In this document: positions 1 through 58,566 of the stretch, piece by piece
Numbering within the stretch: position 1 is the first letter of the stretch
How the letters are laid out: the number at the start of each line of letters is the position of its first letter
Source: a virus
Taxonomy: Duplodnaviria; Heunggongvirae; Uroviricota; Caudoviricetes
Length of the DNA: 58,566 nucleotides
Virus record (IMG/VR): IMGVR_UViG_3300043425_000840
Direction: 5' to 3' (one strand)
Translations under genes and position numbers: made by a program
The notes under the pieces: model-generated
The model's input: only the letters and a program-made list of their open reading frames with translations
The model's database searches: none
Told to the model about the DNA's origin: nothing

Positions 1-2
1 TA

Positions 3-59
3 GACGTACAAAGACAAACTCAAATTGAGGAAGAAATAAAAAAACTTAGACAACGATAA
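3..59 (+). CDS. 3' end of an upstream gene (partial; ...DVQRQTQIEEEIKKLRQR*), coiled-coil-like
   Basis: Open frame from position 3 ending in TAA at 57-59, directly abutting the ATG at 60. Not in the ORF track. Confidence 0.55.
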   Translation, partial: DVQRQTQIEEEIKKLRQR

Positions 60-1481
60 ATGAAACATTGGATTAATAAAAATTATAAGACATTAATTAT
101 TACTGCGTTTTTAATACCAATTATTACCGTGGCGATTGTTTCAATCTCCCACGTAACTAAATGGTACGGAATTTCAAATCCGGTAACTTGGTCGGTTTAC
201 CTGTCAATTGGTATTGAGATTGCCGCATTATCCGCATTAGCTGCAATTTCTGCTAATATGGGAAAGAAGGTTTATTTTCCTTTCTTAATCGTTACCATAA
301 TCCAATTTATCGGTAACATATTTTTCGCATACTCATACATTGATATCAACAGTCAACCATTTAAAGATTGGGTTGGTTTAGTTTCACCACTTGTGGAATT
401 TATGGGTGTAGAGCCAACTGATTTTGTTGGACATAAAAGATTCTTAGCATTTTTTGCTGGTGGTATGTTACCAATCATATCATTATCATTCCTACATATG
501 TTGGTTAAATTTACCGAAGAGGATAGACTTAATGAAGTTAAAGAAGATGTTAAAGAGGAAATTGACCCGAGTGAAATTGCTAGAGTACGATTATCAGAAG
601 CTGATTTAAAGATTTTGGAAGAGGCGTTATTAAAACCACAAGAACCAAATGAAAAATTAAAAGAAGCTGCTAAGAGATATAGTGAAAAGGTCAGAGAAAA
701 TCACACACATATTGAAGATTTTGATGTTGAAGTCAAAGTAGAAAAACCATCAATATTCCCTAAAGAGGTTGAATACGATGAGGAATATACTCGTCCTGTT
801 TATACTGATGAATTTAAAGAACAACAAAAGGAAATTTTGGCGGAGATGATGAAGAATGACCAAGAGTTAGGTTTATATGAAGAACCATTCGATAACCCAA
901 TGATTAAAGAACCTGTTGTTAGTGATGATTTTACAATTGGACCCGACGGAGCATTTGAAATGACCGAAGAATTACCTGATGATAATATTTCAGATTGGGA
1001 TGTGACCCTAATGGACGGATTAGAAGATGAAGAAATTTTCCAAGAAGAACCAACACAGGAGGAAATTGAACAAAATTTTTCCACCATAATCCCCGAATCT
1101 ACAAATATTTTCCAAGAAGAATATATTCCATCATTATCTGATGAGGAAATTATGGAAATGAATCAAAATGAGTACGAGAGACTTTTGGATAATGATGAGT
1201 TTCTTACAGACGCAATAAATGAATTCAATCAACAATCAATTGAAGATGAAGTTAAGGAATCATTTGACATTTCGGTAAATGTGGTAAGTGACGAACCTGT
1301 TTATCAATCTGAGAATAAAGAGATTGATGATATAAATAAGATAATGGAAGATGCAATGTCTTTAATAAATGTCCCTCCATTAATCGAAGAGGTACAAGTC
1401 TCCAACGATTGGATAGAACCAACACCCGAAATCCCTTCACAAGATGAAGAGGAGTTAAAAAAAAAAGTTCAGGAGAGTTAG
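60..1481 (+). CDS. Membrane protein: about 4 N-terminal TM helices plus a long acidic low-complexity tail
   Basis: Hydrophobic segments TLIITAFLIPIITVAIV, VYLSIGIEIAALSALAAI, FPFLIVTIIQFIGNIFFAY and FLAFFAGGMLPIISLSFL, then about 320 E/D-rich residues. Ends LKKKVQES after an A10 run. Confidence 0.85.
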   Translation: MKHWINKNYKTLIITAFLIPIITVAIVSISHVTKWYGISNPVTWSVYLSIGIEIAALSALAAISANMGKKVYFPFLIVTIIQFIGNIFFAYSYIDINSQPFKDWVGLVSPLVEFMGVEPTDFVGHKRFLAFFAGGMLPIISLSFLHMLVKFTEEDRLNEVKEDVKEEIDPSEIARVRLSEADLKILEEALLKPQEPNEKLKEAAKRYSEKVRENHTHIEDFDVEVKVEKPSIFPKEVEYDEEYTRPVYTDEFKEQQKEILAEMMKNDQELGLYEEPFDNPMIKEPVVSDDFTIGPDGAFEMTEELPDDNISDWDVTLMDGLEDEEIFQEEPTQEEIEQNFSTIIPESTNIFQEEYIPSLSDEEIMEMNQNEYERLLDNDEFLTDAINEFNQQSIEDEVKESFDISVNVVSDEPVYQSENKEIDDINKIMEDAMSLINVPPLIEEVQVSNDWIEPTPEIPSQDEEELKKKVQES

Positions 1482-1723
1482 AAGAAGAGTCGGAAACCAC
1501 ATTTTTATCGACACCATCCCCTACGACCTCGGAGGATTTTGATGAACTCTATTTAGAGTCGGATGAAACTAACCCCCTCCAAATAATATATGATTTAGAT
1601 AACGATAGAGTAATTGTCCCAACATCAGACGAAGATTCGGTTATTGAAGAACAGACCCTAAATCCCGCTAGAAAAACATTTAGAAGAAATGTTGGAAATT
1701 CAAGACGTAGAAATTCTCGATAA
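1466..1723 (+). CDS. Start-less -1-frame continuation of the 60..1481 gene (putative frameshift extension, about 85 aa)
   Basis: After TTA AAA AAA AAA G (A run 1457-1466) the -1 frame is open to TAA at 1721-1723. It encodes SSGELEEESETTFLSTPSPTTSEDFDELYLESDE...RRNSR, has the same acidic composition and contains no in-frame ATG. Confidence 0.6.
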   Translation, partial: SSGELEEESETTFLSTPSPTTSEDFDELYLESDETNPLQIIYDLDNDRVIVPTSDEDSVIEEQTLNPARKTFRRNVGNSRRRNSR

Positions 1724-2306
1724 GAGTAAGTTAAATATTGTAAGAAAACGTAGTAAAAAAACACAAATCCTATTATACGACACCAAAAGAAGAGTGGATA
1801 ATTTCATTTTGAAATTAAAACACAGGAAAAATGGTAAGTACGAAGATATCCCACACTTCATTATAACCAAAATGGGGGTGGTTTATCAGTTGTTTGATAC
1901 AAAGTATAGCTCAAACACTTTTAACGACTCTAATGTCGATAAGAAACAGATTAAGATAGCAATGGAGAACCTCGGATGGTTGAACAAAAACACCATTACA
2001 GGATTCCTCAATAATTGGATTGGTGACCCCTATAGAACAGACCCCCACATAAGAAATTGGAGAAATCATTATTTTTGGGATAAGTACACCGAAGAACAAA
2101 AATCCGCACTTGTTAACCTATGTTCAGTACTATGTGACGAACATAACATCCCTTACCATACGGTACCATCGCAGGGTTATATCGAAAACTTAACAAAATT
2201 CAGGGGAATTGTATGTAAATCCAACTTTCTGAATATTTATACAGATATAAACCCATCATTCGATTTTAGAATATTTTATAGCGATGCAAAAGAATACAAC
2301 AAATAG
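1689..2306 (+). CDS. N-acetylmuramoyl-L-alanine amidase (Amidase_2/PGRP)-like protein, possibly with a degenerate Zn site
   Basis: IPHFIITKMGVVYQL, IAMENLG, YTEEQKSALVNLCSVLCDEHNIP and TDINP follow the Amidase_2 layout. The expected first and last Zn-binding His positions read LLYDT and VCKSN. Confidence 0.6.
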   Translation: MLEIQDVEILDKSKLNIVRKRSKKTQILLYDTKRRVDNFILKLKHRKNGKYEDIPHFIITKMGVVYQLFDTKYSSNTFNDSNVDKKQIKIAMENLGWLNKNTITGFLNNWIGDPYRTDPHIRNWRNHYFWDKYTEEQKSALVNLCSVLCDEHNIPYHTVPSQGYIENLTKFRGIVCKSNFLNIYTDINPSFDFRIFYSDAKEYNK

Positions 2307-2835
2307 TTACGACGAGATAAAAGGTATGTTGAATACTATGAGAAAATTCAACAAACCTACCTCAAATAGAAACCTTAGAGAACAAGCCGAATTAGGTACT
2401 AACCCTACTCCGACCAATCCACAACCACAACCACAACCACAACAAGCTGGAGGTGATGAGAAGAAGGACTTCACAATTGTGAATGGTGTCGAAGTACGTT
2501 TCAATTCTACCGATACCCAAGATTTACAAATGAAAGATGATGAGAAGACCAAAGTTTCTGCTCTTATCGATGCGTTTCGTAATGAGGTTTCAGAAATTGC
2601 CGAACTTGGTCAAATGATGGTTTATCCTGATAGTGTTAAATTAGAAGGTGTTATCGGTAATTTCAATATTAATTTCACATTGTCGGCTGGTGATGATAAT
2701 GGTGTATACATTTCAAATGCTTCATTATTAAAGTTAAGTGATGAGGTTATGGAGATTTTAAATAAACTTAAGAGGTTTGAGATGAAATTCACTGATGAAA
2801 TGAATAACTTAATTTTAACAAGAAGACAAAATTAA
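2284..2835 (+). CDS. Hypothetical phage protein with a PQ linker
   Basis: 183 aa ORF overlapping the previous stop, with typical codon usage. Confidence 0.75.
   Translation: MQKNTTNSYDEIKGMLNTMRKFNKPTSNRNLREQAELGTNPTPTNPQPQPQPQQAGGDEKKDFTIVNGVEVRFNSTDTQDLQMKDDEKTKVSALIDAFRNEVSEIAELGQMMVYPDSVKLEGVIGNFNINFTLSAGDDNGVYISNASLLKLSDEVMEILNKLKRFEMKFTDEMNNLILTRRQN
2419..2442 (+). repeat. (CCACAA)4 tandem hexamer encoding PQPQPQPQ
   Basis: Four exact copies read directly. Confidence 0.9.
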
Positions 2836-2836
2836 T

Positions 2837-3076
2837 ATGCCACTTACAGCAGCAGATAAAGCCGAAGTAGAAAGAATTGCAAGAAAAGAGATGAAAGACT
2901 TTCTTGATACAACTCAGGCTCATAATATAGTTATCAAAGTCATCCAAAAAGAATTGGGTACCAAAAAAATTGACGATAAAATCGTCGACCTATCAACTAA
3001 GGTTGTAGTTGAATTATTCAAGACTCTATGGCAAAGAAAGTCTTTTTGGGAATCGTCATTAAAAAATGTTAGATAA
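2837..3076 (+). CDS. Hypothetical helical protein (79 aa)
   Basis: ORF tightly coupled to both neighbours. Confidence 0.75.
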   Translation: MPLTAADKAEVERIARKEMKDFLDTTQAHNIVIKVIQKELGTKKIDDKIVDLSTKVVVELFKTLWQRKSFWESSLKNVR

Positions 3077-4658
3077 TTTAAAATATAGAAAACCCAACTT
3101 CAACCGAGAATGGTTAGAAGCTAACAGATATCCGGAATTTCAAGATATAGGGAAATCAGGATGGTTAGAACTTGCACCAAATGGAAGTGTTGTTAGATAT
3201 TCAAAAATTAAGGATGTTCTTGGGAATGTTAATTTAGATTTTGATTCATTAGAAAAAGATAAAAAACTGAGATTTATTGAGGCCTATAAAACAGGTGTGG
3301 TTGAAGTACCTATTGCCGTTAAATTTAATGATTTCGAATATGATTTATTAGGTGGTAACACCAGATTAGCGGGATTAATTAGAATAGGACACGACCCTAA
3401 GATTTGGGTAGTCCAAGCACCTGGTTGGGATTATGATGATTCTGAAGAATCTCTTGGTGAAGAAATTGAAGGTGGATTATCGGACAACAAAACACTAATT
3501 CAAATAGCTAAAAAACACGACGCTAAAGGTTATTATCATATTCAAGATATGATTAAATCTTTAAGAAAAGAATTGAATATGGGTGTTAAAATTGAGATGG
3601 AACACACCGATAGTGAAGAAATTGCTAAAGAAATTGCAATGGACCACTTATGGGAAAACCCATCATACTATACAGAATTAAAGAAAGCACAGATTGAAGA
3701 GGATTGTTGGGATGGATATAAACAAGTTGGCGGTAAAATGAAGAACGGTAAAATGGTTCCTAATTGTGTCCCAACTAATGAATCCACAGAAGAAATAAAT
3801 GAAGGTGAAAACCAACCAACAAATCCATCACTATGGTCAAGAGCAAAATCTATGGCTAAATCAAAATTTGATGTTTACCCAAGTGCATATGCTAATGGAT
3901 GGGCAGCAAAGTGGTATAAATCAAAAGGTGGAGGATGGAAGAAGAAATCCAAGAACGAATCTACAGAAGAATTAAGTGAGGATTTAAGAAGATGGTTTAA
4001 GGAAAAATGGGTAGATGTTAGTAAAAAGGTAGACGGTAAACACCCACCTTGTGGTAGAAAAGATGCTGATGGTAAGTCATATCCAAAATGTAGACCATCA
4101 AAAAAGATTTCTAAAGAAACACCAAAAGTTGCATCTTCATATGATAAAGATGAAAAGAAAGCAATGACCCAACAAAAAAGGAGGGCCGAGAAAGAAGAAC
4201 CTAAAGTTGGAAAGGGTAACAAACCTACAATGACTCACTTTGATGAAATGACAGGAGCGGCATCGGCAGGTGCGTTTTCAGCACCAATGTCATTTACTAA
4301 GAAAGATTTAAAGGAAGCTATGGACGCTGGTATTTCTGCAGCAGCCGCTTTTGATGTACCGTTGTTTGGTGCAACAACCAAAGGAGGTAGAAAGGACCCA
4401 CTTAAGATTGATGGTCCCGAAAGTATTGGTAAGAGTAGAGCGGTTAAGGATAAATCATTCCCGAAGTTCGGAGGACCTGGTGGAATTTTTATAAAAATTA
4501 AGGATAAGTGTAAAAAGTTTCCATATTGTAACCAAGGAGACATAAATGCTATTGAAATACTGAGAGAAACCATAGAAGATACCGCAAAAAAACACGGATT
4601 ACCTATTGGTGAGGTTGAAAAAATTGTATTAAAAGGAATTAAAGATATATTTATTTAG
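3066..4658 (+). CDS. Modular phage protein: ParB-like N-terminus, DUF5661-like module and several Cys/basic modules; probable internal head protein
   Basis: PIAV...LLGGNTRL (ParB-like); ELNMGVKIEMEHT...IAMDHLWENPSYYTELK (DUF5661-like); CWDGYKQVG..MKNGKMVPNCVP; PTNPSLWSRAK...PSAYANGW; LRRWFKEKWVD...CGR...PKCRP; CKKFPYCNQG. These modules resemble those of T4-like and jumbo phages. Confidence 0.7.
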   Translation: MLDNLKYRKPNFNREWLEANRYPEFQDIGKSGWLELAPNGSVVRYSKIKDVLGNVNLDFDSLEKDKKLRFIEAYKTGVVEVPIAVKFNDFEYDLLGGNTRLAGLIRIGHDPKIWVVQAPGWDYDDSEESLGEEIEGGLSDNKTLIQIAKKHDAKGYYHIQDMIKSLRKELNMGVKIEMEHTDSEEIAKEIAMDHLWENPSYYTELKKAQIEEDCWDGYKQVGGKMKNGKMVPNCVPTNESTEEINEGENQPTNPSLWSRAKSMAKSKFDVYPSAYANGWAAKWYKSKGGGWKKKSKNESTEELSEDLRRWFKEKWVDVSKKVDGKHPPCGRKDADGKSYPKCRPSKKISKETPKVASSYDKDEKKAMTQQKRRAEKEEPKVGKGNKPTMTHFDEMTGAASAGAFSAPMSFTKKDLKEAMDAGISAAAAFDVPLFGATTKGGRKDPLKIDGPESIGKSRAVKDKSFPKFGGPGGIFIKIKDKCKKFPYCNQGDINAIEILRETIEDTAKKHGLPIGEVEKIVLKGIKDIFI

Positions 4659-4659
4659 T

Positions 4660-6078
4660 ATGAAAACAACAGAAATTAGAAATATCATTGATGAGGTTTT
4701 AAACGAAGAAGTTAAAAACGCCATCACAAACGAAGGAGGAACAACTAAAAGAGTGAAATACCACGTTACTTGTGAAGGTGAACCATTAGCAACATTCGAT
4801 ACTCTTGATGAGGCTAAGGAATATTGTGAAAAGAATAAAGACGGTGAGTTAAAAGGTAAGAAGAAATTACTTATCGATAAAAAAACTTATGGGTCATATC
4901 AAGAGATGATAGACCATCTTGATGAGATTGCACAATCATTAGAAGAAAAAGAAAGCACTGATTTAAATGAAATGTTTCGTCAACCGGAAATGTACGATAA
5001 CTATGACGACACAATGGATGAAGTAAAAAATAAAGTAGACGAGTGGTTAGAAATGGGAAAAATCGATGAACAAGAACATTATGAAATGATGTCAAGAATC
5101 GATAGTGAAGATTTAGATTGGCCAACAGGAGCTGGTGAAAATGAAACAAAACACATACTTAAATCATTAGCAAGAGAATGTGCACCTCATTTATTAAAAA
5201 AGAAAAAAGAAACAGAAAATATGGAAAATCAAGAACCAATGGAAGGTAATGGATATATCAAAGCAATGTTAGACGCTAAAGAAAAAGGTGAAGATACATT
5301 TGATTTTGATGGTGAAACTCACGACGTTAAAGAAGTGTATAGTCAATTAGAGGAAGAAGAAGGTATGTGTGAAGGAAGTGGATGTTCAGGTGAAATGAAC
5401 GAAGGCTCCGAAATGTGTGAACAATGTGGAAACACATTAATGGAAGATGGTAGTTGTAGTGAATGTTCAAAGCAAATGAACGAATCAAAAAAGAAAAAAG
5501 TAAGATTAACTGAAAAAGAGTTAACCGAATTGATTGGTAAATTAGTTTTAGAATCAATACCAGGTTTAGAGGCAGTTAAAAAATCACACGGACAATCATC
5601 TGGTCAAGATTTAAAAGATAGCACAAAAAAGATTGATGATTATTTAAATTTTTCAGGTAACACAGACTCTGAATTCCCAAATCAAAATGGTGCTGAAGAA
5701 GATAAAGAAGCGTACAGAAACACTAGTGATGAAGAAGAATTTGTTGACACTTACAGAGGTAAGGGTTTACAAGATTTAGACTACGATAATAAACCTTCTA
5801 AAGAGTTTATTGATAGATTGAGAATGGCATTGGAAGGTGATTCTAAAATGGGTAATGGTCAAAAAGACACAGCTAACACAACACCAAGTAAGGTTGGTGA
5901 AAAAATGTTTAAATCAATAGATAAAGAAAAGAAAACAAGAAAGGCAGAACCTATGTATAAAAAGGACCCTGCACCGACTACTGAAGTAAACGAATCTGAA
6001 CAAACGTCAAAAAAATTAGTTTCTGAAGAAATTCAGAGAATTAAAAATATGACAAACTACAATAAGAAAACTCAGTAA
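4660..6078 (+). CDS. Acidic modular protein with a Cys cluster (CEQC...CSEC); probable head/scaffold-associated protein
   Basis: 472 aa and E-rich, with many (L/M/V)xE sites; ends LVSEEIQRIKNMTNYNKKTQ. TATTTAT at 4648-4654 lies just upstream. Confidence 0.7.
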   Translation: MKTTEIRNIIDEVLNEEVKNAITNEGGTTKRVKYHVTCEGEPLATFDTLDEAKEYCEKNKDGELKGKKKLLIDKKTYGSYQEMIDHLDEIAQSLEEKESTDLNEMFRQPEMYDNYDDTMDEVKNKVDEWLEMGKIDEQEHYEMMSRIDSEDLDWPTGAGENETKHILKSLARECAPHLLKKKKETENMENQEPMEGNGYIKAMLDAKEKGEDTFDFDGETHDVKEVYSQLEEEEGMCEGSGCSGEMNEGSEMCEQCGNTLMEDGSCSECSKQMNESKKKKVRLTEKELTELIGKLVLESIPGLEAVKKSHGQSSGQDLKDSTKKIDDYLNFSGNTDSEFPNQNGAEEDKEAYRNTSDEEEFVDTYRGKGLQDLDYDNKPSKEFIDRLRMALEGDSKMGNGQKDTANTTPSKVGEKMFKSIDKEKKTRKAEPMYKKDPAPTTEVNESEQTSKKLVSEEIQRIKNMTNYNKKTQ

Positions 6079-6128
6079 TTTACTTTTTTTTCTATTCTTT
6101 TATCTTTATATTTTAATGTAGTAAAGAT

Positions 6129-6584
6129 ATGGAGAATACAGAAGGGTATATTGAGTTTGTCACATCTGAAAGTAACAAGAATCAATTAGATATTTGGTAT
6201 AAAGCTTATAATATAACTCTGGAAAAAACAGAGTTATATTATGATTTTTTAATATCGTTATTAGATATAATTGAAGAAACTTATTTAGGTAATGATGTTT
6301 TAACATCACAACAAGACATACAGAATCACTTTACTTGGTGTTTCGATAAACTCATAACAAATTTCCAAAAAGAAAATATTATTTTTAAAGAAAGAGGTCC
6401 TCACTATGAGTACCTATGGTTATTCTTTTACGAAGCGTTCTATATCACTGATTCTGAAGGTGGTATAATAAGAATACGTGAATACTTTTATAAATTATTC
6501 AATTTTAACTACAGAAAAACTAGGTCTGAATTAGATATGTTGACTGAGTTTTATAAAATGTTAGACCAAAACTTGAAAAAGTGA
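6129..6584 (+). CDS. Hypothetical aromatic-rich helical protein
   Basis: 151 aa ORF after a T-rich intergenic gap. Confidence 0.75.
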   Translation: MENTEGYIEFVTSESNKNQLDIWYKAYNITLEKTELYYDFLISLLDIIEETYLGNDVLTSQQDIQNHFTWCFDKLITNFQKENIIFKERGPHYEYLWLFFYEAFYITDSEGGIIRIREYFYKLFNFNYRKTRSELDMLTEFYKMLDQNLKK

Positions 6585-6603
6585 ATTTTTTCCTCTATAT
6601 TAG
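6572..6603 (+). promoter_or_regulatory. Bacteroidota sigmaA-like promoter (CTTG-N20-TATATTAG)
   Basis: Matches the -33 TTTG / -7 TAnnTTTG consensus with a 20-nt spacer, 21 nt before the Hc1-like gene. Confidence 0.5.
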
Positions 6604-6624
6604 TATTAAAAACCGAATAATAAT

Positions 6625-6813
6625 ATGGAGACTTTAAAAAAAATCAAAGACTTGGTTGAAAAAATGTCTGTTGATACCCAAAAAGTTTATGAAAAGGGTA
6701 ATCGAAGTGCGTCTATTCGAGCAAGGAAATATGCACAAGAAATCAAACAATTGATTGGTGTGTATAGAAGAGAAGTTTTAGAAGAAATTAAAAAGTATGA
6801 TGATAAAAATTGA
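6625..6813 (+). CDS. Histone H1-like nucleoid protein, Hc1 family (short Bacteroidota type)
   Basis: EKGNRSASIRARK...IGVYRREVLE matches the Hc1 core (EKGNKAA..RxR....K.FRK.SL). Confidence 0.7.
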   Translation: METLKKIKDLVEKMSVDTQKVYEKGNRSASIRARKYAQEIKQLIGVYRREVLEEIKKYDDKN

Positions 6814-6988
6814 GTTGTTCCTACTTGTATTAAGTTTGGTGTTCACACTTAGATTTGTGTTTGAATTTATTTTAACACTTAGAGAAGAAGACCCCGAACC
6901 AATGAACGTTTCTAAAACAAATCAAGTGTTTTTATATTTTGCTGTGTCATATATACTAACATCAATAATAAACATTTTCATAAATTAA
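6797..6988 (+). CDS. Small membrane protein with 2 TM helices
   Basis: LFLLVLSLVFTLRFVFEFIL and VFLYFAVSYILTSIINIF. Confidence 0.7.
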   Translation: MMIKIELFLLVLSLVFTLRFVFEFILTLREEDPEPMNVSKTNQVFLYFAVSYILTSIINIFIN

Positions 6989-6994
6989 AATTTA

Positions 6995-7450
6995 GTGTAC
7001 GAAAATATAAAAGGTCTAAGACCATATTTCTTTTCACTACGTGAAATTGATAGTAACGTTAGTTTAGATATAAAATTTCCACTAAGTTGGAAGTATGAAC
7101 AAATTATATCTCAATATAAGTTGGTGAAAGCAAAGGTACAAGATAAAAACGATAAGTTTCATTTAGTATCTTTAATTTCAACCGCAACACAAGAAGGATA
7201 TGACGTGGTTTTTGCTTGTGCAAACGAAGTTGTTGTTATCAACAAAGAAGAAGAAGAGAAACAAAGACTATTCCAATTAAAAGTAAAAGAATTACAGGCA
7301 TTATTCCAAAATCAATCATTAGATAAATTAAAAGAAATAAGCTTTATTGATACTTATGGACAAGAAGATTCAACAGGGATTAGAGTGGTTGGAGAAAGAG
7401 CAGACGAAGGACTTGAAGGAGATACAGGAACACAAGAAGAAGATGATTAA
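6995..7450 (+). CDS. Hypothetical protein (GTG start)
   Basis: 151 aa ORF in a tightly packed run. Confidence 0.7.
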   Translation: MYENIKGLRPYFFSLREIDSNVSLDIKFPLSWKYEQIISQYKLVKAKVQDKNDKFHLVSLISTATQEGYDVVFACANEVVVINKEEEEKQRLFQLKVKELQALFQNQSLDKLKEISFIDTYGQEDSTGIRVVGERADEGLEGDTGTQEEDD

Positions 7451-7559
7451 GGAAATTACATCTTTTGATAAGTCCAAAATGTTCGAACCGAAACCAAAAA
7501 ATAAAACATCGTTCTTTAAAAAAATACTAATGGTATTGGGTTATGGAAAAAAAAGGTAA
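7356..7559 (+). CDS. Small basic hypothetical protein
   Basis: The ATG at 7356 (MDKKIQQGLEW...) is preferred to the track start at 7347. Overlaps the previous gene by about 95 nt. Confidence 0.6.
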   Translation: MDKKIQQGLEWLEKEQTKDLKEIQEHKKKMIKEITSFDKSKMFEPKPKNKTSFFKKILMVLGYGKKR

Positions 7560-7776
7560 TTTTTTTAATCAAATTGCGATAATATCAGACTTATTAGAAA
7601 AAATAAATTTAGAATCGGAATCAAGAACAGTAATCTTTGAATTAAAAGAAGAGGAGTTCGACAGAATATTCAAATTAAACGTAGAGAAGACAAAACAAAA
7701 AATTAGTCCTGTCACCAATAAGTTCTCAATAAAAATCGGAGATGTGGATATTGTGTTTAGTAAGAGTAATGCCTAA
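7543..7776 (+). CDS. Hypothetical protein (77 aa)
   Basis: Last + strand ORF before a convergent gene. Confidence 0.65.
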   Translation: MEKKGNFFNQIAIISDLLEKINLESESRTVIFELKEEEFDRIFKLNVEKTKQKISPVTNKFSIKIGDVDIVFSKSNA

Positions 7777-8395
7777 ATAATTCTGTTCTTTTATACCCTT
7801 TAGCAACTAACAAATCATACAACATTCTTCTTTGATGTGTCGTCACATCCTTAACGAAGATAAAATTATTTCTCTTTCTCTTTAACAAATCTTCACGAAT
7901 AATATTAAATAGACGAATTGAATCGTCTATATTTTTATTACCGAACATCCTCACATCATTATCTACCTGAACAAATATTTTATTATTTAGAGTGAAGACT
8001 TGAGCAATGTCTTTCACGGTGAGTATATACTCCATCATTTCGTGGTAACGAATCCTTTTCTTATTGTCAAAATCATATATTAATTCCTCAATCCAATAAG
8101 GAATTATTTCTTTGACCCTTTCATTCTCGTTACTTAGTTTAACCTCTTCATTTCTACCCAATTCGTCTTTAACATACGTTTTAGTGGACCATCTGGTTTT
8201 GGGATAGATTAACGCCAACTCATATTTGGTATTAGTTCTTTTTTTCCCTGAATTTGTCTTTACGTAAGGTGGTTTTTTCTGCGTCTTTAATTCCTGCCAA
8301 ATTTCAGTGATAGTACTTCTTTTTGCGGACTTGTGTATTAATTTCTTTCTTTTTCTATTACAAAAAAGTACTATGAAGTATTTGTAATTAATCAT
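7757..8395 (-). CDS. Hypothetical basic protein
   Basis: 212 aa K/R-rich ORF; the only long frame in the interval. Confidence 0.75.
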   Translation of the reverse strand: MINYKYFIVLFCNRKRKKLIHKSAKRSTITEIWQELKTQKKPPYVKTNSGKKRTNTKYELALIYPKTRWSTKTYVKDELGRNEEVKLSNENERVKEIIPYWIEELIYDFDNKKRIRYHEMMEYILTVKDIAQVFTLNNKIFVQVDNDVRMFGNKNIDDSIRLFNIIREDLLKRKRNNFIFVKDVTTHQRRMLYDLLVAKGYKRTELFRHYSY

Positions 8396-8544
8396 AACAA
8401 GAATCTGATTAAGGACACCAACCCATAAATAGCAAGACCTCCCACTATGATTAAACCAATAAAAACCGTCTTAGCGATTTTATCAGTTTCATCATAGTAC
8501 TTTTTATCCTCCTCACGTATTTTTTTACATTCTGAACAAGCCAT
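8392..8544 (-). CDS. 50-aa CxxC plus C-terminal TM micro-protein (MACSECKKIREEDKKYYDETDKIAKTVFIGLIIVGGLAIYGLVSLIRFLL)
   Basis: Translated by hand. ATGA overlap with the 7757..8395 gene; a promoter lies directly upstream. Not in the ORF track. Confidence 0.7.
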   Translation of the reverse strand: MACSECKKIREEDKKYYDETDKIAKTVFIGLIIVGGLAIYGLVSLIRFLL

Positions 8545-8547
8545 ATT

Positions 8548-8579
8548 AAAATATAACTATTTCCGAGATAAAAATCAAA
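8548..8579 (-). promoter_or_regulatory. Bacteroidota sigmaA-like promoter (TTTG-N20-TATATTTT), minus strand
   Basis: The reverse strand reads TTTG atttttatctcggaaatagt TATATTTT aat ATG. Confidence 0.55.
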
Positions 8580-8634
8580 CCCATTTCTTTTTCTCATTTT
8601 TTTTATTTATATTTTTTTTATAACCTAAATTTTT

Positions 8635-9471
8635 ATGATATCGTATATTGGAGGAAAAGCTAGAATTGGTAAGTGGATAAAGGAATATATCCCAAAGGAC
8701 ATTGAAACCTACGTAGAAGGGTTTTCAGGTATGTTTTGGGTGTTTTTCAATATGGACTTAAAAGATTACCCTAACCTTAAGACTGTCGTTTATAATGACT
8801 ATAACAGGTTAAATTATAACTTGATGAAATGGGCCAAAAACTACGATATTCTATGGAGTGCATTGTCACAATACCCTTGCCAACAATTAGGCGTTGTTGA
8901 CACTCCTGTCGAATATGGACAAATGTTTGCTCAGTATCAACAAGAGATATTCGACGAGAACTTAGTCATCACTGATGAGAATAGTTTGGAGATTGCGTGT
9001 AAGTATGTTTACGTGTTGGGACAAGTATTCTCAGGTTCAAAACCTGAAACTGCGTCTTATATGGATTACAAAGGAAAATATCGTTGTAAAGTGTTGGTTT
9101 TTATGGATAAGTTAAAGAATCCAAAATATAGAGAACATTTCGATAAAATTACTTTTGTTGAGAATACCGATTTCCAACAAGTAGTTGAAAAATATGATTC
9201 ACCAACAACATATTTCTATATGGACCCACCATATTGGAAAACCGAAAATTACTATTCAAACCACGATTTTGATGTGAATGACCACTTAAGATTGGCGGAT
9301 TGTATTAAAGGTATACAAGGTAAATTTAGTCTATCATATTACGATTTTCCACAATTATCGGAGTGGTTCCCAAAAGAAGATTATCGTTGGGAACAGAAAG
9401 ATTTCAGTAAAGCGGCGTCTACCAAGAAAGAAAAGAACGTGGGAACTGAACTCCTAATAATGAACTATTAG
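8635..9471 (+). CDS. DNA adenine N6-methyltransferase, D12/Dam family
   Basis: SYIGGKARI, YVEGFSG (motif I variant), VVYNDYN and FYMDPPY (motif IV). Confidence 0.9.
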   Translation: MISYIGGKARIGKWIKEYIPKDIETYVEGFSGMFWVFFNMDLKDYPNLKTVVYNDYNRLNYNLMKWAKNYDILWSALSQYPCQQLGVVDTPVEYGQMFAQYQQEIFDENLVITDENSLEIACKYVYVLGQVFSGSKPETASYMDYKGKYRCKVLVFMDKLKNPKYREHFDKITFVENTDFQQVVEKYDSPTTYFYMDPPYWKTENYYSNHDFDVNDHLRLADCIKGIQGKFSLSYYDFPQLSEWFPKEDYRWEQKDFSKAASTKKEKNVGTELLIMNY

Positions 9472-9475
9472 TTCA

Positions 9476-9482
9476 TATTTAT
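9476..9482 (+). promoter_or_regulatory. TATTTAT motif (putative phage late promoter) upstream of nusG
   Basis: Same heptamer recurs upstream of the structural genes; 15 nt before the ATG. Confidence 0.4.
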
Positions 9483-9497
9483 AAAAATAATTTAATT

Positions 9498-10022
9498 ATG
9501 AGTACAAGTTGGTATGTGGTAAAAGTTTTACCAGGTAAGGAAAGACAATTAACCGAACAATATAATAAGGAAATTTCTTTGGGTAGTATTAAAAACATCC
9601 TTAGATTTGTGTGTCCTCTTGAAAAAAACTTGGTTGTTGTAAAAAACAAAAAAGTGATTAGAGAAAAGGTTCTTTATAGTGGATATCTTTATTTCGAAAC
9701 TAAACAAAAATTGAATGATGATGACCTTAAAGTGATTGCTCATCAACAATCAATTATGGGGATACTTGGGGATAAAACACCAGTACTTTTAAGAGAAAGT
9801 GATGTTGCAAGAATTTTAAAAGATGAAGTTCTTGATGAGCATATACAATCTAAAAAAATTACATTAAACAGCGGTGACATTGTTTCAATATCTGATGGTG
9901 CATTTAGTGGATTTAATGGTGTGATATCGTCAGTTAAAGGAGACAAAGTGGATGTTGAGGTTAAGATATTTGGTAGAGGAACGATTGTTACTGTTGGTAT
10001 TGAGCACGTAGAAAAAGTATAA
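9498..10022 (+). CDS. nusG: Transcription elongation/antitermination factor, NusG family (NGN plus KOW)
   Basis: WYVVKVLPGKE, LYSGYLY, GDIVSISDGAFSGFNGVI and VEVKIFGR. Confidence 0.9.
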   Translation: MSTSWYVVKVLPGKERQLTEQYNKEISLGSIKNILRFVCPLEKNLVVVKNKKVIREKVLYSGYLYFETKQKLNDDDLKVIAHQQSIMGILGDKTPVLLRESDVARILKDEVLDEHIQSKKITLNSGDIVSISDGAFSGFNGVISSVKGDKVDVEVKIFGRGTIVTVGIEHVEKV

Positions 10023-10303
10023 TGAATTATAAACCTGAAGTTTTAATTTATTTAAACCAAATCAAATCGTTTTTATCAAAAAACGAAGAAGCTCGTTCTT
10101 ATTTTATGTCAAGTATAAATCCTGACATTTTTTATGATGAGCTGTGTAAAATATCCGAAAAAAATTTCGATTCCCTCGGTGAACCAAACTTAACACAAGA
10201 ACAGTTTGAGGAACTAAAAAAAACTATCATCACGAAACAAACAGAAAGAAAAGCATTCAACCCAATCGTAACCACAAAATTTGGTACATACTCTTTGAAT
10301 TAA
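10022..10303 (+). CDS. Hypothetical protein (93 aa)
   Basis: TAATG-coupled to nusG. Confidence 0.7.
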   Translation: MNYKPEVLIYLNQIKSFLSKNEEARSYFMSSINPDIFYDELCKISEKNFDSLGEPNLTQEQFEELKKTIITKQTERKAFNPIVTTKFGTYSLN

Positions 10304-10339
10304 CTTTTCTATTAAACAATTTTTAATTATCTTTCTATT

Positions 10340-11410
10340 ATGAAAAGAATCTTACCTTCAGAACTGAAGTTATATGACTCAGTGTATTCGAACGACTTCC
10401 CCGATAGTCAATACTTCATTGTGTTGTTTGGTGATATGCCGTCGAAATATAGTAATAGAACATATTACGACCCTAAAGTTCTTGAATACTTTAAACGAGA
10501 AGGTTATGTTGTAACTCATAAGATTGAGAATACAAAAAAGAACTATGATATTGCGATTGAGAGTCTATTAATCCATAATGAAAAACAAATTATGGTTCGA
10601 GCAGACCTTTCAACTGAGAAAAAAACTGAAATCATAACTCTTGACGTTCTTTACAATTTGAAAAATGGTGAAATTAATTCACAAATTAATTTTGATGAGA
10701 TAAGTAAATTCATTAAAGAAAAGAAGAGAGCAAACATTCAATTGGTTAAAAGTGAAATGGGTCATTTGGATACTGAGGAATATGATTTACCCGTTCCTGA
10801 TATGGATTTGGAATTGAATTATGGTTCTGAATTTAAAAAGATTCACGATATCATTATTAAAAGATTAAATAAAACTAACGATAAGGGAATTATTTTATTA
10901 CACGGAGACCCTGGTACAGGTAAGACCTCTTACTTAAAATATTTAACCAAATACGTTCAAGACAAAGATATTTTATTCATCCCACCATCAATGGCTGAGA
11001 TGTTATCTGAACCATCGATTATACCATTCTTGATGGAAAAGAAAAATAGTATTTTAATTATTGAAGATGCCGAACGTGTCATATCGGATAGAGAAGGTAA
11101 TGGTTCACCTGCTGGTGTATCAAATATCTTAAACCTAACTGATGGTATATTAGGTGATTGTTTAAATATACAAGTAATTGCAACCTTCAATATGAAAAGA
11201 GAAAGAATCGACCAAGCGTTACTTCGAAAAGGTAGATTAATCGCCGAACATAAGTTTGAAAAACTACCATTGGACGAAACAAATAAATTGTTGGACCATT
11301 TAGGTAAAAATCATAAATCAAATGAACCAATGAGTTTGGCTGATATATATAATGTAGACTCCGATGAAGTCAGAATAACAAAAGAAAAAAAATCAATAGG
11401 ATTCCAATGA
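10340..11410 (+). CDS. AAA+ ATPase
   Basis: Walker A ILLHGDPGTGKT, Walker B LIIEDAE, sensor TFN and arginine finger ALLRKGR. Confidence 0.9.
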   Translation: MKRILPSELKLYDSVYSNDFPDSQYFIVLFGDMPSKYSNRTYYDPKVLEYFKREGYVVTHKIENTKKNYDIAIESLLIHNEKQIMVRADLSTEKKTEIITLDVLYNLKNGEINSQINFDEISKFIKEKKRANIQLVKSEMGHLDTEEYDLPVPDMDLELNYGSEFKKIHDIIIKRLNKTNDKGIILLHGDPGTGKTSYLKYLTKYVQDKDILFIPPSMAEMLSEPSIIPFLMEKKNSILIIEDAERVISDREGNGSPAGVSNILNLTDGILGDCLNIQVIATFNMKRERIDQALLRKGRLIAEHKFEKLPLDETNKLLDHLGKNHKSNEPMSLADIYNVDSDEVRITKEKKSIGFQ

Positions 11411-11721
11411 GACAATTAACAACAGAACAATTAACAGAAAAACTAAATAATAATGAGAAAGTATTGGTAGACTTTTTCGCCACTTGGTGTGGACCTTGTA
11501 AGGCTTTAGTACCAACTTTAGAATCAATCCAAAACAATTATGAGGGAGTTGAATTTGTAAAGTTAGATGTTGACCAAAATACGGACTTAGCAATGCAGAT
11601 GGGAGTTAGAAGTGTTCCAACAGTTATTTTATTTGAAGGTAAAAAAGAAGTATTCAGAGCAACAGGAGCAAACACTAAAAATTTCTATGATAAAGTGATA
11701 ACTGAATCATTTAATTTATAG
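11407..11721 (+). CDS. trxA: Thioredoxin
   Basis: VDFFATWCGPCK and VRSVPT. Confidence 0.9.
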   Translation: MRQLTTEQLTEKLNNNEKVLVDFFATWCGPCKALVPTLESIQNNYEGVEFVKLDVDQNTDLAMQMGVRSVPTVILFEGKKEVFRATGANTKNFYDKVITESFNL

Positions 11722-11722
11722 T

Positions 11723-11995
11723 ATGAGTAACACGATTATTATTTTTACTTTAAAAACTTGTGGACACTGTGCCAATTTAAAAGAAAAATTAACAGAATTA
11801 TCAATTCCGTATGAAGAATTGGAAATAAATCAGAATCGACCTATATGGGACCAAGTGGTTAGTCAAACAGGTCATAATTTATTACCGACAATATTCATAA
11901 AGAAAGAAAACGATGACACAGGACCTATTTTTATACCAGGTCGAGACTTCCAAAATCAAGATGAGGCGGTTGAAATAATCAAAAATTACGTTTAA
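11723..11995 (+). CDS. Glutaredoxin/NrdH-like redoxin
   Basis: TLKTCGHC and LLPTIFI (cis-Pro loop). Confidence 0.8.
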   Translation: MSNTIIIFTLKTCGHCANLKEKLTELSIPYEELEINQNRPIWDQVVSQTGHNLLPTIFIKKENDDTGPIFIPGRDFQNQDEAVEIIKNYV

Positions 11996-11998
11996 AAT

Positions 11999-12027
11999 AA
12001 AAAGGGATTAAAAAAATCCCTTTTTTT
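11999..12027 (+). terminator. Intrinsic terminator
   Basis: AAAAAGGGATT-aaaaa-AATCCCTTTTTTT after the redoxin gene. Confidence 0.85.
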
Positions 12028-12050
12028 ATGCTGACATCTGAAATAAAAAG

Positions 12051-12072
12051 TATTTATGTAAAAGACTTTACA
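12051..12072 (+). promoter_or_regulatory. TATTTAT putative late promoter followed by a 6-bp hairpin TGTAAA-AGAC-TTTACA
   Basis: Lies between a terminator and the first fibre gene. Confidence 0.5.
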
Positions 12073-12077
12073 TTTCA

Positions 12078-12848
12078 ATGGCGTTACAACAGATTAATTG
12101 GTTACAAATCGACACAGCATACGTTCCTTCAGGTTCTGAAGTGAATTTAGGTGCTATCTCGGGTTCGTTACATTCCATCTATGCTGACCATATATACATT
12201 TCAGGACAATTATTATCAAATAGTGATGAGTTAAATTATTGGTCGGCGTCGATTAAAGAAGCAATTGAGACTACAGGGTCAAATCTAACCGTAAAGGGTA
12301 ATTTAATAGTTAAAGGTACAACAACCGCAGTAGAGTCGAATGTTGTTACAATTGGTGACAATATTGTTGAGTTAAATGGGACTGAGGCAGCGTTCGGTGG
12401 TTTATTAGTTAAAGACCCTACATCACCTAACACTATTTCAGGTTCATTACTTTGGGATACACTCAATGATAAGTGGATTGGGGGTCCTTTAGGTAGTGAA
12501 GAGGGGTTTATACAAGACACACAATTCACAAATTTTTCAAGTTCAGTTGCGATTGCCATCGAAGAGAGTGGTATATGGAGACCAACAGGTTCATATTATG
12601 CAACAACAAATGATTTACAAGTTACAGGTTCTGTAAGAATAAAAGGTGATTTATTAGTTGAGGGACAAACAACATTAGTCCAAAAATTAGACCCAAATGT
12701 TGAGTCACTTGTGGTTTCTGGTGCTATGAATGTTGTTCAAAATCAAATAAATGCACAAGTCATTGCGGCGTCTCTTAAAATACAGGGATTAGGTGAAATG
12801 GCTGACGTAAGTAAATTTGCTGTTATTGACTGTGGTGGATTTTTCTAA
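12078..12848 (+). CDS. Virion structural/tail-fibre-related protein
   Basis: S/T/G-rich beta-strand repeats; shares the DNIVELN...FGGLLV.D...SLLWD..NDKW module with the next three genes. Confidence 0.7.
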   Translation: MALQQINWLQIDTAYVPSGSEVNLGAISGSLHSIYADHIYISGQLLSNSDELNYWSASIKEAIETTGSNLTVKGNLIVKGTTTAVESNVVTIGDNIVELNGTEAAFGGLLVKDPTSPNTISGSLLWDTLNDKWIGGPLGSEEGFIQDTQFTNFSSSVAIAIEESGIWRPTGSYYATTNDLQVTGSVRIKGDLLVEGQTTLVQKLDPNVESLVVSGAMNVVQNQINAQVIAASLKIQGLGEMADVSKFAVIDCGGFF

Positions 12849-12860
12849 TTAAAAATAAAG

Positions 12861-12867
12861 TATTTAT
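12861..12867 (+). promoter_or_regulatory. TATTTAT putative late promoter
   Basis: AAGTATTTATAT, 22 nt before the ATG at 12890. Confidence 0.5.
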
Positions 12868-12889
12868 ATAAAAGAATTAAAATTACAAT

Positions 12890-14833
12890 ATGGCACAAAT
12901 AATTAAACACAGAAGAGGTGGTATCGGGACACTAAAAGACGTAACCGCTAGAGTCGGTGAATTAGTGATGACCACAGGTTCGATTAATGACCTAAACGGA
13001 CCGATGGTATTCATTGGTGAAACTGAAGGTGTTGCAGGGGCTTATAGACCAGTATCTAAGATATTCCAAGGTTCTGTTGCCCCAACAATATCTGTTGGTT
13101 CTTACGGTTCAGTAATCGATGGTACACCATTCTACGCTTCAGGTAATAAATCTCTTTATGTTTTAAGTAAAGATGGTAACAATAGACTTGACTTAACAGG
13201 TAACATCGAGGGAAATACAATCTCAGGAGTAACGATACAAAACATAAATGGAGATGTGAATTTGGATGGTGACCTTTTTATTACAGGTAACACAACTCAA
13301 ACAGGTTCAATCGATTTAACAGGTAATGTAACTTTAGGTGGTAACATCACAATCGGTAATCAAACAACCGATTTAGTAGTTTTCCAAGGTGAAGTTAGTT
13401 CATCAATCCTACCTGAAGTTAACAATGCATTTGATTTAGGTGCACCAAACCAAGCTTGGAGAGACTTATATGTTTCAGGAACAGCACACGTAGGTACGTT
13501 AGATGCGGGTACAATCAGTTTGAGTGGTATCACAGTATTTGAAGATTTAGTTGTCCAAGGAGATACTTTCTTAGGTAACGGTGCAGGTGATGAAGTTTTC
13601 ATCACAGGTAACACATATATTGGTAATTTAACTGACAATAGAGTAGTTATTGTAGGTTCAAATGGTTTATTAGAAGATGATGCAAATTTCACATTTGATG
13701 GTACAACATTAAAAGTGGGTGTTGGTCATTTTGAACTTGCACAATCATCAGGAAATGTTAGAACATCAGGTTCTGTATATGCTGAAGGTCAAGGTACATT
13801 TAATAATGGACTATCCGTAAGTGGAGCAACAAACCTTTACGGTGTCTTGGATGTACATAGTACTACTGAACTTATGGGTTCTGTTGGTATCAATTCAACT
13901 TTAGATGTTACAGGTTCAGTGTTACTTAAAAGTACGTTAGATGTTAATCAAATGGCAACATTTGCACACGCAACTGTTGAAGACTTGGTTCAAGACGGTA
14001 TAGTAACTGCGGGTGCAAACGGTGAACTACAAAACATATCAGGTTTTACATTTGATGGAAGTGTTTTTAAAGTAGGTTCAGGTCATTTTGAAGTGGACAA
14101 TGTTGATGGTGATGTGAGAACATCAGGTTCTTTAACACTTGGTAACGACTTAAATGTTGTTGACGATGTTAATATTGGTGGTGAGTTAACTGTAACAGGA
14201 AACACATATTTACAAAGTAATCTATATGTTTCAGGTAATTTAGAAATTTTAGGAAGTGCAACAAATGTAACAATACAATCAACAACAGTTGAAATTGACG
14301 ATAATATCATTAGATTAAATGCATATTCACCATTTGAAAGATATGCAGGTTTTGAAGTAATTGATTCCGGTTCTTCAGGTGTTTCAGCGTCTCTAGTTTG
14401 GGATTCATTAAACGATTATTGGATGTTCGTTTCTGCAAGTGGTCAATCAAGTAAATTGATTGGTACAACCGCAGGTACTTACGGTTCTGAAGTTAGTTTA
14501 ACAACAAACACAATACCAAAAGCAACAGGATTAAACAATATTGGTGATAGTTTATTAACCGATAACGGTACAACTTTATCATATAACACAAATAAATTCC
14601 AAGTAACGGCATCAAACGGTGACACCACAATTGCGGGTAATGTAACATTATCTTACTCAGGTGGTACTGATAACGGAACCAAAACATCTGCAGTTGTTTT
14701 CAAAAACAGTTCAAATGTTTTAGGTTATGTTTCAACAACTGAATCAACTGATGTTCTTGACGGTATATTAGGTTATAAAAATTCAGATGGTACATTGAAA
14801 TTCTCTACTGTCATCGATGGTGGGGTATATTAA
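12890..14833 (+). CDS. Tail fibre/spike-like protein
   Basis: N-terminus MAQIIKHRRG...VGELV (Mtd-N/hyaluronidase-N-like fibre anchor), repeated L.V.G.. beta motifs, duplicated L..NR/DG.V..G.NG.L...ANFTFDG unit, C-terminal IDGGVY. Confidence 0.75.
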   Translation: MAQIIKHRRGGIGTLKDVTARVGELVMTTGSINDLNGPMVFIGETEGVAGAYRPVSKIFQGSVAPTISVGSYGSVIDGTPFYASGNKSLYVLSKDGNNRLDLTGNIEGNTISGVTIQNINGDVNLDGDLFITGNTTQTGSIDLTGNVTLGGNITIGNQTTDLVVFQGEVSSSILPEVNNAFDLGAPNQAWRDLYVSGTAHVGTLDAGTISLSGITVFEDLVVQGDTFLGNGAGDEVFITGNTYIGNLTDNRVVIVGSNGLLEDDANFTFDGTTLKVGVGHFELAQSSGNVRTSGSVYAEGQGTFNNGLSVSGATNLYGVLDVHSTTELMGSVGINSTLDVTGSVLLKSTLDVNQMATFAHATVEDLVQDGIVTAGANGELQNISGFTFDGSVFKVGSGHFEVDNVDGDVRTSGSLTLGNDLNVVDDVNIGGELTVTGNTYLQSNLYVSGNLEILGSATNVTIQSTTVEIDDNIIRLNAYSPFERYAGFEVIDSGSSGVSASLVWDSLNDYWMFVSASGQSSKLIGTTAGTYGSEVSLTTNTIPKATGLNNIGDSLLTDNGTTLSYNTNKFQVTASNGDTTIAGNVTLSYSGGTDNGTKTSAVVFKNSSNVLGYVSTTESTDVLDGILGYKNSDGTLKFSTVIDGGVY

Positions 14834-14852
14834 ATAAATTAAATATAATATT

Positions 14853-14880
14853 AAAGGGAACTCACAAGGTTCCCTTTTTT
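14853..14880 (+). terminator. Intrinsic terminator
   Basis: AAAGGGAAC-tcacaag-GTTCCCTTTTTT. Confidence 0.85.
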
Positions 14881-14904
14881 ATTTACTTAAATGAAATTTT
14901 TGTG

Positions 14905-14911
14905 TATTTAT
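14905..14911 (+). promoter_or_regulatory. TATTTAT putative late promoter
   Basis: GTGTATTTATAT just downstream of the terminator. Confidence 0.5.
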
Positions 14912-14916
14912 ATTAT

Positions 14917-14963
14917 GACCTACATAGGTCTAATTAACCGTGGTACATACCACAAATACATAG
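14917..14963 (+). promoter_or_regulatory. Structured 5' leader: two 5-bp hairpins with identical ACAT loops plus a third TACATA
   Basis: GACCT-ACAT-AGGTC (14917-14930), GTGGT-ACAT-ACCAC (14940-14953) and TACATAG (14957-14963). Confidence 0.55.
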
Positions 14964-14979
14964 AGAGAGAACCATATAT

Positions 14980-17900
14980 ATGGCACAAATAGTAAAACTG
15001 CGTAGGAGTAGTGTATCCGGTCAAAAACCCACTAACTCAAATTTACAATTAGGTGAATTAGCATTGAACACTACCGATGGTAAAGTGTTTATGGCGGTTT
15101 CAGGTTCTCTCGGACCAACAGTTGAGGAGTTAATCTCAACGAACACGGTTAATACAGGTTCAATAAATTTAGTTGGTGATATTACGGCATCAAACTTTAC
15201 CGGTTCATTTAAAGGGGATGGTAGTGGATTATATAATATTCCATTAACAGGAGTTACAAATCTCACAACAATTTCTGGTTCGTTAGATACGAGATTAGAC
15301 GCACTTGAATCATATAGCTCATCACAATTAGTACCATCCGCGTCAATGTCATTTAGAACATTACAAACAGATGTGTATTGTAAAAACACAACAGGAACAC
15401 AAATAAATAAGGGAACTGTTGTTAGAATTGCAGGTTCTGTAGGTGATAATCCTTTAATATCAATTGCGGACCCGAATACTGAACATTCATCAGCAAACAC
15501 ATTAGGTATAACAACACAAGATATACCAAATGATGGATTTGGTTTGGTTATTACTGAAGGTGTTTTAGTAGGTGTTAATACCGATGGAATGACTGGTGGT
15601 GATTTACTTTATTTAGGAGCAAATGGTACATTTACCACAACAACACCTATAGCACCTGCTCACGGAGTAAGATTAGGTGAAGTATTAAGAGTCCAACAAA
15701 ATAACGGTTCAATCTATGTTCGTATCGATAACGGTATGGAATTGAACGAAGCTCACGATGTAATTTATTCAGGAATCACAACAGGTGATTTATTAATAAG
15801 GAGTGGAAGTGTTTGGAAAAATAGTAAAAGTTTAAATGGTGATTATACCGTTACAGGTAGTTTAACAATTACTCAAAACTTAAATGTATTAGGTTCAGCA
15901 TCAATAGTATATTCGACAGCATCACAATTAATTGTTGAAGATAATATTATTGTGGTTAATGCTTCTTATCCGGCATTAAGATTTGCAGGTATTGAAGTAC
16001 ACGATTCAGGTTCTAATGGTTCGGTAACGGCATCATTATTATGGGATGGTCAAAACAATAGATGGATTTATCAAAATAGCTCAGAAGCACATTACGGCGG
16101 AGCAATGTTTATTGCCGGACCAAGAAATACAGGTTCTTTAGGAGATGAACAAACGCTAACCAATGGTAGAATACCAAAATCAATTGGTGGAGACCACATA
16201 GGAGATTCGATAATATCTGAAACCGGTACAACGATAACAATTGGTGGTAATTTAATTGTAGATTCTATCACTGGTTCATTTGATTTCTTTGGTTTAATAA
16301 ACAGACCTACATTAGTTTCAGGTTCATCACAAATTGAAATTACAGGAACGACAGGATATTCAGAATTTAGTTCAAGTATTTCAACATCAATAGGTTCTTT
16401 AAGTTCATCAATTGCAACAACAACAAATGATTTAGATGGTAGGTTAGATTCTATAGAATTAACGACGGGTTCGTTAAATACATACACTAGCTCTAACAAC
16501 ACTAATATTGATGCGATTCATACTGCAACGAGTAGTTTAAATTCATTTACCACATCATATAATACAGGTTCGTTTACGGGTTCATTTATTGGTGATGGTA
16601 TTGGTTTATATAATATTCCAGCAACAGGTGTTACAGGATTACAATTGGATAAAATTATTAATGGTAATGCAAGTGCATCTATTAATAATGATGGGTTTTA
16701 TGTAAACAGAAATGTTTATATTGATGGAACAATTACAGCAAAAGAAGTTTATACTAACTATGTCACATCTTCAGTTTTATTTGAAAGTGGTAGTACTAAG
16801 TTTGGTAACACAATTGACGATACACATCAGTTTACTGGTTCAGTTTATATTTCAGGGTCAATCATTTCTTCAGAAACTTCATTAGTGTCAGGTTCTTCAC
16901 AGATAGACATTACAAATACAACGGGATACTCTACATTTAGTGGTTCGATAAAAAATAGTATTGATGATGTGACAGGTTCAATCATTGCTTTGTCTTCTTC
17001 TGTAAAAGTTAGAATAGATGATGTTACCGGTTCAATCATTGCACTATCTTCATCAGTAAAGAATAGAGTTGACGAAGTTACTGGTTCCGTTATTGCGTTA
17101 TCTTCATCCGTAAAAAATAGAATTGATGAGGTTACCAGCTCAGTTGTATTTCTATCTTCATCCGTAAAAAATAGAATCGATGAAGTTACTGGTTCAATTG
17201 TTGCGTTATCATCATCAGTAAATGTTAGAATAGATAATGTAACAGGTTCTATCACTAACTTATCTTCATCTGTAAATGTTAGAATAGATAGCGTAACAGG
17301 TTCTATCACTAGTTTATCATCATCAGTTAAAAATAGTTTTGATACTATTACAGGGTCCATCACTAACTTATCTTCATCTGTAAATGTTAGAATAGATAGT
17401 TTAACGGGTTCTATTGATTCATTAAACACCTTCAGTTCAAGTGTTGTATTAACATCACAAACGTCTTCAATGTCCGTGTTAACAGCATCATATGCGGTAA
17501 CTGCGGCATTTGCATTAAATGCTGGTGGTGGCGGTGGTCAAGGTACCACATATGTTCATACACAATCATCGGCCTCAACAACTTGGACAGTTACACACAA
17601 TTTAGGTGAGAGATATCCGGCAATCGTTGTATTCGACTCATCAGGTAATGTAATCATACCAACAAACATATCAGCACAATCAACAAGTACATTAGTTGTA
17701 ACATTCTCATCTGCACAAACAGGTAAAGTTAGTGCAACTGTTGGTGGAGGGTTACCTACTATTAGTGCAAGTTATGAAGGAAGAGTATTGGCGGTTCATA
17801 ACGATGAACCGATTTGGAAAGCGGGTATAATTTCAGGTTCACAACAACTTGGTAATTTGGGTTTTGCAACCACAGGTTCAAATACATTTTATGGTAATCA

Positions 17901-18498
17901 AATTATAAGCGGAACAACAACAATTGGTAATGCTGCGATAGGTTCTAAATGTGTAACAATCTCAAGTAACACTGCACTATTTAATTTGGGAACTTTTGAT
18001 GGTGCTAATTTTGATTATGTAGTTAAAAATGGTTCAAATATGAGGGCGGGTCTTATAATGTCTGTTTGGGATGGTTCATTTGCGAGATATAATGAAAGCT
18101 CAACAATGGATTTAGGTTCCACAAGTGGTGTCACATTTACCGTTTCAGGACTTGGAGTATTAACCGCAAATATTGCGTCAGGAACTTGGACCGTGGAAGT
18201 TTTATATAGAGCACTCGGATGTTCTACAATTAGCCCACCTTCATCCCCATCATCAACAAATTATTCAATAAGTACAGGGTACACTGCACCTAATTATTGT
18301 AATGGTTTATTTGGTTCAGACCAAACAGTTTATGGTAATGATTCGGCTTGGACATCTGTTACAAGATTCTACACTAATAGTGGAATGACAACACCATTTA
18401 ATGGTGGAAATTTATGGTATGGAGACTCAACTGCGTACTTCGGAACCACTCTACAAATTGATAGTGATGGATATGTAATTGATAGTTACGCTTGTTAA
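14980..18498 (+). CDS. Long tail fibre protein (1172 aa) with coiled-coil repeats
   Basis: MAQIVKLRRSSVSGQKP...LGELALNTTDGKVF fibre N-terminus; very S/T/G-rich; nine 18-aa repeats; distinct C-terminal domain. Confidence 0.8.
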   Translation: MAQIVKLRRSSVSGQKPTNSNLQLGELALNTTDGKVFMAVSGSLGPTVEELISTNTVNTGSINLVGDITASNFTGSFKGDGSGLYNIPLTGVTNLTTISGSLDTRLDALESYSSSQLVPSASMSFRTLQTDVYCKNTTGTQINKGTVVRIAGSVGDNPLISIADPNTEHSSANTLGITTQDIPNDGFGLVITEGVLVGVNTDGMTGGDLLYLGANGTFTTTTPIAPAHGVRLGEVLRVQQNNGSIYVRIDNGMELNEAHDVIYSGITTGDLLIRSGSVWKNSKSLNGDYTVTGSLTITQNLNVLGSASIVYSTASQLIVEDNIIVVNASYPALRFAGIEVHDSGSNGSVTASLLWDGQNNRWIYQNSSEAHYGGAMFIAGPRNTGSLGDEQTLTNGRIPKSIGGDHIGDSIISETGTTITIGGNLIVDSITGSFDFFGLINRPTLVSGSSQIEITGTTGYSEFSSSISTSIGSLSSSIATTTNDLDGRLDSIELTTGSLNTYTSSNNTNIDAIHTATSSLNSFTTSYNTGSFTGSFIGDGIGLYNIPATGVTGLQLDKIINGNASASINNDGFYVNRNVYIDGTITAKEVYTNYVTSSVLFESGSTKFGNTIDDTHQFTGSVYISGSIISSETSLVSGSSQIDITNTTGYSTFSGSIKNSIDDVTGSIIALSSSVKVRIDDVTGSIIALSSSVKNRVDEVTGSVIALSSSVKNRIDEVTSSVVFLSSSVKNRIDEVTGSIVALSSSVNVRIDNVTGSITNLSSSVNVRIDSVTGSITSLSSSVKNSFDTITGSITNLSSSVNVRIDSLTGSIDSLNTFSSSVVLTSQTSSMSVLTASYAVTAAFALNAGGGGGQGTTYVHTQSSASTTWTVTHNLGERYPAIVVFDSSGNVIIPTNISAQSTSTLVVTFSSAQTGKVSATVGGGLPTISASYEGRVLAVHNDEPIWKAGIISGSQQLGNLGFATTGSNTFYGNQIISGTTTIGNAAIGSKCVTISSNTALFNLGTFDGANFDYVVKNGSNMRAGLIMSVWDGSFARYNESSTMDLGSTSGVTFTVSGLGVLTANIASGTWTVEVLYRALGCSTISPPSSPSSTNYSISTGYTAPNYCNGLFGSDQTVYGNDSAWTSVTRFYTNSGMTTPFNGGNLWYGDSTAYFGTTLQIDSDGYVIDSYAC
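16948..17433 (+). repeat. Nine tandem 54-bp (18-aa) repeats, consensus V(K/N)(N/V)RID.VTGSI..LSSS
   Basis: Read from the translation; 18 = 7+11 coiled-coil periodicity. Confidence 0.9.
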
Positions 18499-18518
18499 AA
18501 TATAATCATAATTTATAG

Positions 18519-18556
18519 TATTTATTAGTAACACATTAGTGGACAGTGAAACTAAT
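18519..18556 (+). promoter_or_regulatory. TATTTAT putative late promoter plus leader hairpin ATTAGT-GGACAGTGAA-ACTAAT
   Basis: Motif at 18519-18525; perfect 6-bp stem 18535-18540/18551-18556 ending 5 nt before the ATG. Confidence 0.5.
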
Positions 18557-18561
18557 AAATT

Positions 18562-21500
18562 ATGGCAAACGAATTTAAAATCAAGAATGGTCTTGTCGTG
18601 TCAGGCTCAGCCGACTTTGAACAAGACTTAACCGTCCGAGGGAGACTTACCGCAGATGAATTACACATATCAATTGTTAGTTCTTCTGTCCTTTTCGAGT
18701 CAGGTTCTACCCAATTTGGTAACTCAATAACAGATACCCACAAAGTTACGGGTTCGTTATCTATAACAGGTTCGATGAGTCTTAACGGACAATCTGTTGA
18801 AACAAACAGATTGTCGGTGACTACGTTTAACACCTACACCGCTAGCTTAGACCCAAGAATCTCTGATTTAGAGACAAGTACGGGTAGTATTAATAGTTTC
18901 ACATCAAGTACTAATTTAAGATTAACATCGTTAGAAACTTCCACAGGAAGTATCAATACATATACCGCATCCAATACTACAAATATTAATGCAATTCACA
19001 CATCCACATCAAGTTTAAACACCTTTACATCAAGTGCTAATGGACGTTTAAATTCAATAGAAGGTGTAACAGGTTCCATATCTTCTTTGAACACTTACAC
19101 AGGTTCAAACAACACAATTATTGGAACTTTACAAACTTCAACAAGTAGTTTGAATTCATTCACCGCAAGTGCCGGTGATAGATTAACGGCAATTGAAACA
19201 TCTACAGGTAGTTTAAATTCATATAGTTCATCTAATACCACGAATGTAAATGCAATTCACACTGCAACAAGTAGTTTAAATTCATTTACTTCAAGTGCAA
19301 GTGATAGACTAAATTCATTAGAAACTTCCACAGGAAGTATTAATTCATATACAAGTAGTAACACCACAAACATAAATGCAATTCATACGGCAACAAGTTC
19401 GTTGAATTCATATACAAGTAGTAACACTACTAACATAAATGCAATTCACACAGCAACTGCAAGTTTGAATACATTTACATCGAGTGCGGGTAGTAGATTA
19501 ACATCAATTGAAACATCAACAGGTAGTTTAAACACTTATACAAGTTCTAACACAACTAATATAAATGCGATTCATACCGCAACTAGTAGTTTAAATTCAT
19601 TCACCTCAAGTGCGACAAGTAGATTAAATTCTATAGAAGGTGTTACAGGCTCAATTGCAGCGTTGAACACCTATACAGGTTCAAATGATTCAACAAACAC
19701 AGAACAAAATAATAGATTAGGTTCATTAGAAACTAAAACAGGTTCTCTTGAAAGTAAAACAGGAAGTTACGCAACAACTGGTAGTAATTCGTTTAACGGT
19801 AGTCAAACAATTACAGGAAGTTTAACTATTACACAAAATTTAACGGTATTAGGTTCTTCATCGTTGTTAATTGTAACATCATCACAATTAGCACTTAGTT
19901 CATCAACAATATCTGTAAACATATTTGAACCTGCAGAAAGATTTGGTGGTTTAAAAGTATACGATAGTGGTTCAGAATCACATTTGGCAACTGCGTCTTT
20001 ATTATGGGATTCACAAAATAATCATTGGATATATCAAAATGCGTCTGGTAGTAACTACTCAGGTGGTATGCTACTTGCGGGTCCAAGAAATACAGGTAGT
20101 TTAGGAGATGAAGTAGGATTAACAAGTGGACGTATTGCCAAATCTGTAGGTGGAGACCACTTAGATAATTCAAATATTACCGACACGGGTACACTAATAA
20201 AAATAAACTCAGACACTGAAATTACAGGTACCTTTACCGTAGGTGGTGGAGGTAAAATAATATCATCTGGTGTTGGTGGGGATGAAGGTGGTGAAATTTT
20301 ATTAGGTATACCAACAACTAACACAACACTTACAGGTCAAGGCGTTACTATTGATGTTTATCGAAATAAATTAAGAATTTTTGAACAAGGTGGAAATGCA
20401 AGAGGTGCATATCTTGATATAACAACACTTGGTAACGGAGTATCAACTAATTTATTAGGTACCGCAGAGACGGCATCATTTGTTGAATACTCAAATGTTG
20501 CAAATAAACCATCATTGGTTTCAGGTTCATCTCAAATATCATTTAATGGTATAACAGATAAACCAACATTAGTTTCAGGTTCATCACAAATTACTTTTTT
20601 AAGTATTAGTAGTATACCGGCAGGACTTGTATCGGGTTCCTCACAAGTATTAAATGGAAGTGGAGTATGGTCAGGTTCAGCACAATTACCGGCAGGAACG
20701 GTGTCAGGCTCATCACAAGTTTTGAATGGAAGTGGTGTTTGGAGTGGTAGTGCACAATTACCATCGGGTATAGTATCGGGAAGTTCACAGGTATTGGCAG
20801 GAACAACAATACACTCAGGTGCATTTTTCAATGGTATATCGGTTGTGTCAGGTTCTGGACAAATATCATTCAATGGTATAACTGACAAACCGGCATTAGT
20901 ATCCGGTTCATCACAAATCACATTTGGTAGTGTTACCGGTGTTCCTTCAGGTTTAGTATCGGGTTCTTCACAGATTACTTTTTTAAGTATTAGTAGTATA
21001 CCAAGTGGATTAGTTTCAGGTTCATCACAAGTGGCATTCAGTTCATTAAGTGGTTTACCTTCAGGTATCGTATCTGGTTCATCGCAAATATCATTTGGTA
21101 GTATTAGTGGAGTACCTTCAGGTTTAGTGTCGGGTAGTTCACAAGTAGCATTTGGTTCATTAAATGGATTACCATCTGGTTTAGTATCAGGTTCATCACA
21201 AATATCATTTGGTTCAATATCAAATATTCCTTCAGGTATTGTATCTGGTTCATCACAAATTACATTTAGTGGAATATCATCAAAACCTACCACAATTAGT
21301 GGTTATGGAATAACGGATGCAATTACAACAAGTAATATTAGTTCACAAACTGTGGCGAGTGCGAGTAACTCAACAACAGTTGGGGGTATCACACCTATTC
21401 AGTTCTTTAACAATATGGGTGACAGTCACGCGACAAGAACTAGTTTCGATGCAAGTACACCATCATATAATTTTGGATTTAGATACGTACAAGGAAATAC

Positions 21501-22260
21501 AAATGGTCCTGGTACAGGAGCTTCTCAATATTATTCTTGGTATATTGGTTTAGGAAATGATTATCCGGCAACAGGTGCAGGTTCATATGGTGCGATGTTT
21601 GCTGTTGACAGGAATAGTACAACACCTTATCTCTCAGTAAGATATAATGAAAATAATAACTTTAGTTCTTGGAGAAAAATATATGCAGGTTATGCTGATA
21701 GTGCAGGTTCCGTATCAGGAGCTAACGTCTCTGGTAATATTTCAGGAAACGCATCTAATATAACATCGTACACAATTAATCAAAGTGTTGGTACAAGTAA
21801 TCTACCTACATTTGCGGGAGTCAAAGGTTCATCATATTTCGATGCACAAGCAAGTAGTGGATTTAGAATTAGAAATTCCAACGATTCAGCCAATGCTGGT
21901 GGGTACACAAGAAGAGGTTTATGGGAAGGAAATTCAAATTACGACCCGGGTATATGGGCGGAAACCGGATATGGTGTATATGTTTATACAAACGGTTCTG
22001 CAAATATTAGAACTTATTGGGATACAAGCGGTCATTTACTACCTGGAGCAAATAACACATATAACTTGGGTTCAACAACTTTAGGTTGGGCAAACGTTTA
22101 TACGAACGACTTACACTTAAGTAATATGAATAAACCTGAAGGAAATGACATTGATGGAACTTCCGGCAACTGGACTATTCAGGAAGGTGCAGAAAATTTG
22201 TATATTATCAATAATAATAACGGAAAGAAATTTAAGATTAGTTTAGAAGAGATTAAATAA
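18562..22260 (+). CDS. Long tail fibre protein (1232 aa) with two repeat arrays and a conserved phage-fibre C-terminus
   Basis: MANEFKIKNGL N-terminus; 21-aa coiled-coil repeats; 13 VSGSSQ repeats; ends LPGANNTYNLGS...NDLHLSN...GNWTIQEGAENLYIINNNNGKKFKISLEEI, a type of terminus seen in myovirus fibres. Confidence 0.8.
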   Translation: MANEFKIKNGLVVSGSADFEQDLTVRGRLTADELHISIVSSSVLFESGSTQFGNSITDTHKVTGSLSITGSMSLNGQSVETNRLSVTTFNTYTASLDPRISDLETSTGSINSFTSSTNLRLTSLETSTGSINTYTASNTTNINAIHTSTSSLNTFTSSANGRLNSIEGVTGSISSLNTYTGSNNTIIGTLQTSTSSLNSFTASAGDRLTAIETSTGSLNSYSSSNTTNVNAIHTATSSLNSFTSSASDRLNSLETSTGSINSYTSSNTTNINAIHTATSSLNSYTSSNTTNINAIHTATASLNTFTSSAGSRLTSIETSTGSLNTYTSSNTTNINAIHTATSSLNSFTSSATSRLNSIEGVTGSIAALNTYTGSNDSTNTEQNNRLGSLETKTGSLESKTGSYATTGSNSFNGSQTITGSLTITQNLTVLGSSSLLIVTSSQLALSSSTISVNIFEPAERFGGLKVYDSGSESHLATASLLWDSQNNHWIYQNASGSNYSGGMLLAGPRNTGSLGDEVGLTSGRIAKSVGGDHLDNSNITDTGTLIKINSDTEITGTFTVGGGGKIISSGVGGDEGGEILLGIPTTNTTLTGQGVTIDVYRNKLRIFEQGGNARGAYLDITTLGNGVSTNLLGTAETASFVEYSNVANKPSLVSGSSQISFNGITDKPTLVSGSSQITFLSISSIPAGLVSGSSQVLNGSGVWSGSAQLPAGTVSGSSQVLNGSGVWSGSAQLPSGIVSGSSQVLAGTTIHSGAFFNGISVVSGSGQISFNGITDKPALVSGSSQITFGSVTGVPSGLVSGSSQITFLSISSIPSGLVSGSSQVAFSSLSGLPSGIVSGSSQISFGSISGVPSGLVSGSSQVAFGSLNGLPSGLVSGSSQISFGSISNIPSGIVSGSSQITFSGISSKPTTISGYGITDAITTSNISSQTVASASNSTTVGGITPIQFFNNMGDSHATRTSFDASTPSYNFGFRYVQGNTNGPGTGASQYYSWYIGLGNDYPATGAGSYGAMFAVDRNSTTPYLSVRYNENNNFSSWRKIYAGYADSAGSVSGANVSGNISGNASNITSYTINQSVGTSNLPTFAGVKGSSYFDAQASSGFRIRNSNDSANAGGYTRRGLWEGNSNYDPGIWAETGYGVYVYTNGSANIRTYWDTSGHLLPGANNTYNLGSTTLGWANVYTNDLHLSNMNKPEGNDIDGTSGNWTIQEGAENLYIINNNNGKKFKISLEEIK
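18838..19770 (+). repeat. About 13 tandem 21-aa (63-bp) coiled-coil repeats of two alternating types
   Basis: Type A T.S...RL..(L/I)E.STGS(L/I)N.Y; type B TSSNTTN(I/V)NAIHT.TSSLN.F. Confidence 0.85.
20515..21290 (+). repeat. 13 tandem (L/I/T)VSGS(S/G)Q repeats, mostly 19 aa (57 bp), with two 24-aa copies
   Basis: Counted in the translation (e.g. LVSGSSQITFGSVTGVPSG). Confidence 0.85.
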
Positions 22261-22261
22261 G

Positions 22262-23035
22262 ATGCCTGTAATTGTAAAAAATCACATAATAAGTTCAAAT
22301 GATATCACGAGTACAGGAATTTTTAGAACAAAAATAAATCGTGATAGTCTAGTGTTGCATTTAGATGCTGGTGATGTTGATTCATATCCTGGTAGTGGTT
22401 CTGATTGGTATGACTTAAGTGGTAATGGATATAATTTTACTATAAACGCCTCAGCATATAATTCATCAGGACCAAAATATATGGATTTTAATGGTTCATA
22501 TGGTTGTGCAAAGAAAACGAGTACGGACGTACCTTTATCGGGTAATGTCACGTGTATCTGTTGGACAAGAGTTTTAAATAGTACAGGTAATTGGAGAACA
22601 TTATTAAGAGGTTTAAGTTCAGGTCCTGACCACCAAGTTATTATTCAATCAGGAGCTTGGGCAATGGGTATGTACGATAATACAAATGGTACAGGGTTTA
22701 ATAGTAGTGGATTTAGTCAACAAAGTTTACCTGCATATGGTACATCAAATTGGGATATGTTAGTATGGAGATGGTATGATACCGCTTCACCTTACCATTT
22801 ATTTGGTTATAATGAAACTGCGGGATTGATAAGGGGTTCAATTGCTAGTATTAATTCAAGATTTAAACACGGATTTTGCTCAATTGGTGCCTATAATAAT
22901 GGAGACCAAAATAACCCAAATGCTGCTAGTCAATTTTGGGGTGACATTGGATTAATAAGTTTATATAACCGAGTTTTAAGTCCTTTTGAAATAAACGAAT
23001 ATTTTCAGGCAACGAGAGCTAGGTTTGGTAGATAA
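22262..23035 (+). CDS. Concanavalin A-like lectin/glucanase (LamG) domain virion protein
   Basis: LVLHLDAG..SYPGSG..WYDLSGNG, then GDIGLISLYNRVLS..EI..YF.ATRARFG. Confidence 0.8.
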   Translation: MPVIVKNHIISSNDITSTGIFRTKINRDSLVLHLDAGDVDSYPGSGSDWYDLSGNGYNFTINASAYNSSGPKYMDFNGSYGCAKKTSTDVPLSGNVTCICWTRVLNSTGNWRTLLRGLSSGPDHQVIIQSGAWAMGMYDNTNGTGFNSSGFSQQSLPAYGTSNWDMLVWRWYDTASPYHLFGYNETAGLIRGSIASINSRFKHGFCSIGAYNNGDQNNPNAASQFWGDIGLISLYNRVLSPFEINEYFQATRARFGR

Positions 23036-23044
23036 AATAATTTT

Positions 23045-23878
23045 ATGGGAATAGTATTAGGAGGAAATAATTTATCGGGAACAAATTTCAACACATTAGG
23101 TGGAATCCCAACAACACCAACAGTTATAACAGACGGATTGGTATTGTGGTTAGATGCGGGAAATTTGGACTCATATATAAACACATCCGCCAACTATTAT
23201 GATTGTGGTTATGGATATCAGTATTATGTTTCAAATCCTGGATGTATTGCTGCGAATACTAAGTGGTATGATATAAGTGGTAACGGATATGATGGGACAC
23301 TCAATGGAGGTATGGGTATATCATATGATGTTGGAGGAGGTGCAATGTATTTTGATTCTTCTAATGATTTTGTTAGTGTTGGTAATGTCGGTTCATTTTC
23401 CACTTTTACTGTTGAAATTTGGTTTAAATCCGATTCAGTAACAAACTATAGAAATCCGATTGATTGTAATTGGTTAGTTTTTAATGGAGGGGCGAGTGGA
23501 TATAGTAATATCGGGCCAAGATTAGAACAAAATTCATCAGGTAATTTGGGTTGGGTTATTGGTGATGCGGGTGGAAGTTATACTGGTCTTAACGTTATAA
23601 CCTCAGGAATGAGTTCATCAACAACACATTGTGCAGTTATTACTAAAACAGGTGCAAGTAGTTTTTTAAGTTATTATAATGGTACCAATGTTGCTAGTAC
23701 AACATTTTCAAATTGGACAGGAACTATGGCAAATGTTAATATTGGTAGAGGGTTTAGTACTAGTGGTGAAAGATGGTTTAATGGTGGAGTTTCAATTGTA
23801 AGAATATACAATGTTGCATTAAGTGCTGACCAAATATTACAAAATTTTAATAACGGAAGAACGAGATTTGGAATTTAA
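23045..23878 (+). CDS. LamG-domain virion protein (paralog)
   Basis: DGLVLWLDAG, WYDISGNGYDGTL, FTVEIWF and FNGGVSIVRIYNVALSADQILQNFN. Confidence 0.85.
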   Translation: MGIVLGGNNLSGTNFNTLGGIPTTPTVITDGLVLWLDAGNLDSYINTSANYYDCGYGYQYYVSNPGCIAANTKWYDISGNGYDGTLNGGMGISYDVGGGAMYFDSSNDFVSVGNVGSFSTFTVEIWFKSDSVTNYRNPIDCNWLVFNGGASGYSNIGPRLEQNSSGNLGWVIGDAGGSYTGLNVITSGMSSSTTHCAVITKTGASSFLSYYNGTNVASTTFSNWTGTMANVNIGRGFSTSGERWFNGGVSIVRIYNVALSADQILQNFNNGRTRFGI

Positions 23879-23888
23879 TATATAGAAT

Positions 23889-25550
23889 ATGCCAGTAATT
23901 TTTAAAAGAACAAATATTTTAAATGTTGAAGAGTGGACGTTAGGTTCGGGAGGAGTTGGTAACTTTTCTCAGAATGGTAACACAGGAGAAAATGAAAGAG
24001 TAATGGGAACTGACCCTTGGGGTAATTCGGCAATTGTGTGGGAAACAAGAGCATCGGGTGATGGAAACGCTGATGGTGGATGGAATCATAGTTCTTTTTC
24101 TGTTGATAACACAAAATTATACAGAATGTCTGTATGGGTTAAACGCACATCAAGTTCTGCCGGTGGAACATTTTACCTTGGAACAAATGGAGGTGGTCAG
24201 TGCGTACTTAGGTTAGATGGTAGCTATGGTGAAGAATGTAACCCATATTGGGATTGTAGAGGTACGGGCGGATTTACTCAAGATGTTTGGTACTTAGTGG
24301 TTGGTCACGTTTTTCCACATACATATCCAAATTCCAATCAACACGCAGATACTGGTGTATGGACAATTAGTGGAGGGAAAGTTGGAGGAATAAATGGTTG
24401 TAATGTGGGAAATGATATGAAATTTGGTCCAAGTACAACATCATTAAATCACAGAACATATCATTATTATTGTGGAGATAGTACCACAAGATTACAATTT
24501 TTCGAACCACGAGTTGATTTATGTGACGGTTCTGAACCAAGAATCACCGACCTATTAAACAATACAAGAAATAGGTTAAACTCATCATCTGCAACTATTG
24601 AAGGTGCGTCTTATCAAAATCAAAAAGTCATTGCAACGGGTGGCGTTATTACAGAATTAGGAGATTGGAGAATCCATCGTTTCAATAGCTCAGGTACATT
24701 TACATTAACATCATTAATTGGTTCATCACTACACGTAGAATATTTGATTGTAGGTGGTGGTGGCGGTGGTGGAATGGATATGGGTGGAGGTGGAGGAGGT
24801 GGTGGTTTCCTAAGTGGGAAACACGTATTAACACCCGGTTCATATACAATTACAGTTGGTGCAGGAGGTGCAGGTGCACCTGCCGCAGGAACCAACGGAC
24901 AACCGGGAGGTCACCAATACACAATACCCGCAACTGCAGGTGGTAACTCATCGTTTAATGGATTAACATCTATTGGTGGTGGATTTGGTGGTAGTTCTTA
25001 TAGAGGTTATACACCAGGTATTGCAGGTGGGAACGGAGGCTCAGGAGGTGGTGCTAGTGGTTATAATGACAACGCTGGCACTTTTTATGGAGGTTCAGGT
25101 ACATCAGGACAAGGATATAGAGGAGGAAACTCAACAGCCGCATATTACTCAGGTGGAGGTGGAGGTGCAGGTGGTCAAGGAACTGATTCCACAGCAAGAG
25201 CAAATGGTGGAACAGGTGCATTGTCAACAATTTTAGGTAGACCATTTTATTGGGCCGGTGGTGGAGGTGGTGCAGGTTATTCCACATTTGGTGGTTCAGG
25301 AGGAAGAGGTGGTGGAGGTGCAGGTGCACCAAATGAATTTGCAAACAACTACGCAACAGGAGGAAGAGATTCTATCGAATGGGGTAGAGATACTTTAAAT
25401 GGTTGTACAGGATGTCACGCAAACCTACCTGGTGGAGACGGAGGAACAAACACAGGTGGAGGTGGTGGAGGAGGAGCACACTATAATTCAAATAATAAAG
25501 GAGGTAACGGTGGTTCAGGTATCGTTATCATTAGATATAAAAAGAAATAA
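23889..25550 (+). CDS. Glycine-rich-domain virion/tail protein with an N-terminal beta-sandwich
   Basis: ATGG.IT...WRIHRFNSSGTF, VEYLIVGGGGGGG..GGGGGGG, ending GGNGGSGIVIIRY. Confidence 0.8.
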   Translation: MPVIFKRTNILNVEEWTLGSGGVGNFSQNGNTGENERVMGTDPWGNSAIVWETRASGDGNADGGWNHSSFSVDNTKLYRMSVWVKRTSSSAGGTFYLGTNGGGQCVLRLDGSYGEECNPYWDCRGTGGFTQDVWYLVVGHVFPHTYPNSNQHADTGVWTISGGKVGGINGCNVGNDMKFGPSTTSLNHRTYHYYCGDSTTRLQFFEPRVDLCDGSEPRITDLLNNTRNRLNSSSATIEGASYQNQKVIATGGVITELGDWRIHRFNSSGTFTLTSLIGSSLHVEYLIVGGGGGGGMDMGGGGGGGGFLSGKHVLTPGSYTITVGAGGAGAPAAGTNGQPGGHQYTIPATAGGNSSFNGLTSIGGGFGGSSYRGYTPGIAGGNGGSGGGASGYNDNAGTFYGGSGTSGQGYRGGNSTAAYYSGGGGGAGGQGTDSTARANGGTGALSTILGRPFYWAGGGGGAGYSTFGGSGGRGGGGAGAPNEFANNYATGGRDSIEWGRDTLNGCTGCHANLPGGDGGTNTGGGGGGGAHYNSNNKGGNGGSGIVIIRYKKK

Positions 25551-25551
25551 G

Positions 25552-25926
25552 ATGGCACATTTTGCACAAATAGACGAAAATAATATTGTACAACAAATAT
25601 TAGTTGTTCCCGATGACCAACAACACAGAGGTAATGATTACCTATCAATAGATTTAGGTTTGGGGGGTGAATGGATTCAAACATCCTATAATGGTAATAT
25701 TAGAAAAATGTTTGCAGGTTTGGGATACTCTTACAACAGAGAACTTGACATTTTTTTACCACCTAAACCATTTAGTTCTTGGGTTTTAAATGAGACATTA
25801 GGACAATGGGACCCACCTGTTGAAAGACCTGAAGTTGAGGAAGGTATGGTTGCAATTTGGAATGAAGACTCATTAGGTTGGAATATCGAAGAGTTACCAA
25901 AAATAGAAGGTTATGACAACAATTAG
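25552..25926 (+). CDS. Small partner of the Gly-rich tail protein (MAHFAQIDENNIV...), possible assembly chaperone
   Basis: The ATG at 25552 directly follows the previous stop; WIQTSYNGNIRKMFAGLGYSY...FLPPKPFSSW. The track start at 25399 is a shadow of the Gly-rich frame. Confidence 0.75.
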   Translation: MAHFAQIDENNIVQQILVVPDDQQHRGNDYLSIDLGLGGEWIQTSYNGNIRKMFAGLGYSYNRELDIFLPPKPFSSWVLNETLGQWDPPVERPEVEEGMVAIWNEDSLGWNIEELPKIEGYDNN

Positions 25927-26059
25927 TGATATAGAAATTTACTTAGAAAACACTTGCTGGTATGTAAAATACATACAGGACGGTGAAACAATTGTGAGTA
26001 ATCCATTTATGGAAGAACAACACGCAATTAATTATAGTAATAATTTAAAAAAGATTTAA
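25913..26059 (+). CDS. 48-aa hypothetical protein (MTTISDIEIYLENTCWYVKYIQDGETIVSNPFMEEQHAINYSNNLKKI)
   Basis: Hand-translated; overlaps the previous stop and fills the gap. Not in the ORF track. Confidence 0.55.
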   Translation: MTTISDIEIYLENTCWYVKYIQDGETIVSNPFMEEQHAINYSNNLKKI

Positions 26060-26096
26060 ACTCCACAATTTTAAAATTTTTATTTAAATTTTACCT

Positions 26097-26840
26097 ATGA
26101 ATAACATAGGTTTTGGAATTTTTTGTTTTGGTGAAGAGTACTATTTTAATGGTACATTTGATAAAATACGAAATATACTTAATGAGGGGTATCATTGTTA
26201 CATCTTAACAGATACCCCTGAAAAATTTACAACAAAATATTCATCATCACTTTTACATATAATCCAATACGATAGAACATTTAAATCGTATGCGGATAAG
26301 ATGATATTACCAAAATATATTTTAGATAAACACAACATCTCAATACTACTTGACGCCGATACACACGTTACAGATTTTTCATTTTTAAAAGAATTAAAAA
26401 CGTATGAATTTAATGATGGTATAAGTTATATTGATACATTATTAAACCACAAATCAAAGAAAAAATACATCAAAGAATTGATTAGTATTGATAGAGATGA
26501 GTGGAACAAATATTATGGTTATGCAAATAAAATATGTCCTAATTTCACAGAATATGAAACGATTTGGGAATATTTTTTAATTATAAATAAGAATGGATTT
26601 AATCAAGAAAGATTTTACCATTATTATGAAAAATTACAAATAGCAAAAGAATTTTGTGATATTAGCTTAAATAAAGAAGTTAATGGTGCGGGTGAAGGTA
26701 TATCAGTAAGAATTAGTGCCAAACTATCTGAAACTAAAATTGAACAAGATTTAACATTATATGAAATGTTAAAAGATAAAATGATAAGTGTCAGTAGAAG
26801 ATACACACCAAAACCACTTTGGCCTGATTGGATGAAATGA
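26097..26840 (+). CDS. Putative GT-A-fold nucleotide-diphospho-sugar transferase
   Basis: YILTD early strand and ILLDAD DxD motif. Confidence 0.55.
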   Translation: MNNIGFGIFCFGEEYYFNGTFDKIRNILNEGYHCYILTDTPEKFTTKYSSSLLHIIQYDRTFKSYADKMILPKYILDKHNISILLDADTHVTDFSFLKELKTYEFNDGISYIDTLLNHKSKKKYIKELISIDRDEWNKYYGYANKICPNFTEYETIWEYFLIINKNGFNQERFYHYYEKLQIAKEFCDISLNKEVNGAGEGISVRISAKLSETKIEQDLTLYEMLKDKMISVSRRYTPKPLWPDWMK

Positions 26841-27568
26841 TAAGTAACAACGACTATATTAAAAAATTCATCACCAACAATGATGATAAACCTGTTCCAT
26901 ATCGATGGACGCACGGGGCAACTGATTTACATATGGGTGATGGAATTCTTGTTTACTCAATTATTCAACATATGAGAGCTAAGAATTGTGTCTGTATTGG
27001 TTCAGGTGGTGGATACATTCCACGTATTATGACACAGGCAAGAATTGATTTACATAAACAAAATATATTTGAAGGAAATGGAGACTATAATTGGGGTGAC
27101 ATTGGTGTTACTTACGTTGTTGATGCTTGTAATGGTGTTGGTGGGCCTAACGATTTGGATAACGAAGAGTCATTCTACCGTAAGAATTTTTATCCGAGAT
27201 TTATTAAATCGACTTCTCTCGACGCGTATTATGATTTTTTTGTTAGACAGGATATTAAAATAGATGTCCTATTCATTGATGGTGACCATTCATATGAAGG
27301 TGTTAAACAAGACTTTGAACTTTATTCACAAATATTATCAGATAATGGTATAATCTTTATACACGACACAGACAGTAATTACGAAGAAACTTTAATCGTT
27401 TCTGAAGACTCAAAAAAAGACCATTATCGCTTCGATGGTCCGGCAAAATTCATTAAAGAACTACAAGAAAATCCCGAGTGGAACTTGATTAATCTTTTTA
27501 ATTTTCGTATATTATCAACAAAACCATCCTCTAGTGGGATAACGTTGATAAATCGAAAAAATGGTTAG
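26828..27568 (+). CDS. Class I SAM-dependent methyltransferase (Methyltransf_24-like)
   Basis: VCIGSGGG, LFIDGDHSYEGVKQDF and IFIHDT. An alternative start is at 26837. Confidence 0.85.
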   Translation: MDEMISNNDYIKKFITNNDDKPVPYRWTHGATDLHMGDGILVYSIIQHMRAKNCVCIGSGGGYIPRIMTQARIDLHKQNIFEGNGDYNWGDIGVTYVVDACNGVGGPNDLDNEESFYRKNFYPRFIKSTSLDAYYDFFVRQDIKIDVLFIDGDHSYEGVKQDFELYSQILSDNGIIFIHDTDSNYEETLIVSEDSKKDHYRFDGPAKFIKELQENPEWNLINLFNFRILSTKPSSSGITLINRKNG

Positions 27569-28418
27569 ATTACTAACAGTTATAGGTCACGGGATAAATC
27601 TCATTGAGCATCACATCAAACATTATTCAAAGTATGTTGATGAGATAAACTATATCATTTACAATACAGACGAAAGACCAAAACTACACGAAGAAGTACA
27701 AGACATTATCAAAGGTTATGACAATGTTAAAATTGTTAAAACACAATATGATAGAATATTTGATTGGGAAAGAGTTACACAACTTTACAATTTTGTCAAA
27801 TCAAAAAAACCAAATGATTGGTGGGTGATTGCTGATATTGATGAATTTCATTTATATCCTGAAGATACTTTAAATTTACTAATATCTGATTGCGATAGAA
27901 ATAATTGGGATATTGTTAGAGGTGGGTTTATTGATAGGATAGGGAGAGGAGGTGATTTCGTAGAATTAAAATCAAACGAAAGTATTTGGGAACAGTTCCC
28001 AAACGCAGGATTTTTTAGATATCCAATGAGTAATGCTTGTCCTAATAAAATATGTGTTGTGAAAGGTTATGTTGAAATAACAAGTGGTCAACATTATGCT
28101 AAAATAAATGGTCAAACAACTTGGAGATGGCAAGGATGGAACCACCCATTAATTGCACCAATAGAAACACATTCAGTCCAAGTCCATCATTTTAAATGGG
28201 ACTCATCATCAATAAAAAGAATTAAAAGTGTTGCTGATTTAAAACAAGATTATTCATATTCAACTGAGTATGAATTAATGTATAATGAATTGAAAAAAAC
28301 CAAATTCAAAATAAACGTAACTAAGAAGGAATTTCATTTTGAATTAGGAATGATTCAACCCGAATATCAAGGATACCGTAATTGGAATAAATTAATAAAA
28401 CAAATAATATCAATATGA
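27561..28418 (+). CDS. Glycosyltransferase family 2-like
   Basis: LIEHHIKHY, WWVIADIDEF, NKI, GQH and VHHFKW. Confidence 0.75.
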   Translation: MVRLLTVIGHGINLIEHHIKHYSKYVDEINYIIYNTDERPKLHEEVQDIIKGYDNVKIVKTQYDRIFDWERVTQLYNFVKSKKPNDWWVIADIDEFHLYPEDTLNLLISDCDRNNWDIVRGGFIDRIGRGGDFVELKSNESIWEQFPNAGFFRYPMSNACPNKICVVKGYVEITSGQHYAKINGQTTWRWQGWNHPLIAPIETHSVQVHHFKWDSSSIKRIKSVADLKQDYSYSTEYELMYNELKKTKFKINVTKKEFHFELGMIQPEYQGYRNWNKLIKQIISI

Positions 28419-28627
28419 GCGAAACAACAAAAAAAGACAACCAACAAGAAATGTTGGAACTTGAAAAGAAGAAAGTCAAAGCACTTGAAAAAATTGCAAA
28501 CTCACTTGACGCATTAACCATTTGGTTTGAGGAAGTGGATAAAGAAGAATGGAGTAATAGAATTCAATATTACTTAACTGAATTCCATAATAAGTTTGTT
28601 AAGTCTAACGATGTCGAAAAAAAGTAA
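28415..28627 (+). CDS. Small coiled-coil hypothetical protein
   Basis: 70 aa; ATGA overlap with the upstream gene. Confidence 0.7.
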   Translation: MSETTKKDNQQEMLELEKKKVKALEKIANSLDALTIWFEEVDKEEWSNRIQYYLTEFHNKFVKSNDVEKK

Positions 28628-30035
28628 AAAACTTGGTGTTATAGTTCCGTATAGAAACAGACCGGAACAACTTGAATTATTCAAAAAGAGAATAACGAAA
28701 TATCTTAATAGACATTCAATTCCTTTTGAATTAATCATCGTTAATCAAGACGATGCGAAGTTGTTCAATAGAGGTATGCTTTTAAACATCGGATTCAAAT
28801 ATGCTGAGGAACTTGATTGTGACTATGTGGTATTTCACGATATAGATATGATACCACTTCACGTCGACTATTCGTATTCTGATTTTCCTGTCCATTTAGC
28901 AACAGGATTTAAAGAAAACAAAGACGAAAAACCAAGAGATATTTTTGATGAGTATTTCGGAGGAGTTACATTATTCCCAATGAAAGACTTCAAGAAAATT
29001 AACGGTTATTCAAACAAGTATTGGGGTTGGGGATATGAGGACGATGACTTAAGACTTCGTTGTATTAAGAAAAAAATTGACCTTGATGAATTAGTAATTA
29101 AAAATGTTGGTGTTAACGGACAGAAACTAAAATTCAATGGTGTTGATGCGTACGTTGAATGTCCTAACTTAATTAATACGAATCAAGTACTTACAATTTT
29201 TGTTTCATTCTTTCCAGACGAATTAACGTGTAATCACGAAAAAGAAACCGATGATTATACCATATTCTCAATACCCGGTTACGACTTCTCAATTTCATAT
29301 AATTCATTCTCAAGATATAATGTTTGTTTCTTTGACAAAGACAAACAAGCATTATATGTCAACTCAAATATTAAACCAAATTATCAAACCAATATTTGTG
29401 TAACAGTTGACCCAACAGAACGAATCATAAATGTTTATCAAGACGGAGAATATATTGGTTCACCAGAAACGTTTGGTAAGTTACATCCATACGCAAAAGA
29501 AAAACATTTTTATATAGGAGCTGCGAACCCAAAAAGAGAAGAAAAACAAAGTTTTTTTAAAGGTTATTTTGACAAATTCGTTGTCTTTAATGACATATTA
29601 ACTGAAGAAGAAATTTATAAAATCTCAAATCACCATAATGAAGGAATTATGAAAGAATTTGGTAAAAATTATAATATGGTACTTTATTATAATTCTAAAT
29701 TTATCGATGGATATAGGTTGGCAGATTTAACTGGTACACAACATTATGGTATGATAACCAATTGTGAGATTGTTGACTTGGAGTTGAACAACTCAAGAAA
29801 AGTAAAAGTACCACATAGAAGAGAATCTACTTTTATTTCATTACCACACGAAGAAAACGGATTCTTTCAAAATAAATGGAAACACCAAGCCACAAGGTGG
29901 AATCAATTAAGATTCTATAACGAAGTTTCAAAAAACGATGAACTACTCGAAAACGACGGGTTATCGGATTTAGATTTTGTTCTTTATGGAAAAATAGTAG
30001 AAAATAATATAACACACATTAACGTTGGAATATGA
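28611..30035 (+). CDS. GT7 (beta-1,4-galactosyltransferase-like) glycosyltransferase with an inserted LamG domain
   Basis: IVPYRNR, FNRGMLLNIGF, FHDIDM, YFGGV, NGYSNKYWGWGYEDDDL; LamG-like segment KFNGVDAYV...FKGYFDKFVVFNDILT..EI; then SLPHEENG. The ATG at 28611 is preferred to the TTG at 28596. Confidence 0.85.
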   Translation: MSKKSKKLGVIVPYRNRPEQLELFKKRITKYLNRHSIPFELIIVNQDDAKLFNRGMLLNIGFKYAEELDCDYVVFHDIDMIPLHVDYSYSDFPVHLATGFKENKDEKPRDIFDEYFGGVTLFPMKDFKKINGYSNKYWGWGYEDDDLRLRCIKKKIDLDELVIKNVGVNGQKLKFNGVDAYVECPNLINTNQVLTIFVSFFPDELTCNHEKETDDYTIFSIPGYDFSISYNSFSRYNVCFFDKDKQALYVNSNIKPNYQTNICVTVDPTERIINVYQDGEYIGSPETFGKLHPYAKEKHFYIGAANPKREEKQSFFKGYFDKFVVFNDILTEEEIYKISNHHNEGIMKEFGKNYNMVLYYNSKFIDGYRLADLTGTQHYGMITNCEIVDLELNNSRKVKVPHRRESTFISLPHEENGFFQNKWKHQATRWNQLRFYNEVSKNDELLENDGLSDLDFVLYGKIVENNITHINVGI

Positions 30036-31477
30036 GTCACAAATTAGGAATTTGTATCCCTTATCGAAATAGAAAGGAACACATTGAAAGATTAATCCCA
30101 CACTTATCAAAGTACCTAACAAGTCAAAATATTGACCACAAATTTTATGTTGGTCATCAGGTTGATGATAAACTTTTTAATAGAGGTGCTATGAAAAACA
30201 TTGCCGCTCATTACGCATTCAATGATGGATGTGATTACATTGCTTGGCACGATGTTGATATGTTGGTATATGATAAAGATGGTGTATTTGCTGACTATTC
30301 ATATCCTGAAGATAATCCAATGCATATTGCAACTAAATTATCTAAATACAATTATGGATTGGGATATGACCAATACTTTGGTGGTGTTGTTTTATTCACG
30401 AAAGAACAGGCTTATCAAACTAATGGTTACTCAAATGATTATTGGGATTGGGGACAAGAAGATGATGACTTATTTTGGAGATGTTATTTTGAAGGTTTAA
30501 CCACCGGTAAAATCATCCAAAAATATGAAAGTAAAAAGTATGCTAAATTTAACGGAAAAACATCCGCTGTTGAGATACCAACAAGTAGAGAGATAAGTTC
30601 TTGTTTCACATCAGACCATACAATTTCAATATTATTCAATGCGGAACAACAACAAGATGTTGTACCTATTTGGTTAGTTGGTGACCAACAAAATAGATTT
30701 TTAGAATACCCAATATTAAGAAAAGAAGGTATGTGGACTTGGGGTGTTTCATTCAACAACTCAAGAGCAGTATCAATGGTTGTCTTCGACAGAAATAGTC
30801 AACATCATTATTTTTGGGCAAAACGATTTGAGAATTTATGGACTTGGGTAACAATTTCTTACTCACAAGAGGAAAATAAATTGTACCTTTATATTAATGA
30901 TGAATTGGAGAGAAACGTTAGAGGTGTTAGAGAAAAATTACCTTTTGATGCAAAATATGAAATTGCTAGAATGGATGCAGTAAAACCATTTGTTTTAGGT
31001 AATTGTCCTCACCAAAGAACATACTATAAAGGTAAGATTGGTGAAGTGAAAATTTTTAAAAAATGTATCAAACCAAATGAAATCAATCAAGTGTTTACCA
31101 CTACAGAAGATGAAGATTTGGTTTTACATTATGACTTTGAAGATGGATTTACTAACAAGGTAAATGGTTCAATGGCAATTGTTAAAGATTCTATCATTGG
31201 TGAAGAAGATATCGAAATTGTTAAAAACGTTTTACCATTTAGAAAAGAAGGTCAATTCTATTGTTTACCACATATCGATGAGGGGTTTGTAAACGGTAAA
31301 TGGGCTAAAGGTGAAACTACCGCAAGAAATGAAAAACGATTTGTTACCGAAATGCAACAAAAGAAAATAAATTATAGAGATGAGGGTCTTAATAAAATAA
31401 CCGAGGTAACTGAGATTGTTAATTTAGATGAGACGTTGTATCCTAATACAATGTTCATCAACACAAAAATGAAATGA
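30032..31477 (+). CDS. GT7 glycosyltransferase with an inserted LamG domain (paralog)
   Basis: IPYRNR, FNRGAMKN, WHDVDM, YFGGV, GYSNDYWDWGQEDDDL; KFNGKTSAV...YKGKIGEVKIF...LVLHYDF; CLPHIDEG. Confidence 0.85.
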   Translation: MSHKLGICIPYRNRKEHIERLIPHLSKYLTSQNIDHKFYVGHQVDDKLFNRGAMKNIAAHYAFNDGCDYIAWHDVDMLVYDKDGVFADYSYPEDNPMHIATKLSKYNYGLGYDQYFGGVVLFTKEQAYQTNGYSNDYWDWGQEDDDLFWRCYFEGLTTGKIIQKYESKKYAKFNGKTSAVEIPTSREISSCFTSDHTISILFNAEQQQDVVPIWLVGDQQNRFLEYPILRKEGMWTWGVSFNNSRAVSMVVFDRNSQHHYFWAKRFENLWTWVTISYSQEENKLYLYINDELERNVRGVREKLPFDAKYEIARMDAVKPFVLGNCPHQRTYYKGKIGEVKIFKKCIKPNEINQVFTTTEDEDLVLHYDFEDGFTNKVNGSMAIVKDSIIGEEDIEIVKNVLPFRKEGQFYCLPHIDEGFVNGKWAKGETTARNEKRFVTEMQQKKINYRDEGLNKITEVTEIVNLDETLYPNTMFINTKMK

Positions 31478-32892
31478 TAGATTTTAACATAACAAAAGAT
31501 AAATTAAATGGTGTTGGTTGTGGTTTCTGTTTAGCAAAATGGACACAAGTGACAATGCATTTACATAATGGTACAACTCACTCTTGTCACCATCCTTCCC
31601 CACACAAAGTACCTTTAGAAGAGATTGAAAGAAACTATACGGCATTACATAATAGTAATGTTAAAAAGTACGCAAGGAAGGAAATGTTAAATGGTCAACG
31701 ACCAAAGGAGTGTGGCTATTGTTGGAATGTTGAGGATAATTCTAATTCATTTTCAGATAGAATTTTTAAAAGTGCGGAACCTTGGTCCGAACCTTATTTT
31801 GATGAAATATCAAAGTCACATTGGAGAGCAGATTTTAATCCAAAGTATGTTGAGGTAAACTTTTCAAACACTTGTAATTTCAAATGTGCGTATTGTGGTC
31901 CTGAATATTCCACCAAATGGATGGAGGAGATTAATCAGTTCGGTGGATATAAACTATCTTCTGATTATAACAGTACCCAACAAATGGATGAAAATAAAAC
32001 CAGACCATATAAACAAACTGAACATAATCCTTATGTTGCAGCATTTTGGGAATGGTGGCCTGAATTATACACCACATTAGATACCTTCAGAATTACTGGT
32101 GGAGAACCTTTATTATCAAAAGATACTTGGAGAGTATTGGAAAATATTATTGAAACGGAAGAACCCAACCGACAATTGAAACTATCAATCAATAGTAATC
32201 TTGGAGTTAATGATGAATTGATTGATAAATTAATTGTAAAATTAGAAAAGATTATTAGTGAAGAAAGAGTAAAAGAAGTTATTATTTTTACATCCTGTGA
32301 CGCGTATGGTAAACAAGCAGAATATGTTAGATATGGATTAGAATTTGATAGACTATTCAGTAACATTGATAAGATTTTAACAGTCCTACCAAAAGTTACG
32401 ATTGTTATTATGTCAACGTTTAACATATTCAGTATCTTCTCATATGAGTCTTTAATTAAAAAAGTTTATGATTTAAAACTTAAACATTTTAATAAAGAAA
32501 GATATTGGAATTCTGCACTCATATTGGATACATCATATCTAAGATATCCTGACTTTTTAGGGTTCCGAGTATTGAAAGATTATTTGGATGTGGAATATTT
32601 TAATAGGTGTGAGAAGTTTATGAAATTCTATTCAACATATAGAAGTTTAAATTTTTATGAACAACAATCAGTAGACGATGTTGGATTCTCAACCAAGGAG
32701 ATTGAAAAAATAACAAGAATAAAAGAAATATTCATAACAGATTCTAACTCAGACATTTCATTTGAAAAAGAGAAAAAAGATTTTGTTAAGTTTATTGACG
32801 AATATAAAATAAGAAGAGGGATGGATTGTGAAGAATACTATCCTGAATTGACTCAATTTATAAAAAACATCAGAGATGAGAATAAAGTATAA
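31474..32892 (+). CDS. Radical SAM protein with an N-terminal twitch/SPASM-like Cys cluster
   Basis: CGFCLAKW...SCHH, C..CW..E, CNFKCAYC (CxxxCxxC) and ITGGEPLL. Confidence 0.9.
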   Translation: MIDFNITKDKLNGVGCGFCLAKWTQVTMHLHNGTTHSCHHPSPHKVPLEEIERNYTALHNSNVKKYARKEMLNGQRPKECGYCWNVEDNSNSFSDRIFKSAEPWSEPYFDEISKSHWRADFNPKYVEVNFSNTCNFKCAYCGPEYSTKWMEEINQFGGYKLSSDYNSTQQMDENKTRPYKQTEHNPYVAAFWEWWPELYTTLDTFRITGGEPLLSKDTWRVLENIIETEEPNRQLKLSINSNLGVNDELIDKLIVKLEKIISEERVKEVIIFTSCDAYGKQAEYVRYGLEFDRLFSNIDKILTVLPKVTIVIMSTFNIFSIFSYESLIKKVYDLKLKHFNKERYWNSALILDTSYLRYPDFLGFRVLKDYLDVEYFNRCEKFMKFYSTYRSLNFYEQQSVDDVGFSTKEIEKITRIKEIFITDSNSDISFEKEKKDFVKFIDEYKIRRGMDCEEYYPELTQFIKNIRDENKV

Positions 32893-33619
32893 AGAACCTT
32901 TTTGGGTAATGTATAAGTGGGATTTAGATACTCACCACGATAATCAATATGTAACTCAATTCAACAAAACTGATATCGAGGAAATAAAAACTTTTCTGTA
33001 TGAGGATTCGTACATAATCACCGCAGAAATTAGATTATTGGACCTTTATAGAAGAGACCCCATTTGTACTTTATTTGGTAAACCCGGTAAAAACATCGGA
33101 GTAACTTATAATAATGAAAGTAAAATTCTTGCATTTGAATTTTGGACAAAGGGAGACGATAATACTTGGGATGATTTTAATTTCGCATCTTTCAACGGAT
33201 TAAAGCATACCGACTTGAACAGACCAGTTAAAATTTCAATTGCAAGACAAGGAAACTCATTTACTTTATATGTGAATTTCGAAGTCTCCAATAAACTAAG
33301 ATTTAAAAACAATTTAATTGATGATTATCAATATAGCGGTCTGTTCTTAGGATGTGCTAATCCTGGCTCACCCGTGGAGGAACATAGACATCACGGAGAA
33401 TATGACATATATCATTTTTCAATTGTAAGAGGAACTTCAGATATTAAAGTGGCAAAATCAATTTATGAAACTCAAGGAGAGAAATTAATATCTAATCCAA
33501 ATTACAAAGACATTCTTTGTCTATACAACTTTAATACAATTAATAACATCGGAATTATTTTCGATGAATCTAAAAATAATAATTTCTTGGAAAAAGTACC
33601 TGAAAAATTCGTTTTATAA
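32876..33619 (+). CDS. Stand-alone LamG-like beta-sandwich protein
   Basis: LFGKPGKNIGV, ILAFEFW, FTLYVN, LFLGCAN and LCLYNF resemble the inserts of the two GT7 genes. Confidence 0.5.
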   Translation: MRIKYKEPFWVMYKWDLDTHHDNQYVTQFNKTDIEEIKTFLYEDSYIITAEIRLLDLYRRDPICTLFGKPGKNIGVTYNNESKILAFEFWTKGDDNTWDDFNFASFNGLKHTDLNRPVKISIARQGNSFTLYVNFEVSNKLRFKNNLIDDYQYSGLFLGCANPGSPVEEHRHHGEYDIYHFSIVRGTSDIKVAKSIYETQGEKLISNPNYKDILCLYNFNTINNIGIIFDESKNNNFLEKVPEKFVL

Positions 33620-33655
33620 GATTTTTTCCGTATATTATAATTAAAAACCAAAAAT

Positions 33656-35110
33656 ATGTCCGACGAACTAAGAGAATGGAGGAATAAAAATCTAAACTGT
33701 ATTAGTAAAAGTTTCTGTGCTGCTAAGTGGTACAATGCTAGTTTACATTTAGGACACGGATACACAAATTCCTGTCATCTTCCTTTACCACACCCTATTG
33801 ATTTAGAAGAGATTAAAACAAATCCTTCAGCGTTACATAATACTCGACACAAGAAGATTGCAAGAAAGATGATGTTAACAGGTATCAGACCTGCTGAATG
33901 TTCATATTGTTGGAAGATTGAAGATATTGGTCGTGATAACATTTCTGATAGGGTATATAAGAGTTTAATCTATACTGAAGAAGAAATAGCAGCACTTAAA
34001 GAGATTCCTTGGGAAGAAGACATCTTATTAAAAACTGTTGAAGTTAGTTTTGACCGTACTTGTAATTTTGCTTGTAGTTATTGTAACTCAGGTTATAGTA
34101 CAACTTGGGCAAAAGATATCAAAGAGAACGGAGCATATCAAAAGTTCAAAACAAGTAGTGCAGGTGCATATTATGCGGATGGTTCTTGGTCTGAAAAATT
34201 TGGAAAACACAACGAAAATAATCCATACGTACAAGCGTTTTTAGAATGGTGGCCTGAGTTATCAAAAACTTTACAAGAGATTAGAGTTACTGGTGGTGAA
34301 CCATCACAAAGTCGTAACTTTTGGAATTTCATTGATGTGATGAAACAACATCCTTCTGAAAACTTAAGACTTGCAGTTAACTCAAATCTTGGATTAAATG
34401 AAGCTACGTTGTTTAAACTAATTAGTATCTCTCACGAGTTACCAATTAAAGAATTTGATTTGTACACAAGTAATGAATCATTCGGTGTTCACGCTGACTA
34501 TATCAGAGATGGTCTAAAATATGACATTTGGAGAGCTAATATGGTTAAGTTTATTGAGAACGCTAAGTTCCGTTCATTAACCATTATGATGACAATTAAT
34601 AGTCTTTGTTTATTCAGTATAACTGAATTCTTAGATGATATGATAGTATTAAAAGAGAAGTACGGACCAAATAGACCAAACGTTGATTTCAACATCCTAA
34701 GATGGCCGTCATTTATGTCACCATTATCATTACCTGATAATATCAAATCTAAGTTACATCTTAAGTTAAAGAATTGGTATACTGAACATAAAGAGAGTCC
34801 TTTATTTAGTATTCACGAGAAGGCACAAATCGAAAGATTGATTGACTACATTGAAGTTGTTGAAAGAGGTCACAACCAAACAGAATTGGATAAAGACAAA
34901 CAATGGCACGACTTTAAGAGTTTCTACGAACAATATGATGTCAGAAGAAATAAAGATTTCAGAGCAACGTTCAATGACCCTGAACTAATTGAATGGTACG
35001 ATTCAATCAAAGTTGATTATTCAATACCTAATGTTCAAGTTACGGATGGTGCAATAACACACTTCGAACCTGGTGAGTACGTTTCAGATGTTAAACCCAA
35101 TATTATTTAA
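33656..35110 (+). CDS. Radical SAM protein with an N-terminal twitch-like cluster (paralog); C-terminal KPNII
   Basis: FCAAKW...SCH, CSYCW..E, CNFACSYC and VTGGEP. Confidence 0.9.
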   Translation: MSDELREWRNKNLNCISKSFCAAKWYNASLHLGHGYTNSCHLPLPHPIDLEEIKTNPSALHNTRHKKIARKMMLTGIRPAECSYCWKIEDIGRDNISDRVYKSLIYTEEEIAALKEIPWEEDILLKTVEVSFDRTCNFACSYCNSGYSTTWAKDIKENGAYQKFKTSSAGAYYADGSWSEKFGKHNENNPYVQAFLEWWPELSKTLQEIRVTGGEPSQSRNFWNFIDVMKQHPSENLRLAVNSNLGLNEATLFKLISISHELPIKEFDLYTSNESFGVHADYIRDGLKYDIWRANMVKFIENAKFRSLTIMMTINSLCLFSITEFLDDMIVLKEKYGPNRPNVDFNILRWPSFMSPLSLPDNIKSKLHLKLKNWYTEHKESPLFSIHEKAQIERLIDYIEVVERGHNQTELDKDKQWHDFKSFYEQYDVRRNKDFRATFNDPELIEWYDSIKVDYSIPNVQVTDGAITHFEPGEYVSDVKPNII

Positions 35111-36393
35111 TGAAATTAGTTTTTGAAGATATTGAAAACTTACACAACTTTACAAGTTGTCCTGATGTAAATCCATCAGGTATAAAGAGATTTACATATG
35201 CTCCGTTGATTAATGCAACGAATATGTATTTTGGGTTTACACATAAAGAATCCTTTTTACAATTTTTGAAATTGGATAACGATGTAGAAAACTATGTTAT
35301 TCCTGCTGCGGTTAATCACAGTCCTGAAGATTGGACAGGATATACATCAAGGGTTAAGAGTTTGTTTGAATATCTTAACCCAAAATATTTGAGTGATTTA
35401 AGAAACAAGAAAGCATTACTTTTATTAGACCAAAGTTTCGAAGGATACCAATCAAGATGGTTATGGGATTTTTTCCATACACATTGTAAGAAGTATAAAG
35501 TACCACCATCAAGTATTGTATATGTCACCGGTAATATGATTGCCGATGAGATTTATGATAAGTGGTGCATTGAAAATAAAATAAAAGAAAAGTTAAAAGT
35601 AATCCCATACGCGCATTTTGAATTAGATGTCGGGATGACCTGTTACCATTTTGATAGGGAAGGAAAACTACCAGATTTCGATACTCATTTAGAATACAAG
35701 AAAAAGAACAAAAAGAATATTAAAAGTTTTTCTTGTTTGAATAAAAGAATAAGACCTCACAGAGTTTGGTTTTATCGTTATATGTTTGATAATGATATTC
35801 TAAAAGATGGTTTGGTTAGTATGAATCAATTTCCTAAACATCAGTACCCATTTGAAGGTGAATATATGTCGGATGAGGTTGTTGATAAAATATATGAACC
35901 ATTACCATTATTGATATATGAGAAACCCAATAATGAATTTGACGACAACTACTACATTAGGAGATTAAATGAACAGATTTGTTTAGATAGTTGGGTTAGT
36001 GTTGTAAGTGAAGCGCATTGTGGTGATAGTGATGAAACAATGTTCTTAAGTGAGAAACTTTATAAACCAATTGCTTGTAGACATCCTTGGATGGTGATGG
36101 GTAATAAAGATAGTCTCGCAATGATGAAGAAAATGGGATATAAAACATTCTCTGAATTCTTAGACGAAGACTATGATAGTTTACCAACACACGAGAGAAT
36201 GAAAGCAATTATCGAAAGTGTTAAAAAGACAATTTCAGTTAAAAATAAAATGGAATGGTTCAAGTCAATGAGAGAAGTTGTTGAACACAATCATTCAAAT
36301 CTAATAAATAAATTATATCGATTACCTGATTCATTTGTTGAATTTCAAAAGTATCATAATCAATATTTTAACATCAAACAGAATTTAATATGA
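35110..36393 (+). CDS. Putative GT-B glycosyltransferase (GT10/fucosyltransferase-like SEK motif); C-terminal KQNLI
   Basis: FSCLNKRIRPHR, VSVVSE, FLSEKLYKPI...HPW..MG, GYKTF..FLDEDYD. Confidence 0.6.
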   Translation: MKLVFEDIENLHNFTSCPDVNPSGIKRFTYAPLINATNMYFGFTHKESFLQFLKLDNDVENYVIPAAVNHSPEDWTGYTSRVKSLFEYLNPKYLSDLRNKKALLLLDQSFEGYQSRWLWDFFHTHCKKYKVPPSSIVYVTGNMIADEIYDKWCIENKIKEKLKVIPYAHFELDVGMTCYHFDREGKLPDFDTHLEYKKKNKKNIKSFSCLNKRIRPHRVWFYRYMFDNDILKDGLVSMNQFPKHQYPFEGEYMSDEVVDKIYEPLPLLIYEKPNNEFDDNYYIRRLNEQICLDSWVSVVSEAHCGDSDETMFLSEKLYKPIACRHPWMVMGNKDSLAMMKKMGYKTFSEFLDEDYDSLPTHERMKAIIESVKKTISVKNKMEWFKSMREVVEHNHSNLINKLYRLPDSFVEFQKYHNQYFNIKQNLI

Positions 36394-36794
36394 GTGAAAG
36401 AAAATATTTACCAACATTAGCTGAATTAGTTGATAGGTTGAGTATATCACAATTAAAAGAAGTTTTTATTACGGAGCACAAAGAAGAATATGGTCAGGAA
36501 ATTAGTGACATTTTACACGACATTCAATTACTACTTGATGACAATGATGGGAAAATTACCGCCGAAACTATTAGAGCTATTGTTGTTTTATCTCAGATGA
36601 ATTTACATATTTGGCACAACGAATCTAACTATCGTAAAGGAATCAAAGAAGGTAATCAGTTAGAACTAACACACGGATTGAATGGTATTAGAAATACCGC
36701 TAAAAACAAAATACAAGAAATTGTTGGTGGTAGAAAAGATTACAAAATTGATTGTTTAGCTGCGGAATTTAAAGATTGGGAAATTAGTTGGTAA
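36390..36794 (+). CDS. Helical hypothetical protein (DUF4254-like)
   Basis: LVDRLSISQLK, NLHIWHNE and NGIRNTAKNKI. Confidence 0.6.
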   Translation: MSERKYLPTLAELVDRLSISQLKEVFITEHKEEYGQEISDILHDIQLLLDDNDGKITAETIRAIVVLSQMNLHIWHNESNYRKGIKEGNQLELTHGLNGIRNTAKNKIQEIVGGRKDYKIDCLAAEFKDWEISW

Positions 36795-36841
36795 CATTTA
36801 CTAATAGATAAAAAATAAATAAATTATACAAAAAGAAAACT

Positions 36842-37618
36842 ATGTTCAAACATTTAACAGAATTAGAAATCCAACAAATGACATTTGATTGGAGATACAA
36901 AGGTTGGACAGTATTGGAATTGTTAACCGAAGACGAATGTGATGCGGTTAATGATGAATTGGACCGATTAAGAAATGAAAGGTCTAAAACAACAACCGAA
37001 GATGGTAAAGAGTGGGGTGAGTGGGACCCATTTGCGTACCCACATAAAATTTCACCAATGATTGAAAAATTATTCTGTCATCCTAAAGTATTAGAAGCTT
37101 GTGAGTTTCTTATGGAAGGTAAAACAGTAGGATTACAAACTTGGTGTTATTTCAAACCACCGGGACAATTAGGTAGAGATATGCACCAAAATGCATTCTA
37201 CACTGGTTGTAAACACAATGAGATTATTAACACGGCAATCGCGTTAGATAACCACGACCCTGAGAATGGTGCGGTATGGAATTACGAAGGTTCACATAGA
37301 CTACCAACTTTACCAATTGAAGTTGATGAAGAAAGAACTAAAACCAACCCAACATTTTGGAGAAACGAAAGAGGTAAACCTTGTGTAATGCCTGAAGGAC
37401 ACGATTTCAAAAAGGTTGAAGGATTTTTAAGAAAAGGTCAAGTAGTATTATTACATTCACACGTTGTTCACGGTTCTGAACCAAACAATTCAAATAGAAT
37501 GAGAAGAAACTTATTGGGTGGATATCTTAAACAAGGTGCACACTTCAATCAAGGAGGTCATATGAAAAGAGAACCAATTGATTTACAAGAATTACGTAAA
37601 AAACATTGGGGAGAGTAA
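36842..37618 (+). CDS. Phytanoyl-CoA dioxygenase (PhyH)-family Fe(II)/2OG oxygenase
   Basis: YFKPPG, MHQN (HxD variant), IALD...ENGA...EGSHR, KGQVVLLHSHVVHGS.PN.S.RMRR. Confidence 0.85.
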   Translation: MFKHLTELEIQQMTFDWRYKGWTVLELLTEDECDAVNDELDRLRNERSKTTTEDGKEWGEWDPFAYPHKISPMIEKLFCHPKVLEACEFLMEGKTVGLQTWCYFKPPGQLGRDMHQNAFYTGCKHNEIINTAIALDNHDPENGAVWNYEGSHRLPTLPIEVDEERTKTNPTFWRNERGKPCVMPEGHDFKKVEGFLRKGQVVLLHSHVVHGSEPNNSNRMRRNLLGGYLKQGAHFNQGGHMKREPIDLQELRKKHWGE

Positions 37619-37621
37619 AAT

Positions 37622-37649
37622 AAAAAAGGGACTTATAGTCCCTTTTTTT
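37622..37649. terminator. Bidirectional intrinsic terminator between convergent genes
   Basis: AAAAAAGGGACT-tat-AGTCCCTTTTTTT. Confidence 0.9.
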
Positions 37650-38196
37650 ATGCTTCGTAATATAACTCAGGATATTCGACAATAACAGATATCCCACCCT
37701 TTTCATACACCGTTTTGTAGGTCTCTTCGATATCTTTCCACGACTTTAAATCATAGAATTTGATATTAGGACACATCATCTCATATGATGCTAAATAACT
37801 ACCTCTGTGTTGATGTCCTGGGTCTAATGGTTTATCTGACCCCTTACCTAAACGAATAATCATATTAGGATTCCATTCTTGATTACTCATTAGTTTAATC
37901 TTATCTACGTGATTTACTAATTGATTAGTTGCACAAATTAAAAAATCCCATCGAGGATAAAATGTAATCACAGTTTTACCCGCCATAGCCATACCTAAAC
38001 TCATTCCCATTTGTGATTCTTCCATAACAGGAAGTTCAATTAACTTATCTTTTGGAACTTCTCCGATAGTTGTACTCATTGGATTACCGTGCCAAAGGAT
38101 TTGCTGACCCAAGAAGACAGTATCTTCTTGTTGACCAAGGTAAGTCATTGATTTAGTTAAAGCGTCCTTATATGGGGTGTATTGTGGTGAACTCAT
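37648..38196 (-). CDS. TPP-dependent enzyme E1 beta-like subunit (pyrimidine-binding domain only, 182 aa)
   Basis: VFLGQ, IELPVMEESQMGMSLGMAMAG, NQLVN and GHQH. The C-terminal transketolase domain of true PDH E1 beta is absent. Confidence 0.85.
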   Translation of the reverse strand: MSSPQYTPYKDALTKSMTYLGQQEDTVFLGQQILWHGNPMSTTIGEVPKDKLIELPVMEESQMGMSLGMAMAGKTVITFYPRWDFLICATNQLVNHVDKIKLMSNQEWNPNMIIRLGKGSDKPLDPGHQHRGSYLASYEMMCPNIKFYDLKSWKDIEETYKTVYEKGGISVIVEYPELYYEA

Positions 38197-39002
38197 AATG
38201 ATTCTATTTTTTTGATTACTGCGTCTGCAATTATTCTATGACATTTTTTAGATGGGTGAGAATCTTTTGGTGGATGTTCTCCTAATTCGTCAAAATCATC
38301 TCTAACTGTTAAACCATTGTTAAGTCTCATCATATAATCAATATTGGTATATTCAGTACCGTTATAATTTAGATAGACCATTCTGTCGTGTAAATAAGGG
38401 TCTTCCTTAACATACTTAACATAGTCATCCTGCCAATTAAGAATTATACATTTGATACCTTTGCTCTCCAAAAATTCAAACGTCTCTTTAATTTTTTTAA
38501 CTTGTTGTTTACAGTGTTCAACATACCATTCAGGAAATCCACCGATACCATTTTCTTCCATCCACTCAAAGAAGATTCTTTGGATTCCTTGTGACGAACC
38601 AATCCAATTCATTTTGTGTTCATTTCCCTTATGTGTAAATGTAAATGAACATCTACCTGGTTGACTCGTTTGAAAAACCGCATATCCAATTTCTTCGTAT
38701 GAAAATTTTTCTTCAATTAAATGAGTCATTCCATTTTTATTACTAAAAATATAGTCTAAAAAAAATAAAGATTCGTCTTCACTACCACCATTTTCTTTTT
38801 TAACAATTTCAAATGTTTCAAAATGATTGGCAACTAATCTTGGGAATCTTAAAGTCGCCATAAAACGTTTATGTGCGTCTGTTACCAATTTGTGTTCATA
38901 TTGTTCGGGTGCGGGCTCCTTAAGAGTCTCCATTTTTGAATAATAATAAAGACCTTGACCCCAAGTAAATGAACAACCGGCAAATACTATTCCTTTTTTC
39001 AT
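38193..39002 (-). CDS. SGNH-hydrolase-like protein (possible acyl esterase/transferase)
   Basis: VFAGCSFTWG (GxS block), NGGS and DSHP (DxH). Confidence 0.6.
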   Translation of the reverse strand: MKKGIVFAGCSFTWGQGLYYYSKMETLKEPAPEQYEHKLVTDAHKRFMATLRFPRLVANHFETFEIVKKENGGSEDESLFFLDYIFSNKNGMTHLIEEKFSYEEIGYAVFQTSQPGRCSFTFTHKGNEHKMNWIGSSQGIQRIFFEWMEENGIGGFPEWYVEHCKQQVKKIKETFEFLESKGIKCIILNWQDDYVKYVKEDPYLHDRMVYLNYNGTEYTNIDYMMRLNNGLTVRDDFDELGEHPPKDSHPSKKCHRIIADAVIKKIESL

Positions 39003-39976
39003 TAATTAAATTCGTTTTTGTTTTCGTTATACCATTCATAGGCCTTTTCTAAACCTTCTGATAATGAAGTCTTAGCTTCCCAACCTAACTTATCTTTTAT
39101 TTTATTTGAATCAATTTTTCTTGTTGGTATCATTGAAGGTTTACCACTAATGAATTCAGTAGGTGCATCGTAGTTTGCAATTTTCTTCATTTCATCCAAT
39201 ACCTCAAGTACTGAATAAACTTTATTTGAACCAACGTTATATACTTGAAACATTTCAGTTTCATTTTCCATTACAACTTGTAATGACTCAACAAAATCTT
39301 CAACGTAAAGTAAGTCTCTTAATTCAGTACCATCACCCCAAACAGGAATAGGATTTAATTGGTCAGCAACTTTACGAATAGTTGCAGGTGTTACGTGACA
39401 CTTATTGAAATCGTACTTATCGTGAGGGCCAAACAAATTAGCAGGTCTGATGACAGTACATTTCATTGTTCGTGGTAAGTATTTTGCATACAATTCACAT
39501 TGAACCTCAGCATAACGTTTCATCCAACCAACGGGAAAATAAACGGGGTAAGGTTCATCAAATAAGAAATCAGTTTCAACTACTGGTTCATCACCTTTGG
39601 GTGGATACACAGTGTTCGATGAAATAAATACATAATGTTTAACGTTATTTCTCCAAGCCGCATCGATTAAAAAATTGTTCATTGCGACGTTTGGAGTTAC
39701 GTGAGCTAATGGGTCGTTAACCGTATCGACAGCGTTTGAAGTGGATGCTGCACAATGAAAAACAATATCAACATCTTTGGTAATGGTTTTACAACCCTCT
39801 TGTGTTTGTAAATCAGAATACCAATACTCTACGTCCATATGTTTTATTCTTGGTTCTCTAGTGTGTAAAGAAACTCTTATATTGTTGTATCCTTCGGACA
39901 CTAACCTATTTGTTAAGTTTTGCCCAACCAAACCAGAACCACCGGTTATTAAAATTTTTGAATTTTTATTTATCAT
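39002..39976 (-). CDS. NAD-dependent epimerase/reductase, GDP-L-fucose synthase-like extended SDR
   Basis: LITGGSGLVG, VFHCAA, FISS, VGWMK (YxxxK variant), RPANLFGPHD and VWGDGTELRDLLYVED. Confidence 0.85.
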   Translation of the reverse strand: MINKNSKILITGGSGLVGQNLTNRLVSEGYNNIRVSLHTREPRIKHMDVEYWYSDLQTQEGCKTITKDVDIVFHCAASTSNAVDTVNDPLAHVTPNVAMNNFLIDAAWRNNVKHYVFISSNTVYPPKGDEPVVETDFLFDEPYPVYFPVGWMKRYAEVQCELYAKYLPRTMKCTVIRPANLFGPHDKYDFNKCHVTPATIRKVADQLNPIPVWGDGTELRDLLYVEDFVESLQVVMENETEMFQVYNVGSNKVYSVLEVLDEMKKIANYDAPTEFISGKPSMIPTRKIDSNKIKDKLGWEAKTSLSEGLEKAYEWYNENKNEFN

Positions 39977-41745
39977 ATTAAACTTTTTTTAACTTTTTTT
40001 ACATCATTAGTTTGTGGAATCTCAAATGGCTTACCATAACATACGTCACTATCAGGTTCCCACACTTCTTCTATTTTTTCAGTACCATTATATCTTGCAG
40101 GTGGGGAATACGGCCTAACTTGAATGAAATTAATGTATGTAAATCTTCTAAAATCATTCTTAACCATTTCAACTGCGTGATTTGAATTATTTTTTGAGAA
40201 ATCTAACATTGCAAAATTTAAATGAATTGGAAGTACTTCATCATAATACCCTTTATCTTGTAATATTAATTTTCCTCCACCATCAATATAGTCTTTTTCG
40301 TCTGATAAGTAAATTAATACCACACAATATCTATCAGGATTTTGACCATCAATATGAGGTTCAATAAAATCACCATTTTCATAAATTGTTAACCCATCGT
40401 TGTGCCCAATATTCCATTCTTTTACTTCAGGATATATCTTATGAACAAATCTTGATACCTTATCTCTAAAATAGAATATATCATCATTGAAAATTCCTTC
40501 ACTATCTCTCAACTCCCACCAACGTTGAACAATGTCCCAACCTTTTTCCGCTGCGAATTTTTCTCTTTCTTCTATCTCATCTGCGGGAATTGTCCTAACA
40601 TAATCAAATCCTTCTTCGGAGTAGTCCGTCGGCACTCTAAATTCAAAACGATATCCATAACCTTTCTTATCTTCAGACTTTTTTCTAATATTTTCTAATC
40701 TTTTTAGATAATCATCCCACTCGTGTTTTTTTATAAATTCTTGAACCTTACCAACATAAAATCCCTTTTCAAGATACTCTTCAATATCCATATTCAATTC
40801 AAGTGTACCATAGTGTTTTTCATAGTAACTATATGTTCTTCTAAGTGCTTCCTTAAATCCTACAAAAGGTAATAGTTGATAACCGTTCTGAAGACTGGTA
40901 TCCATTTGTCTACGCATATCTCCGTTTGGTTTTGACTTATCCCATTTAATGGTTAAATTTTTACCACTAATTTTAATAACCTCCTCAATCATTGATTGAA
41001 TTGTTATTGTTTCACCAGAACCTAAATTAACTACGTCATTCACTCTATTCTTGTAACAATTTAAAATAGCAACTGCAACGTCATTGGCATAAATGAAATC
41101 TCTAACAGGTGTACCATCTCCCCAAGCTTCAATCTCACCACCATCCTCGGCTTCATATACTTTCTTAATTATACTTGAGATTACAGTACCATTACCACTC
41201 CAATCATCATACTCACCAAATATGTTCGCGGGTCTAACAATGGTCCATTTTTTATAACCATATTGTTTTCTATATGCACCTACCAATAACTCACCAATTC
41301 TTTTTGACCAAGCAGGAAACCAATCATTTTCAGAAGGTAATGTCTTCCATACATCAGTCTCTAAGAATTTTTCAGCGGGAGAGTAAACACCAACAGAACT
41401 TACAAAAACTAACCAAACGTTATTTTTTGCACATTGGTGAATTATTTCGGTATTGATTTTTTGTGATGGATATAGAAAGTCCACCGGTTGAGTTTTAGCT
41501 TTTAATGGTGAACCCTTAACACCGAAGCAGTTGAATACCGCATCTGGTTTTTCCTCCTCAAATAATTTTGTAATGTTCTCATCATTCATAAGGTCTAATT
41601 CATAAAACTTAAACCTATCAGATTCTGGTAAATGTTCCGATTTAACTTTGTCAACACCAATAACTAAATGGTTTCTCATAATCGATTCCTTAACCAAATG
41701 AACACCGACTAAACCTGAACAACCTGTAATTAAAATTTTTTTCAT
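39973..41745 (-). CDS. Fusion of a GDP-fucose-synthase-like SDR (aa 1-318) and a 2OG-Fe(II) oxygenase; C-terminal KKSLI
   Basis: ITGCSGLVG, RPANIFGEYD, WGDGTPVRDFIY; from Met319 (40791): IEPHIDG, VVLIYLS..GGG.L, NHAV and RFTY. Confidence 0.8.
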   Translation of the reverse strand: MKKILITGCSGLVGVHLVKESIMRNHLVIGVDKVKSEHLPESDRFKFYELDLMNDENITKLFEEEKPDAVFNCFGVKGSPLKAKTQPVDFLYPSQKINTEIIHQCAKNNVWLVFVSSVGVYSPAEKFLETDVWKTLPSENDWFPAWSKRIGELLVGAYRKQYGYKKWTIVRPANIFGEYDDWSGNGTVISSIIKKVYEAEDGGEIEAWGDGTPVRDFIYANDVAVAILNCYKNRVNDVVNLGSGETITIQSMIEEVIKISGKNLTIKWDKSKPNGDMRRQMDTSLQNGYQLLPFVGFKEALRRTYSYYEKHYGTLELNMDIEEYLEKGFYVGKVQEFIKKHEWDDYLKRLENIRKKSEDKKGYGYRFEFRVPTDYSEEGFDYVRTIPADEIEEREKFAAEKGWDIVQRWWELRDSEGIFNDDIFYFRDKVSRFVHKIYPEVKEWNIGHNDGLTIYENGDFIEPHIDGQNPDRYCVVLIYLSDEKDYIDGGGKLILQDKGYYDEVLPIHLNFAMLDFSKNNSNHAVEMVKNDFRRFTYINFIQVRPYSPPARYNGTEKIEEVWEPDSDVCYGKPFEIPQTNDVKKVKKSLI

Positions 41746-43029
41746 TTATTTTTTCTTATTTTCGATTAGTGATGTGAAAAATTCCACATCATCTTTGTTA
41801 TTTAATAATTCCAGTACTAACTTTTTATTATTTTCAAATCTATCTTTTAGGTTGATGTAATTTGAAATGAACTTGTCTTTATTTTTATATATTCTCTTTA
41901 TCTCATCAAACAATTTGAATAATCGTTTTCTTTGGTCAGATTCAGAATCATATGAATGGTCTAATATATCATCGAACACGTCAAAACCATAAACGTCTTT
42001 TACAGTTTTTACGTGATTCATACTTGCAACATAAAGTGGGTATTGATTAAAGAAAAGAGGTTTGAATGTTTTCTCACTTAAATGGACAACATTATCCCTC
42101 TTAAAACAAGATTCCGTAGTTATGTTAACGTATGAGTTCTCATATGTTTGCTTCTCATAAACTCGATTCCACTCAATGTGAAACGGAAGACTCTTTACGT
42201 GACTATCCCAATCTTTATCAAACCAATCAATATTATCTTCGTATCTACTTTTTTTAATGTCAATCTCCTCAAAAAAATCAATCTCAGATTTCATTTTTTG
42301 AATTTCTTTTTCTGTAAATAATTCGTGATAAAAAGTGGTTATAGTTGTGTGTTTCATATCCATTTTATGATTCCACCCCATCACCAAAGACCAATCAACT
42401 TCTTGTAACAATTTGTTCTTTTTAAGTAAAACTAAAAGAGCATACCTATGAACTTTTGGAGTCCTATTATGTGAAACAAAAAATTCAGATTGTTTATCTG
42501 TTATAAAATCGGTATCGTACATATCTAACTCCTTAGCAACTTTAATTGGTAAGAACTTAATGGTATGAACATTCAAACTTAAATTGTTATCCTCTTTGTA
42601 CTTCTTTAAATTATAATTGTTATTAATAACATATATCTGTTTTGGGTCGATTCCTTTATCTATCACCCACTTCTCAATTCCAATAACGGTTTCTTCAGTT
42701 TCCACCTCGTGCTCATTTAAAAAAATAACATAGAGGTTTGGATTTTCTTTCAAATGTTTAATTACCTTGGTTGGTAATGGTAATATGTTATGAGCTTTTA
42801 ATGCGTGACCAATCTCGTGAATATGACCAATAACATAATAGAAATTTTCATCAGGATGATTTTTAATCTCTGTTAACCTAAATCTTTTGAAATTTTTAAA
42901 TTCATAAAAATTCATCAACCCATCAATCCTCCTGAAATTATTTGCACCGAATTCCTTCTCACCGTTAATATTTGGATGAGTTGCATTGTGGTGCCAATCG
43001 TCATATACTAAATTTAAAAAATTACCCAT
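41746..43029 (-). CDS. Putative GT-B glycosyltransferase (SEK family paralog)
   Basis: FVSHNRTPKVHR, YVNITTES, LSEKTFKPL...YP, YGFDVFDDILDHSYD. Confidence 0.6.
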   Translation of the reverse strand: MGNFLNLVYDDWHHNATHPNINGEKEFGANNFRRIDGLMNFYEFKNFKRFRLTEIKNHPDENFYYVIGHIHEIGHALKAHNILPLPTKVIKHLKENPNLYVIFLNEHEVETEETVIGIEKWVIDKGIDPKQIYVINNNYNLKKYKEDNNLSLNVHTIKFLPIKVAKELDMYDTDFITDKQSEFFVSHNRTPKVHRYALLVLLKKNKLLQEVDWSLVMGWNHKMDMKHTTITTFYHELFTEKEIQKMKSEIDFFEEIDIKKSRYEDNIDWFDKDWDSHVKSLPFHIEWNRVYEKQTYENSYVNITTESCFKRDNVVHLSEKTFKPLFFNQYPLYVASMNHVKTVKDVYGFDVFDDILDHSYDSESDQRKRLFKLFDEIKRIYKNKDKFISNYINLKDRFENNKKLVLELLNNKDDVEFFTSLIENKKK

Positions 43030-43646
43030 TTACCTGTTCCGTAGTGCGGCCATTGTTTAATATAATTATACCAAATCACACCCTCAGGTGCTTCAGTTTT
43101 TACTTTCCAAGTTTCAATTGTTGGAGTGTTTGTTGATACACCATTATCCTCAACCACAAATTGAATTGGGAGGTCAAAGTTCTTAGCGTATTTGTAGTTT
43201 TCCATAAAACCACCAGTCTCGAAAGCCATATCACCAACGAAACACCACACCTTATCTTTACTACCTTGTTGTTTCAAAGCCATAGCAACACCAACAGCAA
43301 TTGGAATTGTACCACCAACAATTGCGGATGAATAAAACTTCTCGTCTTTATTCACAATTGTAATTGACCTACCAGCTAATATCTCCTCTTCTAACCATTC
43401 AGAAGGTACACCTTTTAACAATGCGTGATAATGAGACCTCCAAGTTGAGAATACCCAATCTGTTGTTTTAACTCTTTTGAAAATTTCAATTAGTTCATCT
43501 TCATTTCCACCACTTAAGTGAATCGGTCCACGAACTCTACCAGCTTCCCAATGGTCAGCCATTTTTCTTTCAAATTGTATAAGTCCTTCTTTATCCCACA
43601 ACATCTCCCTAACAATTGGTAGATGGTCATCTAAATTTTTTATCAT
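43014..43646 (-). CDS. TPP-dependent enzyme E1 alpha-like subunit (short, 210 aa)
   Basis: GPIHLSGGNE, STWRSHYHAL, IVGGTIPIAVGVA, FVGDM (GDG variant)...VVEDNG (TPP motif). Confidence 0.85.
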   Translation of the reverse strand: MIKNLDDHLPIVREMLWDKEGLIQFERKMADHWEAGRVRGPIHLSGGNEDELIEIFKRVKTTDWVFSTWRSHYHALLKGVPSEWLEEEILAGRSITIVNKDEKFYSSAIVGGTIPIAVGVAMALKQQGSKDKVWCFVGDMAFETGGFMENYKYAKNFDLPIQFVVEDNGVSTNTPTIETWKVKTEAPEGVIWYNYIKQWPHYGTGKWVIF

Positions 43647-44188
43647 CTGTCTCTTTTTTGTAATATTGGTTTATCTGTTGGCCATTCCATTTGATACTCA
43701 GGGTCATTCCATTTAACTACACCTTGTTCATTTGCGTCTACATAACCATCTTTATAGAATAGATTATAATGAAACATACAATCAGTTAGTGCGTAATGTC
43801 CGTTTGCAAAACCTGGTGGAACTAATACTTGGTTTCTATCTTTCTCAGTTATCATAAACGACTCCCAATCACCATATGTCGGTGATGATGGTCTCATATC
43901 TAACACAACCAAGTAAATGTCACCAACAGCCGCCTGAACTAATTTCCAAGTTTTAGTATCGTAATGTAATCCTCTTAGAACACCCTTATATGATTTTGAA
44001 AATCTTCCGTGAATTGAGATTTCACTTTTATCATAGTGAATATGTTTCATCACAGGATGTTCTTCACTATGAAATGTTGTAAAAATTTCACCTCTATATT
44101 CTCTATAAATCGAAGGTGTGAAAATTGGTACTTCATAACCAAAAACTTTTGATGGAGTTTCAACAAACTCATCCCATTTATTACTCAT
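43643..44188 (-). CDS. rmlC: dTDP-4-dehydrorhamnose 3,5-epimerase (RmlC/cupin family)
   Basis: YRGEIF, SYKGVLRGLHY, KLVQ..GDIY.V.LDMR..SPTYG.W, VPPGFANGH and WNDP. Confidence 0.85.
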   Translation of the reverse strand: MSNKWDEFVETPSKVFGYEVPIFTPSIYREYRGEIFTTFHSEEHPVMKHIHYDKSEISIHGRFSKSYKGVLRGLHYDTKTWKLVQAAVGDIYLVVLDMRPSSPTYGDWESFMITEKDRNQVLVPPGFANGHYALTDCMFHYNLFYKDGYVDANEQGVVKWNDPEYQMEWPTDKPILQKRDR

Positions 44189-44189
44189 A

Positions 44190-45158
44190 TTATGTATTGT
44201 TTGCGTATCCTAATGGGAATCCATTTCTAAATTCCGATGTCATTTTTGGTATTAGTACTTGGTATGTTTTCATCAGTTCTTTAATACCATCATCCAAAGA
44301 CCACTTTGGTTTCCATCCCGTCTTTTCAATCTTTTCATTTGAAACTATGTAATCTCTTTTGTCCGGGTCTTCATAGAAGTCAGAGTAAGTGATTGCAAAA
44401 TCAGGAATGTATAATTTTATTTTTTCTAATAATTCTTGTTTACTTAAGTTAGCGTCACTTAACCCGACATTGTAAACGTTCTCTTTCATTGTTTCATAAT
44501 TTTCGAGAGCGAATGTAAACACATCACCAACATCTTGAATATGAATGAAGTTACGTTTGAAATGTTTTTCAAATACAACAATGTATTTGTCGGTCATTGC
44601 TTTATAAACAAACTCATTTACCAACAAATCAGTTCTCATTCTTGGAGAAGAACCAAATACGGTTGCTAATCTAAAACAAGTTGCATTGGTGTAATTAAGT
44701 AAATGTCTTTCCGCGGCGCATTTAGTTTCACCATATACCGATATCGGATTCAATGGTGATTCTTCAGTACAAAACTTATCATCTTTACCAACACCATATC
44801 CACTATTTGTGTTTGGATAGATAATCATTTGATTTGGACTAATGAAGTTCATCAAATTAATGATTTGGTTATAGTTGATTTGTGTTGCTAATTCAGGGTC
44901 TTTTTTACAAGCAGGGAACCCGACAATTGCTGCTAATGGAATTATAACATCGTGAGATTTAACTTCCCTTTCGAACAGGGTTAGGTTTCTAACATCACCA
45001 TAAATGAAGTTATAATTTGGATTGTAAGTAAATTGGAGTGGGGAAATCTGATTGAACAATAATGTGTCAATTACGGTCACTTTATGACCCAAATCGAGTA
45101 GTTTTTTTGTTATCACTGAACCTAAGTATCCTGCACCTCCTGTGATTAAAATTTTCAT
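44190..45158 (-). CDS. NAD-dependent nucleotide-sugar epimerase/dehydratase
   Basis: MKILITGGAGYLGS, IPLAAIVG, YGETK (YxxxK), FRLATVFG.SPRMR.DL. The ATG at 45158 is preferred to the track start at 45200. Confidence 0.9.
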   Translation of the reverse strand: MKILITGGAGYLGSVITKKLLDLGHKVTVIDTLLFNQISPLQFTYNPNYNFIYGDVRNLTLFEREVKSHDVIIPLAAIVGFPACKKDPELATQINYNQIINLMNFISPNQMIIYPNTNSGYGVGKDDKFCTEESPLNPISVYGETKCAAERHLLNYTNATCFRLATVFGSSPRMRTDLLVNEFVYKAMTDKYIVVFEKHFKRNFIHIQDVGDVFTFALENYETMKENVYNVGLSDANLSKQELLEKIKLYIPDFAITYSDFYEDPDKRDYIVSNEKIEKTGWKPKWSLDDGIKELMKTYQVLIPKMTSEFRNGFPLGYANNT

Positions 45159-45169
45159 ATCTGTAAACA

Positions 45170-45235
45170 CTAATTTAAATAATTTTTTATCAATAGTCAA
45201 CCACTTTAAATTTAAGAAAAAATTTTTTATATTTA
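45170..45235. promoter_or_regulatory. Back-to-back Bacteroidota-type promoters
   Basis: Minus: GTTG(45201-45198)-N20-TAAATTAG(45177-45170). Plus: TTTA(45205-45208)-N19-TATATTTA(45228-45235). Confidence 0.45.
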
Positions 45236-45239
45236 AACT

Positions 45240-46511
45240 GTGGAAGAAAAAATTATTTGCAGTTTAGAGGATTGGGACAGTATTCTAAACTATTATAGAC
45301 CAAACGGTTCGTCTAAAACCTGGTACATTAAGGAGTTAAAGAGATTGGCAATACCACATATGTGGGGTCAATGGAATGTGTACACCGAACAAGGTGAGAT
45401 GTTCCAAGACGGACATATGAGAAATTCCATCACCCCAACCCATAGTAGTCTGATAAAATATACCCCAAAAGAGGAGATTGGTGATTCCAAACACATATAC
45501 ATAATCAATGTGTATAGTCACGATTTTTTCACACTTAACAATGAGATTGGGTTAAAGTGTATATCTTCTGAGTATATTGAAGATATCAGAAATGGTAAGT
45601 GTAAAATACTGATGTTCTTCATTTATGAGGGGTACTCTGGTATTCAAAACAACTATGATTTTGAAATGATTGAAAAATGGAGATTACAGATGAATTTTCC
45701 GGTCAATTCAATTTACTATGTCTGTGGTAATCTATTATCTGAACAAATTGTTAAAAACAAAGGTCTCGGATACCAAGCTAGAGGTATTCACTATTTTGAA
45801 CCGTGGAACCAATATAAAGGACCAATGGTGGACTTTAAACCAAGTGATGACAAATACCTATTCCTATCCTATAATCGTCAACCCAGACACCATAGATTAC
45901 GTTTTATGATTGATTTATATGAAAAGGGGTTGATATATGATGGTTTAATAAGTTTAGATAAAATAGTACATCCATTACCTTACCCTGTACCACCTGAAGT
46001 CCATCACTTTTTTTACAACAACACACCCTTTATGATTGATAGTATGCCAGAATTACGATTCAATCTTGCGTGTAACATAACCACTGAAGATTTTGAAAGA
46101 ACTTTTGTTTCAGTTGTAACAGAAACATTGGTGGATACTGGTACTCTATTCTTTTCGGAAAAGATATGGAAACCAATTATGGTTGGTCATCCATTCTTAT
46201 TATATGGTAATGAAGGTTCATTAAAGTATTTAAAATCAATTGGTTACAAAACTTTTGATAGATGGTGGGATGAAAGTTACGATAGTGAACCTGATAGAGA
46301 TAAGAGAAGTAAAATGATAGTTGATGAACTATTAAAATTGAAGCAGAAAACAAAAGAAGAGTTAATTAAAATTAGAGAAGAGATACGAGAGGTGTTGGTT
46401 CACAATAAAGAAAACTATAATCGAATTTATAAAGAGAAGTATAGTGAAAGTGACCAATCATCAACAATAAGGGAAGTTTTATTAGAAATGTGGAATGAAT
46501 TAAATGGGTAG
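45240..46511 (+). CDS. Putative GT-B glycosyltransferase (SEK family paralog; GTG start)
   Basis: FLSYNRQPRHHR, VSVVTET, FFSEKIWKPI..GHPF..YG, GYKTF..WWDESYD. Confidence 0.6.
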   Translation: MEEKIICSLEDWDSILNYYRPNGSSKTWYIKELKRLAIPHMWGQWNVYTEQGEMFQDGHMRNSITPTHSSLIKYTPKEEIGDSKHIYIINVYSHDFFTLNNEIGLKCISSEYIEDIRNGKCKILMFFIYEGYSGIQNNYDFEMIEKWRLQMNFPVNSIYYVCGNLLSEQIVKNKGLGYQARGIHYFEPWNQYKGPMVDFKPSDDKYLFLSYNRQPRHHRLRFMIDLYEKGLIYDGLISLDKIVHPLPYPVPPEVHHFFYNNTPFMIDSMPELRFNLACNITTEDFERTFVSVVTETLVDTGTLFFSEKIWKPIMVGHPFLLYGNEGSLKYLKSIGYKTFDRWWDESYDSEPDRDKRSKMIVDELLKLKQKTKEELIKIREEIREVLVHNKENYNRIYKEKYSESDQSSTIREVLLEMWNELNG

Positions 46512-47244
46512 ACTTTTTACATTTGGTTGTAGTTTCACGAGTTATATTTGGCCTACTTGGGCGGATTTTGTTGCACTAAATTTTGACACTCATCAAAATT
46601 GGGCAAATGCGGGTGCTGGTAACTACTTTATATCATCAAGATTATACGAATGTAATTCCGTAAATAAATTAACGAAGGATGATACTGTGTTAGTGATGTT
46701 TAGTCAATATTTTAGAAATGATATGATTGACAAAAATTCTAATTGGATAAATGCGGGTAATCTCTACAATCAAACTTTGTATGGTCACGATTTTGTTACC
46801 AAATATTGGACCGATGAACACGGATATTTTATGAGTTGGTACAACATATTGAGTGTGAAGTACTTATTAGATAGTATTGGTTGTAAGTATAAGTTTATGT
46901 CCGCATTTGACATATCATCACAAAAAGGGTCATTAGAAAACACACCAAAAAGAATGGTTAATTGTAGTAACGAACTACAAAAAATATTAACCGCAGATAA
47001 TTTAATGGATTTTAATGAAGGCAAACCACAATATAATTTTATTGATGAGTTTGATTCACACCCAACAATAACAACTCATTTGGATTGGGTAAGAACAAAG
47101 TTACCCGAATATTATACTGAAAGTATGGATATGGTTGCGGAAAAATGGGAGTCATTGGTTGAAAAAGACAAAAAAAATACATATATTAACTTCAAACAAT
47201 TAGTTGAAAAAAGTAGAGATTTCTCTGACTTTAAAAGTATATGA
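46504..47244 (+). CDS. SGNH-hydrolase-like protein
   Basis: FTFGCSFT, NWANAGAGN and DSHP. Confidence 0.6.
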   Translation: MGRLFTFGCSFTSYIWPTWADFVALNFDTHQNWANAGAGNYFISSRLYECNSVNKLTKDDTVLVMFSQYFRNDMIDKNSNWINAGNLYNQTLYGHDFVTKYWTDEHGYFMSWYNILSVKYLLDSIGCKYKFMSAFDISSQKGSLENTPKRMVNCSNELQKILTADNLMDFNEGKPQYNFIDEFDSHPTITTHLDWVRTKLPEYYTESMDMVAEKWESLVEKDKKNTYINFKQLVEKSRDFSDFKSI

Positions 47245-48266
47245 AAATAGTACACACATACATACAAACAGGAAATAGCGGTCCATTAAATAAGAATATA
47301 TTTTATTTGATGTCATTATCTCTATTGTTGGCTAAAAGACATTATGGGTATGTTGTATTGTATACAAATCAAGAGGTAGGAGATATTGTTAAAAAGATAG
47401 GTTTACCCTATGATGAAATTAATACTGATGTTTTGAAAGATGTGAATGTTAAAACCTTTTCAGTACCTAAATTAGTTGTTTATTCACAACAAACTGAACC
47501 TTACATTCACATTGATTTAGATACTTTTATTTTTAAAAAGATATTCTTCAATGATTTTGAAAACATATACTCAACATTTGCTGAAGGTAGTGGTGATATA
47601 CTTAATTTTGAAAAAACAAACACTTCTTTTTATACAACATATGTAAAGAGAAGTTTTGAAATCCAAAGTAAGTTACCTGAAGAGTTTTTAAAATACGTTA
47701 AGTTTAATAATGTTCCGAATATGTCGGTATTTGGAGGACATAACTTTGAATTGATTAAAGAATCTTCAAAATACTGTTTAGAACTATATCAAAACCACAC
47801 TGACTTTTTTGATTCAAATTATTATAACGCTTGTATCATTGAACAACTATTCATTCCTGCTGCTATGAGAATGATAAAGGGTGACCACAATTTAGAAAAC
47901 TTTAAATTTCTATTTGAACATAACCCGACCTATATTGAGTTTAGTAAAGGTAAAGATTGGGATTTCCCTTTTGGTATTAGAAGTGGGGAAGATTTAACTA
48001 TGGTTGATGATTACCACAATTTATTTAAAAGAGTGATGTTTGATTTTAATGGATTTTTACATCTTAACGGATATAAAAATTTTGAAGAGATTATTTTCTT
48101 AATAAAAGAACGCATCATTGAAGATTTTAATGGTCTAAACTACATTGCAATTATTGATAATATGTTTCCTAAACAGACAAAGTCTGATGAAATTAGTTTA
48201 ATGTACTATAAGTACTTATTATCATTGACCAACAGACTTAACGGTCTAATAATGAAAACCAAATAA
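47241..48266 (+). CDS. Putative DxD nucleotide-sugar transferase (DUF6734-like)
   Basis: SLLLAKRHYG.V.LYT, PKL..YSQQTEPYIHIDLD, NMSVFGG and IEQ. Confidence 0.55.
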   Translation: MKIVHTYIQTGNSGPLNKNIFYLMSLSLLLAKRHYGYVVLYTNQEVGDIVKKIGLPYDEINTDVLKDVNVKTFSVPKLVVYSQQTEPYIHIDLDTFIFKKIFFNDFENIYSTFAEGSGDILNFEKTNTSFYTTYVKRSFEIQSKLPEEFLKYVKFNNVPNMSVFGGHNFELIKESSKYCLELYQNHTDFFDSNYYNACIIEQLFIPAAMRMIKGDHNLENFKFLFEHNPTYIEFSKGKDWDFPFGIRSGEDLTMVDDYHNLFKRVMFDFNGFLHLNGYKNFEEIIFLIKERIIEDFNGLNYIAIIDNMFPKQTKSDEISLMYYKYLLSLTNRLNGLIMKTK

Positions 48267-48275
48267 TTATAATAG

Positions 48276-49913
48276 ATGTATATTATTGGAGTATCCGCAT
48301 ATTATCACGATTCTTCTGCTTGTCTTTTTAAAGATGGGGAATTAGTCTTTGCTTGTGAGGAAGAAAAGTTCACTGGAATCAAACACGATAGTTCGTTTCC
48401 AAATAACACTATTGATTATATTTTTAATCATTTCGATTTAAAAAAATCAGACATCGAGGCGGTTTGTTATTATGAGAACCCAAAACTCAGGTTCAAAAGA
48501 AGGAAGTCGTTTTTCACTTCATTAAAAACCAACATCAAAGTTTGGTGGAATTTAAGAAAGATATCTGATAAGATACATTATACCTCACATCATATGTCAC
48601 ATATGGCCTATTCGTATTTATCATCGAATTTTGATAAAGCGGTTATAGTATCTGTTGACGGTGTTGGTGAAACTTCAACGGTTTCATTTGGTAAAGGTAT
48701 TAATGGGGTAGTTCATAATATTAAGACAATTGAATATCCTGATTCGTTAGGGTTGTATTACTCAGCAATGACCGCCTTTTTAGGTTTTAAACCAAACGAA
48801 GGTGAGTATAAGGTAATGGGTTTGGCTGCATATGGTGACCCCGAAAGATTTAGAAGTAAAGTTGCTCAATTAATTAATTTTGACGGATATAAATTATCCT
48901 GTAATATGGATTGTTTCATATGGAATAAATCCGACGACACAATGTTTAATCACAAATTAGGTGATTTATTAGGTATTGAAAATAGATTACCAAATACCCC
49001 TCTTACTGAAGACCACAAAGATTTAGCAGCGTCAGTACAAGAAAGATATGAAGAGTTGTTTTTTCAATTAATAAAAGATGCAAAATTGTTTTATCATTCA
49101 GATAACATTTGTATTGGTGGAGGTTGTGCATATAATGGATGTGCTAATGGTAAAATAATTAAAAACGGAATTTTTAAGAAGGTATGGGTACCACCAGCAC
49201 CTTCTGATGCGGGTTCTTGTATTGGTTCTTGTTTAGATTATTTATCTAAAGTTAAAGGTCTTAATGTTAGAGTTACACCAACACCATTTTTAGGTCCTTC
49301 TTATAGTCATAATGAAATTCAAAACACATTAAACAAATACGGACATAAAATATTTTACAGAAAACACACAAAAGAAAGATTATATAAAAGAACCGCACAA
49401 TATCTAAGTATGGGGTTAGTTGTTGGGTGGTTCCAAGATAAGATTGAATTTGGTGCAAGGGCGTTAGGTAATAGGTCAATATTGGCAAACCCAACAGTAC
49501 CTGATATGCAAGCGAGAATTAATAAAGTAATTAAAAAAAGAGAAGGATTTAGACCATTTGCACCTATGGTGACGTTCGAACGTCAAAGTGAATTCTTTGA
49601 TTCAAAAGAATATATCCCATATATGAATCAAGTGGTTAATGTGTTGAAAAAATATAGAGATAAATTACCTGCAGTTACTCACGTTGACGGTAGTGCAAGA
49701 GTACAATCCGTAACACCACACAACCCAATTTACCCATTATTAAAAGAATTTGAAGAAAGAACTGATTACCCAATATTATTAAACACATCTTTCAATGTTA
49801 AAGATAAAACAATGGTTTTAACACCTGAGGATGCTATATTAACATATTTGGATACCGCTATGGATATATTGGTAATTGGTGATTATATTATTTATAAAAA
49901 CGGAAACAAATGA
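48276..49913 (+). CDS. O-carbamoyltransferase (NodU/CmcH/TobZ family)
   Basis: HDSSACL, EEEKF..IKH, HHMSH, VDGVGE, GEYKVMGLA.YG, GGCAYN, EFGARALGNRSILA, RPFAP, THVDGSARVQ and LNTSFN. Confidence 0.95.
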   Translation: MYIIGVSAYYHDSSACLFKDGELVFACEEEKFTGIKHDSSFPNNTIDYIFNHFDLKKSDIEAVCYYENPKLRFKRRKSFFTSLKTNIKVWWNLRKISDKIHYTSHHMSHMAYSYLSSNFDKAVIVSVDGVGETSTVSFGKGINGVVHNIKTIEYPDSLGLYYSAMTAFLGFKPNEGEYKVMGLAAYGDPERFRSKVAQLINFDGYKLSCNMDCFIWNKSDDTMFNHKLGDLLGIENRLPNTPLTEDHKDLAASVQERYEELFFQLIKDAKLFYHSDNICIGGGCAYNGCANGKIIKNGIFKKVWVPPAPSDAGSCIGSCLDYLSKVKGLNVRVTPTPFLGPSYSHNEIQNTLNKYGHKIFYRKHTKERLYKRTAQYLSMGLVVGWFQDKIEFGARALGNRSILANPTVPDMQARINKVIKKREGFRPFAPMVTFERQSEFFDSKEYIPYMNQVVNVLKKYRDKLPAVTHVDGSARVQSVTPHNPIYPLLKEFEERTDYPILLNTSFNVKDKTMVLTPEDAILTYLDTAMDILVIGDYIIYKNGNK

Positions 49914-50026
49914 AAACATTTATTGGATGGTTAACCCACAAATGGGTAGAATGGAAAAAGAAAAAAGAATTCAAAAAGAAATTAGCGGAACTTAAAAAAA
50001 GAGACCCATTCATTTATAAACATTAA
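49910..50026 (+). CDS. 38-aa basic peptide ending RDPFIYKH
   Basis: Hand-translated MKTFIGWLTHKWVEWKKKKEFKKKLAELKKRDPFIYKH; ATGA-coupled to the carbamoyltransferase. Not in the ORF track. Confidence 0.65.
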   Translation: MKTFIGWLTHKWVEWKKKKEFKKKLAELKKRDPFIYKH

Positions 50027-50027
50027 T

Positions 50028-50618
50028 ATGCGGGATTATCTAATCTACGTTATATCATTAAAAAGTGATATTGAGAGAAGAAAGCATATGAATGATTTAA
50101 TGACAAAACTCGAACTCGACTATCAATTTTTCGATGCAATAGATGTGAGTGATATCTCAGATGATGATATAACTAATAAATTTAGTGATGTTGATTATTT
50201 TCAATATGACCTCAATCATCGAGCAGTGATGGCAACGCTATTATCACACGTAGAAGTAATCAAAATTGCAAATCAAAGAAATTCAAATATATTAATATTC
50301 GAAGACGATATAGGTGTCAACGAACATTTCGATTTTAATAGTGTAAATTTTAACGACTTTGATGTATTAAACATCGGTTCAGACGGAAAGAAAACAATTG
50401 ATTGTCACTCATATTTCGTATCTTTAAATGGTACGAAAAAAATTTTAAATCATTTTGACAGTAACAAAATAACACAAGCATTTGATTGGGAAATGGTTAA
50501 GGTTAATGATTTAATTTTAAAGTTCGTAAACAAACCATTTTTCACACAATTAAAAGATAAATTCATCTCAAACTTAGCTCCGAATGGATATGAAAATAAT
50601 AAGATGTCTTTGGGGTAA
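50028..50618 (+). CDS. Glycosyltransferase family 25
   Basis: YVISL..IERR..M, FFDAID, LSH..I, LIFEDD and HSYFVS..G.KK. Confidence 0.85.
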   Translation: MRDYLIYVISLKSDIERRKHMNDLMTKLELDYQFFDAIDVSDISDDDITNKFSDVDYFQYDLNHRAVMATLLSHVEVIKIANQRNSNILIFEDDIGVNEHFDFNSVNFNDFDVLNIGSDGKKTIDCHSYFVSLNGTKKILNHFDSNKITQAFDWEMVKVNDLILKFVNKPFFTQLKDKFISNLAPNGYENNKMSLG

Positions 50619-51375
50619 AAACAATCATCAGTTTTTTGAAAAGAACTTGAATTCTTATTTAGATGAGTGTTTGAGAGCGAAAGAGATTGACGAGAAATAC
50701 AACTTAAATAATCAATTGGTAATTGTTTGGGATAGAAACAATTGTGAATTTTTAGAAAAACTTGGATACTCATATCATTATATGGGAGAAAGTTTGGAAA
50801 TGAATATCGAGTTTAACTTTTTTCATAAAATATTGGCATTAGAATATGCTATGGAAACGTACGATGAGATATTGTTCCTTGATTGGGACTGTGAAATTCA
50901 AAAACCTTTAGATGAGAATTTTTATAATCTATTAAGAAATAAGAATGATATACAGATACCTTTATATTTCTACCCAAATCAAATATTAAAAGAATATCAA
51001 ACAATCAGTCCTTTCGTTAATAATGGACAACATTATTACAATATGTTCTTTTATCAGATGTTATATAGAGGTAAGTGGAAATTTAGTGATGGACTAACAA
51101 TCCCAAACGCAGGGTTTATATACTGTAGAAATAAACAATTCTTTAAAGAATTAATAAAAATCCAAAGAGAATATGGAATAGTATCTAATATCGAAGAGAT
51201 ATGTGCAATGATTTATTTTAATAAGTTTATCAATACCACAGATGAATACCTTGATAAAATTGAACCTGTAGTATGTTTGGGTAAAGACGATTTGGAAATG
51301 AAGGAAAAACAAATAATTCTTAATAGATATTCAATTGACAAATTGAATAAAGATATCTATTTTATTCACGAATAG
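50584..51375 (+). CDS. Putative DxD nucleotide-sugar transferase
   Basis: HKILAL...EILFLDWD and PNAGFIY. An alternative start is at 50590. Confidence 0.55.
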   Translation: MDMKIIRCLWGKNNHQFFEKNLNSYLDECLRAKEIDEKYNLNNQLVIVWDRNNCEFLEKLGYSYHYMGESLEMNIEFNFFHKILALEYAMETYDEILFLDWDCEIQKPLDENFYNLLRNKNDIQIPLYFYPNQILKEYQTISPFVNNGQHYYNMFFYQMLYRGKWKFSDGLTIPNAGFIYCRNKQFFKELIKIQREYGIVSNIEEICAMIYFNKFINTTDEYLDKIEPVVCLGKDDLEMKEKQIILNRYSIDKLNKDIYFIHE

Positions 51376-51376
51376 T

Positions 51377-52312
51377 ATGAAGATAATTTTCGTAAATTGG
51401 ACAAAACCATTTTTTCATCGAGACAAATTCAATGGATATAAAAAGGATATAACTTTAGATGGTGATGTCAATGAATATCATTTACAACCGTACGAATTAT
51501 ATATGCAGTTGGCAGCTATCACCAGCGCTAAGAAATATGGTGGGGTACCTGTTAAATTATATACCGACACTGTTGGTTATGACTATTATAAAAAAATCGG
51601 ATTTTCCGATTTATTTGATGAAATTGATACTGATGTATTAGATAAGTTAGATAAGACATTGGTAAACCCAGCACAATTTTGGACTAGTGGTAAAATATTC
51701 TCAATTTGTCACGAAAAACCACCATTTCTATTTTTGGATTTAGATTTAATTATCAAAACACCATTACCAAAATGGTTATTTCAATATGATGTAGTTCACA
51801 CCCATTGGGAACTCTTAAGGGGTTTTATGTATATCCACGATTACCAATTAAATGAGGTTAAATTGAATATGCCGGAGTTTGAAGAAAGAATGGCAATTCC
51901 AAATACATCTTTTCTTTTTGTTAACAATAAGAAAATGTTAACCAAGTATAAGGAACTTCATATGAGAATTGTTAATAAAACATATGATAAGGTTTTGGAT
52001 TGGTTGTGGTTAATGTCGGACCAAAACATATTAGGTTACACTATTAGACACTTAGATTTACACGTCGGGGACGTTGAAAATAAGATATTCATTCAATTCG
52101 CGGACCCACAAAGTAATCAAGCAAAAAAGGGATATATTAATGATTGGATGGAATACGATAGATGTAGTCACAACACTCCAAAAATAGAATACGAACACGT
52201 TTGGTTGAAGAAATCCCATATTATTAGAAACGAAGAATATCGATTGGAAAAAATCGAGGAATGGAAAAATATTATTGTATCAAATGGATACAAAGACTAT
52301 TTGACTTTTTAG
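51377..52312 (+). CDS. Putative DxD nucleotide-sugar transferase (DUF6734-like paralog)
   Basis: SAKKYG.VKLYTD, FWTSGKI..PFLFLDLD, PNTSF and SDQ. Confidence 0.55.
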   Translation: MKIIFVNWTKPFFHRDKFNGYKKDITLDGDVNEYHLQPYELYMQLAAITSAKKYGGVPVKLYTDTVGYDYYKKIGFSDLFDEIDTDVLDKLDKTLVNPAQFWTSGKIFSICHEKPPFLFLDLDLIIKTPLPKWLFQYDVVHTHWELLRGFMYIHDYQLNEVKLNMPEFEERMAIPNTSFLFVNNKKMLTKYKELHMRIVNKTYDKVLDWLWLMSDQNILGYTIRHLDLHVGDVENKIFIQFADPQSNQAKKGYINDWMEYDRCSHNTPKIEYEHVWLKKSHIIRNEEYRLEKIEEWKNIIVSNGYKDYLTF

Positions 52313-52331
52313 TTTTTTTTCGTTACATTAT
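52300..52331 (+). promoter_or_regulatory. Bacteroidota sigmaA-like promoter (TTTG-N20-TACATTAT)
   Basis: Exact -33 TTTG and 20-nt spacer, 5 nt before the cysC ATG. Confidence 0.5.
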
Positions 52332-52336
52332 ATCAT

Positions 52337-52771
52337 ATGATTTATTGGTTTACAGGACAACCTGGTGCAGGTAAAACAACCTTAGCTAAAAAGTTAGTTG
52401 AGTATTTAAATGTTGGAAACACTATTCACATTGATGGTGACGATTTAAGAGACATCTTTAAAAATAAAGATTATTCTGAAAATGGAAGACGTGCAAATAT
52501 TCAAAAGGCTATGGATATTGCACACTTTCTAAATGAAAAAGGATACAATGTGGTGGCGTCGTTAGTGTCACCATATAAAGATTTAAGGGATGACCTTAAA
52601 GGTAAATCCGGTGCAATTGAAATATACGTTCATACAACTGAGATTAGAGGTAGGGAAAACTTTCACGTTAAGGACTACGAACCCCCAACCGAAAATTATA
52701 TATCAATTAACACAACTGATACCGAATTAATGGTATCGTACACGGAATTAATCAATAAATTATTTTTATGA
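52337..52771 (+). CDS. cysC: Adenylylsulfate (APS) kinase
   Basis: WFTGQPGAGKTT, IDGDDLR, YS..GR..NI, SLVSPY..R, IEIYV and YEPP. Confidence 0.9.
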   Translation: MIYWFTGQPGAGKTTLAKKLVEYLNVGNTIHIDGDDLRDIFKNKDYSENGRRANIQKAMDIAHFLNEKGYNVVASLVSPYKDLRDDLKGKSGAIEIYVHTTEIRGRENFHVKDYEPPTENYISINTTDTELMVSYTELINKLFL

Positions 52772-53130
52772 GTAAAAAGTATGCACTGTACATCGGAAGA
52801 TGGCAGAATTGGCACAAAGGACACGAATGGTTAATTAGACAACAATTAGACCAAGGTAAAAATGTATGGGTTGCAATTAGAGATGTTGAAGTTGATGAAA
52901 ACAATCCCAAAACGGCACGAGAAGTGTTTGAAGAATTAATTAAAGAACCTTTCTTTAATGACAATTTTGATAAGTTATTATTATCCATTATTCCTGACAT
53001 TGAGTCGGTGAATTATGGTAGAGGTGTTGGGTATGAAGTAATCTATCACGAACCACCAGCAGATGTTGCGGTTATAAGTGGTACTAAAATTCGTAATGGA
53101 GAAATAAACAACGATGGTAGTAGAACGTAA
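52768..53130 (+). CDS. Minimal HxGH nucleotidyltransferase (cytidylyltransferase-like; candidate ATP sulfurylase)
   Basis: IGRWQNWHKGH and ISGTKIR; ATGA-coupled to cysC. Confidence 0.7.
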   Translation: MSKKYALYIGRWQNWHKGHEWLIRQQLDQGKNVWVAIRDVEVDENNPKTAREVFEELIKEPFFNDNFDKLLLSIIPDIESVNYGRGVGYEVIYHEPPADVAVISGTKIRNGEINNDGSRT

Positions 53131-53335
53131 ACGACATATAGCTAAAACTATATCCTACAGAGTTATAAGTACATTAATTGGATTTGTAATAATGTGGTGG
53201 GTTAGTAGTGATATTAAAGTCGGAGCGGCATTTGGTATAGCTGAACTTGTATATAAACCAATTCAATATTATATTCACGAAAGGATATGGTATAAGTGGA
53301 TAAAATTTGGATTAAGAAAGGAAAATGACAAATAA
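53114..53335 (+). CDS. DUF2061-like small membrane protein
   Basis: RHIAKTISYRVIST...YYIHERIW. Confidence 0.75.
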   Translation: MVVERKRHIAKTISYRVISTLIGFVIMWWVSSDIKVGAAFGIAELVYKPIQYYIHERIWYKWIKFGLRKENDK

Positions 53336-53873
53336 TGAATTCTACATATTTGAAAACTTTTTATCAAATGATGAATGTCATTATGTGTTAAACAAGTGTC
53401 ACAAAGAATTAACATTAGAAACTGCGGGAGTTGCGAACGGAAATCCGAACGAAAGAAAATCTTCAGTATCTTGGATTGATGATTTGGGTGATATTAATAT
53501 CAGATTAAAAGAAATATTAAGAGAATCTTTTAAATTGAACGGAGCCGAGGTCACAGGTCTCGGCTCTTTTCAATTTACAGAGTATAAAGTTGGTGAGTAT
53601 TATGGTTGGCACACCGATAGAGATTCAAATACTTTTAAAGAAAGAATTGTGTCAACAGTTATTCTTTTAAATGATAACTACGAAGGTGGATTTTTAGAAA
53701 TAAAAGATTCGAAAGGTGACGTTGTACCTTCACAAAAAAGAGCAGGTACATTATATGTTTTTGAATCAGGTTTAAGACATAGAGTTACTCCTGTTGAATC
53801 GGGTACAAGGTACTCATTAGTAAATTGGGTGTCGATTGTTAAGACCACCACAAATAAACAAAATCTAATATGA
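53325..53873 (+). CDS. 2OG-Fe(II) oxygenase (prolyl-4-hydroxylase-like); C-terminal KQNLI
   Basis: FLSNDEC, YYGWHTD (HxD), LNDNYEGG, HRVTPVESGTRYSLVNW. Confidence 0.9.
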   Translation: MTNNEFYIFENFLSNDECHYVLNKCHKELTLETAGVANGNPNERKSSVSWIDDLGDINIRLKEILRESFKLNGAEVTGLGSFQFTEYKVGEYYGWHTDRDSNTFKERIVSTVILLNDNYEGGFLEIKDSKGDVVPSQKRAGTLYVFESGLRHRVTPVESGTRYSLVNWVSIVKTTTNKQNLI

Positions 53874-55114
53874 AAAAAGTTGTAATAATTGGAGGAGGTA
53901 CTGCTGGTTGGTTAACCTCTTTGGTTGTAAATAAATTTTGGAAGGATACTAATGTCACATTAGTGGAGAGTTCTAAAATTGGGATATTAGGGGCTGGCGA
54001 AGGAGGAACTTCCAACTTCGGTAAAATGCTTTCATTGTTAGATATTAATCAGAATGAATTTTTCGAGAAAACTAAATCAACAGTAAAAGGTGGATTACAC
54101 TTATATAATTGGACGGGTAATAATGAGTTATCAAAACACCTCTTCTTTGGTGACGGACCGAATGAAATTAACAAATCATATGCTTACCATTTTGACGCGA
54201 GATTAGTTGCCCAATACTTTAAAGAAATTGCAATTAATAGAGGAGTTAACTGTGTTGATGGTGAGGTAAGTGAAATAAAAAATGAAAATAGTATTATTTC
54301 AGAATTACAATTGAAAGATGGTAGAACCATAGATTTAGATTTTGTATTTGATTGTAGTGGGTTCGCTAAAATTATCATTGATGGTGTACATAAAGAAGAG
54401 TGGATTGGATATACTGATTACTTGATGATGAATAAGGCGTTAGCGTTCTTTTTACCACAAGAAAACAAATACCAACTAAACGATAAGACATATACCGAAA
54501 TGATATCAATGGATTGTGGATGGATGTTTAAAATTCCATTACAACATAGATGGGGTTGTGGTTATGTTTTCAATGACAAATACATAACTGTTGAAGATGC
54601 CAAGAAAGAGATTGAAAAACGATTAGGTCACGAAGTAACGTTACAAAAAGTATTTGACTTTAACCCCGGTACACATAAAAGAAGTTGGATTGGGAATAGT
54701 ATATCAATAGGACTATCTTATGGGTTTATTGAACCTTTAGAAGCAACATCTTTGATGTCAACCATAATGCAGTTAAAGAAGTTAATTGATTTTAACTTTG
54801 ATGAACAATATGTCGAGAGGTATAATAAATGGTGCTACCAAATAAATGAACAAAATCTAAATTTCATAAGATATCATTATTTGTGTGAGAGAGATGACAA
54901 CCAATTTTGGAAAGACTGTACATCAATGCCGATACCTCCAAAACTAAAAAAGATATTAGACAAAAATAACTCAATCACAGTTAGAAGTGATATGGAATTA
55001 TTATCATCGTTCGAATTGGAAGATATTACACCAAATGAGCTTACTTTTTTTGTAAACAATTATTTAACCATTTTTAGAAAAAACAGAAAAGTACTTAAAA
55101 AAGAATTGATATAA
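53870..55114 (+). CDS. Tryptophan-halogenase-like flavoprotein (PrnA family); C-terminal KKELI
   Basis: IIGGGTAGW, GAGEG, YHFDAR, FDCSGF, GWMFKIPL (WxWxIP variant), GLSYGFIEPLEATS. Confidence 0.85.
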   Translation: MKKVVIIGGGTAGWLTSLVVNKFWKDTNVTLVESSKIGILGAGEGGTSNFGKMLSLLDINQNEFFEKTKSTVKGGLHLYNWTGNNELSKHLFFGDGPNEINKSYAYHFDARLVAQYFKEIAINRGVNCVDGEVSEIKNENSIISELQLKDGRTIDLDFVFDCSGFAKIIIDGVHKEEWIGYTDYLMMNKALAFFLPQENKYQLNDKTYTEMISMDCGWMFKIPLQHRWGCGYVFNDKYITVEDAKKEIEKRLGHEVTLQKVFDFNPGTHKRSWIGNSISIGLSYGFIEPLEATSLMSTIMQLKKLIDFNFDEQYVERYNKWCYQINEQNLNFIRYHYLCERDDNQFWKDCTSMPIPPKLKKILDKNNSITVRSDMELLSSFELEDITPNELTFFVNNYLTIFRKNRKVLKKELI

Positions 55115-55115
55115 T

Positions 55116-55769
55116 ATGGAGAAATTATATTTTGATGATTCCACATATATTTGGAAAATTAAATTGAATAAGTTGTCCGATAAAGATACATTGTTGAAGG
55201 AGGCCAATTTTGTTATCGAATCCCAACCAGATATTAAGACTGATGGGTTTGGGTATAAAAAAGAATGGAACAACAATATAAATTTTACAGGTGAAATTAA
55301 TATTGAAACTAAAATGGATGAAATCATTCAAATAGGAATTGACCACTGTAAGGATTTATATAAAGAAAGGAACGTGGTATATAATAAAATTAATACCGAC
55401 GCTTGGGTTAATGTTGTCCGTTCAACTAACCCTGTACAAATACAATTCAAACACGAGGAATTAAAAGGGGTTGATAAATTTCACGTACACACAGACATAA
55501 ACAAAGAAATGAAATCTTTTATACCTCATTACACTTATGTTTATTATGTTCAAATGCCTGATGTTATGAATGGTGAGGATGGGGTACTTTATTTTAGAGG
55601 AAAGAATAATAAAGAATATTGGATTAGACCCGAGGAAGATGATTTGATTATTATGGAGGCGGATATGCCACATAGTCCAAATAACGCACCCAACTCAACC
55701 GTCGATAGAATTGTAATTGCTGGTAATGTTGGGTTTGATTATATAAAAAAAGAAAAATCTATAATATAA
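55116..55769 (+). CDS. Putative 2OG-Fe(II) oxygenase; C-terminal KSII
   Basis: AWVN, FHVHTD, YVYYVQMP..GVLYF, PH and RIVIAGN. Confidence 0.75.
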   Translation: MEKLYFDDSTYIWKIKLNKLSDKDTLLKEANFVIESQPDIKTDGFGYKKEWNNNINFTGEINIETKMDEIIQIGIDHCKDLYKERNVVYNKINTDAWVNVVRSTNPVQIQFKHEELKGVDKFHVHTDINKEMKSFIPHYTYVYYVQMPDVMNGEDGVLYFRGKNNKEYWIRPEEDDLIIMEADMPHSPNNAPNSTVDRIVIAGNVGFDYIKKEKSII

Positions 55770-55770
55770 A

Positions 55771-56340
55771 ATGTTTACGAGGTACATTGAAAATTTTTTA
55801 ACTCCTGATGAGTGTAAGTCTTTGATAAAGTTAGGTGAATCTATTGGGTTAATTCAAATGAAGTCATCACTTGTTATCAATGGAAAAGTAATGACTGAGA
55901 ATGTTGCGTACGAGGGTAATAAACGAATGGGTACTTATTTTACTAATGAAATGTTGGGTATACCAATATTGAAAAGTTTAACTGATAAAATCATCACATT
56001 ATCTAATGAATTGAATCCGTTTAATGGAATCACGTATAATCGAATACACAATTATTCATTTAATAGATACGGTGAGGGAGATTTTTTAGATTGGCATCCA
56101 GACAGTCACGAAATTGTAAATGGGGCAACAATAACCTATATAATTCAATTGAACGACCAATATGAGGATGGTGATGTAAAGTATATTGTAAATGAAATTG
56201 AACATTCAGTACCTAAAAAAGAAGGTAGCGTATTCATCTTCGATTCAAATATTGTACACTCTGTTAAAGAAATAACAAGTGGGGTTAGATATTCAATAAA
56301 CGTATGGCCCTCCAAACTAATTAAAAAATCATTAATCTAA
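55771..56340 (+). CDS. 2OG-Fe(II) oxygenase (P4H-like); C-terminal KKSLI
   Basis: FLTPDEC, FLDWHPD, LNDQYEDG, HSVKEITSGVRYS. Confidence 0.9.
   Translation: MFTRYIENFLTPDECKSLIKLGESIGLIQMKSSLVINGKVMTENVAYEGNKRMGTYFTNEMLGIPILKSLTDKIITLSNELNPFNGITYNRIHNYSFNRYGEGDFLDWHPDSHEIVNGATITYIIQLNDQYEDGDVKYIVNEIEHSVPKKEGSVFIFDSNIVHSVKEITSGVRYSINVWPSKLIKKSLI

Positions 56341-58566: not shown

What the first reader, a model, noticed from the sequence alone, without database searches (positions are those of the whole stretch)
37648..45158. Split, truncated PDH-E1-like TPP enzyme inside a nucleotide-sugar cassette: branched-chain sugar synthesis
Seen: E1 alpha-like (210 aa) and E1 beta-like (182 aa, no C-terminal domain) genes lie in one co-oriented block with RmlC, three SDR domains, a GT-like and an SGNH-like gene. 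No E2 or E3 is present. Established: TPP enzymes transfer a C2 unit from pyruvate to a 4-keto nucleotide sugar to make branched sugars (YerE for yersiniose A; the PDH alpha/beta-like AviB1/AviB2 are proposed for eurekanate in avilamycin). Inference: dehydratase, then epimerase, then TPP C2 transfer, then reductase gives a rare C-branched sugar donor. An annotation pipeline would miscall this as a central-metabolism auxiliary gene.
Basis: partly seen in the sequence, partly recalled or inferred. Interest (0 to 1): 0.75.

Follow-up and report, generated by a model that had tools for sequence, protein, structure and literature searches.

The report
Minimal split thiamine enzyme, phage sugar operon
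A giant uncultured aquatic phage carries two very short genes that together make a stripped-down thiamine-dependent enzyme. They sit in an operon that tailors a GDP-activated seven-carbon sugar, so the phage probably builds a rare carbon-branched sugar rather than running central metabolism.

Summary
On the minus strand, 45158-37648 is one eight-gene operon containing a 210-aa E1-alpha-like ThDP-binding half and a 182-aa E1-beta-like half.

**What supports an active enzyme**
- Both halves keep the cofactor and catalytic residues.
- They are predicted to bind each other.
- They co-occur in 74 of 80 related phage loci and are fused into one protein in cyanophages S-SM2 and P-TIM68.
- Complete related phage genomes have no E2, lipoyl domain or transketolase C-domain.

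- The first enzyme is not a 4,6-dehydratase. It is 65% identical to PDB 6VO6, which I recall as Cj1427, the GDP-heptose C4 dehydrogenase.
- The epimerase is nearest the Campylobacter GDP-4-keto-heptose epimerases, so the sugar is probably a GDP-heptose or GDP-mannose.

**Context in distant relatives**
There alpha and beta sit beside a Cj1427-like enzyme again, with a ColD-like 3-dehydratase and heptose-activation genes. No C4 reductase is present.

**Best reading (about 0.5)**
The pair adds a C2 unit from pyruvate to the C4 keto group. This matches the actinomycete E1-type sugar branchers, but in a new minimal, mostly phage-borne form. Chemistry is untested.

First readers of this scan noted the same cassette on other genomes.

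The parts
44190..45158 (-). Cj1427-like NAD-dependent sugar-nucleotide C4 dehydrogenase (extended SDR; the ORF can be read from TTG 45200, but the likely start is ATG 45158)
   Evidence: PDB 6VO6/6VO8 at E 6e-115, about 65% identity over 303 residues; the next hit is 2e-28. Canonical YxxxK at residues 156-160. That 6VO6 is Cj1427 is my own knowledge, not a tool result. Cj1427's function is taken from PMC10680097.
43643..44188 (-). RmlC-fold C3/C5 epimerase of the GDP-4-keto-heptose type
   Evidence: Best PDB hits are the C. jejuni enzymes DdahB/MlghB (7ANG, 7AN4), 7M14 and 8DCL/8DCO at about 1e-35. dTDP RmlC scores 1e-23. PDB codes checked in PMC7949155.
43014..43646 (-). alpha: minimal E1-alpha-like ThDP diphosphate-binding (PP) domain, 210 aa
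   Evidence: Pfam and NCBIfam hits. AlphaFold model pLDDT 95.3; best match human PDH E1-alpha 1NI4_A, Z 20.3, rmsd 2.2 A, 195 residues aligned. Conserved H43, R70, G138-D139, E166, N168 and H201.
41746..43029 (-). GT-B fold glycosyltransferase of a phage-only family; a member of this family directly follows alpha in about half of the related loci (39 of 80)
   Evidence: No Pfam hit. Model pLDDT 91.6. All top fold matches are GT-B glycosyltransferases, including GDP-dependent fucosyl- and mannosyltransferases, Z 8-11.7. Family present in 65 of 80 loci.
39973..41745 (-). Fusion of a GDP-fucose-synthase-like SDR domain (residues 1-311) with a 2OG-Fe(II) oxygenase domain (residues 452-541)
   Evidence: No conserved catalytic Tyr at the usual SDR position.
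39002..39976 (-). GDP-fucose-synthase-like SDR, a candidate keto-reductase
   Evidence: NCBIfam GDPFucSynFcl 6e-42, below its cut-off. PDB GDP-fucose synthetase 1e-31. Y-x6-K in place of YxxxK.
38193..39002 (-). Probable SGNH/GDSL-type esterase or acyltransferase (a lead only)
   Evidence: No Pfam hit. Nearest Atlas clusters are viral and carry DUF6071 or Lipase_GDSL on 10-18% of members.
37648..38196 (-). beta: minimal E1-beta-like pyrimidine-binding (Pyr) domain, 182 aa, with no C-terminal E2-binding domain
   Evidence: Invariant E59 (cofactor-activating Glu), H96, D98, K99 and H130, which aligns with human E1-beta His128. Predicted to bind alpha.
37622..37648 (-). Terminator-like hairpin directly after beta, between convergent genes
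   Evidence: 12-bp stem followed by a T run.
45172..45200 (-). Promoter-like site in the divergent gap upstream of the operon (weak consensus match only)
   Evidence: TTGACT-17-TAAATT, 9 of 12 matches. Promoter-like sites are not enriched over shuffled sequence in this region.

Best explanation
The 210-aa and 182-aa genes encode the two halves (PP domain and Pyr domain) of a minimal heteromeric E1-type thiamine-diphosphate enzyme. It has lost everything needed to dock onto a 2-oxoacid dehydrogenase complex, and it works as a carboligase inside a GDP-sugar tailoring operon.

**Proposed sequence**
1. The host supplies GDP-D-glycero-D-manno-heptose, or GDP-mannose.
2. The Cj1427-like dehydrogenase oxidises C4.
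3. The RmlC-like enzyme epimerises C3 and/or C5.
4. Alpha-beta decarboxylates a 2-oxo acid, most likely pyruvate. It adds the ThDP-bound C2 carbanion to the C4 carbonyl. The product is a 4-C-acetyl sugar with a tertiary alcohol at C4.
5. The fucose-synthase-like SDRs, the 2OG oxygenase domain and the SGNH protein trim the product.
6. The GT-B enzyme transfers it to an unknown acceptor. Neighbouring genes suggest virion fibres.

**Shown here**
- Domain identities and retained catalytic residues.
- Linkage, fusion and predicted binding of alpha and beta.
- Absence of E2, lipoyl domain and Transketolase_C in complete relatives.
- Recurrent pairing with a Cj1427-like enzyme.
- Absence of a C4 reductase in the minimal modules.

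**Inferred**
The substrate, the donor, the reaction type, the branch position and the acceptor.
For: **1. The active site is intact.**
- The GD-x27-EDN Mg/ThDP motif aligns with human E1-alpha GDG...ENN.
- In beta, E59 and H130 are invariant.
- In alpha, H201 is invariant. The model aligns 6-206 to residues 20-268 of human PDH E1-alpha, and 1-206 to residues 33-296 of BCKDH E1-alpha. H201 therefore falls at the catalytic alpha-His263 / alpha-His291.

**2. Alpha and beta work together.**
- Both are present in 74 of 80 phage loci, always on the same strand with beta downstream.
- They form natural ~400-aa fusions in S-SM2 and P-TIM68 and in metagenomic proteins.
- Complex prediction scored 0.86 against a best control of 0.00. 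That mark was reached by 58 of 80 solved complexes and 2 of 110 mismatched pairs. The three runs agree in at least 98% of contacts, and partner pLDDT is 88. The interface uses the cofactor-site helices. This pass may partly reflect likeness to solved E1 structures.

**3. It is not a dehydrogenase-complex E1.**
- NCBIfam scores are 91 against a cut-off of 394, and 37 against 321.
- No E2, lipoyl domain or Transketolase_C occurs in two complete related phage genomes.

**4. A keto-sugar source sits next door.**
- SDR336 is 65% identical to 6VO6.
- The epimerase is of the GDP-4-keto-heptose type.
- The simplest relatives carry only SDR, epimerase, alpha and beta, with no reductase within 10 kb.

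**5. A second, independent gene order points the same way.**
- Distant relatives (41-60% identity) have alpha and beta followed by a GHMP kinase and a ColD-like 3-dehydratase, often a B12 radical-SAM gene, and then a Cj1427-like SDR. The dehydratase has the SFYxAHH motif and matches PDB ColD at 1e-45; the SDR matches 6VO6 at 1e-92.
- An NTP-transferase/HAD fusion is often nearby, and again there is no C4 reductase.
- Cj1427 plus a C3-dehydratase is known to give GDP-3-deoxy-4-keto-heptose (PMC10680097). That is the close analogue of YerE's substrate (PMC9306805).

**6. Precedent.** E1-type alphaKADH2 enzymes add C2 branches from pyruvate to keto sugars (PMC12247030).
Against: - No activity data exist for any member of this minimal family.
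- The known sugar-branching E1 pairs are full length, and at least the paulomycin and avilamycin pairs are proposed to act after glycosyl transfer, not on the NDP-sugar.
- I could not obtain their sequences, so relatedness to them is untested.
- The cyanophage fusions lack a Cj1427-like gene and an RmlC gene and sit beside a Zn-dependent alcohol dehydrogenase instead. The acceptor may differ there.
- Three distant loci also carry a YerE/ALS-type ThDP enzyme, which could be the real branching enzyme in those loci.
- This phage lineage encodes no nucleotidyltransferase or GmhA, so the supply of GDP-heptose depends on an unknown host.
- That PDB 6VO6 is Cj1427 rests on my memory.
Confidence: 0.5

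Rival explanations
1. Chain extension instead of branching. As DXP synthase does, alpha-beta adds the pyruvate-derived C2 unit to a terminal sugar aldehyde (C6 or C7, made by an alcohol dehydrogenase). The result is a higher-carbon octose or nonose.
For: In cyanophages S-SM2 and P-TIM68 and in L170/L171, the gene next to alpha is a Zn-dependent alcohol dehydrogenase, and no Cj1427-like gene is present. Many family members also hit the DXP_synthase_N model. DXS is the second-best structural class, Z 15.2.
Against: The window's lineage and the ColD-type operons have no Zn-ADH, but they do have a C4 dehydrogenase with no matching C4 reductase. The fold is closer to E1-alpha than to DXS (Z 20.3 against 15.2).
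Confidence: 0.15
2. Transketolase-type chemistry. Either a minimal transketolase supplies sedoheptulose 7-phosphate to the heptose pathway, or it transfers a hydroxyacetyl unit to a keto sugar, as proposed for miharamycin and amipurimycin.
For: Cyanophage copies are annotated 'transketolase central region'. GmhA, heptose kinase and nucleotidyltransferase genes neighbour alpha-beta in distant relatives. A split transketolase (6YAK) matches at Z 15.1. Transketolases are proposed as sugar branchers.
Against: There is no Transketolase_N hit and no transketolase C-domain. E1-alpha matches clearly better. The window's lineage keeps alpha-beta although it has no GmhA or nucleotidyltransferase, so supplying sedoheptulose phosphate cannot be the conserved role.
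Confidence: 0.1
3. Other ThDP chemistry on the sugar. Examples: a different 2-oxo acid donor such as 2-oxoglutarate (already needed by the Cj1427-type enzyme and the 2OG oxygenases), decarboxylation of a keto-acid sugar, or C-C cleavage next to the 4-keto group.
For: The operon is rich in enzymes that use 2-oxoglutarate. YerE relatives use long functionalised keto acids rather than pyruvate. Nothing in the sequence fixes the donor.
Against: Characterised E1-type sugar branchers are limited to C2 units from pyruvate. No keto-acid sugar synthase was seen in the operon.
Confidence: 0.15
4. A genuine auxiliary central-metabolism gene: a 2-oxoacid dehydrogenase E1 that uses the host's E2 and E3.
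For: Source annotation reads 'pyruvate dehydrogenase E1 component alpha subunit'. Both histidines used by true E1 enzymes for reductive acylation are kept.
Against: It lacks the beta C-terminal domain and about 95 C-terminal residues of alpha. Scores fall far below the equivalog cut-offs. Complete relatives have no E2 or lipoyl domain. The pair is always embedded in sugar operons.
Confidence: 0.03
5. Decayed, non-functional remnants of an E1 operon.
For: Both proteins are far shorter than E1 subunits, and in this window four genes separate them.
Against: About 131 clusters at 50% identity share the same short length, with conserved catalytic residues. The models are very confident. One homologue carries an intein exactly at the ThDP motif.
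Confidence: 0.02

Closest known systems
alphaKADH2-type (E1 alpha/beta) ThDP enzymes that put C2 acetyl branches on keto sugars of actinomycete antibiotics: AviB1/AviB2, Pau11/Pau12, the aldgamycin pair, KbDH-alpha/beta
   Same: A two-subunit E1-type ThDP enzyme with no E2 or E3. It is encoded among sugar-tailoring genes that create a ring ketone and near reductases. A non-haem iron oxygenase is also implicated in avilamycin (AviO2).
   Different: Those subunits are full length (Pau11 325 aa, Pau12 345 aa); these are 210 and 182 aa with no beta C-domain. Those use dTDP-deoxyhexose chemistry in Gram-positive secondary metabolism, and some are thought to act after glycosyl transfer. This one sits in a GDP-heptose-type context and is mostly in tailed phages. 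Sequence relatedness is not tested.
Campylobacter jejuni capsular heptose modification pathway (Cj1427 C4 dehydrogenase, Cj1430/MlghB/DdahB epimerases, Cj1428-type C4 reductases, HS:5 C3-dehydratase)
   Same: The first enzyme is 65% identical to PDB 6VO6. The epimerase's best solved relatives are these enzymes. Fucose-synthase-like SDRs are present. Distant relatives add a ColD-like C3-dehydratase and HddA/HddC/GmhA/GmhB-type genes.
   Different: No ThDP enzyme is mentioned in the reviewed Campylobacter pathways. The minimal phage modules have alpha-beta where Campylobacter has a C4 reductase.
YerE and YerE-like enzymes (yersiniose, erwiniose, gastriose)
   Same: The proposed reaction is the same: a ThDP-bound acyl anion from a 2-oxo acid adds to the C4 ketone of a nucleotide 4-keto sugar.
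   Different: YerE is a single-chain acetolactate-synthase-type enzyme (TPP_enzyme_N/M/C). The phage enzyme has an E1 fold and two subunits. Such an ALS-type gene lies beside alpha-beta in three distant loci.
Heterotetrameric pyruvate and branched-chain 2-oxoacid dehydrogenase E1
   Same: Best sequence and structural match (Z 20.3 and 19.0). Same cofactor motif, catalytic Glu and two histidines.
   Different: The phage pair lacks the alpha C-terminal region and the beta C-terminal domain. It has no E2, E3 or lipoyl partners, scores far below family cut-offs, and has a different genomic context.

Membership tests
2-oxoacid dehydrogenase complex E1 (heterotetrameric PDH/BCKDH) | Alpha subunit with a ThDP/Mg-binding motif and an E1-alpha fold | tested here: met
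   GD-x27-EDN aligned to human GDG...ENN. 1NI4_A Z 20.3, rmsd 2.2 A, 195 aligned.
2-oxoacid dehydrogenase complex E1 (heterotetrameric PDH/BCKDH) | Beta subunit with the Pyr domain plus the C-terminal (Transketolase_C) domain that docks E2 | tested here: not met
   The Pyr domain alone fills all 182 aa. There is no PF02780 match in four related phage records, two of them complete.
2-oxoacid dehydrogenase complex E1 (heterotetrameric PDH/BCKDH) | E2 with lipoyl domains available in the same genome | tested here: not met
   No PF00198 or PF00364 match in complete relatives G003 and G004. The window's own genome is not held, and host E2 cannot be excluded.
2-oxoacid dehydrogenase complex E1 (heterotetrameric PDH/BCKDH) | Reaches the curated family score | tested here: not met
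   TIGR03182 91 bits against a cut-off of 394. PRK09212 37 bits against 321.
E1-type (alphaKADH2) sugar C-branching enzymes | E1 alpha/beta heteromer | tested here: met
   Co-occurrence in 74 of 80 loci, natural fusions, and complex score 0.86 against a best control of 0.00. The binding is predicted, not measured.
E1-type (alphaKADH2) sugar C-branching enzymes | Encoded with enzymes that generate a keto sugar | tested here: met
   A Cj1427-like C4 dehydrogenase is adjacent in two different gene orders.
E1-type (alphaKADH2) sugar C-branching enzymes | Groups by sequence with AviB1, Pau11 or KbDH-alpha | not tested
   Those sequences could not be fetched with the tools available. The lengths differ (325/345 aa against 210/182 aa).
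E1-type (alphaKADH2) sugar C-branching enzymes | Pyruvate-dependent addition of a C2 unit to a ketone | not testable with these tools
   Needs an enzyme assay.
YerE-type ThDP flavoenzymes | Single chain with TPP_enzyme_N, M and C domains | tested here: not met
   Only a partial TPP_enzyme_C match (the shared cofactor motif), and no N or M domain.
Transketolase (including split forms) | Transketolase_N-type PP domain and a transketolase C-domain | tested here: inconclusive
   No Transketolase_N hit and no C-domain. The fold match to split transketolase 6YAK is real but weaker than to E1-alpha (Z 15.1 against 20.3).
Cj1427-type GDP-heptose C4 dehydrogenase (for the 44190-45158 gene) | Close sequence identity to the solved enzyme, with an intact SDR catalytic motif | tested here: met
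   E 6e-115, about 65% identity over 303 residues. Y156/K160 present. The entry's identity as Cj1427 is from memory.
Cj1427-type GDP-heptose C4 dehydrogenase (for the 44190-45158 gene) | Ping-pong oxidation of GDP-heptose with 2-oxoglutarate as oxidant | not testable with these tools
   Function described in PMC10680097. Not assayed for the phage enzyme.

The most novel reading that the evidence does not exclude
Tailed phages of lakes and oceans, including the cultured cyanophages S-SM2 and P-TIM68, make a so far undescribed C-branched (4-C-acetyl or hydroxyethyl) heptose on GDP. They do so with the smallest known E1-type ThDP enzyme, about 390 residues in total. In the giant-phage lineage, the alpha and beta genes act as fixed bookends between which glycosyltransferase and tailoring genes are swapped, which diversifies the glycan displayed by the phage.
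Probability: 0.35. Interest if true: 0.8.

Novelty: new variant of a known kind. Interest (0 to 1): 0.68.

Why it matters
**For enzymology.** ThDP-dependent C-branching of sugars is known from a few bacterial O-antigens and from actinomycete antibiotics. The E1-type version has no solved structure (PMC12247030). If the reading here is right, it would yield a naturally minimised, highly conserved E1-type carboligase core. It would also be a new branched higher-carbon sugar.

**For annotation.** The family is very abundant in aquatic metagenomes: thousands of hits, about 131 clusters at 50% identity, mostly viral. It is currently labelled pyruvate dehydrogenase or transketolase, which inflates counts of 'central-metabolism' auxiliary genes in phages.

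**For testing.** It occurs in two cultured cyanophages, so it can be tested directly.

Tried and rejected
- **Nucleotide search.** Searching the cassette against the phage collection found nothing. Protein search was needed.
- **Own genome.** It is not held, so absences are shown only in relatives.
- **Genome-contig scan.** It gave four hits, three of them on short contigs (1.8-3.7 kb). All lie inside MAGs or a single-cell genome and look like phage DNA, so they say little about cellular distribution.
- **Context of distant representatives.** Three contig look-ups returned mostly very short contigs.
- **Papers not held.** The Cj1427 structure and function papers and the AviB1/AviB2 paper are not held. 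A text search for '6VO6' found nothing relevant. The link from 6VO6 to Cj1427 therefore stays knowledge-based.
- **Literature on the phage genes.** A search for cyanophage + heptose + transketolase found nothing on these genes.
- **Glycosyltransferase model.** Foldseek against the PDB gave no match at E <= 0.001. The exhaustive aligner then showed only GT-B folds.
- **Corrected assumption.** I first assumed the alpha truncation removes the catalytic histidine of E1-alpha. The structural alignment ranges show the opposite, so I dropped that argument.
- **Rejected identity.** Phosphonopyruvate or sulfopyruvate decarboxylase-type enzymes belong to a different ThDP superfamily, with TPP_enzyme_N/C architecture not seen here.
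- **No phylogeny.** I built no tree against canonical E1 and the antibiotic-cluster E1 pairs, because the latter sequences were out of reach.

Full report
**What the window is.** GC content is about 32%. Genes are tightly packed and mostly on the plus strand, with virion-protein hits upstream and about 30 kb of tailoring enzymes. The nearest held record is an IMG/VR phage contig whose alpha copy is 99% identical. Related contigs reach 335-344 kb, and one is rated complete. So this is an uncultured giant tailed phage, not a cell. The window's own genome is not held.

**The observation.** From 45158 to 37648 on the minus strand there are eight co-oriented genes with 0-4 bp gaps or overlaps:
- an SDR;
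- an RmlC-like epimerase;
- an E1-alpha-like protein of 210 aa;
- a 427-aa protein;
- an SDR fused to a 2OG-Fe(II) oxygenase (590 aa);
- a second fucose-synthase-like SDR (324 aa);
- a 269-aa protein;
- an E1-beta-like protein of 182 aa.

A strong hairpin follows beta. The first gene most likely begins at ATG 45158. The 427-aa protein folds confidently (pLDDT 91.6) as a GT-B glycosyltransferase. The 269-aa protein has only SGNH/GDSL leads.

**The two short proteins form a complete, minimal E1-type active site.**
- Alpha aligns to human E1-alpha through the HL..G.E diphosphate-binding motif and through the GD-x27-EDN Mg/ThDP motif.
- Across 56 diverse family members, H43, G119, F136, L159 and H201 are invariant. 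R70, G138, D139, E166 and N168 are nearly invariant.
- The AlphaFold model (pLDDT 95.3) matches human PDH E1-alpha best: Z 20.3, rmsd 2.2 A, 195 residues, model 6-206 on chain 20-268. Next is BCKDH E1-alpha: Z 19.0, model 1-206 on chain 33-296. These lie ahead of DXP synthase (Z 15.2), a split transketolase (Z 15.1) and transketolases (Z 13.8).
- Those ranges place the invariant C-terminal P-H-x-G histidine (H201) at alpha-His263 / alpha-His291, the catalytic histidine of true E1 enzymes. The protein ends a few residues later. It therefore lacks about 95 C-terminal residues and several internal loops.
- Beta keeps the cofactor-activating glutamate (E59) and H130, which aligns with human E1-beta His128. 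It stops where the E2-docking C-terminal domain would begin.

**Alpha and beta belong together.**
- In 80 related phage loci both are present in 74, on the same strand with beta downstream.
- Single ~400-aa alpha-beta fusions exist in Synechococcus phage S-SM2, Prochlorococcus phage P-TIM68 and metagenomic proteins.
- A complex prediction with family alignments scored 0.86 in three runs, against a best control of 0.00. That mark was reached by 58 of 80 solved complexes and 2 of 110 mismatched pairs. The runs agree in at least 98% of contacts, and partner pLDDT is 88.
- The interface is formed by alpha 112-127 and 146-153 and by beta 56-74 and 91-96, the helices that build the cofactor pocket.
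- Because E1 heterotetramers are solved, this pass shows likeness and is not independent proof of binding.

**It is not a dehydrogenase-complex component.**
- Scores are far below the curated PDH E1 cut-offs.
- Two complete related genomes (335,630 bp and 237,307 bp) have no E2 catalytic domain, no lipoyl domain and no Transketolase_C domain. All control genomes gave hits for the lipoyl and Transketolase_C domains, and 10 of 14 did for E2.
- The family is discrete. A full-library search found 131 clusters at E <= 1e-30, and all of the best 150 were about 200 aa, fragments, or ~400-aa fusions.
- The nearest Atlas clusters are 80-100% viral, with a few bacterial ones.
- One homologue carries an intein inserted exactly in front of the GD motif.

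**The surrounding chemistry is of the GDP-heptose type, not dTDP-deoxyhexose.**
- The first SDR matches PDB 6VO6/6VO8 at E 6e-115, about 65% identity; the next hit is 2e-28. From my own knowledge, this entry is Cj1427 of Campylobacter jejuni.
- According to PMC10680097, Cj1427 is a ping-pong dehydrogenase. It oxidises GDP-D-glycero-D-manno-heptose at C4 and uses 2-oxoglutarate to re-oxidise its bound NADH.
- The epimerase's best solved relatives are the C. jejuni GDP-4-keto-heptose C3/C5 epimerases at 1e-35, against 1e-23 for dTDP RmlC.
- The other two SDR domains are GDP-fucose-synthase-like.
- The first step is therefore a C4 oxidation without 6-deoxygenation, and the nucleotide is most likely GDP.
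- This phage lineage has no nucleotidyltransferase or GmhA, so the starting sugar must come from the host.

**Gene order in relatives.**
- In the window's lineage the order is: Cj1427-like SDR, epimerase, alpha, then 0 to 12 variable genes, then beta. The variable genes are GT-B paralogues, fucose-synthase-like SDRs, 2OG oxygenases and SGNH-like proteins.
- The simplest loci are just SDR, epimerase, alpha and beta, with no other SDR within 10 kb.
- In more distant relatives (41-60% identity, 45 loci of at least 6 kb), alpha and beta are usually adjacent. A recurrent operon there runs as follows:
  - alpha and beta;
  - a GHMP kinase;
  - a ColD-like PLP 3-dehydratase (His-for-Lys motif SFYxAHH; PDB ColD 1e-45);
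  - often a B12 radical-SAM enzyme;
  - a Cj1427-like SDR (6VO6, 1e-92);
  - often a nucleotidyltransferase-phosphatase fusion and a GmhA-like isomerase nearby.
- Those compact operons again contain a 4-keto-forming enzyme but no C4 reductase.
- Cj1427 plus the HS:5 C3-dehydratase yields GDP-3-deoxy-4-keto-heptose. That is a close analogue of the CDP-3,6-dideoxy-4-keto-glucose on which YerE installs the yersiniose branch.

**Most likely mechanism.** Alpha-beta takes the place that a C4 reductase holds in Campylobacter. It decarboxylates a 2-oxo acid and adds the ThDP-bound carbanion to the C4 carbonyl. Pyruvate is the likely donor, by analogy with the E1-type 'alphaKADH2' sugar branchers: genetics for aldgamycin, and in vitro work for KbDH-alpha/beta (PMC12247030). 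The product would be a 4-C-acetyl tertiary alcohol, which later enzymes reduce, oxidise or acylate before the GT-B enzyme transfers it. I put this at about 0.5. Only the parts list, the residue conservation, the linkage and the context are shown. The reaction, donor, position and acceptor are inferred.

**Rivals.**
- The cyanophage fusions sit beside a Zn-dependent alcohol dehydrogenase and ADP/GDP-heptose synthesis genes, with no Cj1427-like or RmlC gene. There a DXS-like extension of a terminal aldehyde is as plausible as branching.
- Transketolase-type ketol transfer, other donors such as 2-oxoglutarate, and other ThDP reactions cannot be excluded.
- Three distant loci also hold a YerE/ALS-type ThDP enzyme.
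- A true E1 using host E2, or a decayed remnant, are both unlikely for the reasons given above.

**Comparison with known systems.** It works most like the actinomycete E1-type sugar branchers, but those are full length (325/345 aa) and act in dTDP-deoxyhexose pathways. It is embedded in a pathway most like the Campylobacter capsular heptose modification system, for which the review I read names no ThDP enzyme. I therefore file it as a new variant of a known kind: a minimal, mostly phage-borne E1-type ThDP enzyme tied to GDP-4-keto-heptose chemistry. I did not test whether it belongs by sequence to the antibiotic-cluster enzymes.

**Earlier notes of this scan.** First readers flagged the same cassette on several other genomes with the same idea. 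One note about a His-for-Lys PLP enzyme next to an E1-alpha gave me the lead that I tested. Notes on this genome place the operon in a large enzyme island next to fibre genes. I did not test the virion-glycosylation idea.

Noticed in passing
L011-L090 (IMG/VR loci), e.g. L043, L045 against L013, L064: Alpha and beta act as fixed bookends. The number of genes between them ranges from 0 to about 12 (GT-B paralogues, SDRs, 2OG oxygenases, SGNH-like proteins). The junction looks like a hot spot for cassette insertion and exchange.
   Followed up: partly
P0134 (metagenomic alpha homologue); also P0179: P0134 carries a roughly 350-aa intein inserted exactly in front of the GD(M) ThDP/Mg motif. P0179 has a LAGLIDADG domain N-terminal to the alpha part.
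   Followed up: partly
window 39973-41745 and 39002-39976 (minus strand): Both fucose-synthase-like SDR domains lack the canonical YxxxK. The 324-aa family conserves Y-x6-K around a G-W-M-K-R motif. The SDR half of the 590-aa fusion has no conserved Tyr there (W-x-K-R). They may not be ordinary reductases.
   Followed up: partly
L100, L103, L159: A full-length acetolactate-synthase/YerE-type ThDP enzyme (TPP_enzyme_N/M/C, about 560-600 aa) lies next to the alpha-beta pair. That puts two different ThDP enzymes in one sugar cluster.
   Followed up: no
P0207: An N-terminal APH-type kinase domain is fused to the alpha domain (552 aa).
   Followed up: no
L008 (Pelagibacterales MAG contig, 23 kb), L010 (Pelagibacteraceae single-cell genome AG-333-A04, 3.7 kb), L007, L009: Copies of the cassette or of alpha lie on contigs assigned to SAR11-type and other genomes. 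This could be mis-binning, or for the single-cell genome a hint at the host of related phages.
   Followed up: no
L094 (LR756501.1, 735-kb uncultured phage): Here beta lies about 1.1 kb upstream of alpha, the reverse order, with an SDR 5 kb downstream. The pairing survives rearrangement.
   Followed up: no
window 39973-41745, C-terminus: The 590-aa fusion ends in K-K-S-L-I. This fits the shared C-terminal K-x-[L/I]-I tail that earlier notes of this scan reported for neighbouring enzymes.
   Followed up: no
L114, L120, L132, L138, L140 and others: B12-binding radical-SAM enzymes (about 500 aa) accompany alpha-beta in 21 of 45 distant loci. The window itself has two weak radical-SAM genes at 31474-32892 and 33656-35110.
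   Followed up: no
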